Source: Christensenellaceae bacterium (GTDB lineage Bacteria; Bacillota; Clostridia; Christensenellales; Borkfalkiaceae). From it: a stretch of 64,000 nt of DNA. Below are positions 1 through 64,000 of this stretch, in pieces (within the stretch, counting starts at the first letter, position 1; each line of letters starts with the position of its first letter). Location of the stretch: NCBI GenBank assembly GCA_045587245.1, contig JAZNBU010000018.1, positions 10,775-74,774 of the forward strand, read 5' to 3'. A program made the translations under genes and the position numbers. The notes under the pieces were generated by a model. It was not told where the DNA came from and made no database searches. It saw only the letters and a list, made by a program, of their open reading frames with translations.

Positions 1-233
1 GTTAATAAATACTAATTGGCGCCACCAACAAACTCTGACTGATTTTTGGTGGAAAAATACTGCAAATTACTTCGTGTTTAGCTCGGTCACAGACCACTCT
101 GGGTATGCTCCCTCACTATAACACTTGTTCTTTTTGTATTTATCTCACCAAATCGAAACAACTTACTAATCAGTCATTTTTTGTCGGCAACGCCTAATAT
201 TTTCAAAAATATTTAAATGTCAAGTAAAAATGC

Positions 234-262
234 TTGACAAAGGGCAAATATAACTATATAAT
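234..262 (+). promoter_or_regulatory. Consensus sigma-A type promoter upstream of ylxM-ffh
   Basis: TTGACA at 234-239, exactly 17 bp spacer, TATAAT at 257-262. Confidence 0.7.
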
Positions 263-265
263 ATC

Positions 266-303
266 AAGGTGTAAAGCAAAAATGTTTTACACCTTTGATT
301 TTT
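266..303 (+). promoter_or_regulatory. 5' leader hairpin with U-tract between the promoter and the ylxM start
   Basis: AAGGTGTAAA (266-275) pairs perfectly with TTTACACCTT (286-295). It is followed by TTGATTTTT and sits about at the predicted transcription start. Confidence 0.5.
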
Positions 304-609
304 ATGGAAAAAGATTTAAGATACACAGAACTTTTTGAACTTTATCAAGATTTGCTAACCGAAAGGCAACGTGAGATATTTACTTGTCACTATTTATTAG
401 ATTTATCTCTTTCGGAAATTGCAGAGCCTGACGGAAACACACGCCAAAGCGTTTATTCCGTCGTAAAAAAGGTTAAAGCTAAACTTGACGAGTATGAAAA
501 AGTTTTAGGGATTTATAAAAAAAATCAAAAATTAATCGTGCTGTCTGAAAAGGCTAAGGCAACAGACGAAAATTTAGCACGAGAGATTTTAGAAATAGTA
601 GGTAAATAA
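304..609 (+). CDS. ylxM: YlxM/UPF0122 family putative HTH protein
   Basis: ORF 295..609. It has a YlxM-like N-terminus and an HTH segment 'LSLSEIAE'. The stop TAA 607-609 abuts the ffh ATG at 610. ATG 304 is preferred over TTG 295, which lies inside the hairpin. Confidence 0.85.
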   Translation: MEKDLRYTELFELYQDLLTERQREIFTCHYLLDLSLSEIAEPDGNTRQSVYSVVKKVKAKLDEYEKVLGIYKKNQKLIVLSEKAKATDENLAREILEIVGK

Positions 610-1923
610 ATGGCACTTTTTTCGGGACTTAGCGAAAAACTTAATCATATATTTAGCAAACTGACAAAGCACGGCAGACTTACTGAACTTGAAATCAGGA
701 CTGCAATGCGTGAAGTTAGAATTGCGCTTTTAGAAGCCGACGTTAACATCTCAGTCGTCAAGTCTTTCGTTGCAAGAGTTAGTGAACGTGCTGTAGGGCA
801 AGAAATTCTAAAGAGTTTAAGCCCAACCCAACAAGTTATAAAGATTGTTAATGAAGAGCTCATTGACCTTATGGGCAGTGCCAACAGCAAACTTGCAGTG
901 GATAGCAATCCACCGACGGTTATAATGATGGCAGGACTTCAAGGTGCTGGTAAAACAACGCTTGTTGGTAAGCTCGGCTTAATGCTTAAAAAACAAGGCA
1001 AAAAACCACTTTTAGTTGCTTGTGACGTTTATCGTCCAGCTGCTATCAATCAATTAAAGATTGTTGGCGAAAAGGCAGGTTGCAGTGTTTTTGAAAAGGG
1101 GCAAGGAAACCCTGTTAAAATAGCAATGGAAGGCGTTAAGCACGCTAAATCTTTTGGTTTTGATACTGTTATTATCGACACGGCAGGTAGACTTCAAATT
1201 GATGAAGACTTAATGCAAGAACTTGAAGAAATCAAGAAAAGCGTTAACCCAAGCGAAATCTTGCTCGTAGTTGACTCAATGACTGGTCAAGTTGCAGTTG
1301 AGGTGGCAGACACCTTTAACAAGAGATTAGAAGTAACGGGTTTGGTTTTAACAAAACTCGACGGTGATACGAGGGGTGGTGCAACCCTATCGATGAAAGC
1401 CGTAACGGGCAAGCCAATTAAGTTCTGTTCTGTTGGCGAAAAACTTGGTGATTTAGAGCCTTTCTATCCAGACCGTATGGCAAACCGAATTCTCGGTATG
1501 GGAGACGTGCTTTCGCTGATTGAAAAGGCGCAAGACGCAGTCACTGAAGCAGAGGCGAAAAAGCTAGAAGAAAAGTTTAGGAAAAATTCTTTTACGTTGG
1601 ATGACTATCTTATGCAGTTTGAAACAATGAAGAAGATGGGTGGCATAAAAGATATACTTGCAATGCTTCCTGGTATGGGGAATAAGTTCAAGATAAACGA
1701 AAGCGATATCGACGAGAAAAAGATGGCAAGAACAAAGGCAATAATTCAGTCGATGACGATGTATGAGCGTGAAAACCCACAAGTAATAAACTCATCACGC
1801 AAAAACCGAATAGCAAAGGGCAGTGGCACAAGCGTTCAAGAAGTCAATAGACTGCTTAAACAGTTTGAGCAAAGCAAAGTGATGATGAAACAAATGAAAA
1901 ATAATAAAATGTTTAAATTTTAA
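610..1923 (+). CDS. ffh: Signal recognition particle protein Ffh
   Basis: SRP GTPase motifs GLQGAGKTT, DTAGRL and TKLDGDTRGG, with a Met-rich C-terminal M domain. Confidence 0.97.
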   Translation: MALFSGLSEKLNHIFSKLTKHGRLTELEIRTAMREVRIALLEADVNISVVKSFVARVSERAVGQEILKSLSPTQQVIKIVNEELIDLMGSANSKLAVDSNPPTVIMMAGLQGAGKTTLVGKLGLMLKKQGKKPLLVACDVYRPAAINQLKIVGEKAGCSVFEKGQGNPVKIAMEGVKHAKSFGFDTVIIDTAGRLQIDEDLMQELEEIKKSVNPSEILLVVDSMTGQVAVEVADTFNKRLEVTGLVLTKLDGDTRGGATLSMKAVTGKPIKFCSVGEKLGDLEPFYPDRMANRILGMGDVLSLIEKAQDAVTEAEAKKLEEKFRKNSFTLDDYLMQFETMKKMGGIKDILAMLPGMGNKFKINESDIDEKKMARTKAIIQSMTMYERENPQVINSSRKNRIAKGSGTSVQEVNRLLKQFEQSKVMMKQMKNNKMFKF

Positions 1924-1946
1924 TAAAAAACAAGGAGAAAAGAACA

Positions 1947-2243
1947 ATGGCAGTAAAAATGAGATTAACAAGAATGGGCGACAAGAAATCACCTTTCTAC
2001 CGTATCGTAATTACAGACAGCAGAAACGCACGTGATGGAGCATATATTGACAAAGTAGGTCACTATAACCCAATCGCACAACCAGCAGAAATCGTTATCG
2101 ATGAGGCTAAGGCAAAGGATTGGCTCTCTAAGGGCGTTCAACCAACAGAAACAGTTAAAAACATACTCGTAAACAAGGGTATTATTCCAAAGTCAGACAA
2201 GCTTTCGCCAGCAAAGACGAAGGTTCGTAAGTCTTCTAAGTAA
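1947..2243 (+). CDS. rpsP: 30S ribosomal protein S16
   Basis: N-terminus MAVKMRLTRMGDKKSPFYRIV is typical of bS16. AAGGAG RBS; conserved position after ffh. Confidence 0.95.
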   Translation: MAVKMRLTRMGDKKSPFYRIVITDSRNARDGAYIDKVGHYNPIAQPAEIVIDEAKAKDWLSKGVQPTETVKNILVNKGIIPKSDKLSPAKTKVRKSSK

Positions 2244-2266
2244 TAATAGCTTTATAAGGTGTTATT

Positions 2267-2512
2267 ATGATAGAACTTATAAAGTACGTTGTTAATCGTT
2301 TCGCTGAAAAACCAGACCAAATCGACTATGATATAGTCAGCGATGGCAAAAACGTAAACGTGACGATTACTCTTGATGCAAGCGATATGGGTAAAGTTAT
2401 AGGTCGCCAAGGCAAGATTGCAAAGGCGCTCCGTACTTTAGTGCGTGTTGGTTCGCAAAAAGAAAACCTAAAATATAATATTGAAATCGTAGAACGCGGG
2501 GAAAAGGAATAA
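2267..2512 (+). CDS. KH-domain RNA-binding protein (YlqC-like)
   Basis: 81 aa with the KH GXXG segment VIGRQGKIAKAL. Conserved position between rpsP and rimM. Confidence 0.85.
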   Translation: MIELIKYVVNRFAEKPDQIDYDIVSDGKNVNVTITLDASDMGKVIGRQGKIAKALRTLVRVGSQKENLKYNIEIVERGEKE

Positions 2513-2525
2513 TTTCCCCGTTTTT
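2497..2525 (+). terminator. Hairpin plus T-run overlapping the KH gene stop (internal attenuator or partial terminator)
   Basis: CGGGGAAA ... TTTCCCCG stem followed by TTTTT at 2521-2525. Confidence 0.5.
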
Positions 2526-2540
2526 CTATCAAAAGAAAAA

Positions 2541-3050
2541 ATGCAAGAAACGTTAAAAATAGGCTTAATCTTAAAGCCACAAGGAATAAAAGGGCAACTA
2601 AAAGTTCAGCCCTTAACCGACGATATAAATCGTTATAAAAATTTAAAAGAGATTATAATCGACCAAAAAGTTTACCGTGTGACAGGCGCTATTATCAGTG
2701 GTCAAACGGTGTTTTTACAGCTTTTTGGCGTTAATGATAGAGATACTGCGGAAACCTTCCGTGGTAAGTTTTTGCACGTTAAAAGGGAAGATGCCGTTGC
2801 CTTAGAAGAAGGCAGATATTTTGTTGTAGACTTAATCGGTTGCAACGTTATAAGCAAAGAAAAAGGCGTTATCGGCGAAATTATTGATATATTCTCTTCT
2901 CGCACAGACGTTATAACCGTTAAATGCTTAGATGGAAGAGTTATGCGTTTTCCTTTTCTAAAAGATTTAGTTGAAAGGGTGGACGTAATAAACAAAGAGT
3001 TTGTTGTTTTTGATAAGCGTTTAAGCGAGGTTTCATGCTATGAAGATTGA
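2541..3050 (+). CDS. rimM: 16S rRNA processing protein RimM
   Basis: 169 aa. N-terminus 'IGLILKPQGIKGQLKV' is typical of RimM. Lies between the KH gene and trmD. Confidence 0.85.
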   Translation: MQETLKIGLILKPQGIKGQLKVQPLTDDINRYKNLKEIIIDQKVYRVTGAIISGQTVFLQLFGVNDRDTAETFRGKFLHVKREDAVALEEGRYFVVDLIGCNVISKEKGVIGEIIDIFSSRTDVITVKCLDGRVMRFPFLKDLVERVDVINKEFVVFDKRLSEVSCYED

Positions 3051-3705
3051 CATTTTAACGCTGTTTCCAGAAATGTTTGCGCCACTTAAAACAAGTATTA
3101 TAGGCAGGGCTGTTGAGAGCAAAAAACTCGAGATAAACGTTATTGATATAAGAGAATACACCCACGATAAACACAATAAATGTGACGACACGCCGTTTGG
3201 TGGTGGTGCAGGTATGGTTATGATGGCTCAGCCTATTGCAAGCGCAATAGATGCTATTGATAAAGACCATAATGCAAGGCGCATTTTCTTGTCACCAAGG
3301 GGCAGAACTTTCAGCCAAAAAATTGTTTTAGAATACGCTAAAGAGGAGCACTTATTGTTTCTTTGTGGGCATTATGAAGGGGTTGACCAAAGGGTTATCG
3401 ACCTATATATTGATGAGGAATTATCTATTGGCGACTTTGTTTTAACGGGGGGCGAAATACCTGCAATGGCTGTTGTTGATGCCGTTGCAAGATACGTTGA
3501 CGGGGTTATTAGCCACGATTCACTTGACCAAGAAAGTTTTGCAAGTGGTATGCTCGAATACCCACAATATACTCGTCCACAAGAGTTTATGGGCTTAAAA
3601 GTTCCAGAAGTTTTAACGAGTGGTCACCACGCAAAAATCGAGGAGTGGAGAAGGCAAAAATCATTAGAAATAACCCAAAAAAATCGTCCAGATTTGATTA
3701 AGTAG
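3040..3705 (+). CDS. trmD: tRNA (guanine37-N1)-methyltransferase TrmD
   Basis: 'IDILTLFPEMF' N-terminus and 'GHYEGVDQRV ... LSIGDFVLTGGE' SPOUT knot motifs. Overlaps rimM by 11 nt. Confidence 0.95.
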   Translation: MKIDILTLFPEMFAPLKTSIIGRAVESKKLEINVIDIREYTHDKHNKCDDTPFGGGAGMVMMAQPIASAIDAIDKDHNARRIFLSPRGRTFSQKIVLEYAKEEHLLFLCGHYEGVDQRVIDLYIDEELSIGDFVLTGGEIPAMAVVDAVARYVDGVISHDSLDQESFASGMLEYPQYTRPQEFMGLKVPEVLTSGHHAKIEEWRRQKSLEITQKNRPDLIK

Positions 3706-3713
3706 GAGACAAA

Positions 3714-4547
3714 ATGAAGCATTTACAATGGTTTCCAGGTCATATGACGGCAGCAATGCGTATGATGGAAGAAAACTTAAAAGCAGTTGATGGGGTTATG
3801 ATTGTTCTTGATGCAAGAGCGCCAAGGGCATCTCTTAATTCTAAACTCGACAAACTTTTTGTCAATAAAAAGGTGCTATACGTTCTTAATAAATGCGACC
3901 TTGTAGAGCCTCTGGACATAAAAAGGACTATTAATGAGTTTGGTCAGGAAAATAAAGAAGTTATAGCAGTCAGCGCAATGGATAAAAGAGCAGTTGATTT
4001 GCTTTATAACAAGATTTTTTCACTTTTACAAGAAAAGCTAGAAAACAATAAAAGAAAGGGCGTGTTTAAGCCTATCAGAATTATGGTTGCAGGTATTCCA
4101 AACACGGGCAAATCAACAATAATAAACGCACTTTGCGGTGGCAAAAAAACGGTCACGGGCAACAAAGCTGGCGTGACAAAGGGCAAGCAATGGGTAAGGC
4201 TAAGAGAGCTTGAACTTTTAGATACTCCAGGCACAATGCCACCTGCTTTTGACAATCAAGTTTTGGCAAAGCACCTTGCATATATCGGCAGTATGAACGA
4301 TGCAAATATCGACTTTAACGACCTTGCTTATGAACTTTTAGCCGAGCTAAAAGACAGATATCCTGACCTATTAAAAAACAAATATAAAATTGACGATTTA
4401 GATGTTGAAACGCTTGAACTTTTTAACGCAATTTGCGTTCGCCGTGGCTTTTTGAGAAAGGGTGCAGAGTTTGATTACGAGCGCTGTGCAACGGCGATTA
4501 TAGACGACTTTAGAAAGGGAAGAATAGGTAAAATTATTCTCGATTGA
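3714..4547 (+). CDS. rbgA: Ribosome biogenesis GTPase A (RbgA/YlqF)
   Basis: 'QWFPGHM' N-terminus. Circularly permuted GTPase motifs NKCDL, GIPNTGKST and DTPG. Confidence 0.9.
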   Translation: MKHLQWFPGHMTAAMRMMEENLKAVDGVMIVLDARAPRASLNSKLDKLFVNKKVLYVLNKCDLVEPLDIKRTINEFGQENKEVIAVSAMDKRAVDLLYNKIFSLLQEKLENNKRKGVFKPIRIMVAGIPNTGKSTIINALCGGKKTVTGNKAGVTKGKQWVRLRELELLDTPGTMPPAFDNQVLAKHLAYIGSMNDANIDFNDLAYELLAELKDRYPDLLKNKYKIDDLDVETLELFNAICVRRGFLRKGAEFDYERCATAIIDDFRKGRIGKIILD

Positions 4548-4548
4548 T

Positions 4549-5160
4549 ATGAATAAACTTTTATACGAAAGAAAGCATTTAAGTGAAGGAAAAAAGTATA
4601 TAGCAGGCGTTGATGAAGTGGGCAGAGGGCCACTCGCTGGGCCTGTTGTTTGCGCATCGGTAATAATGCCTTTAGATGACATAATCGAAGGGGTGACCGA
4701 CAGCAAAAAACTTTCTGAAAAAAAGAGAGAAAAACTTTATCCTTTAATAAAGGAAAAGGCTATTTGCTATTCTATTCAAGAGATATCCCAAGAAGAAATT
4801 GATGAAATAAATATCCTTAACGCTGTTAAAAAATGTATGGTAAAAGCAGTTGAAAGTTTGAGTGTTAAGCCAGATATAACGCTTGTTGACGGCAATGATA
4901 CAAACCTACCTATCAATGCTGAGTACATAGTTAAGGGCGACTTAAATAGTTATACTATAGGCTGTGCATCGATTTTAGCAAAGGTGTATAGGGATAACTT
5001 AATGAAAGAGTATGCTAAAGAGTTCCCAGAATACGGCTTTGAAAAGCATAAGGGGTATGGCACGAAAGTGCATATTGATAAAATTAAGGAGATTGGACCT
5101 TGCAAATTGCACAGAAGAACTTTTATAAAAAACTTTTGGGTAGAGCCGGAGAAAAATTAG
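4549..5160 (+). CDS. rnhB: Ribonuclease HII
   Basis: 'GVDEVGRGPLAGPVV' catalytic motif, 203 aa. Confidence 0.93.
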   Translation: MNKLLYERKHLSEGKKYIAGVDEVGRGPLAGPVVCASVIMPLDDIIEGVTDSKKLSEKKREKLYPLIKEKAICYSIQEISQEEIDEINILNAVKKCMVKAVESLSVKPDITLVDGNDTNLPINAEYIVKGDLNSYTIGCASILAKVYRDNLMKEYAKEFPEYGFEKHKGYGTKVHIDKIKEIGPCKLHRRTFIKNFWVEPEKN

Positions 5161-5465
5161 CAGTAGATTTTTTAAAAAAGAAAGGCTTTAAGATATTAAA
5201 AACCAACTATAAAACGCCCGTTGGAGAAATAGATATTATCGGTGAAGATAACGGAGCCATAGTTTTTGTTGAAGTCAAGACGAGAACGAGCGATAATTAT
5301 GGCTTGCCAAGAGAGGCAGTTGATAGAAAAAAACAAGAAAAATATTATAAAACTGCCACGTTTTACTTGCAAAAAGAGAGAAAAATGGATAGCAGTTGCA
5401 GGTTTGACGTAATAGAAATAGAAAATGGGCAAATAAATCATATTTTTAATGCATTTGGGGTGTAA
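5100..5465 (+). CDS. YraN family (UPF0102) endonuclease-like protein
   Basis: 'GEIDIIGEDNGAIVFVEVKTR' motif. The TTG start at 5100 has AAGGAG 8 nt upstream. Overlaps the rnhB 3' end; an alternative TTG lies at 5136. Confidence 0.8.
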   Translation: MQIAQKNFYKKLLGRAGEKLAVDFLKKKGFKILKTNYKTPVGEIDIIGEDNGAIVFVEVKTRTSDNYGLPREAVDRKKQEKYYKTATFYLQKERKMDSSCRFDVIEIENGQINHIFNAFGV

Positions 5466-5470
5466 AACGC

Positions 5471-5499
5471 TTGCAATAAATGAAAAAATATGATATTAT
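5471..5499 (+). promoter_or_regulatory. Promoter of rplS
   Basis: TTGCAA 5471-5476, 17 bp spacer, TGaTATTAT extended -10 (TATTAT 5494-5499). Confidence 0.6.
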
Positions 5500-5503
5500 A
5501 TTA

Positions 5504-5548
5504 AACGCTTTGAGCGTTCCTCTTGCAAAAAAGTTGACAATGAACGCT
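5504..5548 (+). promoter_or_regulatory. rplS 5' leader with mutually exclusive pairings (possible L19 autoregulatory leader)
   Basis: AACGCT (5504-5509) pairs with AGCGTT (5513-5518). Alternatively AGCGTTC (5513-5519) pairs with GAACGCT (5542-5548), just upstream of the GGAGG RBS. Confidence 0.35.
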
Positions 5549-5570
5549 AATAAATTGGAGGTAAAAGCAA

Positions 5571-5918
5571 ATGAACGGCATTATTGATGCAATCAATCAA
5601 GAAAACTTAAAAAGCACAATTCCACAATTTAACGTTGGCGACACTGTTAAGGTAATGGTAAAGGTTATCGAAGGTGACAGAGAAAGATTACAAGCCTTTG
5701 AAGGTATCGTTATCGCAAGAAAACACGGTGGCATTAGCGAAACTTTCACTGTTAGAAGACTTTCTTTCGGTGTAGGCGTTGAAAAGACATTCCCAATCCA
5801 CTCGCCAAAGGTTGCAGACATTCAAGTTGTAAGACACGGTAAAGTACGTCGTGCAAAACTTTACTACTTGCGTGCAAGAACAGGTAAGGCTGCAAAAGTT
5901 AAAGAAATTAAAAAATAA
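5571..5918 (+). CDS. rplS: 50S ribosomal protein L19
   Basis: 115 aa. 'FNVGDTVKV ... [13 protein letters not shown]' is typical of bL19. Confidence 0.95.
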
Positions 5919-5936
5919 TTTATCTTTAAGAAAAAC

Positions 5937-5969
5937 GAACTTGTCAAAATTTGGGCAAGTTCTTTTTTT
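5937..5969 (+). terminator. Rho-independent terminator after rplS
   Basis: GAACTTG ... CAAGTTC stem followed by TTTTTTT (5963-5969). Confidence 0.8.
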
Positions 5970-6120
5970 ATATTTTTTATTTTGGCGCTAGCAATAAAAA
6001 AGTAGCAAAATACTTGTTAAAAATTGAATTTTCCTATATATTATGTTTACTTTTAAAATAAAATATTATATAATAATATAATAATGAGCGAGTTTTGGCT
6101 TTTTTAAGGGGATAAGAGAA

Positions 6121-7632
6121 ATGATTGCAAAAGTTAACGGGTTTACCCTCATTGGACTTGAAGGCGTTGCCATTGAAGTTGAGGTAGATATTAACAACGG
6201 TCTTCCTGCGTTTGACATCGTGGGACTTGCTGACACTGCTGTTAAAGAATCAAAAGAACGTGTTCGCTCTGCAATTAAAAACAGTGGCAGGAATATGCCG
6301 ATTAAGCATATAACCGTTAACCTTGCTCCTGCAGGCGTTAAAAAGGAAGGCCCAGCTCTTGACCTTGCAATTGCAATAGGTGTGCTTATAGCAAGTGGAC
6401 AACTTAACGTTGATACAAACGGCGCTATCTTCTTGGGCGAACTTTCGCTTGATGGAAGCGTTAGAAGGGTGAACGGCGTGTTGCCAATGCTTATTTCTGC
6501 GTTAGGTGCAGGGTATACTAAATTTATTATCCCAAAAGAAAATGAAAAGGAAGCCTCTTTTGTGGACGGCATAGAGGTCGTTGGGGTACAAAGCCTAAAA
6601 GAGACTATAGACCACCTTTCTGGGTTAATCAATATAGAGCCTATTAAAAAGCACGACTATAGGGCTAGTGAATCAGAAAACTTATATCATAGTGACCTTG
6701 CTTTAGTAAAAGGTCAAGCCGTTGCAAAAAGGGCACTTGAAGTTGCCGTATCCGGTGGGCACAATCTACTTTTTGTGGGCGCACCTGGAACGGGTAAAAC
6801 AATGCTAGCAAAATGCATACCGACTATTATGCCTGATATGACTTTTGAAGAAGCGCTTGAAACGACAAAAATTCACTCGGTTGCAGGCATGCTCAAAGAT
6901 AGTGACGGAATAGTGTTATCTCGTCCGTTTAGAAGTCCGCATCACACGGCGACTACTGTTGCGCTCGCTGGTGGTGGACAGCATTTAAAACCCGGTGAAA
7001 TTTCACTTGCACACAACGGAGTGTTGTTTTTAGATGAAATGCCGGAATATAATCGCTCTAGCTTAGAAGTTTTGCGCCAACCACTCGAAGATGGAAATAT
7101 CACAGTTTCAAGAGCGACAGGCACGGTAAACTATCCAGCGAACTTTATGCTTTGTGGAAGTATGAACCCTTGTCCTTGTGGAAATTATGGCTCGGCAGAA
7201 AAGGTTTGCACTTGTTCGCCTTCGCAAATTTCTAAATATAAATCAAAAATCTCTGGCCCACTACTAGATAGAATTGATATTCAAGTGGAAGTTGATGAAG
7301 TTAAGTACGCTGAGCTTACCGAACAAAAAGAGGCGGAGAGTTCTAAAACGGTTAAAAGTAGGGTAAATAGAACGAGAGAGATTCAAAAACTAAGATTTAC
7401 TGGCGACGGTATTTTAACCAACAGCGATATGGGTGAAAAGCATATCCAAAAATATTGTAAGTTATCTAAAGAGTGTGAAGATATTTTGAAAAGGGCATAT
7501 GAGAGTTTGCACTTATCACCGAGGGCAAGAAGCAGGATAATAAAGGTTGCAAGAACAATTGCCGATATGGAACTTTACGAACAAATTATGCCTGCACACA
7601 TTTTAGAAGCGATAAGTTATAGACATACTTAA
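6121..7632 (+). CDS. comM: YifB/ComM family Mg-chelatase-like AAA+ ATPase
   Basis: 503 aa with an N-terminal Lon-protease-like domain, Walker A GAPGTGKTM and 'LFLDEMPE'. Located upstream of dprA. Confidence 0.9.
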   Translation: MIAKVNGFTLIGLEGVAIEVEVDINNGLPAFDIVGLADTAVKESKERVRSAIKNSGRNMPIKHITVNLAPAGVKKEGPALDLAIAIGVLIASGQLNVDTNGAIFLGELSLDGSVRRVNGVLPMLISALGAGYTKFIIPKENEKEASFVDGIEVVGVQSLKETIDHLSGLINIEPIKKHDYRASESENLYHSDLALVKGQAVAKRALEVAVSGGHNLLFVGAPGTGKTMLAKCIPTIMPDMTFEEALETTKIHSVAGMLKDSDGIVLSRPFRSPHHTATTVALAGGGQHLKPGEISLAHNGVLFLDEMPEYNRSSLEVLRQPLEDGNITVSRATGTVNYPANFMLCGSMNPCPCGNYGSAEKVCTCSPSQISKYKSKISGPLLDRIDIQVEVDEVKYAELTEQKEAESSKTVKSRVNRTREIQKLRFTGDGILTNSDMGEKHIQKYCKLSKECEDILKRAYESLHLSPRARSRIIKVARTIADMELYEQIMPAHILEAISYRHT

Positions 7633-7633
7633 T

Positions 7634-8725
7634 ATGAGAAAATATACCAAAGAAGAACTTAGTTTAATTTGGCTGGACAGTTTTGTGGGGCTTGAGTATA
7701 AGCACAAAGTTAAAATTTACGATTATCTATCAAAAAGCCAAAAAATTAGCGATGGCCTTGCGCTCGCAAAAGACTATATTTTAAGTAGCATTGGCGAAAA
7801 CGAGTTTAAAACTATGCTTAGCTCGGCAAATCAAAATTACTTAGATTTTGTTTTAGACGAGCTGGATAGAAGGGATATTATAGCCGTCACGATTGAGTCG
7901 GATAGATACCCAAGTCAGTTAAACGACGTAGAGCTAAAGCCTTTAGTTTTATATGCAAAGGGAAATTTAGATTTGCTTGACGCTAAAAGTTTTGCTATTG
8001 TGGGGAGCAGGAAAAGTTTGCCACTATCCATTTCAATTGCAAAAGACTTTGCAAAAAGCTTGTCAGAGCACTTTACTTTAGTGACGGGCATAGCTGAAGG
8101 TGTGGATAGCGAAGTTATCAAAAGCGCACTTAGCACCACCAAGAACATAATTTCAGTTATTGCAGGTGGGTTTGATAATATTTATCCTAGCACAAATAAA
8201 GCTGTTTTTGAAAAGGTTGCAAAAGAGGGGCTAGTGCTCAGCGAACACCCACCAAAAGTAGTTCCAAAGCCATATCACTTTCCTATCAGGAATAGAATAA
8301 TAGCAGGGCTATCAAAAGGCGTATTAGTTGTGAGTGGTGGGCTAAAGAGTGGCACGCTATACACAGCAGAGTATGCTGGCGAATATGCAAGGGATTTATT
8401 TGCCGTGCCATATAGCGTGGGCGTGGCGTCTGGTCAAGGCACAAACGACTTAATCAAGCGTGGAGCAATGCTCGCTGACAAGGTCGAGGATATATTGGAA
8501 TTTTATTCCTTAAAAAACAACGACAGTTTGGAAAAACTAACAAAAGAAGAGAAAGATATTTTAAGGGTACTTTCAAACGGCAATGCGCATATAGAGAAAA
8601 TATGTAGCGAGTTAAATAAAAACACTTATGAAATGCTAGCACAATTATCAATCTTAGAAATAAAAGGCGTGATTGTAAAAAGTGGAAACGTTTACGGCTT
8701 GGTCCGTAACTATTCGGAGGATTAG
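7634..8725 (+). CDS. dprA: DNA processing protein DprA (Smf)
   Basis: Rossmann-like core 'IVGSRK ... GIAEGVDS ... GGLKSGTLYTA'. Position upstream of topA as in Bacillus. Confidence 0.9.
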   Translation: MRKYTKEELSLIWLDSFVGLEYKHKVKIYDYLSKSQKISDGLALAKDYILSSIGENEFKTMLSSANQNYLDFVLDELDRRDIIAVTIESDRYPSQLNDVELKPLVLYAKGNLDLLDAKSFAIVGSRKSLPLSISIAKDFAKSLSEHFTLVTGIAEGVDSEVIKSALSTTKNIISVIAGGFDNIYPSTNKAVFEKVAKEGLVLSEHPPKVVPKPYHFPIRNRIIAGLSKGVLVVSGGLKSGTLYTAEYAGEYARDLFAVPYSVGVASGQGTNDLIKRGAMLADKVEDILEFYSLKNNDSLEKLTKEEKDILRVLSNGNAHIEKICSELNKNTYEMLAQLSILEIKGVIVKSGNVYGLVRNYSED

Positions 8726-10891
8726 ATGCAGTTAATAATAGTTGAATCACCACATAAGGCAAAAACGATTGAGAAATTTTTGAAAGGCGATTATAAAGTA
8801 GATGCGTCAAAAGGACATATAAGAGATTTGCCTGTAAATTATATGGGCATATCTATCGCTAATAATTTTGAACCTTTTTACGTTGTTTCGCAAGAAAAGA
8901 AACAAGACATAAAGAGACTTGAAACCATGGCAAAAAAAGCCGATAAAGTATTTCTTGCAACCGACCCGGATAGAGAAGGTGAAGCGATTTCTTGGCACTT
9001 GGCAGAAGTTTTAGGTCTAGACATAAATTCAGCAAATAGAATAGAGTTCAACGAAATTTCAGAAAAGGCAGTTAAAAACGCACTTGCAAGCCCACGAAAA
9101 ATCGATATGAACTTAGTTGACGCACAGCAAGCGAGAAGAGTTTTGGATAGACTCGTTGGCTATAGCATATCGCCTGCTGCAAGCTCAAGGCTTAACGATA
9201 ATTTGTCGGCTGGGCGTGTTCAATCGGTTGCGCTTAAAATGGTGGTCGATAGAGAAAGAGAAATTTCAGCGTTTAAGCCACAAGAATATTGGAACTTAAA
9301 AGCAAACGTAAGCAAAAAAGACGGTTCGGCTTTTAAGGTGCTCCTAAAAGAAAAATCAGGAAAGCCATATAAACCAGCAAGCGCAGAAGAGGCACTTTTA
9401 ACAGAAAACGAGTTAAAAAACAGCACGTTTATTGTGGCTGGTGTTAAGCGTTCGGTTATGAAAACGCACGCACCTGCGCCATATATAACAAGCACCTTGC
9501 AACAAGACGGCTCGATAAGGCTAAACCTTTCTGCCCCACAAGTTATGCAAGTGGCACAAAGGCTTTATGAAGGTGTTGAAACATCACGTGGAAACATTGC
9601 GCTCATCACTTATATGAGAACGGACTCTGTTCGTGTTTCAACTGAAGCTCAGGCAAGTGCACTTGAATATATCAAGACAAACTATGGCGCTGAGTATTTA
9701 CCAGCAAAGCCAAACAGATATACTTCAAAAAAAGATGCGCAAGACGCACACGAAGCAATTAGACCTATTGATATAAACAAAACGCCTGAAAGCGTTAAGG
9801 ACTTGTTAGACAAAAATCAATACAAGTTATACAAACTCATTTACGATAGATTTATCGCATCGCAAATGAACGAAGCAAAATATGATAGCGTGGCTGTTGA
9901 CGTTAACGCTGGAGAGTATGGTTTAAAGACGAGTGGTAAGACTTTGATTTTTAAGGGTTATACCATAGTTTACGACGATACTAAAAAAGAAGAAGACGAA
10001 GAAAGTGGCAGTGCACTTTTGCCAGCTCTAGACAATGGCGAAGTGCTAGACTTAGTTGCAATTACAAAAGAGCAAAAGTTTACAAAGCCACCAACGAGAT
10101 ATACCGAAGCTTCGCTTATCAAAAATATGGAAGATAAGGGCATTGGCAGACCTTCAACTTATGCAACCATTATGGCAAAACTTTCTGACAAAAAGAGAGA
10201 ATATGTTAGAAAGGAAAAGAAATATTTAGTTCCAAACGATATAAGCTATTCTTTAATCGACTTTTTAGTTAAATATTTCCCTGACATTATGGATATATCT
10301 TTCACGGCAAAGATGGAAACCGACCTTGACGATATAGGCACGAGTGGAAAAGATTGGCACAAGCTAATCGCAAAATTCTATAGCAGTTTTGAAGAGCAGT
10401 TAAAGAACTCGAAAATTACCGAAGTGCTTTGCGAAAAATGTGGCGCACCAATGATTATAAATAGTGGTAAGTATGGTAACTACTATGCTTGCTCTAGATA
10501 CCCAGAGTGCCAAAACATAAAAGCGGTAAACGAAAAGGTGGTTATCCCAACCGATAAGATTTGCGCTAAGTGTGGCTCTCCAATGGTTGAAAGGGAAGGA
10601 AAGTTTGGCAAGTTCCTTGCCTGCTCTAATTACCCAAAATGTAAAAATACAGTAAGTATGACCGAAAGTGTGGGTGTTTGCCCAGAGTGTGGCAAACCAA
10701 CAAAGAAAATGCTCAGTCGTGGTGGCAAGGTGTTCTATGGCTGTTCAGATTTTCCAAACTGCAAGTTTATGAGTTGGGATATCCCAACGGGCGAAAAATG
10801 TCCAGACTGTGGTCAATATTTGATAGAGGTTGAGGGCAAAATAAAATGCTCTTCAAAGAAGTGTAAATTTATAAAAGATGCAAAAAGTTAA
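8726..10891 (+). CDS. topA: DNA topoisomerase I
   Basis: Toprim N-terminus 'LIIVESPHKAKTI', active-site region 'ITYMRTDS', and four C-terminal CxxC...CxxC zinc ribbons. Confidence 0.96.
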   Translation: MQLIIVESPHKAKTIEKFLKGDYKVDASKGHIRDLPVNYMGISIANNFEPFYVVSQEKKQDIKRLETMAKKADKVFLATDPDREGEAISWHLAEVLGLDINSANRIEFNEISEKAVKNALASPRKIDMNLVDAQQARRVLDRLVGYSISPAASSRLNDNLSAGRVQSVALKMVVDREREISAFKPQEYWNLKANVSKKDGSAFKVLLKEKSGKPYKPASAEEALLTENELKNSTFIVAGVKRSVMKTHAPAPYITSTLQQDGSIRLNLSAPQVMQVAQRLYEGVETSRGNIALITYMRTDSVRVSTEAQASALEYIKTNYGAEYLPAKPNRYTSKKDAQDAHEAIRPIDINKTPESVKDLLDKNQYKLYKLIYDRFIASQMNEAKYDSVAVDVNAGEYGLKTSGKTLIFKGYTIVYDDTKKEEDEESGSALLPALDNGEVLDLVAITKEQKFTKPPTRYTEASLIKNMEDKGIGRPSTYATIMAKLSDKKREYVRKEKKYLVPNDISYSLIDFLVKYFPDIMDISFTAKMETDLDDIGTSGKDWHKLIAKFYSSFEEQLKNSKITEVLCEKCGAPMIINSGKYGNYYACSRYPECQNIKAVNEKVVIPTDKICAKCGSPMVEREGKFGKFLACSNYPKCKNTVSMTESVGVCPECGKPTKKMLSRGGKVFYGCSDFPNCKFMSWDIPTGEKCPDCGQYLIEVEGKIKCSSKKCKFIKDAKS

Positions 10892-12185
10892 AGTAATAGG
10901 TGGTGGGCTTGCCGGGGCAGAAGTAGCATACTATCTCGCTAAAAAAGGCGTGAAGGTTGAGCTATATGATATAAAACCAACCAAAATGACCCCAGCACAT
11001 AAAAGCAAAGATTATGGCGAACTAGTTTGTTCAAACTCGCTTAAAAGTAACGACGTTTATGGCAATGCAGCAGGACTACTTAAACAAGAAATGCGCATTT
11101 TAGGCTCTCTTATCATTGAGAGCGCCGATAAAAATAGCGTTCCAGCAGGCAATGCGCTTGCTGTCGATAGACAAAAGTTTGCCGAGTATATAACCGAAAA
11201 GCTATATGCTGAGCCAAACATAACGCATATAAATAAAGAAATTGAATATATAGATTTTGATGAATACACCGTTATAGCAACGGGACCACTAACAACGGAC
11301 ACTCTTAGTCAAACTATAAAAGACAAAGTGGGTGGGGAGTTAAGTTTTTTTGATGCCTCAGCACCTATCGTGGAGTTTGAGAGCATTGATATGGAAAACG
11401 CTTTCTTTGGCGATAGATACGACAAGGGAAACGGCGACCACATTAACTGCCCAATGACAAAAGAAGAATATCTGGCGTTTATCTCTGACTTAAAAAGCGC
11501 CGAAAGAGCATCTCTTCACGAGTTTGAAGACACGAAAGTTTTTGAGGGTTGTATGCCAATTGAAATTATGGCATCAAGGGGAGATGATACGCTTAGGTTT
11601 GGGCCACTTAAACCCGTTGGGCTAACAAATCCAAAAACGGGAAGATGGGCTTATGCCTGCTTGCAACTTAGAAAAGAAGACGCTAGTGGCAGTATGTATA
11701 ATCTAGTGGGCTTTCAAACGAACTTAACGTTTGGCGCTCAAAAAAGGGTGTTTGCAAATATCCCAGCGCTAAAAAACGCCGAATATCTTAGATATGGCGT
11801 TATGCATAGAAACACGTTTATAAACTCGCCAAAAGCACTAAGCGAAGATTATTCTCTTAGAGAAAATCCAAAAACATATTTTGCAGGGCAGATAACGGGC
11901 GTTGAAGGGTACGTAGAAAGTGCAGGTAGTGGGCTTATGACGGCAATTTATCTATATAACAAGTTGATGGGCAAAGAAGTTAAACCTATATCGCACAATA
12001 CCGTGCTAGGAAGTTTGGCAAAATACATAACTACTGAGAATAAAGATTTTCAACCAATGAACGCAAACTTTGGCATATTGCCACCACTTGATAGAATAGT
12101 TAGGGACAAGGCTGAAAGAAAACGCCTTATGGCAGAGAGAAGTTTAATGGAAGTAGAAAAATTCAAAAAGGAGAACGAGATATGA
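10878..12185 (+). CDS. trmFO: Methylenetetrahydrofolate--tRNA-(uracil54-C5)-methyltransferase TrmFO
   Basis: FAD motif '[12 protein letters not shown]', 435 aa. Conserved topA-trmFO-hslVU order. Confidence 0.93.
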
Positions 12186-12715
12186 TAGAATTTAAGGGGA
12201 CAACGATTTGCGCCGTTAAAAAGGACGGAAAAACGGCAATCGCTGGCGACGGACAAGTGACCATGTCGCAATCGGTTATTTTCAAAAACAATGCAGTAAA
12301 GGTTAGAAGAATTTATAACGGCAACGTAATTTTAGGGTTTGCAGGCTCTGTTTCAGATGCGTTTACTTTATCTGAAAGATTTGAGGAAATGCTTAATAAA
12401 TATTCTGGCAATCTTATGAGAAGTGCAGTTGAACTTGCTGAACTTTGGCGCTCTGATAAGGCAAGAAAGTTAGAAGCAATGATGATAACTGCTGATAAGG
12501 ACACCTTGCTTGTTGTTTCAGGCACGGGCGAAGTTATAGAGCCTGACGGTGGCGTTTGCGCTATCGGAAGTGGTGGAAACTATGCGCTTGCAGCAGCAAG
12601 AGCACTCACAAAAGAAACCGATTATTCGGCTGAAGATATAGCTAAAAAATCACTTAAAATTGCAAGTGAGATTTGCGTATTCACAAACGACAATATTACT
12701 TGTGAAGTTATTTAA
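12182..12715 (+). CDS. hslV: ATP-dependent protease subunit HslV (ClpQ)
   Basis: N-terminal '[11 protein letters not shown]' (catalytic Thr region) and '[11 protein letters not shown]'. Confidence 0.93.
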
Positions 12716-12726
12716 GGGGGATAGAA

Positions 12727-14031
12727 ATGAATTTAAGTCCAAAACAGATAGTTGGCGAATTAGATAAATACATTATAGGTCAACACAGCGCAAAAAAGGC
12801 AGTTGCTATTGCACTTAGAAATAGATATAGAAGAAGTTCGCTATCTTTAGAAGAAATGGCTGAAATAACACCAAAAAATATCATTATGAAAGGTCCAACA
12901 GGTGTTGGTAAAACCGAGATAGCAAGACGTCTTGCAAAACTCGTTGGCGCACCTTTTGTAAAAGTTGAAGCAACTAAATACACCGAAGTGGGCTACGTTG
13001 GAAGAGACGTTGAGTCTATGATTAGAGACTTAGTTGAATGCGCTGTTAGACTTGTTAAAGAAGAAAGATTTAAAAAGGTTACCGAAAAGGCAGAGGGCGC
13101 AGTAAACGCAAGGCTTGCAAAAATTGTTGCCGAAGTTCGCCGTTTAGATAGGGGCGAAACACCACAAGACGTTTTTGAAAAGAACATTTTAGAAGGTCTT
13201 AAAAAGGGTTACTATGACAACGAACTAATAGAAGTTGAATTTGTTGATAATCCAAAACCAATGGAACTTATCCCAGGTGCTGGAGAAATCAGCATCGGCA
13301 GTATTTTTGGCGATATGATGCCAAAAAAGAAGAAAAAGAGAAAATTAACTGTTAAAGAAGCAAGAAAGATTTTGATTGATGAAGAAGCTGATAAACTCAT
13401 CGACAAAGATTCTGTAAACGAAGAAGCAATTCGCCGTGCCGAAAACGAAGGTATCATCTTTATTGATGAAATTGATAAAATTGCAGCACGCACTAATAAG
13501 AGTGGTGGACAAGACGTCTCAAGGGAAGGTGTTCAAAGGGATATCTTACCTATAGTTGAAGGCTCAACGGTTATGACAAAATACGGCGCAATCAAAACCG
13601 ACTACATTTTGTTTATTGCAGCAGGTGCTTTCCATATATCAAAGGTAAGCGACTTAATACCAGAACTTCAAGGTCGTTTCCCAATCTTAGTGGAACTTAA
13701 CAGCTTATCAAAACAAGACTTTATTGATATTTTAACAATTCCTAAGAATGCGATAACAATTCAATACGCAACCTTGCTCAAGGTTGACGGCGTTGACTTA
13801 AAATTCACTGACGATGCTATAAGCGAAATTGCAAGAATAGCAGAAGAAATGAATTTGACAAGCGAAGATATCGGTGCAAGAAGGCTTCATACGGTTATGG
13901 AAAACTTGCTTGAAGAAGTTTCTTTTGAAGCAGACGGCACAACAAGAGAAGTCATTGTTGATAAAGAGTTTGTTGTAAAGAAACTTGGAATCGAAGCAAA
14001 GACAAAAGATTTGAAAAAGTATATACTATAA
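12727..14031 (+). CDS. hslU: ATP-dependent protease ATPase subunit HslU (ClpY)
   Basis: Walker [16 protein letters not shown] and Walker [11 protein letters not shown], 434 aa. Confidence 0.95.
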
Positions 14032-14043
14032 AGGAAACAAACA

Positions 14044-15282
14044 ATGATAAACATACCAAAAGGCACAAAAGACGTTTTGCCTGGTGACAGTTATAAATGG
14101 CAATTTATAGAAAAAACGGCAAGAGACGTTGCAAAGAGTTTTGGCGCAAAAGAGATAAGAACACCAACCTTTGAACACACTGAAGTATTTTTACGTGGCG
14201 TGGGGCAAACAACTGACATTGTAAATAAAGAAATGTACACCTTTTTAGACAAAGGTAATAGAAGCATAACCTTAAAACCAGAAGGCACTGCAGGTGTTGC
14301 AAGGTCTTTTGTTGAAAACGGAATGCACTCAGGCGTTCTTCCAGCCAAACTTTTTTATTTAACTCAATGTTTTAGGTATGAACGCCCACAAGCGGGAAGA
14401 CTTAGAGAGTTCCACCAATTCGGCGTAGAATTTTTAGGCGCAACAAACCCTAACATCGATGCCGAAACAATTCTTTTAGCGAAAACCTTTTTAGACAAGG
14501 TTGGCATAAAGAACGTAACACTTTATCTAAACAGTATCGGTTGCAAAGAGTGTAGAGCAAAGTATAAAAAGGTGCTTAGCGAATACTTAAGAAGCAATAT
14601 TGATAATATGTGCGAACTTTGTAAGGACAGGCTTGACAAGAACCCACTAAGAATTTTAGACTGCAAAAACGAAAACTGCAAAAAGATAAACCAAAAAGCA
14701 CCAGTTATTTTAGATTATTTGTGCGATGACTGCAGAGAGCATTTTGAAAGCGTTCAAAAGCTTTTAACTATTGCAGGCGTTGAATTCAAAATAAACCCTT
14801 ATATCGTTAGGGGACTTGACTATTATAACAAAACGGTTTTTGAATTTGTTTCAAATAGCATCGGCGCACAAGGCACGGTTTGTGGTGGTGGTAGATACGA
14901 CGGGCTTATCGCAGAACTTGGTGGAAACGACGTTGCAGGTATAGGCTTTGCCGTTGGTATTGAAAGAATTTTAATGCTACTTGAAAACTTAGGTGTAGAA
15001 ATTCCAAACGACAGCGAGATAGAATACTACGTTGCACCAATGGGACAAAAAGAAAGTGAAAAGGCTTTTGAAATTGTAAGCTTGCTTAGACAGAAAGGAA
15101 TATCTGCAGACTTTGACCATATGAACAGAAGTATAAAAGCACAGTTTAAGTATGCTGATAAAATAGGCGCAAAAAAGGTTATCGTAATCGGCTCAGAAGA
15201 ACTTGAAAAGGGAATTTTCAAAGTTAAAGAAATGTCAACGGGCAAAGAAGAATACTTGACCTTTGATGAACTTACAAAATAA
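14044..15282 (+). CDS. hisS: Histidine--tRNA ligase
   Basis: Class II motifs 'LKPEGTAGVAR' and 'FRYERPQAGRLREFHQ', plus a C-terminal anticodon-binding domain. Confidence 0.93.
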   Translation: MINIPKGTKDVLPGDSYKWQFIEKTARDVAKSFGAKEIRTPTFEHTEVFLRGVGQTTDIVNKEMYTFLDKGNRSITLKPEGTAGVARSFVENGMHSGVLPAKLFYLTQCFRYERPQAGRLREFHQFGVEFLGATNPNIDAETILLAKTFLDKVGIKNVTLYLNSIGCKECRAKYKKVLSEYLRSNIDNMCELCKDRLDKNPLRILDCKNENCKKINQKAPVILDYLCDDCREHFESVQKLLTIAGVEFKINPYIVRGLDYYNKTVFEFVSNSIGAQGTVCGGGRYDGLIAELGGNDVAGIGFAVGIERILMLLENLGVEIPNDSEIEYYVAPMGQKESEKAFEIVSLLRQKGISADFDHMNRSIKAQFKYADKIGAKKVIVIGSEELEKGIFKVKEMSTGKEEYLTFDELTK

Positions 15283-15355
15283 TCGGCAATTGTGCATTGA
15301 AATTATTTGTATGGCTTATAATATTGTCATAATCATTTGATTTAAGGAGAATGTT

Positions 15356-15679
15356 ATGAACAGTATAGAAGAAGTTTTAGGCATTGATGAGTTTGAAAGG
15401 GTGATAAAGGAAAACGCATTGACGCTTGTAGATTTTTATGCAAGTTGGTGCACACCTTGTAAGATGCAAACGCCCATACTTAAAGAATTTCAAGAAGCAA
15501 CGGAAAGAAAGGTTAAACTTATAAAAGTTGACGTTGACCAAAATCCAGACATTGCAAACAAATATAAAGTGCAGATGCTTCCAACGATTTTGCTTTTTCA
15601 AAACGGAGAAGAAAAAGAAAAGGCAGTTGGGCTTACTGCAAAATCCACACTTTCAGAAATATTAATAAAATATTTATAA
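15356..15679 (+). CDS. trxA: Thioredoxin (variant WCTPC active site)
   Basis: 107 aa with 'DFYASWCTPCKM' and a thioredoxin fold pattern. Confidence 0.85.
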   Translation: MNSIEEVLGIDEFERVIKENALTLVDFYASWCTPCKMQTPILKEFQEATERKVKLIKVDVDQNPDIANKYKVQMLPTILLFQNGEEKEKAVGLTAKSTLSEILIKYL

Positions 15680-15719
15680 ATTCAAAAAAAATAGGTGAAA
15701 CACCAAGGAGAAATAAAAA

Positions 15720-16970
15720 ATGATAGACTTAACTTCAATCAAATTAGCTGACCCAGAAGTGTATGAAGGCTTAGAAAAAGAACTTCAAAGACAAAGAAAC
15801 AACATCGAACTTATCGCAAGTGAAAACGTAGTTTCGGAAAACGTTTTACTCGCAGCAGGAAGCGTTTTAACAAACAAGTATGCAGAAGGCTATCCAGCAC
15901 ACAGATATTACGGTGGTTGCGCATGTGTTGACATTGTTGAAAACCTTGCAATCGAACGTGCTAAAAAGTTGTTCGGCGCAGAGCACGCAAACGTTCAACC
16001 ACACAGTGGCGCAAACGCAAACTTTGCCGTATATTTTGCAGTGTTAAAACCAGGCGATACGATTATGGGTATGAGCCTTGCTCACGGTGGTCACTTAACG
16101 CACGGAAGCCCTGTGACAGTTTCAGGTAAATATTTTAACTCTGTAGGATATGGCGTTAAGGAAGAAACGGGCGCTATCGACTATGATGATTTAGAAAGAC
16201 AAGTTCTAGAAGTTAAACCAAACATCTTCGTATGTGGTGCAAGTGCATATCCAAGAGTTATCGACTTTAAGAGAATTAGAGAAATTTGTGACAAAGTAGG
16301 CTGTTATATGATGGTTGACATCGCACACATTGCAGGCCTTGTTGCAACAGGTCTTCACCCAAGCCCAGTTCCTTATGCTGATTTCGTTACAACAACAACA
16401 CATAAGACGTTAAGAGGCCCAAGAGGTGGTATGATTTTGTGCAAAGAAGAATATGCAAAAATCATTGATAAGGCAGTATTCCCAGGCACACAAGGTGGAC
16501 CACTTATGCACATAATCGCAGCAAAGGCTGTTGCTTTTGGCGAAGCATTAAAACCAGAATACAAAGCGTATATGGAACAAGTTAAGAAAAACGCTAAGGC
16601 AATGAGCGAAAAGTTCTTGTCACTCGGCGTAAAACTCGTTTCAGGTGGCACAGACAACCACTTAATGCTACTTGACCTTTCTGATAAAGACTGCACGGGT
16701 AAAGACTTAGAAATTATGCTTGATGAAGTTAATATCACACTCAACAAGAACGCAATTCCATTCGACAAGCAAAAACCATTTGTGACAAGCGGTGTTCGTA
16801 TCGGTACGCCAGCAATCACAAGCCGTGGCTTTAAGGAAGCAGATTGCGAAAAGATTGCTGAACTTATCACAATGATTATCGAAAAGAAAGAAGAAGCATT
16901 CGATTTTGTTCGCAGTGAAGTTAAGAAACTTATTGAAAAATATCCTTTATATAAAGGTGTTATAGACTAA
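15720..16970 (+). CDS. glyA: Serine hydroxymethyltransferase
   Basis: '[14 protein letters not shown]' PLP-lysine motif, 416 aa. Confidence 0.97.
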
Positions 16971-16985
16971 GGAGTTATAAACTAA

Positions 16986-17969
16986 ATGCAATATAAATCT
17001 TCGCTAAATCTGTTAGAGACAGAGATAGCAATAAAGTTTATAAAAGATACGTTTGAAACTGAGCTTGCAAAGGCGCTTAAACTTACAAGAGTTTCCGCTC
17101 CACTTTTCGTTCAGCCTGAATCAGGCTTAAACGACAACCTAAACGGCTTTGAAAGGGCTGTTAGGTTTGATATTTTAACGTTAAAAAAGGACGTTGAAAT
17201 CGTTCAATCACTAGCCAAGTGGAAAAGGAACGCTCTTGCTAAGTATGGCTTTACTGAGGGCGCAGGTCTTTATACGGATATGAACGCAATTCGCCGTGAT
17301 GAAGACCTAGACGCATTGCACTCAGTTTACGTTGACCAATGGGATTGGGAAAAGATTATAAGAAAAAACCAAAGAACCTTATCATACCTTAAAAAGACTG
17401 TTAAGGCTATTTACAAAGCGCTTAAAAAACTTGCAAGTGCAGTGAATAAAAAGTATTCAATCTCTCACACAATTCCAGATGAGATTACCTTTATCTCAAC
17501 AAAAGAATTAGAAAAAGAGTATCCAAACCTAACAAGAAAGCAAAGGGAAAGCGCAGCCGCAAAAAAATACGGTGCAATTTTCCTTTACCAAATCGGTTGG
17601 GATTTATCAGATGGCAAGCCACACGATGGCAGAGCGGCTGACTATGACGACTGGAAACTAAACGGCGACATTATTCTTTGGTATGACGTTTTAGATTTAG
17701 CACTTGAAATTTCTTCAATGGGAATTAGGGTTGACCAAACAAGTTTAGTTAAACAGTTAAAGAAGAAAAAAGAATTACATAAACTAGAAAACCCTTATTG
17801 TAAGGACATTTTGGCAGGTAAACTTCCACTCACAATCGGTGGTGGCATAGGTCAATCAAGACTATGTATGTTCTTTTTAAATAAAGTGCATATCGGCGAA
17901 GTTCAAGCATCTGTTTGGGCTGATGAAACTATTGAAGAAAATGCTAAAAAAGGAATATTTTTACTTTAA
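16986..17969 (+). CDS. asnA: Aspartate--ammonia ligase (asparagine synthetase A)
   Basis: 327 aa. 'RVSAPLFV ... GLNDNLNG ... VYVDQWDWEK' is typical of AsnA. Confidence 0.9.
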   Translation: MQYKSSLNLLETEIAIKFIKDTFETELAKALKLTRVSAPLFVQPESGLNDNLNGFERAVRFDILTLKKDVEIVQSLAKWKRNALAKYGFTEGAGLYTDMNAIRRDEDLDALHSVYVDQWDWEKIIRKNQRTLSYLKKTVKAIYKALKKLASAVNKKYSISHTIPDEITFISTKELEKEYPNLTRKQRESAAAKKYGAIFLYQIGWDLSDGKPHDGRAADYDDWKLNGDIILWYDVLDLALEISSMGIRVDQTSLVKQLKKKKELHKLENPYCKDILAGKLPLTIGGGIGQSRLCMFFLNKVHIGEVQASVWADETIEENAKKGIFLL

Positions 17970-18682
17970 TGAAAGCATTTAACAGGGTAGAAAACTTAAT
18001 AGGCAGTGAAAGTTTGCAAATATTAAACTCATCAAAAGTTGCCGTTTTTGGCGTTGGTGGTGTGGGTGGCTTTATTTGTGAAGCGCTTGTGCGCTCTGGC
18101 ATAGGCGAAATTGCCGTTTTTGATAGCGACACCGTAGATGAAACAAACATAAATCGCCAAATTATCGCAACGGTAGATACTGTTGGTAAGGACAAGGTTG
18201 AAGTTATAAAAGAAAGATTATTATCAATTAATCCTGCCTTAAAAATAAGTGCCTATAAAGTTTTTTACTTGCCTGAAAATGCAAGTCAGTTTGATTTAAG
18301 TAAATATGATTATATAGTTGATGCAGTTGATACTGTGTCTGCTAAAATAGAAATAATCGCAAGGTCAAAAGCATTAGGGAAAAGCGTTATCTCTTGTATG
18401 GGTACGGGTGGCAAGCTTCAAATTGAAAGTCTAAAAGTAAGCGATATAACAAAAACTAGTGGCTGTCCACTTGCAAGGGTTATGCGTAGGGAACTTAAAA
18501 AACGCAATATCACGGACGTAAAAGTTGTATATTCAATAGAAGACGCACAAAAAAACTGCAACGATAATTGTGAAGAGAGTGATAGAGTTCCACCAAGCAT
18601 GATTTTTGTGCCAGCAACGGCAGGGCTTTATATAGCAAGGGAAGTTGTTTTTGACCTTATTAATAAAAAGAGAGAAAATTAG
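17969..18682 (+). CDS. tcdA: ThiF/MoeB-family tRNA threonylcarbamoyladenosine dehydratase (TcdA-like)
   Basis: 'VAVFGVGGVGG' nucleotide-binding loop and 'DxDxVxxxNxNRQ', 237 aa. Confidence 0.8.
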   Translation: MKAFNRVENLIGSESLQILNSSKVAVFGVGGVGGFICEALVRSGIGEIAVFDSDTVDETNINRQIIATVDTVGKDKVEVIKERLLSINPALKISAYKVFYLPENASQFDLSKYDYIVDAVDTVSAKIEIIARSKALGKSVISCMGTGGKLQIESLKVSDITKTSGCPLARVMRRELKKRNITDVKVVYSIEDAQKNCNDNCEESDRVPPSMIFVPATAGLYIAREVVFDLINKKREN

Positions 18683-18684
18683 TT

Positions 18685-19221
18685 ATGAAAATTGTTATAG
18701 CATCAGATTTACACGGTTCGGCATTTTATGCAAATAAATTGATGGATATTTGTTACAAAGAAGATGCAGATAAACTCATTTTACTTGGCGATATATATAA
18801 TCACGGACCAAGAAATCAATTGCCAAAAGATTACGAGCCAATGAAGGTTGCTGAAATCTTAAACGGCGTTAAGGAAAACTTAATAGTTATAAAGGGCAAT
18901 TGCGATAGCGAAGTTGACACAATGATATCTGAATTCGATTTTGTAGGCGATTTGGTGATTGTTAGTGGCAATAAAACTATATATTTAACACATGGTCACG
19001 TGTACAATAAAGACAAAATGACAAAAACAAAGTTTGATGCAATAATATATGGGCATTTTCACACTGGCTTTATCGAAAAACAAGGCGATACAGTGGTGGC
19101 AAATGCAGGTTCATTATCACTTCCAAAAGGTGGCACGCCAAATAGTTATATAGTATTAGAAAATGGCGAAATCACTCTAAAAGATTTAGAGCAAAATGAA
19201 ATTGCTAAAATAACAATTTAA
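18685..19221 (+). CDS. YfcE/MJ0936-family metallophosphoesterase
   Basis: 'IASDLHGS', 'GDIYNHG', 'GNCD' and 'THGH' calcineurin-like motifs. Confidence 0.8.
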   Translation: MKIVIASDLHGSAFYANKLMDICYKEDADKLILLGDIYNHGPRNQLPKDYEPMKVAEILNGVKENLIVIKGNCDSEVDTMISEFDFVGDLVIVSGNKTIYLTHGHVYNKDKMTKTKFDAIIYGHFHTGFIEKQGDTVVANAGSLSLPKGGTPNSYIVLENGEITLKDLEQNEIAKITI

Positions 19222-19256
19222 CTTTAATTGAAAATTACCCCCCCAAACCAAAACAA

Positions 19257-19351
19257 TGAATAAAAACATAAAATATTCACTAAATTATGAATAAAAATAA
19301 AACATTATTCATAAAATATGAAAAAAATATAAAAATATTCATAAAATGAAG
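19257..19351. promoter_or_regulatory. Phased operator-like array (three TGAAT-N13/14-ATTCA units), candidate ArgR/AhrC-type operator
   Basis: The units start at 19257, 19288 and 19319 (31, 31 and 28 bp). They are followed by TGAAG at 19347, directly upstream of the argG -35 element. Confidence 0.5.
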
Positions 19352-19360
19352 TTAAAAACA

Positions 19361-19389
19361 TTGACAAAGAAAACGTAAAAGGTTATAAT
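19361..19389 (+). promoter_or_regulatory. Consensus promoter of the arg cluster
   Basis: TTGACA 19361-19366, 17 bp spacer, TATAAT 19384-19389. Confidence 0.7.
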
Positions 19390-19433
19390 AAAAATCGTTA
19401 AATAACATAAACACAAAAAAGGTTGGTATTATT

Positions 19434-20660
19434 ATGGAAAAGAAAGAAATCAAAAAGGTAGTATTAGCATATTCAGGTGGTCTTGATACATCAATCATTA
19501 TCCCTTGGCTTAAAGAAAACTACAACAACTGTGAAGTTATAGCAGTTGCTGGTAACGTTGGTCAATCTGATGAACTTGACGGTTTAGAAGAAAAGGCTTT
19601 AAAAACTGGTGCATCTAAGCTTTACGTTTTAGATTTAACTGACGACTACGTTGATAACTACATAATTCCTTGCGTAAAAGCTGGCGCTATTTACGAAGAA
19701 TATTTACTTGGAACTTCACACGCACGTCCTTGTATTGCTAAAGGCCTTGCAGAAATTGCAATTAAAGAAGGCGCAGATGCAATTGCACACGGCTGTACAG
19801 GTAAGGGTAATGACCAAGTTCGTTTTGAACTTACGTTAAAACACTTCTGCCCAGATATGGAAATTATTGCTCCTTGGCGTATATGGGATATCAAATCTCG
19901 TGAAGAAGAAATTGATTATGCAGAGGCACATAACGTTCCACTTAAAATCAACAGAGAAACAAACTATTCAAAGGATAAGAACTTGTGGCACTTATCACAC
20001 GAAGGTTTAGACTTAGAAGATACAGGCAACGAACCATTGTATGAAAAAGAAGGCTTTTTGGAACTTGGCGTTTCACCAATCAAAGCACCAGATAAGCCAA
20101 CTTATGTTGAACTTGATTTCGTTAAAGGTGTTCCTGTTGCTCTTGACGGCGAAAAGATGAGCGCAAAAGAAATTATCTTAAAGCTCAACAAACTCGGTGG
20201 AGAAAATGGTATAGGACTTCTTGATATCGTAGAAAACCGTTTAGTAGGTATGAAATGTCGTGGCGTATATGAAACACCAGGTGGTGCAATTCTATACAAA
20301 GCACACAGCGTTTTAGAAACGTTGTGCCTTGATAAGATGACAATGCACGAAAAACAAAAACTTGCTATCACTTATGGTGAACTTGTTTATAACGGACAAT
20401 GGTTTACACCACTTAGAGAAGCGCTTGCTGCATTCGTTGATAAAACTCAAGAAAAAGTTAACGGTAAAGTTCGCTTAAAGCTTTATAAAGGTAATATGAT
20501 AAACGCAGGCGTATGGAGTGAAGATTCACTTTATAGCGAAGAAATTGCAACGTTTGGCGAAAGTGATTATAACCAAAAAGATGCAGAAGGCTTTATCAAT
20601 CTCTTTGGCTTGCCAATCAAAGTTGCAGCAATGGTAGAAAAGAATAAAAACAAGGCTTAA
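19434..20660 (+). CDS. argG: Argininosuccinate synthase
   Basis: 'AYSGGLDTS' ATP-PPase motif, 408 aa. Confidence 0.96.
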
Positions 20661-20746
20661 AATCCTTAAATCCTGTGCGAAATTTTTTTTGCGCAGGATA
20701 ATTTCGTTAAAAAGGCATAGAAAAATTATGCCTAAATGGAGGCAAT

Positions 20747-22126
20747 ATGGCAAAAATGTGGGCAGGCCGTACAGACGGCGTAACTAGCAAAATAGCTGAT
20801 GAGTTTAACAGTTCGATTAAAGTTGATAGCAGAATGTATAAACAAGATATTTTAGGTAGTATGGCGCACGCAAGTATGCTCAGTGCAAAAAATATCATAT
20901 CAAAGCAAGACGCCGATATTCTAATCGACGGCTTAGATGGAATTCTCGCTGACCTTGAAAGTGGCAAACTTGAAATCGATTATACAGCAGAAGATATACA
21001 CATGTTTGTTGAGCAAGTCTTAACAGAGAGAGTTGGTGAAGTTGGCAAAAAGCTCCACACTGCACGTAGCAGAAACGACCAAGTTGCACTTGATACAAAA
21101 ATGTATCTAAGAGATGCAACCGAAAAGGTGACCGAAAAGATAGAAAATCTTCTTTTTGCTATAACCTCTCAAGCCAAAGAACACAAGTCATCTATTATGC
21201 CGGGCTACACACACTTACAACGTGCGCAACCAATCACTTTTGGGCATCACTTAATGGCTTATGCAATGATGCTACTTAGGGATATAAAAAGGTTTATCAG
21301 TAGCTATGAACGCTTAAACGTTTCGCCAATCGGCTGTTGCGCCCTTGCAGGAACAACTTACGACACGGATAGGGAACTTGAAGCCAAGATTTTGGGCTTT
21401 GATAGTGTTAATATGAACAGTATTGACGGCGTTTCGGATAGAGACTTTTGCATAGAGTTTTCATCAAACTGCGCAATCCTTATGATGCACTTATCAAGGC
21501 TTTCAGAAGAAATCTTGCTTTGGACAAGTTGGGAGTTTAAGTTTGTTGAACTTTCCGATGCTTTCACAACAGGCTCATCAATAATGCCACAAAAGAAAAA
21601 TTCGGATATGGCAGAACTCGTGCGTGGAAAAACAGGCAGAGTATATGGCAACTTAATGTCAATACTCACAATGCTAAAAGGTCTTCCACTTGCTTATAAT
21701 AAAGATATGCAAGAAGATAAAGAAGGCGTGTTCGATAGTTACGACACAGTTTCAATGTGTTTAGACGTTTTAGCGCCAATGATAAAGAGTATGAAAGTGC
21801 TAAAAGAAAATATGCTTTTGGCATCACAAAAAGGCTTTATCAACGCAACAGACCTTGCAGACTATATGGTTAAAAAAGGCATGCCTTTTAGGTCTGCGTA
21901 TAAAATTGTTGGAAAGATTGTAAGCGATTGCATTAAAAACGGCAAAATTTTAGAAGACTTAAGCTTAGAAGAATATAAAAATTACGATAATATTTTCGAG
22001 CAAGATTTGTTTAATGAAATCAACTTAAATACTTGTGTAGAAAAACGTATATCACTCGGTGGCACTTCTCCAAAATCGGTTGAAATGCAAATAGAGTGGA
22101 TAAAGGAACAATTAGAAAATGTATAA
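20747..22126 (+). CDS. argH: Argininosuccinate lyase
   Basis: Fumarate-lyase signature 'GSSIMPQKKNSD', 459 aa. Confidence 0.96.
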   Translation: MAKMWAGRTDGVTSKIADEFNSSIKVDSRMYKQDILGSMAHASMLSAKNIISKQDADILIDGLDGILADLESGKLEIDYTAEDIHMFVEQVLTERVGEVGKKLHTARSRNDQVALDTKMYLRDATEKVTEKIENLLFAITSQAKEHKSSIMPGYTHLQRAQPITFGHHLMAYAMMLLRDIKRFISSYERLNVSPIGCCALAGTTYDTDRELEAKILGFDSVNMNSIDGVSDRDFCIEFSSNCAILMMHLSRLSEEILLWTSWEFKFVELSDAFTTGSSIMPQKKNSDMAELVRGKTGRVYGNLMSILTMLKGLPLAYNKDMQEDKEGVFDSYDTVSMCLDVLAPMIKSMKVLKENMLLASQKGFINATDLADYMVKKGMPFRSAYKIVGKIVSDCIKNGKILEDLSLEEYKNYDNIFEQDLFNEINLNTCVEKRISLGGTSPKSVEMQIEWIKEQLENV

Positions 22127-23042
22127 CGTATTTATTGATGGCAGTGCTGGAACAACGGGCTTAAAAATAGTAGAAAGGCTGTCAAATAGAGAAGATATAA
22201 ACTTAATAAAACTTTCAGAAGAACTTAGAAAAGACGAAAAAGCAAGAAAAGAAGCATTAAACAGCGCAGACGTTGCTTTTTTATGCTTACCAGACCAAGC
22301 GGCAATAGATGCAGTAAAGCTTGTGGAAAACCCAAACGTCAAAATCATAGACACGTCAACGGCACACAGGGTAAACGAAACGTGGCAGTATGGCTTTGCT
22401 GAAATTAACAATTTTGAGCAAAAAATTGCTAATTCAAAACGCATTGCAAATCCAGGTTGTCACGCAAGTGGTTTTATAGCACTTGTAAACCCACTTATTA
22501 ATGCTGGTGTAATGAGTAAAGAAGTTGCACTCACTTGTTTTTCTATTACAGGCTATACGGGTGGTGGAAAAAAGATGATTGCAGAGTATGAAGGCGAAGA
22601 TAAGCCTATGCTTTATGATGCGCCACGCCAATATGCTTTAGGTCAAACACATAAGCACTTATCAGAAATGCAAAAGTATTGCTCGCTAGATATGAATCCA
22701 ATCTTTTGTCCAATAGTTGCAGACTATGATAGGGGTATGGAAGTGACCGTTCCAATCTTTGCAAAAGACATAAAGTGTGATATAGAAGGTATTAGAGAAA
22801 TTTACAAAAAAACTTATACAGGCAAGGTTGTATGCCTTGCAAAAGAAAACACTGAAGAAGGCTTTTTATCAGCAAATAGTATGCGTGGAAAAGACAGTAT
22901 GGAACTTTTTGTTTATGGAAACAAAGACAGAATTATTCTTGTTTCTCGCTTTGATAATCTCGGCAAGGGGGCCTCAGGTTCAGCAATTCAAAATATGAAC
23001 ATATTGCTTGGAGAAAGCCAAACAAAAGGACTCATACTATAA
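22119..23042 (+). CDS. argC: N-acetyl-gamma-glutamyl-phosphate reductase, short ('uncommon') form
   Basis: 307 aa. N-terminus 'VFIDGSAGTTGLKI' and active-site 'NPGCHASG'. Embedded in the arg cluster and overlaps argH by 8 nt. Confidence 0.88.
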   Translation: MYNVFIDGSAGTTGLKIVERLSNREDINLIKLSEELRKDEKARKEALNSADVAFLCLPDQAAIDAVKLVENPNVKIIDTSTAHRVNETWQYGFAEINNFEQKIANSKRIANPGCHASGFIALVNPLINAGVMSKEVALTCFSITGYTGGGKKMIAEYEGEDKPMLYDAPRQYALGQTHKHLSEMQKYCSLDMNPIFCPIVADYDRGMEVTVPIFAKDIKCDIEGIREIYKKTYTGKVVCLAKENTEEGFLSANSMRGKDSMELFVYGNKDRIILVSRFDNLGKGASGSAIQNMNILLGESQTKGLIL

Positions 23043-23054
23043 AGGAGAAAAATT

Positions 23055-24269
23055 ATGAAGATTATTAGTGGTGGCGTGTGTGCATCAAAAGGATTTACAG
23101 CAAATGGCGTGCATTGTGGTATTCGTCATAACAGAACAAAGCGTGATTTGGCGCTTATATCAAGTGAGGTTCCTGCCACAACGGCAGCCGTTTATACAAC
23201 AAACTTAGTTAAAGGCGCACCACTTGTGGTGACAAAAAAACATATAGAAAACGGCATTGCAAGCGCTATTATTTGTAATAGTGGCAACGCAAACACTTGT
23301 AATGCAAACGGCATTGAAATTGCAGAGCAAATGAGTGGTTTAGTTGCAAGTGCATTAAATATCCCAGCAGACGACGTTGTTGTTGCATCTACAGGCGTTA
23401 TCGGCCAGCCATTAAACATTGAGCCTATCAAAAAGGGTATGGAAAGCTTAGCAAAAGGACTTTCAAGCGATAACGGACTTTTGGCAGCCGAAGCAATTAT
23501 GACAACTGACGTTGCAGTAAAGGAAATTGCAGTCGAGTTTAATATCGGCGATAAAGTTTGTCATATTGGTGGTATCGCAAAAGGTAGTGGTATGATTCAC
23601 CCAAATATGGCAACAATGCTTGTGTTCATTACAAGTGACGTAAATATTAGTAGCGAAATGCTTTTAAAAGCATTAAAGAGCGATATTCAAGAAACTTTTA
23701 ATATGATTAGCGTTGATGGTGATACGTCAACAAACGATATGGTTGTTGTTCTTGCAAACGGCCTTGCTAAAAACACCAAGATTGAAAGCGAAGGCAAGGA
23801 CTTTGAAGAGTTTATGAAGGCTCTTAACACAGTAAACGTAAGCCTTTGCAGAATGATTGCAGGCGATGGCGAAGGTGCAACAAAACTTTTAGAATGTGCT
23901 GTTGAAGGTGCAAAAGAACTTGAAATTGCAAAAACTGTTGCTAAAAGCGTAATTTGTTCAAGCCTAACAAAGGCAGCGATGTTTGGTGCTGATGCAAACT
24001 GGGGTAGGGTTCTTTGTGCAATAGGATATAGTGGTGCAGACGTTGACGTAAATAAAATCGACGTAAGCTTTATCTCTAAGAAGGGCGAAATTGCCGTTTG
24101 TAAAAATGGCAGTGGCGTTGACTTCTCTGAAGAAAAGGCTAAAGAAATATTACTTGAAAAAGAAATTACAATTGCCGTAAACTTAAATGACGGCGAGTTT
24201 AACTCTAAAGCGTGGGGTTGCGATTTAACGTATGACTACGTTAAAATCAATGGCGACTATCGTACTTAA
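23055..24269 (+). CDS. argJ: Bifunctional ornithine acetyltransferase / N-acetylglutamate synthase ArgJ
   Basis: Autoprocessing site 'PNMATMLVF', 404 aa. Confidence 0.94.
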   Translation: MKIISGGVCASKGFTANGVHCGIRHNRTKRDLALISSEVPATTAAVYTTNLVKGAPLVVTKKHIENGIASAIICNSGNANTCNANGIEIAEQMSGLVASALNIPADDVVVASTGVIGQPLNIEPIKKGMESLAKGLSSDNGLLAAEAIMTTDVAVKEIAVEFNIGDKVCHIGGIAKGSGMIHPNMATMLVFITSDVNISSEMLLKALKSDIQETFNMISVDGDTSTNDMVVVLANGLAKNTKIESEGKDFEEFMKALNTVNVSLCRMIAGDGEGATKLLECAVEGAKELEIAKTVAKSVICSSLTKAAMFGADANWGRVLCAIGYSGADVDVNKIDVSFISKKGEIAVCKNGSGVDFSEEKAKEILLEKEITIAVNLNDGEFNSKAWGCDLTYDYVKINGDYRT

Positions 24270-24283
24270 ATTAGGAGAAAATT

Positions 24284-25147
24284 ATGGATAAAAATTTTTC
24301 AAACGCTCAGCGTGCAGAAGTTTTAACTCAAGCGCTTCCTTACATACAACAATATTACGGAAAAGTTGTTGTTGTTAAATATGGTGGCAACGCAATGATA
24401 AACCAAACTTTGAAAGAACAAGTTATGGAAGATATAGTGCTTTTGCACCTTGTTGGTGTAAAGGTTGTTTTAGTGCACGGTGGTGGCCCTGAAATCAATG
24501 AACTTATGGATAAACTTGGTAAAAAGGCAACCTTTGTTGATGGACTTAGAGTGACGGATAAGGAAACTGTTGATATCGTTCAAATGGTGCTTGCTGGTAA
24601 GGTTAATAAATCACTTGTTAATTACTTAGAAGTAAACGGTGGCAAGGCAATGGGCGTTTCTGGTATAGATGGAAGACTTATCGAAGCAGAGATGAAAGAC
24701 CCTAAACTCGGCTTTGTTGGTGAAATTACAAACATCAATATCGGTTGTGTAGAAGACCTACTTAACAACGGCTATATTCCAGTTATCTCAACAGTTGGTT
24801 GCGATAAAGAAGGCAATATTTATAACATAAACGGCGACACTGCTGCAGCAAGAATTGCTGGTGCATTAAAAGCTGAAAGACTTATTATGATGACTGATAT
24901 TGCAGGCATCTTAAAAGACAAAAACGACCCAACAACACTTATTCCAAAGATTACACTTAAAGAGGCACAAGCCCTTAAAGAAAGTGGCGTTATTCAAGGC
25001 GGTATGATACCAAAAGTAAACTGCTGTATTGATGCTATTGCTCACGGCGTTAAAAACGTTATCATTATGGACGGAAGAATTCCACACTCAATCCTTATGG
25101 AAATTCTAACCGATGAAGGTGCCGGCACAATGGTTGTGGAGGCTTAA
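24284..25147 (+). CDS. argB: Acetylglutamate kinase
   Basis: 'VVKYGGNAM' and 'LVHGGGPE' amino-acid kinase motifs. Confidence 0.94.
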   Translation: MDKNFSNAQRAEVLTQALPYIQQYYGKVVVVKYGGNAMINQTLKEQVMEDIVLLHLVGVKVVLVHGGGPEINELMDKLGKKATFVDGLRVTDKETVDIVQMVLAGKVNKSLVNYLEVNGGKAMGVSGIDGRLIEAEMKDPKLGFVGEITNINIGCVEDLLNNGYIPVISTVGCDKEGNIYNINGDTAAARIAGALKAERLIMMTDIAGILKDKNDPTTLIPKITLKEAQALKESGVIQGGMIPKVNCCIDAIAHGVKNVIIMDGRIPHSILMEILTDEGAGTMVVEA

Positions 25148-25149
25148 AA

Positions 25150-26316
25150 ATGAATACTTTTATTCAAATAGATAAAGAATACGTTGCAAATACATACGCA
25201 CGTTTTCCTATTGAAATTATAAAAGGCAAAGGCTCAAAAGTAGTTGACGTAAACGGAAAAACTTATATCGATATGGGCAGTGGCATTGGCGTTACGGCTT
25301 TTGGTATAAGCGATAAAAAGTGGAAAAAAGCCGTTAAAGCACAACTAAACAAAGTGCAACATACGTCAAACCTATATTATACAGAGCCTTGTGCAATCCT
25401 AGCAAAACAACTTTGCGAAAAAACGGGTATGAAAAAGGTTTTCTTTTCAAACTCTGGTGCTGAATCAAACGAGTGTGCAATCAAGATAGCTCGTCAATAC
25501 GGCATTGAAAACAAAGGTGCAGATTATACAACTATAATCACACTTAAAAACAGTTTTCACGGCAGAACGATAACAACTCTTTCAGCAACAGGGCAAGACG
25601 TTTTCCACGCTAAATTTAATCCTTTAACAACAGGTTTTGTTTATGCAACTGCAAACGACATTGAAAGCGTTAAAACATTAGTTAACGAACATAAAGTTTG
25701 TGGCATTTTGATAGAGTGTGTGCAAGGCGAAGGTGGGGTTATAGCGCTTGACAGGGAGTTTGTTTGTGGCGTTGAAGAGATTTGCAAACAAAACGATATT
25801 ATCTTTATGATAGACGAAGTTCAAACTGGCAACGGAAGAACGGGCAAGCTTTATGCGTATATGAGCTATGGCGTTTGCCCTGACGTTATCACAACGGCAA
25901 AAGGGCTTGGTGGTGGACTTCCTATCGGATGCTGTATGATGAACGAAAAAACCGAAAAGGTTTTGGGCTTTGGTGACCACGGTTCTACTTATGGTGGCAA
26001 CCCTGTGTGCGCTGCAGGTGCATTAAACGTTATCCAAAGAATTGATGATAAACTTCTTAGCGAAGTTAATAAAAAAAGTGAATACATATTCACAAGACTT
26101 CAAGGTGCAAAAGGCATTGAAAGTGTAAGTGGAATGGGGCTTATGATAGGCATTAAAACCACAAAGCCAGCAAAAGAAGTTGTTCTAAAATGCATAGAAA
26201 AGGGTGTTATTTGTTTAACGGCAAAAGATAAGGTTAGACTTTTACCAGCGCTCAATATTCCTATGAAAGACTTAGAGTTTGCAATTAACACAATTTTAAG
26301 TGTTTGTGCTGAATAA
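25150..26316 (+). CDS. argD: Acetylornithine aminotransferase
   Basis: Class III aminotransferase with 'DEVQTG' and the PLP-lysine region 'TTAKGLGGG'. Confidence 0.9.
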
Positions 26317-26344
26317 CAAAAGATTACTTAATAAAGGTGACAAA

Positions 26345-27328
26345 ATGGATTTAAAAGGCAGAAGTTTTTTAAAACTTTTAGATTTTACAAGCGAAGAAAT
26401 TGAACATTTGATTGATTATGCAAGTCAATTAAAACAAATGAAAAAGATGGGCGTTAGCCACAGAATTTGCGAAGGCAAAAATATCGCCCTTATTTTTGAA
26501 AAGACAAGCACGAGAACACGTTGCAGTTTTGAAGTTGCAGCCTCTGACCTTGGTATGAGCGCAGTTTATCTTGACCCACAAGGCTCTCAAATCGGCAAAA
26601 AAGAAAGTATTGCCGACACTGCAAGAGTTTTGGGCAGAATGTTTGACGGCATTGAGTATAGGGGATACGGCCAAGAAATCGTAGAAGATTTAGCAAAATA
26701 TGCAGGCGTGCCTGTATGGAACGGACTTACAAACGAATTCCACCCAACCCAAATTCTAGCAGACTTTATGACTATAAAAGAGAATTTTGGCTCTCTTAAG
26801 GGCAAAAAGCTCGTTTATATGGGCGATGCAAGATATAATATGGGTAACTCGCTTATGATAGGCTGTGCTAAAATGGGAATGCACTTTGTAGCCTCAGCCC
26901 CAACAGAATATTTCCCAAGTGCTGAACTTATTGCAAAGGCACAAGAAATTGCAAGTAAAACGGGCGCTAAGTTAGAGTTTATAACTGACCCAATGGTTGC
27001 AACTTTAGATGCTGACGTAATTTATACAGACGTTTGGGTTTCAATGGGCGAGCCTGATAACGTTTGGAAAGAAAGAATAGAAAAACTTTATCCATATCAA
27101 GTAAATAAAGCAGTTATGGACAATGCAGGAAAGCAATGCAAATTTATGCACTGCTTACCAGCCTTCCACGACTTAAACACAACTATCGGCAAGAACATTT
27201 ACGAAAAGTTTGGAATTTCTGCAATGGAAGTTAGCGATGAAGTGTTTGAAAGCGAAGCGTCAATAGTGTTTGACCAAGCAGAGAACAGAATGCACACAAT
27301 CAAAGCAGTTATGGCAGCAACGCTATAA
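26345..27328 (+). CDS. argF: Ornithine carbamoyltransferase
   Basis: 'STRTRCSFE' and 'HCLPA' motifs. ATG 26345 (MDLKGRSFL) has an AAAGGTGA RBS and is preferred over the 26300 extension, which overlaps argD. Confidence 0.93.
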
Positions 27329-27352
27329 TATACGTTAATAAATAAAAAATGA

Positions 27353-27378
27353 ACCCCTTAAACGAACGTTTAAGGGGT
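27353..27378. terminator. Bidirectional terminator between argF (+) and the MFS gene (-)
   Basis: ACCCCTTAAACG / CGTTTAAGGGGT palindrome, with T-runs on both strands. Confidence 0.75.
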
Positions 27379-27395
27379 TTCTAGTTTGAAAACTT

Positions 27396-28646
27396 TTATA
27401 TAGATTTCTTTTTTGTTTTATTTAATAAAAGCAAAATCACGCCAATAAATATAGTTATAATAAAGGTGAAAATAAAAATAACGAGATAAGAAATTTGCCA
27501 GCCACTAAACTGAATAATTGCGCCGATAATGGTTGGGGCAATGCCTGCTGAAAAAGAGCCTGCAGCGTTCATTAGCCCAGAGTGAGCGCCTGCGCTTATG
27601 TAATCGCAAAGTTTATAAGAAATGATGCTAAAGACTATGGTAATAGCACCTTGAATAATAATTAAATAAATTATCAAAACGGCAAGCGAAATTATAACGT
27701 TAGAATTAAATATGAACACGTATGCAAGTGAAATAACTGATGCGATTATAAAATAAACGAGCCCAACAGTGACAAAGTTTACGTATTTTTCACAATGCCT
27801 AATTGCGATAATAGGCCCTACCATAGTTGCAAGTGGTGCTAAAACCGAAATAAAAATTGCAATATCTTCACGCATACCAAAATTTTCTTGTAATAAACTA
27901 GGAATCCAGTTTATCGTGCCGTAAAACACACAATGCACCAAAAAGCTTAGCGCAAAGGTGATTATAAAAAACAAGGTTTTAGAACGACTTGTTTTAAGCG
28001 CAAATGGCGTTGGCGTTAAGTTCTTAACAGATGAAGAAGAGTTTATGTTTTCAGTTTGAGAGTTTAGCTTTTCGCAATTTTTAACGGCAATAAAGAAGAT
28101 AAAAGCCGAAACAAAAAGGATTATTCCAAAGAAAGTAAAAGGAGAGTCAACCCTTTTGAAAGAAATAAAAAGTGATGCCGAGCCGTAAGAGATAATGCCA
28201 GCAAAAGCTGTTCCGATATTCATAAGCATATTAGCCGTTGCTTTCATATTGATAGGCAAATATTTATTAAGAACTGCCGTACACATACCCCAAATACCAG
28301 CTTGAAGTATGCCGTTTATAGCTAATATCCACCACAAGCTCCACAAATTCATTGTAAGGGCAACAAAAATAGTCACAATGCCAGAAAGGGCAATGGTGAT
28401 AAGCATATACCACTTGATACTTAGTTTGTCAATGACAAAGAAAAGCAAAACTTGCATCAGACCATAAGTTAAAAAATAAAAGGTCATAGCAAGGCTTACT
28501 TGTGGCTTAGTAGCATTAAACATATTTCCAATTTCAATATATTCGGCAGTATATATGTTTTTGCTACCCATCATTATAACCCAAACTAAAACAGAAGCAA
28601 ATATTAAAAAATTATAGCATCGTTTATTTGTCATAAATATATCCAT
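27396..28646 (-). CDS. MFS-type transporter, substrate unknown
   Basis: 416 aa with about 12 hydrophobic segments and a central hydrophilic loop. No specific family recognised. Confidence 0.7.
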   Translation of the reverse strand: MDIFMTNKRCYNFLIFASVLVWVIMMGSKNIYTAEYIEIGNMFNATKPQVSLAMTFYFLTYGLMQVLLFFVIDKLSIKWYMLITIALSGIVTIFVALTMNLWSLWWILAINGILQAGIWGMCTAVLNKYLPINMKATANMLMNIGTAFAGIISYGSASLFISFKRVDSPFTFFGIILFVSAFIFFIAVKNCEKLNSQTENINSSSSVKNLTPTPFALKTSRSKTLFFIITFALSFLVHCVFYGTINWIPSLLQENFGMREDIAIFISVLAPLATMVGPIIAIRHCEKYVNFVTVGLVYFIIASVISLAYVFIFNSNVIISLAVLIIYLIIIQGAITIVFSIISYKLCDYISAGAHSGLMNAAGSFSAGIAPTIIGAIIQFSGWQISYLVIFIFTFIITIFIGVILLLLNKTKKKSI

Positions 28647-28728
28647 ATAATATAATACAAATATATTAGCAATATAATAAAATTAAGTCAAGAAAAAAAT
28701 ATAAATTCTAAAAAGCACGTTAAAAATG

Positions 28729-28757
28729 TTGACAAAATCGATAATGATTGATATACT
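28729..28757 (+). promoter_or_regulatory. Promoter of rpsU
   Basis: TTGACA 28729-28734, 17 bp spacer, TATACT 28752-28757. Confidence 0.6.
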
Positions 28758-28804
28758 AAAAAGGCTTTATCGAACAGCCAAAGGGCAAAGGAGGGTTGAA
28801 AGAG

Positions 28805-28984
28805 ATGTCAATCGTAAGAGTAGGCGAAAACGAAAATATCGACAGCGCATTAAGACGTTTTAAGAGAAAATGTTCACGTGACGGCATAATCGGTGATTTG
28901 CGTAAGAAAGAACATTATGAAAAACCTTCTGTAAAGAAGAAAAAGAAGTCTGAAGCTGCTAGAAAGAGAAGCATTAAAGGCTAA
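28805..28984 (+). CDS. rpsU: 30S ribosomal protein S21
   Basis: '[25 protein letters not shown]' is typical of bS21. ATG 28805 lies 10 nt after GGAGG and is preferred over TTG 28796. Confidence 0.93.
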
Positions 28985-28993
28985 AACAAAAGA

Positions 28994-29027
28994 AGTCTAT
29001 CGAGTATCGATAGACTTTATTTTTTTA
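28994..29027 (+). terminator. Rho-independent terminator after rpsU
   Basis: AGTCTATCGA / TCGATAGACT stem followed by TTTATTTTTTT. Confidence 0.85.
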
Positions 29028-29079
29028 ATGCAGAAAAAGTAAAATTATGTAGAATTTTGTAGAAAAACAGGAGATAATT

Positions 29080-29481
29080 ATGGTAGAAGAAGGTAAAAGC
29101 CTAAAACAATATTGTAAAGAAGCCAAAAAGCGCTTAAAAGGTGGATTTTGGCAAAGTTATCAAAAGAATTTAACCGAAAATATAGAGCGTGCTGAAAAGG
29201 CAGGCATTTCAACTTCTAAGGTAAAACAATATTATACTGAAAGGGTGATTGAAAACATTAAAAATCGTGATGATGAAAAAGAAGAGTTTTATAATAAAGT
29301 TAAGAAACTTCTTTTAGAAGAAGGCGAAGTTCATAATGCGATAGGCAGGCTAACCGATGAAAAAATTTTTAATACGCTTAGTTATGATGAAAAACAGAGA
29401 TATACGCTATCCCTTTCGGAAAAATATTTAGAGGCTGTTGAAAGGTTTAGAAAAGAGCAAGCTCTAGAAATTAAAAAATAA
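29080..29481 (+). CDS. Hypothetical Lys/Glu-rich 133-aa protein
   Basis: An ORF with a GGAGA RBS and no recognisable motif. Predicted mostly helical from its composition. Confidence 0.55.
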   Translation: MVEEGKSLKQYCKEAKKRLKGGFWQSYQKNLTENIERAEKAGISTSKVKQYYTERVIENIKNRDDEKEEFYNKVKKLLLEEGEVHNAIGRLTDEKIFNTLSYDEKQRYTLSLSEKYLEAVERFRKEQALEIKK

Positions 29482-29487
29482 AAACTG

Positions 29488-29516
29488 TTGCAAAATTTTT
29501 GATTTTATTATATAAT
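29488..29516 (+). promoter_or_regulatory. Promoter of the nitroreductase gene
   Basis: TTGCAA 29488-29493, 17 bp spacer, TATAAT 29511-29516. Confidence 0.55.
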
Positions 29517-29549
29517 AATAAAAAAGTAAACAAAAATTTAGGTGAAATT

Positions 29550-30083
29550 ATGTTTGAACAATTTTCTTTATTAGTAAATAATAGACAGTCTTGTAGAGAT
29601 TTTAACGATAAGCCTATTGACAAAGAAACGCTTGATAAAATCGTAAACTTAGGTTTGCTTGCTCCATCAGCTTGCAACAGTCAACCTTGGAAGCTATACG
29701 TTGTAACCGAAGAAAACGCACGCAAAAAGGTTGCTAAAACTTTGCAAGATATGATGATGAACAAGTTTACAAACAAGGCTAAGGCTTTTATTGTTTTGGC
29801 AGAACAACAAGCAACGTTAAAACTCGGTGCAAGCTTAAAGTTTGATAGAAACCACTTTGTAAAATACGATATTGGTCAAATTTCAGCATATCTAACACTT
29901 GGCGCTGAAAGCTTAGGTGTAAGTTCTTGCATTATCGGTTGGATTAACGAAAAAGAACTAAAAGAAGCACTTTCAATGCCAGAAGACCAAAGCGTTTCTA
30001 TTGTAATCGCTTTAGGATACTCTGATATCGACAAGAGAAAGAAATCAAGAAAGGGCTATGACGCTCTTGTTGAATTAGTTTAA
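29550..30083 (+). CDS. Nitroreductase family protein
   Basis: 'RQSCRDF' and 'PSACNSQPW' motifs. ATG 29550 (MFEQF) follows an AGGTGA RBS and lies downstream of the promoter that the longer ORF would contain. Confidence 0.8.
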   Translation: MFEQFSLLVNNRQSCRDFNDKPIDKETLDKIVNLGLLAPSACNSQPWKLYVVTEENARKKVAKTLQDMMMNKFTNKAKAFIVLAEQQATLKLGASLKFDRNHFVKYDIGQISAYLTLGAESLGVSSCIIGWINEKELKEALSMPEDQSVSIVIALGYSDIDKRKKSRKGYDALVELV

Positions 30084-30100
30084 GTTGGTTATAAAACATA

Positions 30101-30130
30101 AACGGCACAGCAAAACGCTGTGCCGTTTTT
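30101..30130. terminator. Bidirectional terminator shared by the nitroreductase (+) and mazF (-) genes
   Basis: ACGGCACAGC / GCTGTGCCGT 10-bp perfect stem with an AAAAC loop. T-runs follow on both strands. Ends 1 nt from the mazF stop. Confidence 0.85.
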
Positions 30131-30131
30131 A

Positions 30132-30497
30132 CTATGATGTAAAGGTCTCTCGGTTTTCATTAAACCCTAAACTAATAAGTAGGGCAGTGTTTACCTTTTG
30201 CATTTTTAGGGGTGAAAGCTCGCCAATCTTTTCTTTTATACGCCTTTTATCAAGCGTTCTAATTTGTTCTAAAAGTATAACCGAATCTTTTAAAAGTCCA
30301 AACTCGTTTGCACTTAGTTCTATGTGCGTGGGCAGTTTTGCTTTATTGAGTTGGCTTGTAATGGCGGCAGCGATAATTGTAGGGCTATATTTATTGCCCG
30401 TGTCGTTTTGCACAATTAAAATAGGTCTAACCCCACCTTGCTCACTTCCAACAACAGGGCTAAGGTCGGCGTAATAAAGTTCTCCTCGTTTTATCAT
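30132..30497 (-). CDS. mazF: MazF/PemK (EndoA-like) endoribonuclease toxin
   Basis: '[30 protein letters not shown] ... KLPTHIEL ... [14 protein letters not shown]' is near-collinear with B. subtilis EndoA/NdoA as I recall it. It has its own GGAGA RBS. Confidence 0.92.
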
Positions 30498-30626
30498 AAT
30501 ATCTCCAAGCCTATTAAAGTAAATCCCACTTTATAATATGTATTTAATATAAAAATGGGTTAATTTTACTCGTATTTTTACATACAAGATTATGACCAAA
30601 CGAAAATATTTTTATACACTAATTAA

Positions 30627-30662
30627 TAAAAAAAGAAAACGCCAACCTAAAAAGGCTGGCCT
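30627..30662 (-). terminator. Terminator of the DUF1538-like/PII-like operon
   Basis: On the minus strand, a GCCAGCC ... GGTTGGC stem (one G-U pair) is followed by TTTTCTTTTTTT. Confidence 0.75.
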
Positions 30663-30679
30663 TTTAAGATAGTTAAATA

Positions 30680-30997
30680 TTAATCTACTTTCTTATCAAA
30701 ATCAAGCGTGCACATTTCAACAGGCATATAAAAACAAATTGCGTGGGCAGGTGTTCCGACCCCAGCCTTTTCTTTAACGCTTTCCATAATCTTTTGTGCC
30801 ACCTCTTTTTCAGCAATGGTTAAAACTATTTCTTTTTCTGGGTCAATAGTGATTCCGAAAATAGTTTGTGGATTAGGAACAGAGCCTCTTGCGTTTAAGA
30901 TTGTTGCACCGGTCGAACCGTTTTCTCTTGCTATATCAACGATTTCAGTGGCAAAGCCAGCGTTTACAATAATATATAAAACTTTTAAATCTTTCAT
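30680..30997 (-). CDS. PII-like (GlnB-fold) signal transduction protein, paralogue 1
   Basis: 105 aa with a beta-alpha-beta-beta-alpha-beta hydrophobicity pattern ('LYIIVN', 'GATILNARG', 'EIVLTIAE', 'AICFYMPVE') and a short non-canonical T-loop. Confidence 0.65.
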   Translation of the reverse strand: MKDLKVLYIIVNAGFATEIVDIARENGSTGATILNARGSVPNPQTIFGITIDPEKEIVLTIAEKEVAQKIMESVKEKAGVGTPAHAICFYMPVEMCTLDFDKKVD

Positions 30998-31012
30998 TTT
31001 TTTCTCCTTTAA

Positions 31013-31330
31013 TTAAAACAATAATTTTTGGATAGGCACGCTAAACGCAATGCCTGTGTTCGCTTTGCTGAATTTGTATTCTTTATATAAAATTTCCATA
31101 ACCTTTTTAGCATTTTCGGTTGGTAAAAGGCAGGAAATAATAGCCTTTTTTTGGTCGGCATCAAGCCCAAAGGCTTGCGCCAAAATGCTTTTTCCAACCG
31201 AGCCACGCCCATAAATCGTGTCGATAGAGTGCCCACCGTTTTCGATAAGTAGGTTAGTAAACTTATCTCTTAATTTGGTGCTACCTATTATTACGAAATA
31301 CTGTAAGCCGTTTATTATTTTTTCTTCCAT
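31013..31330 (-). CDS. PII-like (GlnB-fold) signal transduction protein, paralogue 2
   Basis: 105 aa with the same fold pattern ('YFVIIGS', 'SIDTIYGRGS', 'AIISCLLP', 'GIAFSVPI'). Its start overlaps the membrane-protein gene by 16 nt. Confidence 0.55.
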   Translation of the reverse strand: MEEKIINGLQYFVIIGSTKLRDKFTNLLIENGGHSIDTIYGRGSVGKSILAQAFGLDADQKKAIISCLLPTENAKKVMEILYKEYKFSKANTGIAFSVPIQKLLF

Positions 31331-32916
31331 AATCTTATCCTCACTTTTTTTGAGTTAGATTTTTTTACGTCTTTAGTATCGTTACTATCAACGAATTTTT
31401 GAAGGTCATCAAAAGATTCATTTGCAAGTTGTTTGCTTGCCTTTTTAGAACGAATATCGTATATAATGCCAAGCGCTTGAATGGCAATAAGTGGAGTGAC
31501 GGAAATAAAAGATATTATTCCAAATCCGTTTGTAATAATAGACATCGTGCTATTTGTCATCGTTGCCACCGACTGTGCAATGCTAAGTGTTAGTGGGGTT
31601 AAAAAAGCTGATGTCAATGCGCCACCCGTCACGCCCCCAGAGTCAAAGGCCAGCCCAACGAACAGTTTGGGCGTAAACTTCATCATCACTATTGATAAAA
31701 GATATAGTGGCACTAAAAAGTAAAGTATATTAATTTGCGTTAAAATCTTAAGAACCGAAAGTAAAGAAGCAAAGCCAATACCGATAGCAAGTGTGACAAT
31801 AATAGTAGCCTTCTTAATGTGGCCGTTTGTAATCTCTTCGATTTGAGAGCCAAGCACAACTACTGCAGGTTCTGAAACGGTTATGGCAGCGCCTAAGATA
31901 AAGCCAACGATAAGTAGTAAGTAAGGGAAAAAGTCAGGTCTAGATGAATCAAAGAAGACCCCGCCAATATATTGCCCGACAAAACCAAAACCATAGTCAA
32001 TGCCAGACAAAAAGATTAAAAGCCCAAAATAAACAGGTATAACGCCCAGCATTAAACGCCAAAATTCACGCTTTGGCAGTTTGATAACAAAAAGTAGCAC
32101 AGGCACGGCGATAAGCACTATAGGGAAAACTGCTAAGGCAACGTCTAAAAGGTTGGCCACCACGATATCACCTAGCGCAAAGCCCGTGGTGATAGTGTAT
32201 GGATTAGCAGGGGGTATGCTACCGTTTATGGTCTTTACTATAATGCCGTAAAGAAGAACTGTAACGATAGGGCCTACCGAAGCAATACCGATTATACCAA
32301 ACGAATCGTCGTTTTTCTTACTTTTAGAAAAGGTGGTGGAAATACCGATTCCAAGCGCCAAAATAAAAGGCACGGAAACGTCTCCAGTAGTTGCGCCACT
32401 TCCATCAAAGGCAAGAGAAATAAACTCAGGTGGTGCAAAAATAACCAGAATAAAAACCAGTGAATAAAGAACGCCGAAAACAAGTTTTACGTTTAAGTTT
32501 TTAATCATCCTTACAAGCGCTAAAGCAACACCCATTCCTATACCTGTGCCGGTAATCCAAATAAACAGCGTGCTACTGACTATAGGAAGAATAACGGTAA
32601 TTTGGCGAGCAAGGACAGAAAGCGCAGGCTCTGCAACTGTTGAAAGCAAACCGAACAAAAAACCAAACGCTAAAACGAAAAACAGTTTGTTATATTTAGA
32701 AAAAGACGAGCCAAGCTTACTTCCGATAGGCAAGATGCTTGAGTCCAAACCTACAAGGAAAAGTGCTTGCCCAATAATAACCGAAAAATATCCAACTAAA
32801 ACCTTGCCATATAATGCTGGGTTAGAGAAAGGAAATAGAATAAGGCAAATTGCAATAATTATAGCGAGGGGGATTGAAGATAAAGTTGTCTCTTTAATAG
32901 TTTTTAAAAGTTTCAT
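31315..32916 (-). CDS. Polytopic membrane protein with two DUF1538-like repeats
   Basis: 533 aa with an internal duplication. The first half has 'VAEPALSVLARQ' and 'AFDGSGATTGDVSVPFILALGIG'. The second half has 'VSEPAVVVLGSQ' and 'AFDSGGVTGGALTSAFLTPL'. I recognise the motif as DUF1538-type from memory only. Confidence 0.65.
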   Translation of the reverse strand: MKLLKTIKETTLSSIPLAIIIAICLILFPFSNPALYGKVLVGYFSVIIGQALFLVGLDSSILPIGSKLGSSFSKYNKLFFVLAFGFLFGLLSTVAEPALSVLARQITVILPIVSSTLFIWITGTGIGMGVALALVRMIKNLNVKLVFGVLYSLVFILVIFAPPEFISLAFDGSGATTGDVSVPFILALGIGISTTFSKSKKNDDSFGIIGIASVGPIVTVLLYGIIVKTINGSIPPANPYTITTGFALGDIVVANLLDVALAVFPIVLIAVPVLLFVIKLPKREFWRLMLGVIPVYFGLLIFLSGIDYGFGFVGQYIGGVFFDSSRPDFFPYLLLIVGFILGAAITVSEPAVVVLGSQIEEITNGHIKKATIIVTLAIGIGFASLLSVLKILTQINILYFLVPLYLLSIVMMKFTPKLFVGLAFDSGGVTGGALTSAFLTPLTLSIAQSVATMTNSTMSIITNGFGIISFISVTPLIAIQALGIIYDIRSKKASKQLANESFDDLQKFVDSNDTKDVKKSNSKKVRIRLWKKK

Positions 32917-33088
32917 TTTGTAGCTCGCTTATTTTGAATTTTGCCTATTTTTAAATATAAATTTGAGTTTTTATACTTAAAAAACATTATAACACATATA
33001 TACACAAAAGTAAAGGGCGTACGTTAAAACTTTCTGATAGTAATCAAGAAAAAATCTTGAAAAATTAACAATAAAATAATAATTACTA

Positions 33089-33117
33089 TTGACATATTTT
33101 TTTGGGTGGGTTATAAT
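33089..33117 (+). promoter_or_regulatory. Consensus promoter of the 674-aa gene
   Basis: TTGACA 33089-33094, 17 bp spacer, TATAAT 33112-33117. Confidence 0.65.
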
Positions 33118-33176
33118 ATTTTAGGTAGTTATTTTATGAATAAAATAAAAAGAAAAATAATGTTAAGGAGAATATT

Positions 33177-35201
33177 ATGCAAAGTAATATCACAGTGCCT
33201 GGTTTAACGCCGGTAGAAAGTAAAAGAGATGGCAACAATTATGAGGCAACCGTTTGGAATAGAAAATATACTATATCTGATTCTCCATTCTTTTCTTCAA
33301 TAATTTCAGGTGGCGAGGAAATCCTTGCAGGCCCAATTCGTCTTGTAGGTACTTGTTTTGGTAAGCCTATCGAATGGGAAGCTTGCGAAAACTTTGAGAT
33401 ATTAGGCACGGATGGTAAATCAAAAACTTTTGTTCAAACAACAAAGTTTAGAGAACTTGTTTTAAATACATCAATGCAAATTTTCTATGATGGTTGCGTT
33501 AAGTGTAATGCAAAGTTAATGCCAAAGTCATCTGCCATATCTGAAAATTTAGTTCTTAACGAACTCTTCCTTGAAATTCCATTTAAGAAAGAGTCTGCCA
33601 AAATGTATCAAATATATCCATTTGGCAACATTAAAATTAACGGCAAGGAAACTGTTGGCACTCCATCACTTTATGGTCTTGATTACGTGCCAAGTGAAAG
33701 TTTGGTTGCTCCATTCAAGCAAAACGTATATCTTGGCAATGACGATATAGGTATGTCAGTTTTCTTTGAAAGTGACGAAGGTTGGAGATATTTCCTTCCA
33801 AATAGAGTTATTGAAGTTCATAACAAAGAAGACCACGTTCTACTAAAAGTTCGTTTCTTAGACGAAGAGCATCTTGACTGGGTTGATAAGGGTGGCGCAA
33901 ACGGTGGCTACTTATTCCCAATCAACTTTGAGTTTGGTATGCAAGCAACACCTGTTAAACCATACATATCAAACAACTTCTTTGAAAAGAGTTATCACGC
34001 AGGTCAAGTAAGTTCAGCTGATAATGCAAGCGTGGCCCTTGATGCGCCATATAAAGAGGGTGATGATGAACTACTTATTGATGCACTCAAAAAAGAAGGC
34101 ATTGAAGTATTATACGTTCACGAACTTTGGAACGATATGCAAAACAGCTTTATGCTAACTGACAAAACTTCTGAAAGACTTAAAAAACTTGTTGAAGTTG
34201 CGCACTCTCGTGGTATTAAAATTGTTCCATATTTTGGGTATGAAATATCATCGCTTTCACCACTATTTAATAAAAAATTCTTATACAAATATAAAAAACG
34301 TTATTCAACAACTCACTATGAACTTTGGAAGTGCTTGTATTCAAGAAAACCATATCAAAGAGACTATAGTGTTTGCTATGCCTCAGATTATAGTGAAGTA
34401 TTCCTTGCCGGCATTGCTCGCATTATGGATGAATACCATATTGACGGAATATACGTTGACGGCACGTTTGCAATCACAGGGTGTATGAACTTAGAACACG
34501 GTTGCGGATACGTTGATAAAAACGGTAACGTTCGTCCAACGTACGACGTATGGCGCAGACGTGCGTTTGTTGAAAAACTTCACGACGTTGTTCATAGCCG
34601 TGGCGGTATAATCAATGCGCATACGGGTATGACTTTCCCAGCACCAACTTTAGCGTTCGCTGACAGCTTATATGATGGCGAAGTTATTCAACCATTTTTG
34701 GTAAAAGGATTGCTCGATAAAGTTCCAGAAGGGCACTTCCGTTCACTCTATACAGGTAAAACTGCAGGCGTTCCTATATCATATATAGCATATACAAACC
34801 CAACGCTATGGTCATTCCATCAATCACTTTCAACAATCGTTGCGTTTAACGTATTGCCAAGGGCAAACAACAGTATAGAAGACCTTAAAGAAGTTGCAAA
34901 GATTTGGCGTATATACGATGAGCTTCCTACTTCTAAAGCAGAATTTAAGCCTTTCTTCAATAACGACGTTCAAACGGATAACGAGAACGTTAAGGTAAGT
35001 TATTATGAACTCGGTGGCAAAATTCTTGCAGTTATTGCAAACTTCTGCAAAAATCCAACAGGCAAAACAGAAGTTAAGTTTGCTAAAAAGTATAATACTG
35101 CAACAAACAAGATGACAGGCGAAAAGGTAAAACTTGCTTGTGGCAATAAGATTACGGTTGAGTTTGATAACTTTGACTATATGATAGTAGGTCTTGAATA
35201 A
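33177..35201 (+). CDS. Cytoplasmic 674-aa protein, putative glycoside-hydrolase-like TIM barrel with an N-terminal beta-sandwich (family uncertain)
   Basis: Long ORF with a good AAGGAG RBS and no signal peptide. The C-terminal half has alternating beta/alpha character and an 'HIDGIYVDG' strand resembling GH-like barrels. The coding call is secure; the function call is weak. Confidence 0.4.
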   Translation: MQSNITVPGLTPVESKRDGNNYEATVWNRKYTISDSPFFSSIISGGEEILAGPIRLVGTCFGKPIEWEACENFEILGTDGKSKTFVQTTKFRELVLNTSMQIFYDGCVKCNAKLMPKSSAISENLVLNELFLEIPFKKESAKMYQIYPFGNIKINGKETVGTPSLYGLDYVPSESLVAPFKQNVYLGNDDIGMSVFFESDEGWRYFLPNRVIEVHNKEDHVLLKVRFLDEEHLDWVDKGGANGGYLFPINFEFGMQATPVKPYISNNFFEKSYHAGQVSSADNASVALDAPYKEGDDELLIDALKKEGIEVLYVHELWNDMQNSFMLTDKTSERLKKLVEVAHSRGIKIVPYFGYEISSLSPLFNKKFLYKYKKRYSTTHYELWKCLYSRKPYQRDYSVCYASDYSEVFLAGIARIMDEYHIDGIYVDGTFAITGCMNLEHGCGYVDKNGNVRPTYDVWRRRAFVEKLHDVVHSRGGIINAHTGMTFPAPTLAFADSLYDGEVIQPFLVKGLLDKVPEGHFRSLYTGKTAGVPISYIAYTNPTLWSFHQSLSTIVAFNVLPRANNSIEDLKEVAKIWRIYDELPTSKAEFKPFFNNDVQTDNENVKVSYYELGGKILAVIANFCKNPTGKTEVKFAKKYNTATNKMTGEKVKLACGNKITVEFDNFDYMIVGLE

Positions 35202-35216
35202 AATTAAAAAAATAGA

Positions 35217-35244
35217 AAAAGGAGAGCAAATTTTGCCTCCTTTT
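35217..35244. terminator. Bidirectional terminator between the 674-aa gene (+) and the lipid kinase gene (-)
   Basis: AAAAGGAGAGCAAA / TTTGCCTCCTTTT hairpin (one bulge) with T-runs on both strands. Confidence 0.75.
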
Positions 35245-35260
35245 AAGTTTTTGTTTTAGA

Positions 35261-36133
35261 TTACTTTCTATACATTTTAAGTTTGTTTGATACGATTTGA
35301 ACGGAAAACGGCATATTTTCATAAAGCTCGCCATCAACGTTTATGGTGCAAGGTTTATCGGTAATAATATCAACGCTACTGCACTCAAAATGTTCGGCTT
35401 GTTTTAGTGATAAAATCTTGCCTTTTTTAAGTTTTAAAAATGCTCCGATAATTTTTAGTTTTGCCATTGATTTAACTGCAACAAAATTTAGTTTATTGTC
35501 GGTTGGGCTAGCTACAGGGCAGATAGGAATCCCCCCACCGTAAACGCTTCCGTTTGCAATGCAAGCGATAAAAGAGCGATAGGGAATTTCTTTGTCGCCA
35601 AACTTTGCAGTAAAGTTGGTGTAGTCAAAATTAAAAAGCGTTTTAATAAGACACGTTGTGTAGTTAAACTTGTTTTTCACTTTTAGTTTTTCATATCTTT
35701 TAAGAACGTCCACGTCAATGCCCGTGCCAACTATATTTATGCCCCTAACTTTAGGCAGTTGCATATAGTCAACAAATTTAGGTGATTCGCTTAGTATAAT
35801 ATCTAACGCTTTTTGTGGGCATAAAGGCAAACCAAGAGCTGATGCAAAATCGTTGCCCGTGCCACAAGGCACTAAGCCTAAATTTGCGTTAAATTCGGAA
35901 AAACCGTTTACAACTTCGTGCAAAGTGCCGTCGCCACCAACAACAATAATATCGGTTGCCTTATTGCTAATCAAATCTTCAGCAAGTTTTTTTGCGTGAC
36001 CTTTATAAGAGGTGTAGTGTAATCGATAACAAACGTCTTTTTCTTTTAAATAAGTTTGTAAAAAGTCAACAACTTTTTTAATTTTTTTTCCTTTTTTCCC
36101 ACCTGCTGTAGGATTTATAATAAAATCTAACAT
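35261..36133 (-). CDS. Diacylglycerol kinase-family lipid kinase (YegS/DagK/BmrU-like)
   Basis: 'VVGGDGTLHEVVNG' and 'PCGTGNDFA' motifs, 290 aa. Confidence 0.85.
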   Translation of the reverse strand: MLDFIINPTAGGKKGKKIKKVVDFLQTYLKEKDVCYRLHYTSYKGHAKKLAEDLISNKATDIIVVGGDGTLHEVVNGFSEFNANLGLVPCGTGNDFASALGLPLCPQKALDIILSESPKFVDYMQLPKVRGINIVGTGIDVDVLKRYEKLKVKNKFNYTTCLIKTLFNFDYTNFTAKFGDKEIPYRSFIACIANGSVYGGGIPICPVASPTDNKLNFVAVKSMAKLKIIGAFLKLKKGKILSLKQAEHFECSSVDIITDKPCTINVDGELYENMPFSVQIVSNKLKMYRK

Positions 36134-36219
36134 CTTTTATCCTTTTTTTTTTGCTTTCTTAATAAATTTTACTATAAATTGATGAAAAATTCAAGTTAAT
36201 ATGATATAATAAATAAGTT

Positions 36220-37593
36220 ATGAAAAATATTTTGCCTAGTAACTTCATAAAATTAGCAAAAATGACGTCAAAACCACTTTACGTTGTAGGAGGAGCAGTC
36301 AGGAATTATCTTATCGACGGCTCGCTTTCAACTGACCTTGACATTGCCGGCGCAATTCCTGCAAGCCAATTTGTAAAAGAACTTAACGATTTCGGCATTA
36401 AAGAAAGCGCAATTTATCCTAGGACGGGCACGGTTATGTTTTCGGACGGGGCTTTTCATTATGAATACACTGCTTTTCGCCGTGATAAATACGTGGGTGG
36501 GGAGCATTTGCCGGAAAAGAGTGAGTTTACCGAAGATATTTCAGAAGATGCACTCCGAAGGGATTTTAAGTGCAATGCAATTTATTATGACGTTATAAAC
36601 GATAAAATCATAGACCTTTTGGGTGGCGTGGAAGATATCAAAAACAAAACGCTTTCGACTGTTGCAGAGCCTGATAAAGTGTTTAGTGTTGACGGACTAA
36701 GGCTTATGCGCCTTGCAAGGTTTGCAGGGGAATTAAATTTTCAGCCCACGTATGAAGTAATTCAATCGGCAAAAAAATATGCAGATAATATTTTGGATAT
36801 ATCGCCAGAACGCATTTTTAATGAACTTAAATTGATACTCAATGCTGATGGAAAATATACTTTTTCTGACCCGATAGGTCATTACACAGCACTTAAGATT
36901 TTGGATCATACAAGAGTTTTAGATAAGATTTTGCCAGAACTAACGGAAGGCCGTGGAATGGTTCAAAGAGCAGACTTTCATAAATACGACGTGCTAGAGC
37001 ACAGCATAAGAACGGTTTTATATTCGCATCCGTCAATTAGGCTCGGTGCATTGTTCCACGATATAGGAAAGCCTTTCTGCTATTTAAGAGATGGATATTA
37101 TTATCATCATTTTTCTGAAGGAGAAAGGATTGCTGAGCGAGTGCTTAAAAGATTTAAAGCAGACAAGGCTACTATAACTCAGGTAAAATTCTTGGTTAGA
37201 GAGCATATGGTTGATTTGGACTGTTCTATGAGCGAAAGTAAGGTTAGAAAATTTTTGGTCAAGCATCAAGACAGACTCGATGAGCTTCGCAGGGTTAAGC
37301 AAGCAGATTTTAGAGCAAGCTTAGAGACCGAAAGTATTGCACCAACAATCATAAAGTGGAAAAAAATCTATGATAAAATGATTTTAGACGGCACGCCGTT
37401 TTTAATAAGAGATTTAAAAATCACGCCTCAGGATTTAATTGAGTTAGGATATAGGGATAAAGAAATAGGCAAAGAACACAAAAAACTGTTTGATTATGCA
37501 GTGCTATATCCAAATAAAAACACTCACGAAAATCTCATTACTCAAGCAAAAAAACATTTAGGCAAAAAAATTAAACAAGAAAAAAGTTTATAA
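36220..37593 (+). CDS. cca: CCA-adding tRNA nucleotidyltransferase / poly(A) polymerase family protein with HD domain
   Basis: 'VGGAVRNYL ... DLDIAG' polymerase-beta head and 'HDIGKP' HD motif, 457 aa. Confidence 0.85.
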   Translation: MKNILPSNFIKLAKMTSKPLYVVGGAVRNYLIDGSLSTDLDIAGAIPASQFVKELNDFGIKESAIYPRTGTVMFSDGAFHYEYTAFRRDKYVGGEHLPEKSEFTEDISEDALRRDFKCNAIYYDVINDKIIDLLGGVEDIKNKTLSTVAEPDKVFSVDGLRLMRLARFAGELNFQPTYEVIQSAKKYADNILDISPERIFNELKLILNADGKYTFSDPIGHYTALKILDHTRVLDKILPELTEGRGMVQRADFHKYDVLEHSIRTVLYSHPSIRLGALFHDIGKPFCYLRDGYYYHHFSEGERIAERVLKRFKADKATITQVKFLVREHMVDLDCSMSESKVRKFLVKHQDRLDELRRVKQADFRASLETESIAPTIIKWKKIYDKMILDGTPFLIRDLKITPQDLIELGYRDKEIGKEHKKLFDYAVLYPNKNTHENLITQAKKHLGKKIKQEKSL

Positions 37594-37632
37594 AATAAAA
37601 ACATAATGTTCCATAATGGAGGAAGATTAATT

Positions 37633-40600
37633 ATGGCAAGAAAAAAATACACAAAAGAAGAAATTAAGCAAAAAAGAAAGGAGCAACATCAACAAGATGC
37701 ACTTAGAAGTTATAGATGCCGTGGACTAAAGAACTTTTTGTTCTATTTGACGGGCTTTTTAACAAGCATCGTGGTTCTTGCTTCAACCCTTTTCATTGGT
37801 TTGAAGGTAGTTCCTATTAAGACCTATCTAGGCAGTGGCTCAGACGAACTTGTTCGTGAAGAAGTTTCTTCAAAGAGCATAATTGATGCGCTGTTAAGCC
37901 CAGATACGTTTAATATGAACAATTTCCCAGTTATAGTCGATGCCGTTGACGAGCTACTTGACGGTATCGGTGTTGATGGTTTTATCGAGATTGACAGAGA
38001 AAAAATGAAGAGCCTAGATTTCAATAAGGATTTTACAAGTGGTCTGTTGTCTTGTATAAAAATTGCAGAGGGTGGGGCTCAAGAATTATTAGGCGATGCT
38101 TTTGGAAGTCTTGACGTGTTCCAAAATAAGTGGGACCCTATAATATCAGAAGAAGACAAGCCTAAATTTGATAATGAAGGTAATATTGAAAAAACAGAAG
38201 ATGGAAAATTTGAAATCAACCCTAAGCTTTACTATTTCCAAAAACCTGTTGACGGTGGAACAAGCCCAATGTCAAAAACCTATAGTGGAAGTTATGAATG
38301 GGCTAGAGCGTTTGACGATGAAGGCCATCCTATTAACGGATATAAAGGCGAGCAACTTTATTACGCAAACCTTACTGCTGTTCCAATTGTTGACATTCTG
38401 GATATGTTTGACGAAATCCTTGGCAGAGTGTCGTTAGATAGTATTATAGATATTGCCCTTAAAAACAGTGGCTCTAGTGGTGGTGCTGGTTCTGAAGGCG
38501 GTTCTGGTGACGGCACCGGAAGCGAAGGTGGTGCTGGAGAGGACACCATAGGTGCTTTAATTAGCAAACTTTTTAAAGGAAAAACCATTAAAGACATCAC
38601 AAATTCTGGAGTGTCTGAATTAGATTCGTTGTTTAATGACGTGTTAATTATTGACTTAGGTCTAGGCGATGATGTTTTAGAAATAGTTAGAGCTATCGCA
38701 GTTGATAAAGATGGAAACCCAATTGCCATAGAAAATATTACTATTGGCAATTTGGTAGAAATGGATTTACTAGCATATCTTCCAACTCATTATGCTGATG
38801 TTCTAGCTAAAATGGAAATTGGTCAAAAACCACTTACTGAGCTATTGCAAATGCCATATGAGACCAATACAATAATTTATGATTTGTTGCACGCTTTGAT
38901 TGACTGGACTAAACTTGAAGTTGAAGATGCTCCAAAGGCTGAAGACATAACATTAGCTCACGTATTAAAAGGCGATATAAAAATTGACTCATTACAATCA
39001 GGTTATGTTGATGTTTTAGCTAAATTGGAAATTGGTCAAAAGCCACTTACTGAGCTATTGCAAATGCCATATGAGACCAATACAATAATTTTTGATGCAA
39101 TATTCGAGATGTTTGACTGGACAGGTGTTGAAGATGCACCAGAAACTGCAGAAGGATTAACACTCGTTCATCTTTTAAGTGGTAAAATAGACCTAGAAGG
39201 CCTAGACCCTATTGCTATTTTAGGCAAATTAGACATTGCTCAAAAGCCACTCACAGAGCAATTTGGTTTGCAATATGAAGGCAATGAAATAATTTTTGAT
39301 GCAATATTCGAGATGTTTGACTGGACAGGTGTTGAAGATGCACCAGAAAAAGCAGAAGACATAAAACTTATTCACCTTTTAACTGCTAAAGCAAAATCAG
39401 AAGGCTTGGATACAGATGCTATTTTAGAAAAATTAGACATTGTTCAAAAGCCACTTACAGAGTTGTTGGGTATGCCATATGAAGGCAACGAATTCATTTA
39501 TGATATCTTGTATGATATGTTTGACTGGACTGAAGTTGAAGATGCTCCAGCAAAAGCACAAGACGTAAAAATTATCCATCTTTTGACAGGCACGGCAAAA
39601 TCAGAAGGTATAGATTTAGATGGCATTTTAGAAAAGTTAGACATTGATGGCATAACGCTTGAACAAGTATTGAACTTGCCATATCAAAACAACAAAGATA
39701 TGTACGAAATGCTTCAATCTATCATAATTTGGGAAGAAGGTGTGACGCCACCAACGGCAGATAAGTTGACAGTTGGTGACCTATCAAATGGCGTAAACTT
39801 TAATAAATTGCCACTATCAAAATTCCTAGGATATTATGAATCTCATGAAGACGTATATAAGACGTTGCACTCTATTATAATTTGGCCACAAGGCGTGACG
39901 CCACCAACAGCAGACAAATTAACGGTTGGCGATTTGTCTTATGGTATTGATTTTGATAAATTTGATTACAATGGAATATCACTTGAAAGAATTTTAGGCA
40001 AGTATGAAGACAATAAAGATATGTACAATATCTTGTATTCTGTAATTGATTGGCCAGCAGGGGATAAGCCACAAGAAAACAAATTAACGGTTGGCGATTT
40101 GGCAAATGGCATCAACTTTAACAACTTGTCGCTTTCAAAGTTCTTAGGTGAATATGAACAAAATAAGTTTACATATGACGTATTATGTTCTGCTGTAGGC
40201 CTAGGTAGTGGCGAACAAAATTATTCAAAACTAACTGTTGCACACTTAAAAGGTGGTTTGAATATTAACTCTGTATCTTTAACAACTTTAGGGCTTGACG
40301 ATGCAACGATTGATTTGCTATTAAAAGCTGCTAATGCATCAAGAAAACAAGGTGACCCAGTGCTTACTAAAAATGATTTAACTATAAGCCATATCAAGGC
40401 AGATATGTTCAAGTATTTGGCACTAACGGACGTTTTACCATTTGATGCTGAAAACAAAGGAACAGTTAAATTATATACCATATTATTGCAAGCATCGGGC
40501 ATTACAGTAAACAACCCAGCTGACGTGGGCGAAATAGGTCAAAAGGCAGGTGCGCTAAGCATAAACAGTCTTGGTAATTTTAATATGGATTTAGTTAGCT

Positions 40601-41217
40601 TAAATACTATTTTACCTGTCAGTGAAAATGCTAAACTCTATCAAATTTTAGCTGATGCAACGGGCGTAAGTGCTGATAAAATTAAAGTAAGCGATTTTGC
40701 TAATTTTAACCCTGCTAACTTGCACTTAAGTACGGTTATGGAAGAAAGCGACAATATTATTTTGAGCAAGTTGATAGAAGAAAACGCTAAAATCGGTGAG
40801 TTAGGAAGCGCTATTGACAGCCTATCTCTATTTGATATTTATGGTCAAAACTGCTTTGTTAATCACGATGGAAGTGCTAACAAGCCAAGGTACAGCTATA
40901 ACGAAGAAGAGAGAGCTTTTGTGCTTGATAGAGAAGGAACCCTTATGATTAGCAAAACTTCTGGAATATGGCTAATGTTATGTTTTGAGACAGACGGTAT
41001 AGAATTTACGGATAAAAACGCAATAGGCTGTGGCAAAAAATACGTTATCAGCAGTTCAACATTAAGCACGTTGAGTAATCCAGCAAGTGGTGCAACGATT
41101 TCACAAAAGATAACCAATGCAACTGTTAGACAATTGGTTGATTCGGGAATATTAGCAAGCGCAAATATGTCTGTTTATACGTTAACGTTACAACAAATAG
41201 CAAATCTTGGGTTATAG
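37633..41217 (+). CDS. Membrane-anchored 1194-aa repeat protein of unknown function
   Basis: ATG 37633 lies 9 nt after GGAGG (ATG 37606 lacks an RBS). Domain order: basic N-terminal tail, one TM segment ('FLFYLTGFLTSIVVLASTLFIGL'), a Gly/Ser linker, then more than 10 tandem 50-71-aa repeats. Confidence 0.85.
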   Translation: MARKKYTKEEIKQKRKEQHQQDALRSYRCRGLKNFLFYLTGFLTSIVVLASTLFIGLKVVPIKTYLGSGSDELVREEVSSKSIIDALLSPDTFNMNNFPVIVDAVDELLDGIGVDGFIEIDREKMKSLDFNKDFTSGLLSCIKIAEGGAQELLGDAFGSLDVFQNKWDPIISEEDKPKFDNEGNIEKTEDGKFEINPKLYYFQKPVDGGTSPMSKTYSGSYEWARAFDDEGHPINGYKGEQLYYANLTAVPIVDILDMFDEILGRVSLDSIIDIALKNSGSSGGAGSEGGSGDGTGSEGGAGEDTIGALISKLFKGKTIKDITNSGVSELDSLFNDVLIIDLGLGDDVLEIVRAIAVDKDGNPIAIENITIGNLVEMDLLAYLPTHYADVLAKMEIGQKPLTELLQMPYETNTIIYDLLHALIDWTKLEVEDAPKAEDITLAHVLKGDIKIDSLQSGYVDVLAKLEIGQKPLTELLQMPYETNTIIFDAIFEMFDWTGVEDAPETAEGLTLVHLLSGKIDLEGLDPIAILGKLDIAQKPLTEQFGLQYEGNEIIFDAIFEMFDWTGVEDAPEKAEDIKLIHLLTAKAKSEGLDTDAILEKLDIVQKPLTELLGMPYEGNEFIYDILYDMFDWTEVEDAPAKAQDVKIIHLLTGTAKSEGIDLDGILEKLDIDGITLEQVLNLPYQNNKDMYEMLQSIIIWEEGVTPPTADKLTVGDLSNGVNFNKLPLSKFLGYYESHEDVYKTLHSIIIWPQGVTPPTADKLTVGDLSYGIDFDKFDYNGISLERILGKYEDNKDMYNILYSVIDWPAGDKPQENKLTVGDLANGINFNNLSLSKFLGEYEQNKFTYDVLCSAVGLGSGEQNYSKLTVAHLKGGLNINSVSLTTLGLDDATIDLLLKAANASRKQGDPVLTKNDLTISHIKADMFKYLALTDVLPFDAENKGTVKLYTILLQASGITVNNPADVGEIGQKAGALSINSLGNFNMDLVSLNTILPVSENAKLYQILADATGVSADKIKVSDFANFNPANLHLSTVMEESDNIILSKLIEENAKIGELGSAIDSLSLFDIYGQNCFVNHDGSANKPRYSYNEEERAFVLDREGTLMISKTSGIWLMLCFETDGIEFTDKNAIGCGKKYVISSSTLSTLSNPASGATISQKITNATVRQLVDSGILASANMSVYTLTLQQIANLGL
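38790..40830 (+). repeat. In-frame tandem coding repeats (periods of 213/204 bp, then 153-165 bp, then more degenerate)
   Basis: The CAAAA(A/G)CCAC landmark recurs at 38824, 39037, 39241 and 39445. About 61 bp are identical at 39085-39145 and 39289-39349. GTGACGCCACCAAC recurs at 39742 and 39895. Confidence 0.9.
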
Positions 41218-41281
41218 ATATAAAACAACTATTAAATGAGCAATAATATTCACTAATAATTTATAGATATGATAAAAATTG

Positions 41282-41310
41282 TTGACAAAAGTTTAATATT
41301 TTGATATTAT
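41282..41310 (+). promoter_or_regulatory. Promoter of rpsF-ssb-rpsR
   Basis: TTGACA 41282-41287, 17 bp spacer, TGaTATTAT extended -10 (41305-41310). Confidence 0.65.
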
Positions 41311-41374
41311 TATTAAAGTTATTGTATATTTATTTCTATAATTATGTAGAAAAAGATATAAAACAAAAAACCTT

Positions 41375-41410
41375 GCTTGCTAAGTAGGCAAGCCGAATAA
41401 GTCCGGGAGG
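41375..41410 (+). promoter_or_regulatory. rpsF leader hairpin plus CCG elements next to the RBS (possible S6:S18 autoregulatory leader)
   Basis: GCTTGC (41375-80) / GCAAGC (41388-93) stem, then CCG and TCCGGGAGG overlapping the Shine-Dalgarno sequence. Confidence 0.3.
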
Positions 41411-41419
41411 TAAAAAAAT

Positions 41420-41698
41420 ATGACAAAATATGAGATGCTCTATATCCTAGATGCTTCACTTACAGACGAAGCAAAAGAAGGGATAATCAAGAAAATCGAA
41501 GATTTGATTAGTAGCGATGGTAAAGTTGAAAAGACTGACCGTTGGGGCAACAAGAAATTGCAATACCCAATCAACTACAAATCTGAAGGTTATTACGTCT
41601 TGACAACGTTTGAAGCAGCACCAACACTTGTTGTTGAACTTAAACGTATCGTAGGCATTACAGATGGTATCATAAGAAGACTGATTACCAAAATCTAA
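41420..41698 (+). CDS. rpsF: 30S ribosomal protein S6
   Basis: 'YEMLYILD ... KVEKTDRWGNKKLQYPI' is typical of bS6. Confidence 0.95.
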   Translation: MTKYEMLYILDASLTDEAKEGIIKKIEDLISSDGKVEKTDRWGNKKLQYPINYKSEGYYVLTTFEAAPTLVVELKRIVGITDGIIRRLITKI

Positions 41699-41712
41699 GT
41701 AGGAGAAAGATT

Positions 41713-42120
41713 ATGAACAAAGTTATCTTAGTAGGAAATTTAACAAGGGACCCAGAATTATCTGAAACACCAAGTGGAGTTTCTGTATGTAGATTTAGCA
41801 TTGCAGTATCAAGAGATTATGCAAATGCTGAAGGAACACGTGATGTAGATTTTTTCAATATAACTGTATGGCGTGGAAGGGCAGAAAATTGTGGTAAATA
41901 TTTGAAAAAAGGTAACAAAGTCGCAGTAGTTGGCAGTTTACAAACACGCTCTTATGAAGATAAAGACGGAATTAAGAGAAACGTGACTGACATCGTTGCA
42001 AACGAAGTGGAATTCTTAACGCCAAAGGGTAGTCAAGGTGAAGATGATGCACCTGTTGTATCAGCAAAGCGTGAACGCCCTGAGCTTGAGGCTATTGACG
42101 ATAATCAATTGCCATTTTAA
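41713..42120 (+). CDS. ssb: Single-stranded DNA-binding protein
   Basis: 'MNKVILVGNLTRDPEL' OB fold and an acidic C-terminal tip 'DDNQLPF'. Confidence 0.95.
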   Translation: MNKVILVGNLTRDPELSETPSGVSVCRFSIAVSRDYANAEGTRDVDFFNITVWRGRAENCGKYLKKGNKVAVVGSLQTRSYEDKDGIKRNVTDIVANEVEFLTPKGSQGEDDAPVVSAKRERPELEAIDDNQLPF

Positions 42121-42156
42121 GAAGTTTCACTAAAGGCATATCTAAGGAGTATAAAA

Positions 42157-42438
42157 ATGGAAGAAAATACAAATATGATTAGTGCTGTAGAAGCACAACC
42201 AAAAGAAGGTAAAAAATTTGTTAAGAGAATTCCACGTAAGAAAGTTTGTGCTTTCTGTCAAAATAAAGTTGACGCTATTGATTACAAGGACGTTAACACT
42301 TTGAAAAAGTACATTACAGAAGGTGGCAAGATTCTCCCAAGACGTATGACAGGCGTATGCGCAAAACACCAAAGAGTTTTAGCAAAGGCTATCAAACGTT
42401 CAAGGCTTGTTGACTTATTACCTTTCAAGGGCGAATAA
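42157..42438 (+). CDS. rpsR: 30S ribosomal protein S18
   Basis: '[36 protein letters not shown]' is typical of bS18. Confidence 0.95.
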
Positions 42439-42464
42439 TTTAACTAAAAAAGAAAAAACAAAAA

Positions 42465-42491
42465 ACGGAAGGCAAATTTGCCTTCCGTTTT
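42465..42491 (+). terminator. Rho-independent terminator after rpsR
   Basis: ACGGAAGGCAAA / TTTGCCTTCCGT stem followed by TTTT. Confidence 0.85.
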
Positions 42492-42540
42492 AGTTTGCAA
42501 TAAATCAAAAAAACATATAGAGCAAAACTATTTTTTACAC

Positions 42541-42574
42541 AAAAAAACTACCGGAAAAAGATTTTTTTCGGCAG
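42541..42574 (-). terminator. Probable terminator of spoVG
   Basis: On the minus strand, a CTGCCG ... CCGGTAG stem (one G-U pair, long loop) is followed by TTTTTTT. Confidence 0.45.
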
Positions 42575-42607
42575 AGTCTTGTTTAAAAGTTTGGCTAGAG
42601 TATCATC

Positions 42608-42880
42608 CTATTCAATTGGTTTTGCTTTTTCTTCTTCAAAAGCAGTTAAGATAGCTTTAATTAATAATTCTCTTGTTTCAGTTTTGATTGGGTGAGCGAT
42701 ATCTTTGTATTCTCCGTCAGCAGTTTTTCTTGATGGCATTGCGATAAAATAACCCTCATTGCCCTCGATTACTTTGATATCATGAATAACAAAGCAATCA
42801 TCAAAAGTGATTGAAGCCACGCCTTTAAGTTTACTGTCATCTTTTTTGACAATACGCACTCTTACATCTGTAATGTTCAT
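42608..42880 (-). CDS. spoVG: SpoVG family protein
   Basis: '[11 protein letters not shown] ... [21 protein letters not shown] ... FIAMPSRK' is typical of SpoVG. Confidence 0.95.
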
Positions 42881-43010
42881 AATTTACCTTCCTACCTTAT
42901 ATTGATAATATTTTATCATATTTTTTTTTATTTTTCAATACTTTTTTAAAAAAAATGGTGTTTTTTTATAAAAAAGTGCTAAAAAACGGCCATTTTTCAT
43001 ATATTTTCGT

Positions 43011-44372
43011 ATGACTATATTTAATTTATTACCAAAAAATGTAAAAGTGCATTTTATTGGCATAGGTGGAATTAATATGAGTGCTTTAGCAAAGCACTTA
43101 AAAATGCAAGGCTTTATAGTTAGCGGGAGCGATATTTGTGTTAATAATACGGCTGAGTTAAGGTCGCTAGGAATAAAGGTTTTTAATAACCACAGTCAAG
43201 AAAACGTCAAAAAAGCTGACGTGGTTGTTTATACTTCAGCAATTAAATCAGACAACCCCGAACTAGATTACGCTATAAAAAACAACCTTATTTTAGTTAA
43301 AAGAAGCGAGCTTCTCGGTCAAATTATGGCAAAGTATAAAAAAAGCATTGCTATCAGTGGGAGTCACGGCAAAACTACCACGACTGATATGATTGCAAAT
43401 ATGTTAATATGCGCAAATCTAAAACCGACGGTGTTTTTAGGTGGCAGAGATAAAAGTTTTGGCAATTATCTTTGTGGCTCAGGCGATATAGTCGTTGTTG
43501 AAGCGTGTGAATACCAAAAAAACTTTCTTGATTTAAGTCCTAGTATTTCAGTTATTCTCAACGTTGACAACGACCATATGGATACCTACAAAAACATTGA
43601 TAATATGGTAAGTGCTTTTTATGAGTTTAGTAAAAACAGTATATCCATAATCAATATAGACGATAAAATGTCAAAAACTATTTGCACTGAAAAAACCATT
43701 TCGTTTGCAAAAAATAGCCTTGCTAATTTTATGGCAAAAAATATATCTTATAACGGTAAAGGTTATTCCTTTACAGTTTATCAAGGCTATAGGCGTTTGG
43801 GGCGAATAAAGCTAAACGTGGCAGGCGAACATAACGTTTATAACGCACTTGCCTCTATGGCTGTGGCAAGTCAGTTAAAAGTGCCTTTTAGCGTGCAAAA
43901 GACAGCGCTTGAGAACTTTTGGGGGACAGAGCGTAGAAATGAATTTATCGGAAGTAGGTTTAATTTAGATTTTTATTGCGACTATGCTCATCACCCAAAC
44001 GAAATATCTGCAATGCTTTTGACCTATTCAATAGAAAATAGCGAGTTTATAACTGTATTTCAACCACACACTTATTCAAGAACAAAACTTTTGCTAAATG
44101 ATTTTATAAATTGTTTTAGCAATATTTCTCCACTAATAATTTATAAAACTTATCCTGCAAGAGAAAAATACTTAAAAAGTGGCAGTGCAAAAACACTGTT
44201 TGATAGACTAAATAATTTGGCTAAAGAAAGCGGAAAAAAAGTTTATTATGCAACCAACAAAAAACAATTAGAGGGCTTGATAAAATTGTTAAGTGCAAGT
44301 GCAAAAAAAGCTGTCTTTTTAGGCGCTGGGGATATTTATGACATAGCCAAAGAGATTGCCCAAAAAAACTAG
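43011..44372 (+). CDS. murC: UDP-N-acetylmuramate--L-alanine ligase
   Basis: 'HFIGIGGINMSALAKHL' and 'ISGSHGKTTTT' Mur ligase motifs. Confidence 0.92.
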   Translation: MTIFNLLPKNVKVHFIGIGGINMSALAKHLKMQGFIVSGSDICVNNTAELRSLGIKVFNNHSQENVKKADVVVYTSAIKSDNPELDYAIKNNLILVKRSELLGQIMAKYKKSIAISGSHGKTTTTDMIANMLICANLKPTVFLGGRDKSFGNYLCGSGDIVVVEACEYQKNFLDLSPSISVILNVDNDHMDTYKNIDNMVSAFYEFSKNSISIINIDDKMSKTICTEKTISFAKNSLANFMAKNISYNGKGYSFTVYQGYRRLGRIKLNVAGEHNVYNALASMAVASQLKVPFSVQKTALENFWGTERRNEFIGSRFNLDFYCDYAHHPNEISAMLLTYSIENSEFITVFQPHTYSRTKLLLNDFINCFSNISPLIIYKTYPAREKYLKSGSAKTLFDRLNNLAKESGKKVYYATNKKQLEGLIKLLSASAKKAVFLGAGDIYDIAKEIAQKN

Positions 44373-44389
44373 TAAATTATTAATAAATG

Positions 44390-44418
44390 TTGACAACACC
44401 TTTTTATGCTGGTATAAT
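44390..44418 (+). promoter_or_regulatory. Consensus promoter of the Dabb gene
   Basis: TTGACA 44390-44395, 17 bp spacer, TATAAT 44413-44418. Confidence 0.65.
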
Positions 44419-44447
44419 GGGGCATAGACATTCGGCGAGGTAAAAGT

Positions 44448-44744
44448 ATGGTTAAACATATGATAATTTGGAAATTAAAAGAAGAGATTTTGGACAAGAC
44501 TATGGTCGTAAAAAATATAAAAGACGGACTTGAAGGCCTAGAAGGTAAAATTGACGGACTTATAAAGATGAACATTTTAACTGAAAAACTAGAAAGTTCG
44601 TCGGGGGATATTATGATGGATTCAATATTTCGAGATGAAGAGGCGTTAAAAGAATATCAAAGAAACCCTATGCACGTTGAAATTGCAAATGGACTAGTTA
44701 GACCTAACGTGCAAACAAGATTATCCTTTGATTTTGAGATTTAA
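44448..44744 (+). CDS. Dabb (stress-responsive alpha/beta-barrel) family protein
   Basis: 98 aa with an 'HMIIWKLKEE' start and a 'YQRNPMHVE' motif typical of Dabb domains. Confidence 0.75.
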   Translation: MVKHMIIWKLKEEILDKTMVVKNIKDGLEGLEGKIDGLIKMNILTEKLESSSGDIMMDSIFRDEEALKEYQRNPMHVEIANGLVRPNVQTRLSFDFEI

Positions 44745-44852
44745 GGCAATAACTGTTGACAAAATTTAAAAAATGACTATTAAACGGTTGATTATTTTAA
44801 ATTTAAATTGTATTATATATACAAATGAAAATTATGTTGGAGAAGAATTACA

Positions 44853-45812
44853 ATGGTTCAAAAAAAGAGAAAGATTTCAATCCTTGGTGCAGGTAATGTA
44901 GGCGCAACAATCGCATATGCGTTAACTCTTCAAGGCGTTGCATCAGAAATACTTCTTGTTGACATCAACAAGGAAAAAGCAGAAGGCGAAGCACTTGACA
45001 TTGCACAATGTGCAGCATGCGTTCCAGCTTGCAAAATTTGGAGTGGCGAATATAGCGACGTTGCAGGTTCAGACATCGTAATTATCACTTTTGGTGTGGG
45101 CAGAAAACCTGGTCAAACAAGACTTGACCTTGCAGCAATCAATATCGGTATTTTAAAGAGCGTTATTAAAGACGTTGCTAAGATTGCTCCAGATGCACTC
45201 TATATCGTGGTAAGTAACCCTGTTGACGTATTGACATACGTTGTTATGCACGACACAGGTTTAAGCAAAAAACAAGTTATCGGCACAGGTACACTTCTTG
45301 ACTCAAATAGGCTTCAACAAGCAGTTGCTGAATACTGCAAAGTAGATGCCTCTAACGTGACAGCATACGTTCTTGGCGAACATGGTGATGCTTGTATGGC
45401 TCCTTGGAGTCTTTGCACGGTTTGTGGTATGCCAATTAGAGAATACTGCACAAAGATTATGGGCGTTGATAAAGACAACCTTGAAACAGAACTTGAAAAC
45501 ATCTATAAGGGCATGGTAGCAGCAGGCTCTAAGGTTATTAAGGCTAAGGGTGCAACTTTCTATGCAATAGCTGCATCTACAGTTCAATTAGTTAAGGCTC
45601 TTGTTTCTGACACGCAAACAATCCTTCCACTTGCAACATATCTTGACGGCGAATATGGTGCTAAAAACCTTTGCACAGGCGTTCTTTGCAAGGTTGGTGG
45701 AAACGGACTTCAAGAAATTATTGAACTTCCACTTCCAGAAGAAGAAATGAAAATTTTATCAGAAAAACTTGCTTCTTTAGACAAAACTTACGAAGCACTT
45801 AACGTTAGATAA
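44853..45812 (+). CDS. L-2-hydroxyacid dehydrogenase of the LDH/MDH family (Arg at the substrate-discriminating position)
   Basis: 'ILGAGNVGA' and 'GEHGDA' (catalytic His). The loop reads 'GVGRKPGQTRLDL', where classical LDHs have Gln before KPG. Confidence 0.85.
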   Translation: MVQKKRKISILGAGNVGATIAYALTLQGVASEILLVDINKEKAEGEALDIAQCAACVPACKIWSGEYSDVAGSDIVIITFGVGRKPGQTRLDLAAINIGILKSVIKDVAKIAPDALYIVVSNPVDVLTYVVMHDTGLSKKQVIGTGTLLDSNRLQQAVAEYCKVDASNVTAYVLGEHGDACMAPWSLCTVCGMPIREYCTKIMGVDKDNLETELENIYKGMVAAGSKVIKAKGATFYAIAASTVQLVKALVSDTQTILPLATYLDGEYGAKNLCTGVLCKVGGNGLQEIIELPLPEEEMKILSEKLASLDKTYEALNVR

Positions 45813-45851
45813 TTCTATCAAGTAAAACCAAAAAATATTAAAACACAAAAG

Positions 45852-45890
45852 ATATGCAGTGCCAAAATTAAAGGCATTGCATATTATTTT
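45852..45890 (+). terminator. Rho-independent terminator after the dehydrogenase gene
   Basis: ATATGCAGTGCC / GGCATTGCATAT stem (one G-U pair) followed by TATTTTT. Confidence 0.75.
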
Positions 45891-45921
45891 TAATAAAATT
45901 GTTGATTGCTCAACAAATTGC

Positions 45922-45950
45922 TTGCAAAATTGAGCAAATTTTGGTAAAAT
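45922..45950 (+). promoter_or_regulatory. Promoter of the acyltransferase gene
   Basis: TTGCAA 45922-45927, 17 bp spacer, TAAAAT 45945-45950. Confidence 0.55.
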
Positions 45951-45972
45951 AATGCTAATAGGGAGGCTAGAG

Positions 45973-47217
45973 ATGAAAGACCAACAAAAAAGATTTGATA
46001 TGTATAAAAAACCTATAAAGCCGAAGTGGTATCTTAAGATTGTAGAATTTGTTGCAGCGCCATTTTATTTATGGTTTAATAAAGGAAGAGTAAAAACCGA
46101 AAAGGCAGTAAAAAAGATAAAAGGGCCTTATCTAATCTTGGCAACACACGCATCGTTTATGGACTTTCCACAAATAGTTAAGGGAATTATGCCAAGAACG
46201 ACGGGCTGGGTTATGTCAGTTGAAGAATTTAGGCGTGGAGATTGGCTTATGGGTGGCATAGGTGGCATGCCAAAGCGTAAATTCACGCACGACATTGTCA
46301 CGGCAAAGCATATGCTTTATTACTTAAAAAAATTAAAGCACACGTGCACAATCTTTCCAGAAGCAAGGTTTGAGTTTGCTGGCATAAACGAAAGGTTAGA
46401 CGGGGCGCTAGGCAAGTTTTGTAAGCTTGCAGACGTGCCTGTTGTAATGTGCAAAAGTTTTGGCAACTTTATTAATTCGCCACAGTGGAGCAAACACCCT
46501 TATAGAAAAATTCGCCAAGAAGCAAATATCTATATGCTTTTTACAAGAGAAGAGCTTAAATCGATGACGGCTGAAGAAATTCAGGCAAAAATTGAAAAAG
46601 CGTTTGTTAAAGACGAGTATAAATGGCAGGTGGAAAACAACTTGCACACCAAATGCAAAAATAGGGCAGACGGACTATATAGAATTCTTTATAAATGCCC
46701 ACATTGTGGCAAAGAGTTCATGATGAAAAGTGAGGGAGTTCATCTTTGGTGTGATAATTGTGGCTCTAAGTGGGAGATGGACACTTTGAGTAGGCTTAAA
46801 GGCCTAAACACCGACAAAGGCTTTTCTCATATTCCAGATTGGTATAATTGGGAAAGAGAAGAAGTTAGAAAGGAAGTTATTAGTGGCACTTATCAATTTG
46901 AAGATGACGTTAGGGTAGAAGACTATTATTCTTCTAAAACGGGCTGTGTCCCTGTGGGAGAGGCGCACTTAATACATAATAAAGATGGCTTTACGATTAA
47001 GGGAATTGTTGACGGTCAGCCATTTGATATTAACAAACCTGTCTCATCAATGTATTCAGTGCATATCGAATACGACTTTTTAGGCCGTGGCGATGCGATA
47101 GATATTGCAACCGATAAAACAACCTATTTTATGTTCTTAAAATCGGCAAACAATCACTTAACCAAAATTCACTTTGCAACCGAAGAGCTTTACGACTTTT
47201 ACGTAAGGAATAGGTAA
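45973..47217 (+). CDS. PlsC-family (lysophospholipid) acyltransferase with a C-terminal zinc-ribbon-containing extension
   Basis: HX4D motif 'THASFMD'. 'CPHCGKEF ... CDNCGSKW' forms a four-Cys ribbon. ATG 45973 lies 6 nt after GGGAGG; ATG 45952 falls at the predicted transcription start. Confidence 0.7.
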   Translation: MKDQQKRFDMYKKPIKPKWYLKIVEFVAAPFYLWFNKGRVKTEKAVKKIKGPYLILATHASFMDFPQIVKGIMPRTTGWVMSVEEFRRGDWLMGGIGGMPKRKFTHDIVTAKHMLYYLKKLKHTCTIFPEARFEFAGINERLDGALGKFCKLADVPVVMCKSFGNFINSPQWSKHPYRKIRQEANIYMLFTREELKSMTAEEIQAKIEKAFVKDEYKWQVENNLHTKCKNRADGLYRILYKCPHCGKEFMMKSEGVHLWCDNCGSKWEMDTLSRLKGLNTDKGFSHIPDWYNWEREEVRKEVISGTYQFEDDVRVEDYYSSKTGCVPVGEAHLIHNKDGFTIKGIVDGQPFDINKPVSSMYSVHIEYDFLGRGDAIDIATDKTTYFMFLKSANNHLTKIHFATEELYDFYVRNR

Positions 47218-47230
47218 ATAAAAAACAAAA

Positions 47231-47256
47231 AAGACATAGCGATTACGCTATGTCTT
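47231..47256. terminator. Bidirectional terminator between the acyltransferase (+) and sepF (-) genes
   Basis: AAGACATAGCG / CGCTATGTCTT perfect stem with an ATTA loop. T-rich on both strands. Confidence 0.8.
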
Positions 47257-47274
47257 TATATTTTAGTTTAGAAA

Positions 47275-47595
47275 CTATCTAACTTCAACGCCAGAAGGTG
47301 AGAACATAAACACGTTTTTGCTCATTTCATAAACGCCACCACCGAGTGCGTAGATTGCGCCAGAAAGCATATCTAAAACACGGATAGCCGTTTCTGTTTT
47401 GAGTTCGGTTAAATGCACAACGGCGTTTTTGCCCATTTTCATAGCATCAATAATGCTTTCAACGTCACTAAATGCAGAAGGGCTAAAAACAGCCACAGGG
47501 CCTGTTTTATCGTTTAATTCCGTGGTTAAATTGTTAATCCCAGAGCGGTCATTTTTAGTTTTTGGCTCTCTGCCAAACAAATCAAATACACCCAT
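47275..47595 (-). CDS. sepF: Cell division protein SepF (short form)
   Basis: The C-terminal core 'VAVFSPSAFSDVESIIDAMKMGKNAVVHL ... ILDMLSGAIYALGG' is typical of SepF/YlmF. It follows ylmE with a 14-nt overlap. Confidence 0.85.
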   Translation of the reverse strand: MGVFDLFGREPKTKNDRSGINNLTTELNDKTGPVAVFSPSAFSDVESIIDAMKMGKNAVVHLTELKTETAIRVLDMLSGAIYALGGGVYEMSKNVFMFSPSGVEVR

Positions 47596-48280
47596 TATTC
47601 TCTTCCTTTTTATCTAAATAATTTCTTTTTCCAAAAATACTTGAGCCAAGTCTAATCATATTGCTTCCGTTTTGAATTGCAATCATATAATCGTTGGACA
47701 TACCCATTGACAAAAATTCAAAAGCCAATCCGTAAGATTTAAGTTTATCGAAAAGCTCTCGCATTTTAAGGCACAAACTTTTTAGCAAACTTTCATCATC
47801 GGTGTGGGGGAGCATCGCCATAAGACCTTTTATACAAACGTTAGAATATTTTTTTGATATTTCAATAGTTTGGTCAAAGGCTTGCTCTAAGGTAAACCCA
47901 CTTTTAGAAAGTTCGCCACCGATATTAATTTCTATCAAAACGTTTTGAATAACGTTTTTCTTTTTTGCTACTCTATCAATTTCAAAGGCAAGTTTATCGC
48001 TATCAACAGAGTGAATAAGGTCAACGTTGCCAACTAAGTATTTAACTTTATTAGTTTGCAAGTGCCCGATAAAATGTTGCTTAGCACCAACAATAAATTG
48101 ATGCTTTGCGTTAAACTCTTGAACTTTGTTTTCAGCCACAACTTTAAGCCCTAAACTTATAGCCTTGTTTATTGTATCAGCGTCCACCATTTTAGTAGCA
48201 CCGACAAGGATTATAGGCTCGCCAAAATTGTTGCCGTTTGAGATATTAGAAAAAATAGTTTGTAAGTTTTTTTCAAGCAT
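47582..48280 (-). CDS. ylmE: YggS/YlmE family pyridoxal-phosphate homeostasis protein
   Basis: 'LVGATKMV' (PLP Lys) and 'HFIGHLQTNKVK' motifs. Confidence 0.9.
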   Translation of the reverse strand: MLEKNLQTIFSNISNGNNFGEPIILVGATKMVDADTINKAISLGLKVVAENKVQEFNAKHQFIVGAKQHFIGHLQTNKVKYLVGNVDLIHSVDSDKLAFEIDRVAKKKNVIQNVLIEINIGGELSKSGFTLEQAFDQTIEISKKYSNVCIKGLMAMLPHTDDESLLKSLCLKMRELFDKLKSYGLAFEFLSMGMSNDYMIAIQNGSNMIRLGSSIFGKRNYLDKKEENNGCI

Positions 48281-48281
48281 G

Positions 48282-49037
48282 TTATTTTTGATTTATAACG
48301 TCACTCATATTGTATAAGCCATTAGGCATTTTTACAATAAACTCAGCAGCCTTAACAGCACCATCAGCAAAAACACTTCTGTCAGTTGCTTGGTGAGTTA
48401 ACGTAATTGTTTCAAAGTTAGAAGCAAAAATAACTTGATGTTCGCCAACAATGCCACCGCCACGAACAGCGTGTATGCCAATTTCGTTTTGGTCACGCTT
48501 GCCAACGATACCGTTTCTTCCGTAAGTATAGAATTTATCATCATCAACGCTTTTAACTGCATCGGCAAGCATAAGCGCCGTGCCACTTGGTGCATCAACC
48601 TTTTGGTTGTGGTGTTTTTCAATAATTTCAATATCAAATCCACCAAGTGATGAAGTTGCTTTCTTTACAAGGTCGATAAGTGCATTTACGCCAAGCGACA
48701 TATTGCCAGAACGGAAAAGTGGTAAAGATTTGCTATACTCATTAATTTTTTCAATTTGCTCAGGGGAATAACCGGTTGCGCATAAAACGGCAGGGATATT
48801 CTTTTTAGAGCAAAAGTTTAATATATTATCAAGGTTAGTTGGCGCAGAAAAGTCGATAACAACGTCAACGTTTTCATTTACTTTGTCGAAACTATCATAA
48901 ATAGGGAAGTCTTTATCAAAACAATTTAGAGCGATGTCAACACCACAAACAGCTTTAACGTTTTGGTTAGCTTTACAAGATTCAAAAACCTTTCTTCCCA
49001 TTCTTCCGTTAGCGCCACTAATTAAAATATTTATCAT
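48282..49037 (-). CDS. dapB: 4-hydroxy-tetrahydrodipicolinate reductase
   Basis: 'ISGANGRMG' and 'EKHHNQKVDAPSGTAL' motifs. Confidence 0.93.
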   Translation of the reverse strand: MINILISGANGRMGRKVFESCKANQNVKAVCGVDIALNCFDKDFPIYDSFDKVNENVDVVIDFSAPTNLDNILNFCSKKNIPAVLCATGYSPEQIEKINEYSKSLPLFRSGNMSLGVNALIDLVKKATSSLGGFDIEIIEKHHNQKVDAPSGTALMLADAVKSVDDDKFYTYGRNGIVGKRDQNEIGIHAVRGGGIVGEHQVIFASNFETITLTHQATDRSVFADGAVKAAEFIVKMPNGLYNMSDVINQK

Positions 49038-49040
49038 ATC

Positions 49041-49934
49041 TTACTCCTTAATAGAAAAACCAAAGTCAGTTAGAATTTTTTTCATTAACTCTGTATGTTC
49101 AGGCTCAAGCTCAGTAAGTGGAGCACGAACAATGCCTGTTCCAAGTCCGATAAGTTCAGCAGCTTTTTTTACAGGGATAGGGTTAACTTCGCAGAACATA
49201 ACGTCAATAAGTGGCAAAAGTCTTTCTTGAAGTTCATATGCTTCTTTATTCTTTCCAGCATAATATAATCTAGCAACGTCACCAACTTCTTTTGGTGCAA
49301 TGTTAGAAGCAACTGAGATTAAACCCATAGAACCAATACTCATCATAGCAAGGTTAAGGTTGTCGTCACCAGAATAAAGGGCAGTTTTGCCACGGATAAG
49401 ACGTGCAGTTTCGCAAATTTGTTCCATATTACCACAAGCTTCTTTAACACCGCCGATATTTTTATGTTCAGCGATTTCAGCCATAGTTGTTGGCAAAATG
49501 TTTACGCCTGTTCTAGCAGGAACGTTATAGCAAAGAACAGGAATATCAACGTTGTCGCAAACGTCGTTATAATACTTAACTAACCCCTTTTGAGTGCATT
49601 TATTATAGTAAGGCGTGACAACTAATAAGCCGTCAGCGCCAACTTTTTGTGCAAATTGGCTTTTTTCAATTGCCTTTTTAGTACAGTTACTGCCAGAGCC
49701 TAAAATAAACTTAACTCTGCCAGCAATGGTGTCGTAAGCAAATTTAGCAATGCTTTCATATTCGCTGTCGGTGATAGTAGGTGTTTCGCCCGTCGTGCCG
49801 AGAATAGTTAAAGCATCAATCCCATTTTCAATTTGATATTCTATTTGTTTTTTAAATGCCTTGTAGTCAATTCCGTCTTCGGTAAAAGGGGTAATTGCAG
49901 CCGTACAAGTTCCCTTAAAAATAATCTTGTTCAT
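49041..49934 (-). CDS. dapA: 4-hydroxy-tetrahydrodipicolinate synthase
   Basis: 'GTTGE' and 'YNVPARTG' motifs, 297 aa. Confidence 0.95.
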   Translation of the reverse strand: MNKIIFKGTCTAAITPFTEDGIDYKAFKKQIEYQIENGIDALTILGTTGETPTITDSEYESIAKFAYDTIAGRVKFILGSGSNCTKKAIEKSQFAQKVGADGLLVVTPYYNKCTQKGLVKYYNDVCDNVDIPVLCYNVPARTGVNILPTTMAEIAEHKNIGGVKEACGNMEQICETARLIRGKTALYSGDDNLNLAMMSIGSMGLISVASNIAPKEVGDVARLYYAGKNKEAYELQERLLPLIDVMFCEVNPIPVKKAAELIGLGTGIVRAPLTELEPEHTELMKKILTDFGFSIKE

Positions 49935-49968
49935 TTTTAACTCCTAAAAGTTAGTTTAATTAGTTAAA

Positions 49969-50985
49969 TTAGTTCAATTGGTCTTTAACTGCACCCATTT
50001 CAATTGCCTTTTCAGCGATTTGAATAGTGTTTGTTGCAGCACCCTTTCTAATATTGTCGGCAACGCACCAGAGGTTGATACCACTTTCCACAGTTTCGTC
50101 CTTTCTAATTCTACCAACAAATACTTCGTCCTTGTCTTCAGCAACGAGTGGCATAGGGTAAAGGTTGTTTGCACCGTCGTCTTGAACAACAACGCCTTCA
50201 GCCTCGCTTAAAACCTTTTTAACTTCTTCAACAGTGCAAGGCTTTTCAAATTCAAGGTTGATAGATTCGCTGTGACCATAGAAAACAGGAACTCTAACAC
50301 AAGTAGCCGTTACTTTAATTGATTGGTCGTTTAAGATTTTCTTTGTTTCAAAAATCATTTTGTCTTCTTCTTTAGTGTAGCCATTTTCTAGGAACACGTC
50401 GATATGTGGCAAGCAGTTAGCAAAAATTGGGTGTGGGAATTTTTGTGGGGCTTCGCCGTTTGCGCCATTTTTAAGGTCGTTAAAACCTTTAACGCCAGCA
50501 CCTGAAACTGCTTGATATGTAGAATAAATAACTCTCTTAATTTTGAAAGCTTTGTGAAGTGGTTTTAAAACAACCATTGCTTGAATTGTAGAGCAGTTTG
50601 GGTTAGCGATGATATTCTTGTGCCAAGCAATATCTTCGGCATTACATTCTGGAACAACGAGAGGAACGTCTTTATCTCTACGCCAAGCATTAGAGTTATC
50701 AATAACCAAAATGCCGTGCTTAGCAAAAATAGGTGCATATTCTTTACTTATATCTCCACCTGCAGAAAAGAGTGCAATATCAATTTTTTTATCAACGATA
50801 TTCTTTTCAGCAAGTTCAATAACTGTGTGTGGTTTGCCCATAAAATCAATGGTTGTACCAGCAGACCTTGCTGAAGCGAAAAGATAATAATTTTCAACTG
50901 GTAAGTTTCTTTCTGATAAAACTTGTAAAAATTTTCTGCCGACCATACCTGTTGCGCCGACAACTGCTACGTTATACTTTTTCAT
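49969..50985 (-). CDS. asd: Aspartate-semialdehyde dehydrogenase
   Basis: 'VVGATGMVG' and the active-site 'ANPNCSTI', 338 aa. Confidence 0.95.
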   Translation of the reverse strand: MKKYNVAVVGATGMVGRKFLQVLSERNLPVENYYLFASARSAGTTIDFMGKPHTVIELAEKNIVDKKIDIALFSAGGDISKEYAPIFAKHGILVIDNSNAWRRDKDVPLVVPECNAEDIAWHKNIIANPNCSTIQAMVVLKPLHKAFKIKRVIYSTYQAVSGAGVKGFNDLKNGANGEAPQKFPHPIFANCLPHIDVFLENGYTKEEDKMIFETKKILNDQSIKVTATCVRVPVFYGHSESINLEFEKPCTVEEVKKVLSEAEGVVVQDDGANNLYPMPLVAEDKDEVFVGRIRKDETVESGINLWCVADNIRKGAATNTIQIAEKAIEMGAVKDQLN

Positions 50986-51210
50986 AGTAAGTCTCCTGTA
51001 AACATAATATATGGATAGTTTATCAAAACAAAGTAAAAAAGTAAAGTTTTTTTTCGCATTATACCTAATTTTATTTGTAAAATATTTAAATTTAGTGTAT
51101 ATTTTATAGTAGGCGTTCGATTAGGCCATTGTGATATACTAATTAAAAGATAAAAATTACAATATTTAGTTGGATTAAAAATGAGTGTTAAACTCTAAAC
51201 GGAGAAGAAA

Positions 51211-52476
51211 ATGGCAAAGAAAAAAAGAGGAATTTTTGATAGGCTCGTAATGGGTTCGGAAAAATCTGAAGGATATGCAAGAGCATCGCTTCCGTCTAAT
51301 AGATGGGAACTCTTTTGGGATATATTTAAGAATAGGTTTGGCAAGTTAGTTTTAATTAATTTACTCATAATTTTATTTTGCTTGCCAACTTTTGCATTGT
51401 TTTTATTAAGGTACGTAGCGGTTGTAAACTATGGCAGTATGTATCCGTTTTCACAAAGTTTTGGGGTGGGGTATGGCGCTCTTCCAGATATGACCGGCGC
51501 AAGCGAAAATATTATTTTTATAGTAAATATGGGAACGTATATTTTCTCGCCACTTGTGTTTTGTATTGCAGGCATAGGGCTTGCCGGTGCGATTTACGTT
51601 ATTAGGAATATGGTTTGGACGGAAGGAATATTCGTTGCAAACGATTTTTGGTACGGAATAAAGAAAAATTTTAAGCAATTTATGCTTATTACGTTTGTAT
51701 ATTCAATTGTATTCTACCTATCAATTTTATCAATTTCTATATGCGATAAAACCATTGTAGGCAATCCAGATAACGAGTGGCTATACGTTGTGACCAAAGT
51801 GCTTAGCTATATAATTTTAATAACATTTTCGGTTATGACGCTCCATATGCTCGTAATGTCTGCAACGTATTCGTTAAAGTATAGACAGCTTTTCAAAAAT
51901 TCGCTTATTTTTACTTTAGTGTTGCTTCCAAACAATGCGCTATTTATCGTGCTTGGCTTAATACCACTCTTTTTAACACTTCTTGGCGGAATGTTTATGC
52001 TCATTGGCGTTTTGATGCTTTTAATATTTGGCTTTTCGCTTTTCCTTTTGATTTGGGTTGACTATTCTCAATGGACGTACGATAGTTTTATAAACGATAG
52101 AATCAAAGGCGCAAAAAAGAATAGGGGTATATATCAAAAAGTTAAAAAAGACGAATCATTGGCGATTAAAAAATACAGAGAGCAACTTGCTATGGCTGAG
52201 CATTCGGCACTAAACTCTAAACCTGTTAAGCCTATAACTGATGATGACTTAACCATTGCAGAGCTTCCAACCTCGTTCAGCAGAGACGATATTAGAAAAC
52301 TTGAAGAAAGCAAACAAGCGCTTTATGATGACCACGCTAAATACGTTGAAGAGCATAAAAAGAAAGATAAGCACGAGTTTACCGAACAAGATATGGAAGT
52401 TGAAAGGTTAAGACAAGAAAGAGAAAAGAGAATTCAAAAAGCAAAGAAAGAGCTTGCAAAGAGAAATAAAAAATAA
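51211..52476 (+). CDS. Integral membrane protein (possibly DUF624/YesL-like) with a long charged C-terminal tail
   Basis: About 6 hydrophobic segments, followed by roughly 130 aa of a K/E-rich, helix-prone tail. The family assignment is tentative. Confidence 0.55.
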   Translation: MAKKKRGIFDRLVMGSEKSEGYARASLPSNRWELFWDIFKNRFGKLVLINLLIILFCLPTFALFLLRYVAVVNYGSMYPFSQSFGVGYGALPDMTGASENIIFIVNMGTYIFSPLVFCIAGIGLAGAIYVIRNMVWTEGIFVANDFWYGIKKNFKQFMLITFVYSIVFYLSILSISICDKTIVGNPDNEWLYVVTKVLSYIILITFSVMTLHMLVMSATYSLKYRQLFKNSLIFTLVLLPNNALFIVLGLIPLFLTLLGGMFMLIGVLMLLIFGFSLFLLIWVDYSQWTYDSFINDRIKGAKKNRGIYQKVKKDESLAIKKYREQLAMAEHSALNSKPVKPITDDDLTIAELPTSFSRDDIRKLEESKQALYDDHAKYVEEHKKKDKHEFTEQDMEVERLRQEREKRIQKAKKELAKRNKK

Positions 52477-52486
52477 CAAATTATAA

Positions 52487-52515
52487 AAAGACGCTTATTT
52501 TATATAGGCGTCTTT
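52487..52515 (+). terminator. Probable terminator after the membrane protein gene
   Basis: AAAGACGC / GCGTCTTT stem followed by a weak T-run. Confidence 0.5.
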
Positions 52516-52559
52516 GATAACTTATAGAAAAACACTAATTATATAAAGGATAAAACGCT

Positions 52560-53417
52560 TTGAATAAATTACTTAAAACCATTGTGTTCGACGGGCAAAT
52601 TACTTTGTCGGTGTTAGATACGACTGAAATGGTAAACGACGCTATAAAAATTCATAAATTATCGCCTGTATGTGCTGCGGCGCTAGGGCGTACACTTACG
52701 GTTTGTACTTTTATGTCAAGTAACCTTAAAAACCAAAAAGATAAACTTTCGGTGACTATTAAAGGCGATGGCAAGGGTGGCAAAATAACCGTGTGTGGTA
52801 ACGGCAACCTTGAAATGCGTGGATTTATAGATAACCCACAAATTGACCTTCCTTTAAGACCAGACGGCAAGCTTAACGTAGGCGCATGCGTGGGCAAAAA
52901 CGGCAGACTTACCGTTGTTAGAAGTATGGGGCTAAAAGAACCATATACAGGGAGCAGTGAGCTTATTACCGGCGAGATAGCAGAAGACTTTACGGCATAT
53001 TATGCGTTTAGTGAACAAATGCCAACGGCAATGGCCTTAGGCGTTAAGATAGGCAGGGACGGAAAATGTGTGGGGGCTGGTGGCGTTATAGTCCAAGCGT
53101 TGCCGGGTGCAAGCGACGAGGCGCTATTTTTAGCAGAAGAAATCGTTAAAGACTGCGCAAACGTTTCAACGCTTATTGAAGAGCACGGTGCAGAGTGGAT
53201 TGTAAAAGAATTATTTTTCACCGACCAATATAACGAATATCACCCAGAGTATAAGTGTCTTTGCACTAAGGAACATATAGAAAAGGTGCTTATATCTTTA
53301 GGTAAAGCTGAACTTCTTGATATTGTCAAAACTCAAGGCAAAATTAGTGTTGAGTGTGAATTTTGCGATAAAATTTACGAGTTTGATGATTTAGACGTTG
53401 AGAACTTTTTTAAGTAA
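52560..53417 (+). CDS. hslO: Redox-regulated chaperone Hsp33
   Basis: The Hsp33 N-terminal fold pattern and the C-terminal zinc centre 'CLCTKE ... CEFCDKIY'. TTG start. Confidence 0.9.
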   Translation: MNKLLKTIVFDGQITLSVLDTTEMVNDAIKIHKLSPVCAAALGRTLTVCTFMSSNLKNQKDKLSVTIKGDGKGGKITVCGNGNLEMRGFIDNPQIDLPLRPDGKLNVGACVGKNGRLTVVRSMGLKEPYTGSSELITGEIAEDFTAYYAFSEQMPTAMALGVKIGRDGKCVGAGGVIVQALPGASDEALFLAEEIVKDCANVSTLIEEHGAEWIVKELFFTDQYNEYHPEYKCLCTKEHIEKVLISLGKAELLDIVKTQGKISVECEFCDKIYEFDDLDVENFFK

Positions 53418-53441
53418 AAATTAAGCAACTGATAATATAAA

Positions 53442-55151
53442 ATGAACAAGATTATACCATTTGAAAAAGATATAAATAGATATATTCGGCTTGCTACACG
53501 TTGCATAGAAAACAAAGATTATTTGGGTGCGCTTGCCTTTTTGTTTGACGGCGAAAAAATTGGAAAAAATTATGAAATTTATGCTCAGATTGCAAGTGTG
53601 TATGCACTTATGGAGCAATATGAAATGTCTAATTTATATTGGTTTAGATATTTGTATTACGCCCCAAAAGACAAGATGCCAAATTGTTATGAAGAGCTTG
53701 CAATAAACTATTTTTACCTAGATAATTTATGGGCATCGGGCTATTATTTTCACAAAAAAATATCAACTGACGGCTTTGTTTCTAAGCAAGATATAGACCC
53801 TGAAATCATTGATTTTTTCTCAGGCGAAGAAGCTAAAAAATATGCTTATAGAGTTGTTTATCCATACGATAAAGCCGACTATTCGTTAGAGCTAACTAAT
53901 GCAAAAAGATTTATTCGTGCGGGTAGTTTTAAAGAAAGCATAGCCGAACTAAATAAAGTTCCTAAGGCTTGTCTTGACGAGCAGGCTTTAGATGATTTAA
54001 CCGTTGCATACTTGATGGTTGATGATTATAAAAATGCTGAAAAAACGGCAAGAGATTCAATAAATAAGTATGGAGATAGCTTAAACGCATACTGCAATTT
54101 ATCCACTATTTTTGAAATGCAAAAAGATGCAGAAAATGCAGAGTTTTATTATCGAAAAGCCTTAAGCTTATTTGACAAAAAAAATGACGATTGTTATAAA
54201 ATTGTCGGCTGTGCGATAGAAAGAAAAGACCACGAGATTGCTAAAAATTGTTTTGAGAAAATCGTAGAAGATAGACCTTTTGACTTTACAATGCGTTTTT
54301 TCTATGCGTTGTCGCTGATAAACTTAGGGAACTATCAAAAGGGCTTAGATGAGCTTAAGAAAGCCTACCTTCATAACACCAAAGATTTTGTTATTGAATA
54401 TTACGTAAACTTAACAAAAAATCTTATAGACGGCAGTGGTTTAGACAGTAAACTTTTGCCACTTCCATATTATAAAGAACTGCCTAAAAAACGCCAAAAC
54501 GAATATAAGAAAAAGATAGGCGAGCTTGCAAAAAATCCACAAAATATAAACGCTCAAATTAAAAAGGCTGAAATAAAACAAATGCTTACTTGGGGGCTTA
54601 TTTTTGGCAAGGATAGCCTTATGAAAGAGTGCGCAATGATTTTATCGTATTGCGATAAAAAAACGTTTAAGGAAATTGCGCTTAACGTTTTGCTTAACCC
54701 AGACGTTAATGCCGATGCAAAAAGGCTTTTAGTCTATGCGCTATGCATCACGGGTGTCAAAGGCAAATTAGGTGTTGTTGCAGGCAGTTATTACGCAGAA
54801 TTTAACTTAAAAAAATTGCTTTGCGAAAAGCATATAGAAAGCAGAACTTATATTTCGGCATATGCACTTTGCATATCAAGAATGTTGTTTTACGGCATAG
54901 ATGATTTTACAAATATGGTAAACGCAACCGACAGGCTGTTTTTCGATATTGGAAATAAGGTTAATAGCGATGAAGTTACAAACGAAGAACTTGCGGGGCT
55001 AATTTTATCGCAAAGTGGCTATGAAAATTTTTCAAACAATAAATTTATTATGTCGGTTTTTGACGTTGAAGAAAGTAAATTACAAAAACTAATAGGCATT
55101 GCTGAAAAGGCAAAAAAGGAGAGAGATAATGATAAAAATAATAGACGTTGA
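53442..55151 (+). CDS. TPR-repeat protein
   Basis: 569 aa with repeated 34-residue 'A..Y....L........A...Y..AL' patterns. No catalytic motif recognised. Confidence 0.65.
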   Translation: MNKIIPFEKDINRYIRLATRCIENKDYLGALAFLFDGEKIGKNYEIYAQIASVYALMEQYEMSNLYWFRYLYYAPKDKMPNCYEELAINYFYLDNLWASGYYFHKKISTDGFVSKQDIDPEIIDFFSGEEAKKYAYRVVYPYDKADYSLELTNAKRFIRAGSFKESIAELNKVPKACLDEQALDDLTVAYLMVDDYKNAEKTARDSINKYGDSLNAYCNLSTIFEMQKDAENAEFYYRKALSLFDKKNDDCYKIVGCAIERKDHEIAKNCFEKIVEDRPFDFTMRFFYALSLINLGNYQKGLDELKKAYLHNTKDFVIEYYVNLTKNLIDGSGLDSKLLPLPYYKELPKKRQNEYKKKIGELAKNPQNINAQIKKAEIKQMLTWGLIFGKDSLMKECAMILSYCDKKTFKEIALNVLLNPDVNADAKRLLVYALCITGVKGKLGVVAGSYYAEFNLKKLLCEKHIESRTYISAYALCISRMLFYGIDDFTNMVNATDRLFFDIGNKVNSDEVTNEELAGLILSQSGYENFSNNKFIMSVFDVEESKLQKLIGIAEKAKKERDNDKNNRR

Positions 55152-55953
55152 CCAACTGTTTGACAAATATATCTCGGATTTTGTTTATCAAAACATAGGC
55201 AAAATTAAGCCTGAAGAAATTGAAAACCAAATTCCAAAACTCTATAATGAATTTGGTGACGAAGCGTTAGATGAATTAGATGGCTTAACCCCAAACACTT
55301 ATTATAAAAAATTTGAAATAACCGAGCTTTTGGACTGCCTTAAAACGCATATAACGAGTGGGGTTAGTGTGTCTGACTATTTATGCGAAGCGATAACTGC
55401 AAGCAATGAAAACGAGCAGGCTTTGGTAAACGCTTTGGAAGGTCAAGACGAAGAGTTTACTCTCTACGTTATGAATATGCTTGTTGATATGTCAAGTAAA
55501 AAGTGCAAGGACAGATTTTTAGAGTTTATTTTATGGGATTATTCTTCGCCAATAAAAGAGCTTGCAACAGAGCATCTAAAGACCATTTCAGACACGGTTA
55601 AGGACCAAATTTTGGAGCAGTTTAACGACAGTGATGAGAGCGTTAAAGAGTATTTAAGTGAAATTCTTTCTACCTGCGAAAAGCAAGATAAAATCTTTGA
55701 TATTTTGATAAATCAATTTGTTAAAAACCCAAAGAAAATCCCTATTTACGCAGGCTATTTATCAAAGTATGGCGACCAAAGAGCGCTTCCATTTTTGATG
55801 ACGCAAATCGAAAGGGAAGATATATCTTACGCTGACTTTGAAGAGCTTAGATTTGCAATAGAAGTTTTGGGTGGCGAGTATAACAAAATCAGAGATTTTA
55901 ACAAGGATAAATCTTACAAAAAAATTAAAAATCGCACTCAAGAAAAACATTAA
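55129..55953 (+). CDS. Hypothetical helical-repeat protein, translationally coupled to the TPR gene
   Basis: ATG 55129 (MIKIIDV) follows a GGAGAGAG RBS and overlaps the TPR gene 3' end by 23 nt. Confidence 0.6.
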   Translation: MIKIIDVDQLFDKYISDFVYQNIGKIKPEEIENQIPKLYNEFGDEALDELDGLTPNTYYKKFEITELLDCLKTHITSGVSVSDYLCEAITASNENEQALVNALEGQDEEFTLYVMNMLVDMSSKKCKDRFLEFILWDYSSPIKELATEHLKTISDTVKDQILEQFNDSDESVKEYLSEILSTCEKQDKIFDILINQFVKNPKKIPIYAGYLSKYGDQRALPFLMTQIEREDISYADFEELRFAIEVLGGEYNKIRDFNKDKSYKKIKNRTQEKH

Positions 55954-56055
55954 GAAAAGGGTATAAAAATTTTCTTAACGCCTATAATAATAAGGCTCTA
56001 TAGCACACGAATCACGTTTGTTTTAGGGCAATTAATATAAGGTGGTGAGAAAAAT

Positions 56056-56202
56056 ATGTCAAGAAAAAAGAAGACTAACCGAAAGGTAAAAGACAAAATC
56101 ATTAAACTTACTGACGAGCAGTATGGTGCATATATTATGGCGCTAAAAGACGAGCGCCCACCACTACTCGTAAGGGACACGCAAAAGGACGAAATGCCTT
56201 AA
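56056..56202 (+). CDS. Small basic 48-aa protein (absent from the supplied ORF track)
   Basis: ATG 56056 is preceded by AAGGTGGTGAG. Sequence: MSRKKKTNRKVKDKIIKLTDEQYGAYIMALKDERPPLLVRDTQKDEMP. A strong terminator follows. Confidence 0.45.
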   Translation: MSRKKKTNRKVKDKIIKLTDEQYGAYIMALKDERPPLLVRDTQKDEMP

Positions 56203-56237
56203 TAAAAATCAATAAAAGAGAATTTACAAATCCATAC

Positions 56238-56273
56238 GCACCCAACTAGGTTTGGTTGGGTGCTTTATTTTTT
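56238..56273 (+). terminator. Rho-independent terminator after the small ORF
   Basis: GCACCCAAC / GTTGGGTGC perfect stem followed by TTTATTTTTT. Confidence 0.85.
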
Positions 56274-56363
56274 AAAAACTTTTAGCAAAAAAACATTTTG
56301 TTATTAAAACAACACTTTTTTAGATTTATTTGCTAAGTAAACTCAAAATGTTTGTAAAAATTG

Positions 56364-56392
56364 TTGAAAAGCTGGGTAAATAGTGCTATAAT
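56364..56392 (+). promoter_or_regulatory. Promoter of asnS-plsX-rnc-smc-ftsY
   Basis: TTGAAA 56364-56369, 17 bp spacer, TGcTATAAT extended -10 (56387-56392). Confidence 0.65.
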
Positions 56393-56432
56393 GTATAAGT
56401 ATAATTTTAAATATTAATATAAAGGTGCAACT

Positions 56433-57824
56433 ATGGAAAGAACACAACTTAAAAGTATTTTTACTGCGCACGCAGATTTTGATGGAAAAGTGGTCACAGT
56501 TTGTGGCTGGGCAAGAACTATTAGAGATAGCAAAGCGTTTGGTTTTATTGAACTTAACGACGGTTCTTGTTTTAAAAGTTGTCAAATAGTATTTGACAGG
56601 GAAAAATTAGCAAATTATGATGAAATTGCAAAACAAAACGTCGGCGCTTGCTTAAAAGTTGTTGGCAGATTAATTTTAACGCCAGAAAACAAACAACCAT
56701 TTGAAATCAACGCTGACAGTATTGAGGTTTTAGGAACCTCTTCACCAGACTATCCACTCCAAAAAAAGCGTCATACGTTGGAGTTTTTACGTACAATGCC
56801 ACACCTTCGCCCAAGAACTAATATTTTTAGGGCAGTGTTTAAGATTCGCAGTGAGGCTGCGTTTGCAATCCACAACTTCTTTAATCAAAGGGGCTTTGTT
56901 TACGTGCATACCCCAATAATAACGGGCAGTGACTGTGAAGGTGCAGGCGCAATGTTCCAAGTGACAACTCTTAACCTTGACAACGTGCCAACGGCTGAAG
57001 GAAAGTGCGACTATTCTAAAGATTTCTTTGGCAAAAAGGCTAGTATGACCGTTTCTGGTCAACTTGACGTTGAAAACTTTGCAATGGCATATTCAAATGT
57101 TTATACTTTTGGACCTACGTTTAGAGCAGAACACTCAAATACAGTTCGCCACGCAGCAGAGTTTTGGATGATAGAGCCAGAACTTGCTTTTGCAGACCTT
57201 TCTGACGATATGGACTGCGCTGAAGCTATGGTGAAATATATAATCGATTACGTTATGACATCTTGTTCTGACGAAATCGAGTTTTTGAACAATTTTGTTG
57301 ATACAGGTCTTATCGAAAGGCTTAACAACGTTAGAAGCAACGAGTTTAAGCGTTTAACTTATACCGAAGCAATTGAAATTTTAGAAAAGGTTAAAGATAA
57401 GTTTGATGCACCGGTATATTGGGGTTGTGACCTTCAAAGCGAACACGAAAGATATATCACAGAGCAAGTTTTCAAAAAGCCTGTGTTCTTAACAAACTAT
57501 CCAAAAGAAATAAAGGCTTTCTATATGCGCCTTAATGATGACGGAAAAACCGTTGCAGCAAGCGACCTTTTAGTTCCTGGTATCGGCGAGCTTATCGGTG
57601 GCAGTCAAAGAGAAGAAAGAATGGACGTTTTGACAAAGCGTATGCAAGAATGTTCCTTAAAGCCTGAAGATTATAAGTCATACCTTGACCTTAGAAAGTA
57701 TGGTGGTGTAATTCACTCTGGTTTTGGTCTTGGCTTTGAAAGAATGGTTATGTATCTAACGGGTGTATCAAATATTAGAGACGTGCTTCCTTTCCCAAGA
57801 ACGGTTGGCACGCTAGAAAATTAA
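56433..57824 (+). CDS. asnS: Asparagine--tRNA ligase
   Basis: N-terminal OB fold and class IIb motifs '[21 protein letters not shown]' and 'GFGLGFERM'. Confidence 0.95.
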
Positions 57825-57837
57825 TAAAAGGATAAAG

Positions 57838-58860
57838 ATGATGGATATTTTAATAGACGCATTTGGTGGGGATAACGCACCTGAAGAAGTTATAGCAGGT
57901 AGTATAGACGCACTAAATGAAAAAGATGGTTTTAAGGCAGTTTTCGTTGGGCAAGAAGAGATTATAAAAAAACTATTGAAAAATTACACTTACGACAAAG
58001 AAAGGGTGGCTATTATCGATGCGCCCGACGTTATCACTTGCGAAGAAGAGCCAACCGTTGCCGTTAGAAGAAAGCCAAACAGTTCAATTTGCGTTGCGTT
58101 TAAAACGCTTAAAGAAGACCCTAACGCAGGCGCATTTGTTTCTGCAGGTTCAACGGGTGCAGTGTTGGTTGGTGCAACCCTTAAACTTGGCAGAATTAAA
58201 GGCGTAAATCGCCCAGCGACAAGCCCAATATTGCCAACGCTTATAGACGGCAAGAACGTTATCTTGCTTGACTCTGGCGCAAATGCAGACTGCAAGAGCA
58301 TAAATTTACTTCAATTTGCAATGATGGGTGCGGCTTATGCCGAAGCAATGGGGGTAAAAGAACCAAAAGTGGCGCTTTTATCAAACGGAACGGAAGATGA
58401 AAAGGGCAATATGCTTATTCACGAAACACTTCCACTCCTTAAACAGCTCAAAGGCGTTAACTTTGTTGGTAATATCGAAGGTAGAGATATTTTAACGGGC
58501 GAATACGACGTAGTTGTGAGTGACGGATTTAGTGGAAACATTGCATTAAAAGCAATAGAAGGCACGGTTAGTATGCTCTTAAAAACAATTAAAAACGGCA
58601 TCAATAGCTCATTAAAAAGTAAAATTGGTGGACTATTACTTAAAGACGTGTTTAAGGACTTAAAGAAAAAGCTTGACTACAACAATCACGGTGGTGCGCT
58701 TTTCTTAGGTGTGAATAAGGCTGTTATTAAAGCACACGGCTCGTCAAAACGCAAAGCGTTTAAGGCAGCAGTTTTGCAAGCAGCCCACTATGCGACCTTT
58801 GACATTTCAAATAAAATAACAGAAAAATTAGAGTTAAATGAAGGGTTAGGAATTAATTAA
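57838..58860 (+). CDS. plsX: Phosphate acyltransferase PlsX
   Basis: 'IDAFGGDNAP' and 'SAGSTGA' motifs, 340 aa. Confidence 0.94.
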   Translation: MMDILIDAFGGDNAPEEVIAGSIDALNEKDGFKAVFVGQEEIIKKLLKNYTYDKERVAIIDAPDVITCEEEPTVAVRRKPNSSICVAFKTLKEDPNAGAFVSAGSTGAVLVGATLKLGRIKGVNRPATSPILPTLIDGKNVILLDSGANADCKSINLLQFAMMGAAYAEAMGVKEPKVALLSNGTEDEKGNMLIHETLPLLKQLKGVNFVGNIEGRDILTGEYDVVVSDGFSGNIALKAIEGTVSMLLKTIKNGINSSLKSKIGGLLLKDVFKDLKKKLDYNNHGGALFLGVNKAVIKAHGSSKRKAFKAAVLQAAHYATFDISNKITEKLELNEGLGIN

Positions 58861-59573
58861 TGCACATTTTTGACATTGATGAGTGTGAAAAGAGAATAGG
58901 CTATTCGTTTAAGGATAAAATGCTTCTTAGAAGGTGTTTTACCCACGCATCTTACGCCTATGAGAACGGTGGTGAAGACAATGAACTATTAGAGTTTTTT
59001 GGAGACGCTATTATTCAGTTCGTCGTCACCGAGCATTTATATAAAAATGCGTTTGGAGATGAAGGAAAACTCACCAAGAAGCGTGCTGAAGTGGTCAGTA
59101 AAGAACCACTACTTAAGGCAGTTGAAAAGCTTAACCTAATAGAATTTGTTCTTCTTGGAAAAGGTCAACAAAAGTCCATGCGCATAACCGATAAACTTTT
59201 TTCAAGCATATATGAAGCTGTGGTTGCAGGTATTTATCTTGACGGTGGACTAACTAGCGCCAAAAAGTTTATAAAAAACACCATTATTGCTGACTTTGAA
59301 GTTTTAAGAGAAAGCAGAAAACAAAAAACTAAAAAAGTTAAAGCAAATGCTAAAAACGAATTTCAAGAATACGTGCAAAAATATAAGCTGGGTTCGATAG
59401 GCTATGAACTTTTATGGAAAAAAGGCCCAGAACATATGCCGGAATTTAGGGTTGTGGCAACTTTAAACGGCACAAAAATTGCAGAAGGGAGTGCAAGCTC
59501 AAAGAAAATGGCAGAAGCAATTGCCGCAGACCTTGCGCTAAGCAAACTAAAAAAACAAGGTGGTAAAAAATAA
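58860..59573 (+). CDS. rnc: Ribonuclease III
   Basis: Signature 'NELLEFFGDA' and a C-terminal dsRBD. The start overlaps the plsX stop by 1 nt. Confidence 0.94.
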   Translation: MHIFDIDECEKRIGYSFKDKMLLRRCFTHASYAYENGGEDNELLEFFGDAIIQFVVTEHLYKNAFGDEGKLTKKRAEVVSKEPLLKAVEKLNLIEFVLLGKGQQKSMRITDKLFSSIYEAVVAGIYLDGGLTSAKKFIKNTIIADFEVLRESRKQKTKKVKANAKNEFQEYVQKYKLGSIGYELLWKKGPEHMPEFRVVATLNGTKIAEGSASSKKMAEAIAADLALSKLKKQGGKK

Positions 59574-62500
59574 GTGAATTTCGAAAAGGTTGAACTTTAC
59601 GGATTTAAGTCGTTTGCAGACAAAGCCGAAATTAAATTCGGTGACGGAATAACTGCAATCGTTGGACCTAACGGATGTGGCAAGAGTAACGTTGCCGATG
59701 CAATTCGTTGGGTGCTTGGCGAGCAGTCTGCTAAAAGCCTTCGTGGCTCTAGTATGTCTGACGTTATCTTCAGTGGAACGCAGGGAAGAAAATCGCTTTC
59801 TTATTGCGAAGTTTCTTTGTACTTTGATAACTCAAGCAAAATGTTTAGCATTGATTATAACGAGGTTATAATCACACGTAAACTATTTAGAAGTGGCGAA
59901 AGTGAATATTACATAAACAAGCAACCTGCAAGACTAAAAGACATAGTTGAACTTTTGCACGAATGTGGCATAGGTAAAGAAGGCTATACCATAATCGGAC
60001 AAGGCAAAGTTGAAGAAATTATGTCTGCAAAGCCAGAAGATAGGCGTCTTATTTTTGAAGAGGCGACGGGCATTGCCAAGTTTAAAACTCGTAAAAACGA
60101 ATCTGAGAGAAAACTTGAAAGAACGCACGAAAACATTGTTAGATATAACGACATCTTGTCTGAAATAGAAAATCAGCTTGCTCCACTTGAAAGGCAAGCC
60201 GAAAAAGCAAAAGAGTTTAACGAGCTTTCAAGCCAGTTAAAGCACCACGAACTCAACACGTATATCGCAAAGGTTGACGGCGTTGCGCAGGCAAAAGAAA
60301 AAATCAACGTAAGAATTAAGGGTATTGATGAACAAACGGCACTTAGAAATGCCGAGCTTATTGATGCGCAAAAACAATACGACAAGATATTTTTAGATAT
60401 AAGCGATGCTGATGAAAGCTTAAGAAAATTAAACGCTGAGCTTTTAGAAAAGCGTGTTAGTATGGAGCACTCGTCTGGTGAAAGGCAAATGTTTGCGCAA
60501 AAAATTTCCTTTTTACAAAGCCAAATCGAAAGGGCAAAAGGCGAAATTTTAACAAACAACGAAATGATTGACGAGTGCAAGAAAACCTTTTCTAATAACA
60601 GTGAAGAGCTGTTAAAAGCAGAAGAAAACCTTACTAATCTTACTGAAAAAGCAGATAAACTTAGCAAGCGTTTGCTCTCTGTTTCTGAAAAAATTGCGCT
60701 TGGCGAACAGCTTGCCGATGCAAACAGAAAAAAGATGATTGAGTCTATCGAAAATCTGTCTAACGTCAAACTCAATGCTGGCACGATGAACTTTGAAAAG
60801 AAGAATTTGACCGATAAACTTAACGAACTTACTGAAAAACTTGACAGCCTTTCGGTTAAAAGAGAGGCTCAGTTTAACGAAAAAGAACGTGCCGACAAAA
60901 CTATCGACGACCTTGATAGGGCCGTTTATGAACTAAAAAATCAAATCGAAGATAAAGAAAATGAAGTTAGGGCTTTTAATGAAGAAGTTGCCAAGGCTGA
61001 CAACTCAATCTACACTTTAAACTCGGTTGTCACAACGCTTTTAGCAAAAGACAATTTCTATAAAGCGTTAAAGGATAACTACGACGGTTATGCCCCAGCC
61101 GTTAAATCGTTGCTTACAAAAGCCAAAACTAATAGTTCGCTTAAAGCAAAGATTAAGGGCGTTGTTGCAGAGATAATTAAAAGCGATAAAAAGTATGATA
61201 TTGCGCTTGAAACGGCGCTTGCAGCCGCTGCGCAAAACGTAGTCACACAGTCAACTGACGATGCAAAATATTTAATCGAATATATGAAACAAAACAAGCT
61301 CGGTAGAATTACCTGCTTGCCTATAAATAGCGTTAAGCCAAGAGAGCAAAGCGTGCAAGTGACGAATGCGCTCGGCGAGAAGGGCGCATTGGGCGTTGCA
61401 AATAAAATTGTTTCATACGAAGCGCAGTTTGAAAACGTAATTTCAAACTTGCTCGGAAATACTTTAGTCGTTGACACGCTCGAAAATGCTAAAAACATAG
61501 CCGACAAATATCGTTTTGCGTTCAAGATGGTCACGCTTGACGGCGACGTGTTCTCAACGCAAGGTGCTATGGCAGGTGGTTCAAGAAGAACTGATGCAGT
61601 AGGCCTACTTTCAAGCGATAGAAAGATAGAAGATAATGCCTTAGAACTTGAGAAAAAGCGTGCTGAAATGAGCGCTATTAAAGAGGCAAAGGCCGAAAAA
61701 GAAAAACTAAGAGATAAAGCACTTGATGAACTTTCAATGCTCAATGACCTATATAACGGCAAGCGCCAACAAGTGGTGATTGAAAGGGAAAAACAAGCCA
61801 TCGTAGAGCACGCACTTAGTGAGGTTGGAAAGGAAATTGAAAGCACGAACGACCTCATTGAAGAAGTTAAGTCAAGAATTTCTGAAATTGACCAAAAATA
61901 CGTTAGCGTTGCAAGTGGTGGAAAAAAACTTGAGCAAGATAGGCTATCGGCAAGCCAAACGGCATCTAAACACGAGCAAGAATATGATGAACTTAAAAAG
62001 CAAAGGGAAAGCATATTATCTGAAAGCACGGCTTCACAAGTTGAAATAACCGAATTAAAGGCAAAAATCGGCAGTTTAAAGGCAGAGAACCAAAGGCTTA
62101 AAAGCGTTATAGAAGACTCTGAAAAGGCAAACGCTGATTTAACGGCTAGCAATGATGGTGCTGAAAAAATTATCGAACAGTTAAGGCTAGACCAAGAAAA
62201 AGTTTCTCTTAGCAAAGCTGAACAAGATTATATTAACGGAATTCGTGACAAGATTGAAAATATCGAAACAGACAAGAGCAATTTAAGAGAAAAGCTCAAC
62301 AAAAACGATGAAAATAAACAAGCGTTGCAAACACAAATCAACGAACTATTAGAGAAAAAGCACAATGAGGAAATTGCGCTTACGAAAATAGACTCAGATT
62401 TAGAGTATATGCAACAAAGCATTTGGGAAGACTATCAAGAAACGTATGAAACGGCAGTTAAAGTGCGTGAAGAAGGCTACGACGCAAACTTTGGCGAAAG

Positions 62501-63170
62501 CGAGATAAATAGGCTTCGCAAAAAGCGTTCTTCTCTTGGCGCTATCAATGCAACTGCTATTGAAGACTGCAAAATCTTAAAGGAAAGATATGCAGAAATG
62601 GTCACTCAAAAAGAAGACTTGGAAAAGGCAGAGGACGACCTAAAACAAGCCATTGATAAGATTAAGGCAGAAATGCTCACTCAATTCGACCAAGGCTTTA
62701 CAACCATAAACGAAAACTTCCAAAGAATCTTTAAAGAACTCTTTGGCGGTGGTAGGGCAATGCTCCAAATGGATTATACAGGCGTTGAAGATAGGCTCGA
62801 AGCAGGCGTTGAAATCGTTGCAGAGCCACCGGGAAAGAAACTCCAAAAGCTTTCGCTTTTATCAGGTGGTGAAAAGGCGCTTACAGCCATTGCAATCTTG
62901 TTCTCAATCTTAAAACTTCGTCCAATGCCATTTTGCGTGCTTGACGAAATTGAAGCGGCGCTTGACGAAGCAAACGTTGATAGATTTGCAAGATACTTAA
63001 AGAAGTTTAGCGATGAAACACAGTTTATCGTTATCACCCACAGAAAGCCAACGATGGAACTTGCCGATGCACTTTTCGGCGTTACAATGCAAGAAAAAGG
63101 CGTTTCTAAAATGGTTTCTGTTAAACTTTCAGACGTGGCTGATATCACTGGCGACCAAACTTTGGCTTAA
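59574..63170 (+). CDS. smc: Chromosome segregation protein SMC
   Basis: GTG start. Walker A 'GPNGCGKSN', long coiled coils, a hinge, the signature 'LSGGEKALTA' and Walker B 'FCVLDEIEAALD'. Confidence 0.96.
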   Translation: MNFEKVELYGFKSFADKAEIKFGDGITAIVGPNGCGKSNVADAIRWVLGEQSAKSLRGSSMSDVIFSGTQGRKSLSYCEVSLYFDNSSKMFSIDYNEVIITRKLFRSGESEYYINKQPARLKDIVELLHECGIGKEGYTIIGQGKVEEIMSAKPEDRRLIFEEATGIAKFKTRKNESERKLERTHENIVRYNDILSEIENQLAPLERQAEKAKEFNELSSQLKHHELNTYIAKVDGVAQAKEKINVRIKGIDEQTALRNAELIDAQKQYDKIFLDISDADESLRKLNAELLEKRVSMEHSSGERQMFAQKISFLQSQIERAKGEILTNNEMIDECKKTFSNNSEELLKAEENLTNLTEKADKLSKRLLSVSEKIALGEQLADANRKKMIESIENLSNVKLNAGTMNFEKKNLTDKLNELTEKLDSLSVKREAQFNEKERADKTIDDLDRAVYELKNQIEDKENEVRAFNEEVAKADNSIYTLNSVVTTLLAKDNFYKALKDNYDGYAPAVKSLLTKAKTNSSLKAKIKGVVAEIIKSDKKYDIALETALAAAAQNVVTQSTDDAKYLIEYMKQNKLGRITCLPINSVKPREQSVQVTNALGEKGALGVANKIVSYEAQFENVISNLLGNTLVVDTLENAKNIADKYRFAFKMVTLDGDVFSTQGAMAGGSRRTDAVGLLSSDRKIEDNALELEKKRAEMSAIKEAKAEKEKLRDKALDELSMLNDLYNGKRQQVVIEREKQAIVEHALSEVGKEIESTNDLIEEVKSRISEIDQKYVSVASGGKKLEQDRLSASQTASKHEQEYDELKKQRESILSESTASQVEITELKAKIGSLKAENQRLKSVIEDSEKANADLTASNDGAEKIIEQLRLDQEKVSLSKAEQDYINGIRDKIENIETDKSNLREKLNKNDENKQALQTQINELLEKKHNEEIALTKIDSDLEYMQQSIWEDYQETYETAVKVREEGYDANFGESEINRLRKKRSSLGAINATAIEDCKILKERYAEMVTQKEDLEKAEDDLKQAIDKIKAEMLTQFDQGFTTINENFQRIFKELFGGGRAMLQMDYTGVEDRLEAGVEIVAEPPGKKLQKLSLLSGGEKALTAIAILFSILKLRPMPFCVLDEIEAALDEANVDRFARYLKKFSDETQFIVITHRKPTMELADALFGVTMQEKGVSKMVSVKLSDVADITGDQTLA

Positions 63171-63181
63171 AAGGAATTGAT

Positions 63182-64000
63182 ATGGGATTATTTAGTAAGT
63201 TAAAATCAGTTTTATCAAAAACTCGTGAAGGAATATCCAAAAAATTAACCGAATTGTTTGCAAAAAACAAGCTTGGCGATGAGTTTTATGATGAACTTGA
63301 AGACATTTTAATTTCAGCAGACGTTTCTGTTAAAACGACGATGGAAATAGTCGAAGAGATTAAAGATACAGCAATCAAAGAAAAGTGTAAAGACAAAAAC
63401 TACGTTATTGAGCTACTTAAAAAAGAACTTTTTGATAGCCTAGACTATGCCGAAAAAATAGAGTTTAAGTCACCTGCAATCATAATGGTTGTCGGTGTAA
63501 ACGGCGTTGGAAAAACAACGACTATCGGAAAACTTGCAAACAAGTTCGTAAAAGAAAAAAAGAGCGTGACCATTGCCGCTGGAGATACATTTAGGGCAGC
63601 AGCATCTGACCAGCTCTCTGTTTGGGCAGATAGGGCAAAGGTAAGAATAGTTAAGCACGACGAAGGCTCTGATGCTTCAGCCGTGGTGTTTGATGCAATT
63701 AGTTCAGTAAAGGCTAAAAATACAGACGTTTTGATTATCGACACGGCAGGAAGGCTTCACGTTAAGGCAAACCTTATGGAAGAGCTCAAGAAAATGGATA
63801 GAGTTGTAAAAAGAGAATATCCAAATGCTAATTATTATAAGCTCATTGCGCTTGATGCTACCACTGGTCAAAACGCATATAACCAAGTTGAAGTGTTTAA
63901 CGAGGCAATCGGCATAGACGGAATTATCTTAACCAAGCTTGACGGCACTGCAAAAGGTGGATTTATAATCTCACTTTCTTATGAACTTGAAGTTCCCGTT
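63182..64000 (+). CDS. ftsY: Signal recognition particle receptor FtsY (5' partial, runs off the window)
   Basis: My own translation gives MGLFSKLKSVLSK ... VGVNGVGKTTTIGK ... DTAGRL ... TKLDGTAKGG. The frame is open to 64000, so it is missing from the ORF track. Confidence 0.93.
   Translation, partial: MGLFSKLKSVLSKTREGISKKLTELFAKNKLGDEFYDELEDILISADVSVKTTMEIVEEIKDTAIKEKCKDKNYVIELLKKELFDSLDYAEKIEFKSPAIIMVVGVNGVGKTTTIGKLANKFVKEKKSVTIAAGDTFRAAASDQLSVWADRAKVRIVKHDEGSDASAVVFDAISSVKAKNTDVLIIDTAGRLHVKANLMEELKKMDRVVKREYPNANYYKLIALDATTGQNAYNQVEVFNEAIGIDGIILTKLDGTAKGGFIISLSYELEVPV

Follow-up and report, generated by a model that had tools for sequence, protein, structure and literature searches.

A conserved three-gene module pairs a DUF1538/UmpAB-family membrane transporter with two divergent PII-like proteins

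A 64,000-nucleotide stretch of DNA from a Christensenellaceae bacterium (the whole stretch analysed, hereafter "the window") carries a gene for a 533-aa membrane protein followed by two genes of 105 aa each, for which the initial annotation proposed a PII-gated transporter. This raises the question of whether the two small proteins are genuine PII-type partners of the membrane protein, and of what such a pair might control. The features of the locus, all on the reverse strand, are the following (positions are those of the window).

31315..32916, (-): DUF1538 membrane-protein gene, 533 aa, from the ORF; an A-B fusion with a double DUF1538 domain, UmpAB family.
32224..32916, (-): repeat A, aa 1-231; seven predicted membrane crossings, N-terminus cytoplasmic, helix boundaries taken from the model.
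31447..32175, (-): repeat B, aa 248-490; seven predicted crossings in the orientation opposite to repeat A.
31318..31446, (-): Lys/Arg-rich, predicted cytoplasmic C-terminal tail, aa 491-533; low model confidence.
31013..31330, (-): PII-1 gene, 105 aa, from the ORF; divergent, fast-evolving PII-like protein.
30680..30997, (-): PII-2 gene, 105 aa, from the ORF; conserved PII-like protein, the ancestral partner of DUF1538.
33014-32986, (-): promoter-like site with -35 TTTACT, 17-nt spacer and TG-extended -10 TATAAT; consensus scan, 10/12 matches.
31338..31342, (-): Shine-Dalgarno-like GAGGA for PII-1, read from the sequence, inside the 3' end of the membrane-protein gene.
31004..31008, (-): Shine-Dalgarno AGGAG for PII-2, read from the sequence, inside the 15-nt gap.
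30660-30631, (-): intrinsic-terminator-like hairpin followed by a T-run, from a scan; 8 pairs, 5 of them G-C.

Re-reading of the ORFs returned exactly the sizes first given, a 16-nt overlap between the DUF1538 and PII-1 genes and a 15-nt gap between PII-1 and PII-2. The start of PII-1 is overlapped by the last codons of the membrane-protein gene, and the GAGGA motif lies 8 nt upstream of its ATG at 31330. PII-2 starts with an ATG at 30997, and the predicted hairpin that begins 20 nt past its stop codon agrees with the terminator assigned to the operon at the outset. Since the gene upstream of the operon is in divergent orientation, the operon needs its own promoter. The extended -10 element that had been proposed is present (TG plus TATAAT), together with a -35 hexamer. 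The -35 and the TGnTATAAT are invariant among six relatives, the spacer and the flanking intergenic DNA being variable; promoter-like matches across the region are not in excess (10 vs 9.5 in shuffles). An Rfam search for riboswitches and leaders (E-value mode, positions 30400-33300) yielded just two sub-threshold chance matches. The three genes form a self-contained module, translationally coupled and sharing one promoter and one terminator.

The 533-aa protein matches Pfam PF07556 (DUF1538) with 362.2 bits (E-value = 8.5e-109; gathering score 22.6 bits) in two stretches that cover both halves, in agreement with the family membership first suggested. The two halves are 28% identical across 234 aa (E-value = 3e-18). 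Both observations support the tandem duplication described in the initial annotation, and its four quoted motifs were all found in the translation. The AlphaFold2 model (pLDDT 79, pTM 0.78; pLDDT <50 at residues 510-533) exhibits broken helices at AEP (E96) and FDGSGATTGD (D171, D179) in repeat A, and at SEP (E349) and FDSGGVTGG (D425) in repeat B. Each repeat contains an invariant Glu in (A/S)EP and an invariant Asp in FD ahead of a Gly-rich segment; these membrane residues are conserved without exception in all repeats compared, from Clostridia to Alphaproteobacteria. The charge bias of the loops reverses between the two repeats, and few Lys and Arg residues occur in the linker (aa 232-247). 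Under a 7+7 inverted model the loops carry 17.1 K+R inside vs 1.7 outside, and the C-terminal tail a family mean of 6 K+R. Split and fused A/B forms coexist in the DUF1538 family. Repeat B is nearer to gene B of the split systems (114 vs 78 bits), and repeat A is marginally nearer to gene A (105 bits for Methylocystis A vs 93 bits). The protein is a fusion of ancient A and B paralogues arranged as a 7+7 inverted repeat whose N- and C-termini are both cytoplasmic, and homologues about 70% identical to it are widespread in Clostridia. Neither the protein nor its family profile matched any sequence in the PDB. A Foldseek comparison of the model with the PDB matched no solved fold, that of SbtA included; the MATE, GltPh/EAAT, CLC and VcINDY folds were considered and set aside as uninformative (TM 0.1-0.2, probability <=0.3).

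That DUF1538 lacks an experimentally assigned substrate no longer holds. In 2017 the DUF1538 protein pair UmpAB of Halomonas zhaodongensis was described as a Na+(Li+,K+)/H+ antiporter (PMC5484666). UmpA and UmpB sufficed for antiport in E. coli from constructs devoid of a PII gene, which argues that PII modulates the activity and is no indispensable subunit; a PII partner is not mentioned in that paper (PMC5484666). This work, from one laboratory and one E. coli complementation system, is the sole experimental datum for the DUF1538 family, and no independent replication was found in the literature searched. UmpAB homologues are also carried by saltwater cable bacteria, with a proposed role in salt adaptation (PMC10030654, PMC12093952). 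The window protein possesses the two distinct DUF1538 modules (A and B) typical of UmpAB, here as a fusion. It scores 164.2 bits against NCBIfam UmpA (NF041627; equivalog cut-off 490 bits) and 135.6 bits against UmpB (NF041628; cut-off 500 bits), about one third of the cut-offs. It belongs to the DUF1538/UmpAB family as a secondary transporter and, judged from these scores, is a homologue of UmpA/UmpB but not an equivalog, so the UmpAB substrate cannot simply be carried over. Placement in an already characterised transporter family, which the initial annotation had named as one outcome that would go against its proposal, was thus realised in part: the UmpA and UmpB models are matched, with scores far under their cut-offs. 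The genomic surroundings vary. In one lineage the module follows a membrane H+/Na+ pyrophosphatase gene at a distance of 31 nt and adjoins an F-type ATP synthase operon; the neighbours in other lineages differ (ClC, GntP, PHO4, GS-III/LrgAB, MgtE_N-CBS) and indicate no single substrate.

The two small proteins are at the edge of detection by the Pfam P-II model (PF00543), PII-1 scoring 17.3 bits and PII-2 19.4 bits, both below the gathering score of 25 bits. The P-II assignment expected for them falls short in these two sequences and holds in most of their homologues, as P-II is matched at E<=1e-3 by 42 of 60 PII-1 homologues and by 50 of 59 close homologues of PII-2. Homologues of PII-2 bear the database name "P-II family nitrogen regulator". 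The AlphaFold2 model of PII-1 (pLDDT 81.6) exhibits a beta-alpha-beta / loop / beta-alpha-beta arrangement; its top 50 Foldseek matches in the PDB are all PII-superfamily chains (probability 1.00, TM ~0.6), CPII, TTHA0516, SbtB and GlnK being among them. The beta-alpha-beta-beta-alpha-beta pattern noticed earlier is thereby borne out for PII-1. The PDB was searched with each protein sequence and with the family profiles; the PII-1 profile found nothing. The PII-2 family profile gave weak matches to PII or PII-like entries (9p1x, E-value = 0.0035; 3dfe, 0.05; SbtB, 0.94). The top matches of the PII-2 profile, the dTor designed repeat proteins (6xr1/6xr2), were discarded as spurious, arising through a 25-residue helix. 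PII-1 and PII-2 are 25% identical (E-value = 5e-8), as different as had been claimed, and their family profiles align by hhalign with 94% probability; they are distant paralogues. The ferredoxin-like fold of the PII superfamily is thus assigned to PII-1 by its model, and to PII-2 by the hhalign link and the weak profile matches.

The T-loops had been described as short and non-canonical. The first adjective does not hold: in the PII-1 model some 21 aa (residues 41-61) separate beta2 from beta3, and residues 5-94 of PII-2 align to positions 2-93 of the Pfam P-II model. The second does. We take the canonical PII patterns of PROSITE to be Y-[KR]-G-[AS]-[AE]-Y for the T-loop and [ST]-x3-G-[DY]-G-[KR]-[IV]-[FW] for the B-loop, and neither of these occurs in PII-1 or PII-2. 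Both proteins lack the Tyr at the uridylylation position (T-loop Tyr51), the canonical B-loop GDGK and the C-terminal Arg residues; a low-confidence hhalign alignment places TPAH of PII-2 opposite GDGK. Residue-level transfer of the ATP/2-oxoglutarate site is unjustified, because hhalign of the PII-1 and PII-2 families against single E. coli GlnB gives a probability <1%. PII-1 and PII-2 are divergent PII-like proteins without canonical PII signatures. PII-2 nevertheless has its own conserved features. Its invariant residues are concentrated in beta2 (GxxGxT), at the base of the T-loop (NARGS) and in the B-loop (GxGTxxH), and a T-loop segment, FGIxI(D/E)PEKEIV, is kept in lineages ranging from Clostridia to Alphaproteobacteria. 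With regard to a trimer and its nucleotide clefts, this clustering is suggestive only.

The linkage of the three genes was examined in 80 species-level genome loci, of which 79 are informative. The order DUF1538 (two repeats), PII-1, PII-2 on one strand is complete in 78 of the 80 and holds in 79/79 informative loci. One of the remaining two is N-masked with the C-terminus of PII-1 visible, and the other is ended by a contig edge. The former (L048) was considered as an exception to the triad and rejected, the C-terminus of the partly masked PII-1 gene being still readable. A reciprocal search starting from PII-2 found the DUF1538 gene and PII-1 upstream in 12/12 informative loci. Besides local synteny in the 5-8 closest relatives, no other conserved neighbour was found among the 80 loci. 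The DUF1538-PII linkage is also kept in relatives of 29-37% identity from other Clostridia and Alphaproteobacteria (Peptoclostridium, Paraclostridium, Vescimonas, Methylocystis and Chelativorans), and in all seven of the diverse family representatives sampled; DUF1538 is absent from the vicinity of three remote PII-2-like proteins (34-36% identity). The gene order across loci is that of the conserved co-transcription characteristic of a PII-transporter pair. The gene-neighbourhood comparison called for by the initial annotation thus came out in favour of a conserved linkage. The pairing is real and conserved across bacterial phyla, and PII-1 and PII-2 are dedicated PII-like partners of the DUF1538 transporter. 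This part of the original PII-gated transporter proposal has strong comparative backing; the part that saw the substrate as having no precedent yields to UmpAB. A literature search (DUF1538, PF07556, UmpAB, PII-like plus transporter) retrieved no description of the linkage, which apparently is unstudied so far.

The three proteins do not evolve at the same pace. Mean identity over 77 loci is 70% for the transporter, 69% for PII-2 and 50% for PII-1; PII-2 evolves as slowly as the transporter, and PII-1 is a fast-evolving, diverged duplicate. Alphaproteobacterial loci possess a single PII, of the PII-2 type, and in tandem PII fusions the C-terminal domain is again of this type. PII-2 is the ancestral partner of DUF1538. 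Its family comprises 919 clusters (50% identity) at E<=1e-10. Most of its 150 best representatives are about 200-260 aa long with two PII stretches, and several have three; the one triple-domain cluster that was inspected contains 39 members. The PII module of the family consists of one, two or three domains, the tandem fusion being the commonest. A joint action of PII-1 and PII-2 is consistent with these fusions but unproven. One 720-aa protein combines two DUF1538 repeats and two PII domains in one chain; its use as strong Rosetta-stone evidence was downgraded, as this singleton comes from one contig only and may be the product of a frameshift error.

From these data we propose, with a probability of roughly 55%, that the module encodes a cation/proton exchanger gated at its cytoplasmic face by a nucleotide-sensing PII-like hetero-oligomer, the substrate and the ligand being inferred. 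The invariant carboxylates would lie in mid-membrane and form the ion or proton site, and the activity would most likely be monovalent cation/proton exchange, as reported for UmpAB. PII-1 and PII-2 would assemble into a PII-type oligomer, probably mixed, that may dock on the cytoplasmic face of the transporter through its conserved T-loops. Its inter-subunit clefts may bind an adenine nucleotide (ATP, ADP, AMP or a cyclic derivative), so that the energy or second-messenger state would lead the oligomer to open or plug the transporter, comparable to the action of GlnK on AmtB and of SbtB on SbtA.

A possible but rather unlikely alternative keeps the PII gate and changes the solute, to bicarbonate, ammonium, a nitrogen or carbon metabolite, or another organic or inorganic anion, the UmpAB antiport being a side or subfamily-specific activity. 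To our knowledge, all well-studied PII-transporter pairs have nitrogen or carbon substrates, and CPII and SbtB, among the best fold matches of PII-1, accompany inorganic-carbon transporters. The low UmpA/UmpB scores, neighbours such as GS-III, PHO4, ClC and GntP, and the origin of the UmpAB evidence in a single laboratory and a heterologous system (PMC5484666) point the same way. Against another solute, that evidence is all the experiment there is for the family, no nitrogen or carbon gene is linked consistently, and the invariant Glu and Asp of each repeat suit cation/proton binding better than anion binding; the pyrophosphatase and ATP synthase context and the occurrence in saltwater cable bacteria also speak for cations. 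In a further alternative the PII-like proteins would be obligatory structural or activating subunits, on which transport depends, forming a cytoplasmic regulatory ring like RCK/KTN on Trk/Ktr in place of an inhibitory plug. Strict co-occurrence, translational coupling, the transporter-like conservation of PII-2, and PII domains fused to one another and once to the transporter would all fit such a ring, but UmpA and UmpB perform antiport in E. coli without a PII gene (PMC5484666), and PII-1 evolves much faster than the transporter. We regard this arrangement as improbable.

More improbable still is the reverse relationship, in which the membrane protein would serve mainly as a sensor or anchor, holding the PII-like proteins at the membrane, and their true targets would be cytoplasmic enzymes or regulators. 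It has a precedent, in that AmtB-bound GlnK controls DraG, and the remote PII-2-like proteins lacking a DUF1538 neighbour indicate that the fold can act elsewhere. However, no third gene is conserved with the module in 80 loci, and wherever the available sequence allows a check, the PII-like genes of the subfamily are accompanied by DUF1538. That the adjacency is incidental, or that the small ORFs are not PII-like, might be argued from the scores under the P-II gathering score and from the lack of detectable similarity to GlnB alone; conservation of the triad across phyla, the predicted fold with its Foldseek matches and the recognition of most homologues by the Pfam P-II model effectively refute it.

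Although PII proteins rank with the most widespread of signal transducers, only a few of their transporter partners are understood, for example AmtB, SbtA, and nitrate or urea systems. Here a large PII-like family, with its 919 PII-2 clusters, is strictly tied to a transporter family that has one characterised member and no solved structure. If the proposal is true, alkali-cation/proton homeostasis would join the processes under PII-type control, and the DUF1538/UmpAB family would gain a regulatory handle. The series of one, two or three differentiated or fused PII domains is an experiment of nature in which the adaptation of a trimeric sensor to an asymmetric target could be studied. The module is commonly carried by gut and rumen Clostridia, in which ion cycling underlies energy conservation.

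Among known systems, UmpAB is the nearest relative of the transporter. Both belong to PF07556 and have two homologous, cooperating DUF1538 modules of seven predicted transmembrane segments each, the N-terminal half of the window protein resembling the first gene and the C-terminal half the second gene of split systems. The modules are fused in one 533-aa chain in a gut anaerobe, whereas they are two proteins in the halophilic Halomonas. As in GlnK-AmtB, a small PII-fold protein and a membrane transporter share an operon, and cytoplasmic docking through the T-loop is presumed. Unlike PII-1 and PII-2, GlnK is a canonical PII that has Tyr51 and the B-loop GDGK and senses ATP, ADP and 2-oxoglutarate. 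The AmtB trimer has C3 symmetry and is matched by a GlnK homotrimer, whereas the DUF1538 transporter is by its model an inverted repeat, with two non-equivalent PII domains here and one to three elsewhere. SbtB-SbtA offers a non-canonical PII-like protein dedicated to and co-transcribed with one transporter, and SbtB ranks with the top fold matches of PII-1 and is a weak profile match of PII-2. However, SbtA is unrelated in sequence to DUF1538, the model of which does not match its fold, and SbtB, the product of one gene, carries a redox-sensitive R-loop at its C-terminus, PII-1 and PII-2 having no extension past about 105 aa. Two divergent PII paralogues side by side, with a mixed complex expected, recall the tandem paralogues NifI1-NifI2, reportedly described by Dodsworth and Leigh in 2006 as a hetero-oligomer acting on nitrogenase; that target is a soluble enzyme and not a transporter, and the canonical nucleotide/2-oxoglutarate motifs are retained there. 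The best structural match of PII-1 is the carboxysome-associated CPII of Thiomonas intermedia (PDB 5d4n; E-value = 3.9e-6, TM ~0.6), with only about 20% sequence identity; as this similarity is at the fold level only, no CPII ligand is transferable. The GlnK-AmtB and SbtB-SbtA complexes are symmetric, trimer on trimer. It is a bolder and doubtful extension that, in contrast to them, a new mode of PII-target recognition exists here, with a hetero-oligomer (in some lineages a single-chain, triple-domain pseudo-trimer) seated asymmetrically on a non-C3, inverted-repeat transporter of unprecedented fold, as a widespread cation/proton valve in anaerobes that responds to energy charge or a second messenger. 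In its general plan, the DUF1538-PII pair is a variant of the known theme of PII proteins controlling transporters, and not a new kind of system.

The initial annotation described three coupled ORFs, a membrane protein gene followed by two genes for small PII-like proteins (PII-1 and PII-2), and we recovered them with the coordinates and sizes that it claimed. The features are as follows.

31315-32916, minus strand: ORF of the membrane protein (533 aa)
31013-31330, minus strand: ORF of PII-1 (105 aa)
30680-30997, minus strand: ORF of PII-2 (105 aa)
8 nt 5' of the PII-1 ATG, within the 3' end of the membrane gene, minus strand: the sequence GAGGA
5' of the PII-2 start, minus strand: the sequence AGGAG
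33014-32986, minus strand: promoter-like site found by scan (TTTACT, 17 nt, TG-extended TATAAT)
30660-30631, minus strand: hairpin and T-run, 20 nt 3' of the PII-2 stop

The membrane gene overlaps the PII-1 gene by 16 nt, and a gap of 15 nt separates PII-1 from PII-2. The module is co-transcribed and translationally coupled. Since the gene upstream is divergent, the operon must have its own promoter. Promoter-like matches are not enriched in the region (10, versus 9.5 in shuffles). A comparison of six relatives showed TTTACT, TATAAT and the TG unchanged within variable flanking intergenic DNA. These invariant hexamers support the extended -10 promoter proposed earlier, and the hairpin and T-run support the terminator. 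An Rfam search of the operon region identified no riboswitch or leader.

A perfect sigma-70 consensus (TTGACA-17 nt-TATAAT, 12/12), of which the -35 element is kept in relatives, lies at 33089-33117 on the plus strand. It points away from the operon and faces a 674-aa GH123-like putative glycoside hydrolase gene (33177-35201, plus strand); the two opposed promoters thus form a divergent promoter region. Immediately past the operon terminator is a PemK/MazF-like toxin gene (30132-30497, minus strand; Pfam 121 bits); about 7 close relatives likewise carry this gene after their triad. No antitoxin ORF was recognisable downstream of it or in the 182-nt gap upstream, the sole ORF of which encodes 22 hydrophobic-type residues. 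A 133-aa Lys/Glu-rich ORF lacking a Pfam match (29080-29481, plus strand) and the adjoining nitroreductase gene are both kept in the five closest relatives.

Pfam identifies two DUF1538 stretches in the membrane protein (362 bits), and its N-terminal half exhibits 28% identity to the C-terminal half (E-value = 3e-18), in agreement with the internal duplication noticed initially. Its NCBIfam matches to UmpA (164 bits) and UmpB (136 bits), the DUF1538 pair UmpAB of Halomonas, are far under the equivalog thresholds (490 and 500). Judged by its sequence, the protein is a DUF1538 member and a homologue, but not an equivalog, of UmpAB. The C-terminal half is nearer to the second gene of systems encoding the two repeats separately (Methylocystis B, 114 versus 78 bits) and the N-terminal half slightly nearer to the first (105 versus 93 bits); the protein is thus the fused form of an ancient A and B pair.

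All nine repeats compared, which range from Clostridia to Alphaproteobacteria, retain the glutamate of an (A/S)EP motif and the aspartate of an FD motif. In an AlphaFold2 model (pLDDT 79, pTM 0.78) these motifs sit at helix breaks (H78-94/H97-109, H163-176/H181-196 and the repeat 2 equivalents). Using the helix boundaries of this model and a 7+7 inverted-repeat topology with both termini inside, we applied the positive-inside rule to 49 family members: lysine plus arginine amounts to 17.1 in the predicted cytoplasmic loops (23.1 with the C-terminal tail) and 1.7 in the predicted external loops. The topology is in line with that of UmpA and UmpB, for which seven segments each were predicted (PMC5484666). 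The protein is an inverted-repeat DUF1538 transporter with acidic residues invariant at helix breaks. Foldseek, which is liable to overlook helical membrane folds, gave no meaningful PDB match to the model (best E-value 7.7e-3, TM 0.1-0.2), and PDB sequence searches revealed no solved relative. The DUF1538 fold is therefore structurally uncharacterised.

The initial description of the small proteins as divergent and PII-like holds. Their own Pfam P-II scores, 17.3 bits for PII-1 and 19.4 bits for PII-2, miss the gathering score of 25, but P-II is matched at E<=1e-3 by 42 of 60 PII-1 homologues and 50 of 59 PII-2 homologues, and the PII-1 structure model also supports the fold. This AlphaFold2 model (pLDDT 81.6) exhibits a beta-alpha-beta unit, a low-confidence loop (41-61) and a second beta-alpha-beta unit; its best 50 Foldseek matches in the PDB all belong to the PII superfamily, including CPII, TTHA0516, SbtB and GlnK. 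The PII-1 family profile reached no PII or PII-like PDB chain, and that of PII-2 reached several weakly (E-values: 9p1x, 0.0035; TTHA0516, 0.034; 3dfe, 0.05; SbtB, 0.94). PII-2 homologues are named P-II family proteins by NCBI and JGI. PII-1 is nevertheless connected to PII-2: the two family profiles align over 92 columns (hhalign probability 94%), and BLASTP relates the two proteins as distant paralogues (25% identity, E-value = 5e-8). Both small proteins have the PII fold.

A pattern search found neither canonical PII signature motif in PII-1 or PII-2, and similarity of their families to GlnB alone was undetectable; we thus regard them as PII-like proteins rather than GlnB/GlnK. A low-confidence alignment reads TPAH at the B-loop GDGK position in PII-2. 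The T-loops depart from the canonical sequence, as noticed initially, but they are not short: their length is near-canonical. The best PDB E-value for the PII-2 family profile (6.6e-11) was to the designed repeat proteins dTor_9x57R and dTor_3x57R, a false positive arising because a 25-residue helix match is summed over the repeats. Automated pipelines would do well to recognise this type of artefact.

A scan of one genome per species yielded 80 loci (60-89% identity) from Christensenellaceae, Oscillospiraceae, other Clostridia and Anaeroplasmataceae. Searched with an HMM for each of the three families, 78 of them have the order membrane gene, PII-1, PII-2 on a single strand. One remaining locus (L033) stops about 200 bp past the membrane gene; the other (L048) is only an apparent exception, its partly N-masked PII-1 gene still having a readable C-terminus. 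The triad is thus kept in 79/79 informative loci. In the reciprocal search, which started from PII-2 in metagenomes, 12 loci reached at least 45% identity and extended far enough upstream; every one has a DUF1538 gene and PII-1. The linkage, for which the initial annotation had proposed a neighbourhood analysis, is therefore conserved, and it extends across phyla. The 80 loci have no further conserved neighbour in common, and the module is thus self-contained. Our literature search found no paper on this linkage; RefSeq annotation already places a "DUF1538 domain-containing protein" beside a "P-II family nitrogen regulator".

Three remote PII-2 homologues (34-36% identity) are orphans. These ORFs (L100/L101, 3977-4282; L102, 2621-2956) retain a GITIDPEK motif, but their flanks, as far as available, lack a DUF1538 gene; one is convergent to a heavy-metal P-type ATPase gene.

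Relatives at 29-37% identity retain the linkage in different layouts. Peptoclostridium, Paraclostridium and Vescimonas exhibit a fused DUF1538x2 gene followed by one P-II gene of 222-224 aa with two PII domains, and Methylocystis and Chelativorans split DUF1538 genes followed by one PII (112-122 aa). An exhaustive profile search gave 919 clusters of the PII-2 family at E<=1e-10; the best 150 are mostly about 200-260 aa with two PII stretches, and several have three. Fusion between PII domains is found in most of the family. The 39 members of the triple-PII cluster that we examined come from many contigs, and 7/7 diverse representatives with retrieved contigs lie directly downstream of the DUF1538 gene(s). 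One 720-aa ORF (L107, 4001-6163) encodes two DUF1538 repeats and two PII domains in a single chain; being a singleton on one contig, it is weak evidence, either a real Rosetta-stone fusion or a frameshift/assembly artefact.

In one lineage (L111/L112, 3045-5765) the membrane gene is also preceded by a PII-like ORF: a 123-aa PII-2-like ORF overlaps the DUF1538 start and a 254-aa tandem PII lies downstream, making three PII domains in total; type III glutamine synthetase and LrgA/LrgB genes come next. In Fastidiosipila/Saccharofermentanales MAGs (L103-L106, about 1440-6023) DUF1538x2 lies 31 nt downstream of a membrane H+/Na+ pyrophosphatase gene and precedes the gene for the 340-aa protein of the 39-member cluster; of the three PII-like domains of this protein, the third weakly resembles DUF190. 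This group is convergent to an adjoining F-type ATP synthase operon, a context that fits an ion-cycling role tied to energy state. Another DUF1538 and triple-PII pair (L113, 6084-8248) precedes same-strand genes for a 522-aa MgtE_N/CBS-domain protein and a DUF1003 protein, possibly additional partners with a link to ion transport.

Scores of about 49-64 versus 16-34 bits assign both the single proteobacterial PII and the C-terminal domain of the tandem proteins to the PII-2 type. Over 77 loci, mean identity to the window proteins is 69% for PII-2, 70% for the transporter and 50% for PII-1. PII-2 is thus the ancestral, constrained partner and PII-1 a diverged duplicate.

The earlier statement that DUF1538 has no assigned substrate is outdated. 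According to a 2017 study, UmpA and UmpB of Halomonas zhaodongensis form a heterodimer that acts in E. coli KNabc as a pH-dependent Na+(Li+,K+)/H+ antiporter (PMC5484666); this evidence is from one laboratory and one heterologous system, and our literature search found no independent functional replication of it. UmpAB homologues of saltwater cable bacteria have been proposed to serve salt adaptation (PMC10030654, PMC12093952). The UmpAB paper contains no mention of PII, and the clone was active without any PII gene (PMC5484666), which favours a modulator over an obligatory subunit as the role of the PII-like proteins. Neighbours vary among lineages (ClC, GntP, PHO4, GS-III/LrgAB, MgtE_N-CBS), so no particular substrate follows from the context.

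We consider the module a transporter with dedicated PII-like regulators, with a probability of about 0.85. The invariant carboxylates would constitute an ion or proton site in mid-membrane. The protein might exchange monovalent cations for protons, the activity reported for UmpAB; we hold cation/proton exchange to be the activity only tentatively, at slightly less than even odds. The PII-like proteins would assemble into a PII-type oligomer, probably mixed because two or three differentiated domains recur in the family. It could dock on the cytoplasmic face via the highly conserved PII-2 T-loop region FGIxI(D/E)PEKEIV, bind an adenine nucleotide and modulate transport. Whether the ligand is an adenine nucleotide we regard as an even bet.

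The module brings a new transporter into the set of partners of PII-like proteins. Its PII domains form an unusual series, one to three in number and differentiated or fused, and the fold of its transporter has no solved relative. It concerns PII and ion-homeostasis specialists, and the established concept of PII-transporter pairs stands. The module would work like GlnK-AmtB and SbtB-SbtA, pairs in which a PII protein gates a transporter encoded in the same transcript, and it resembles NifI1-NifI2 in the use of two paralogues. Its membrane protein shares a family with UmpAB without being equivalent to it; PII-1 and PII-2 share the PII superfamily with GlnB/GlnK but fail the canonical signatures.
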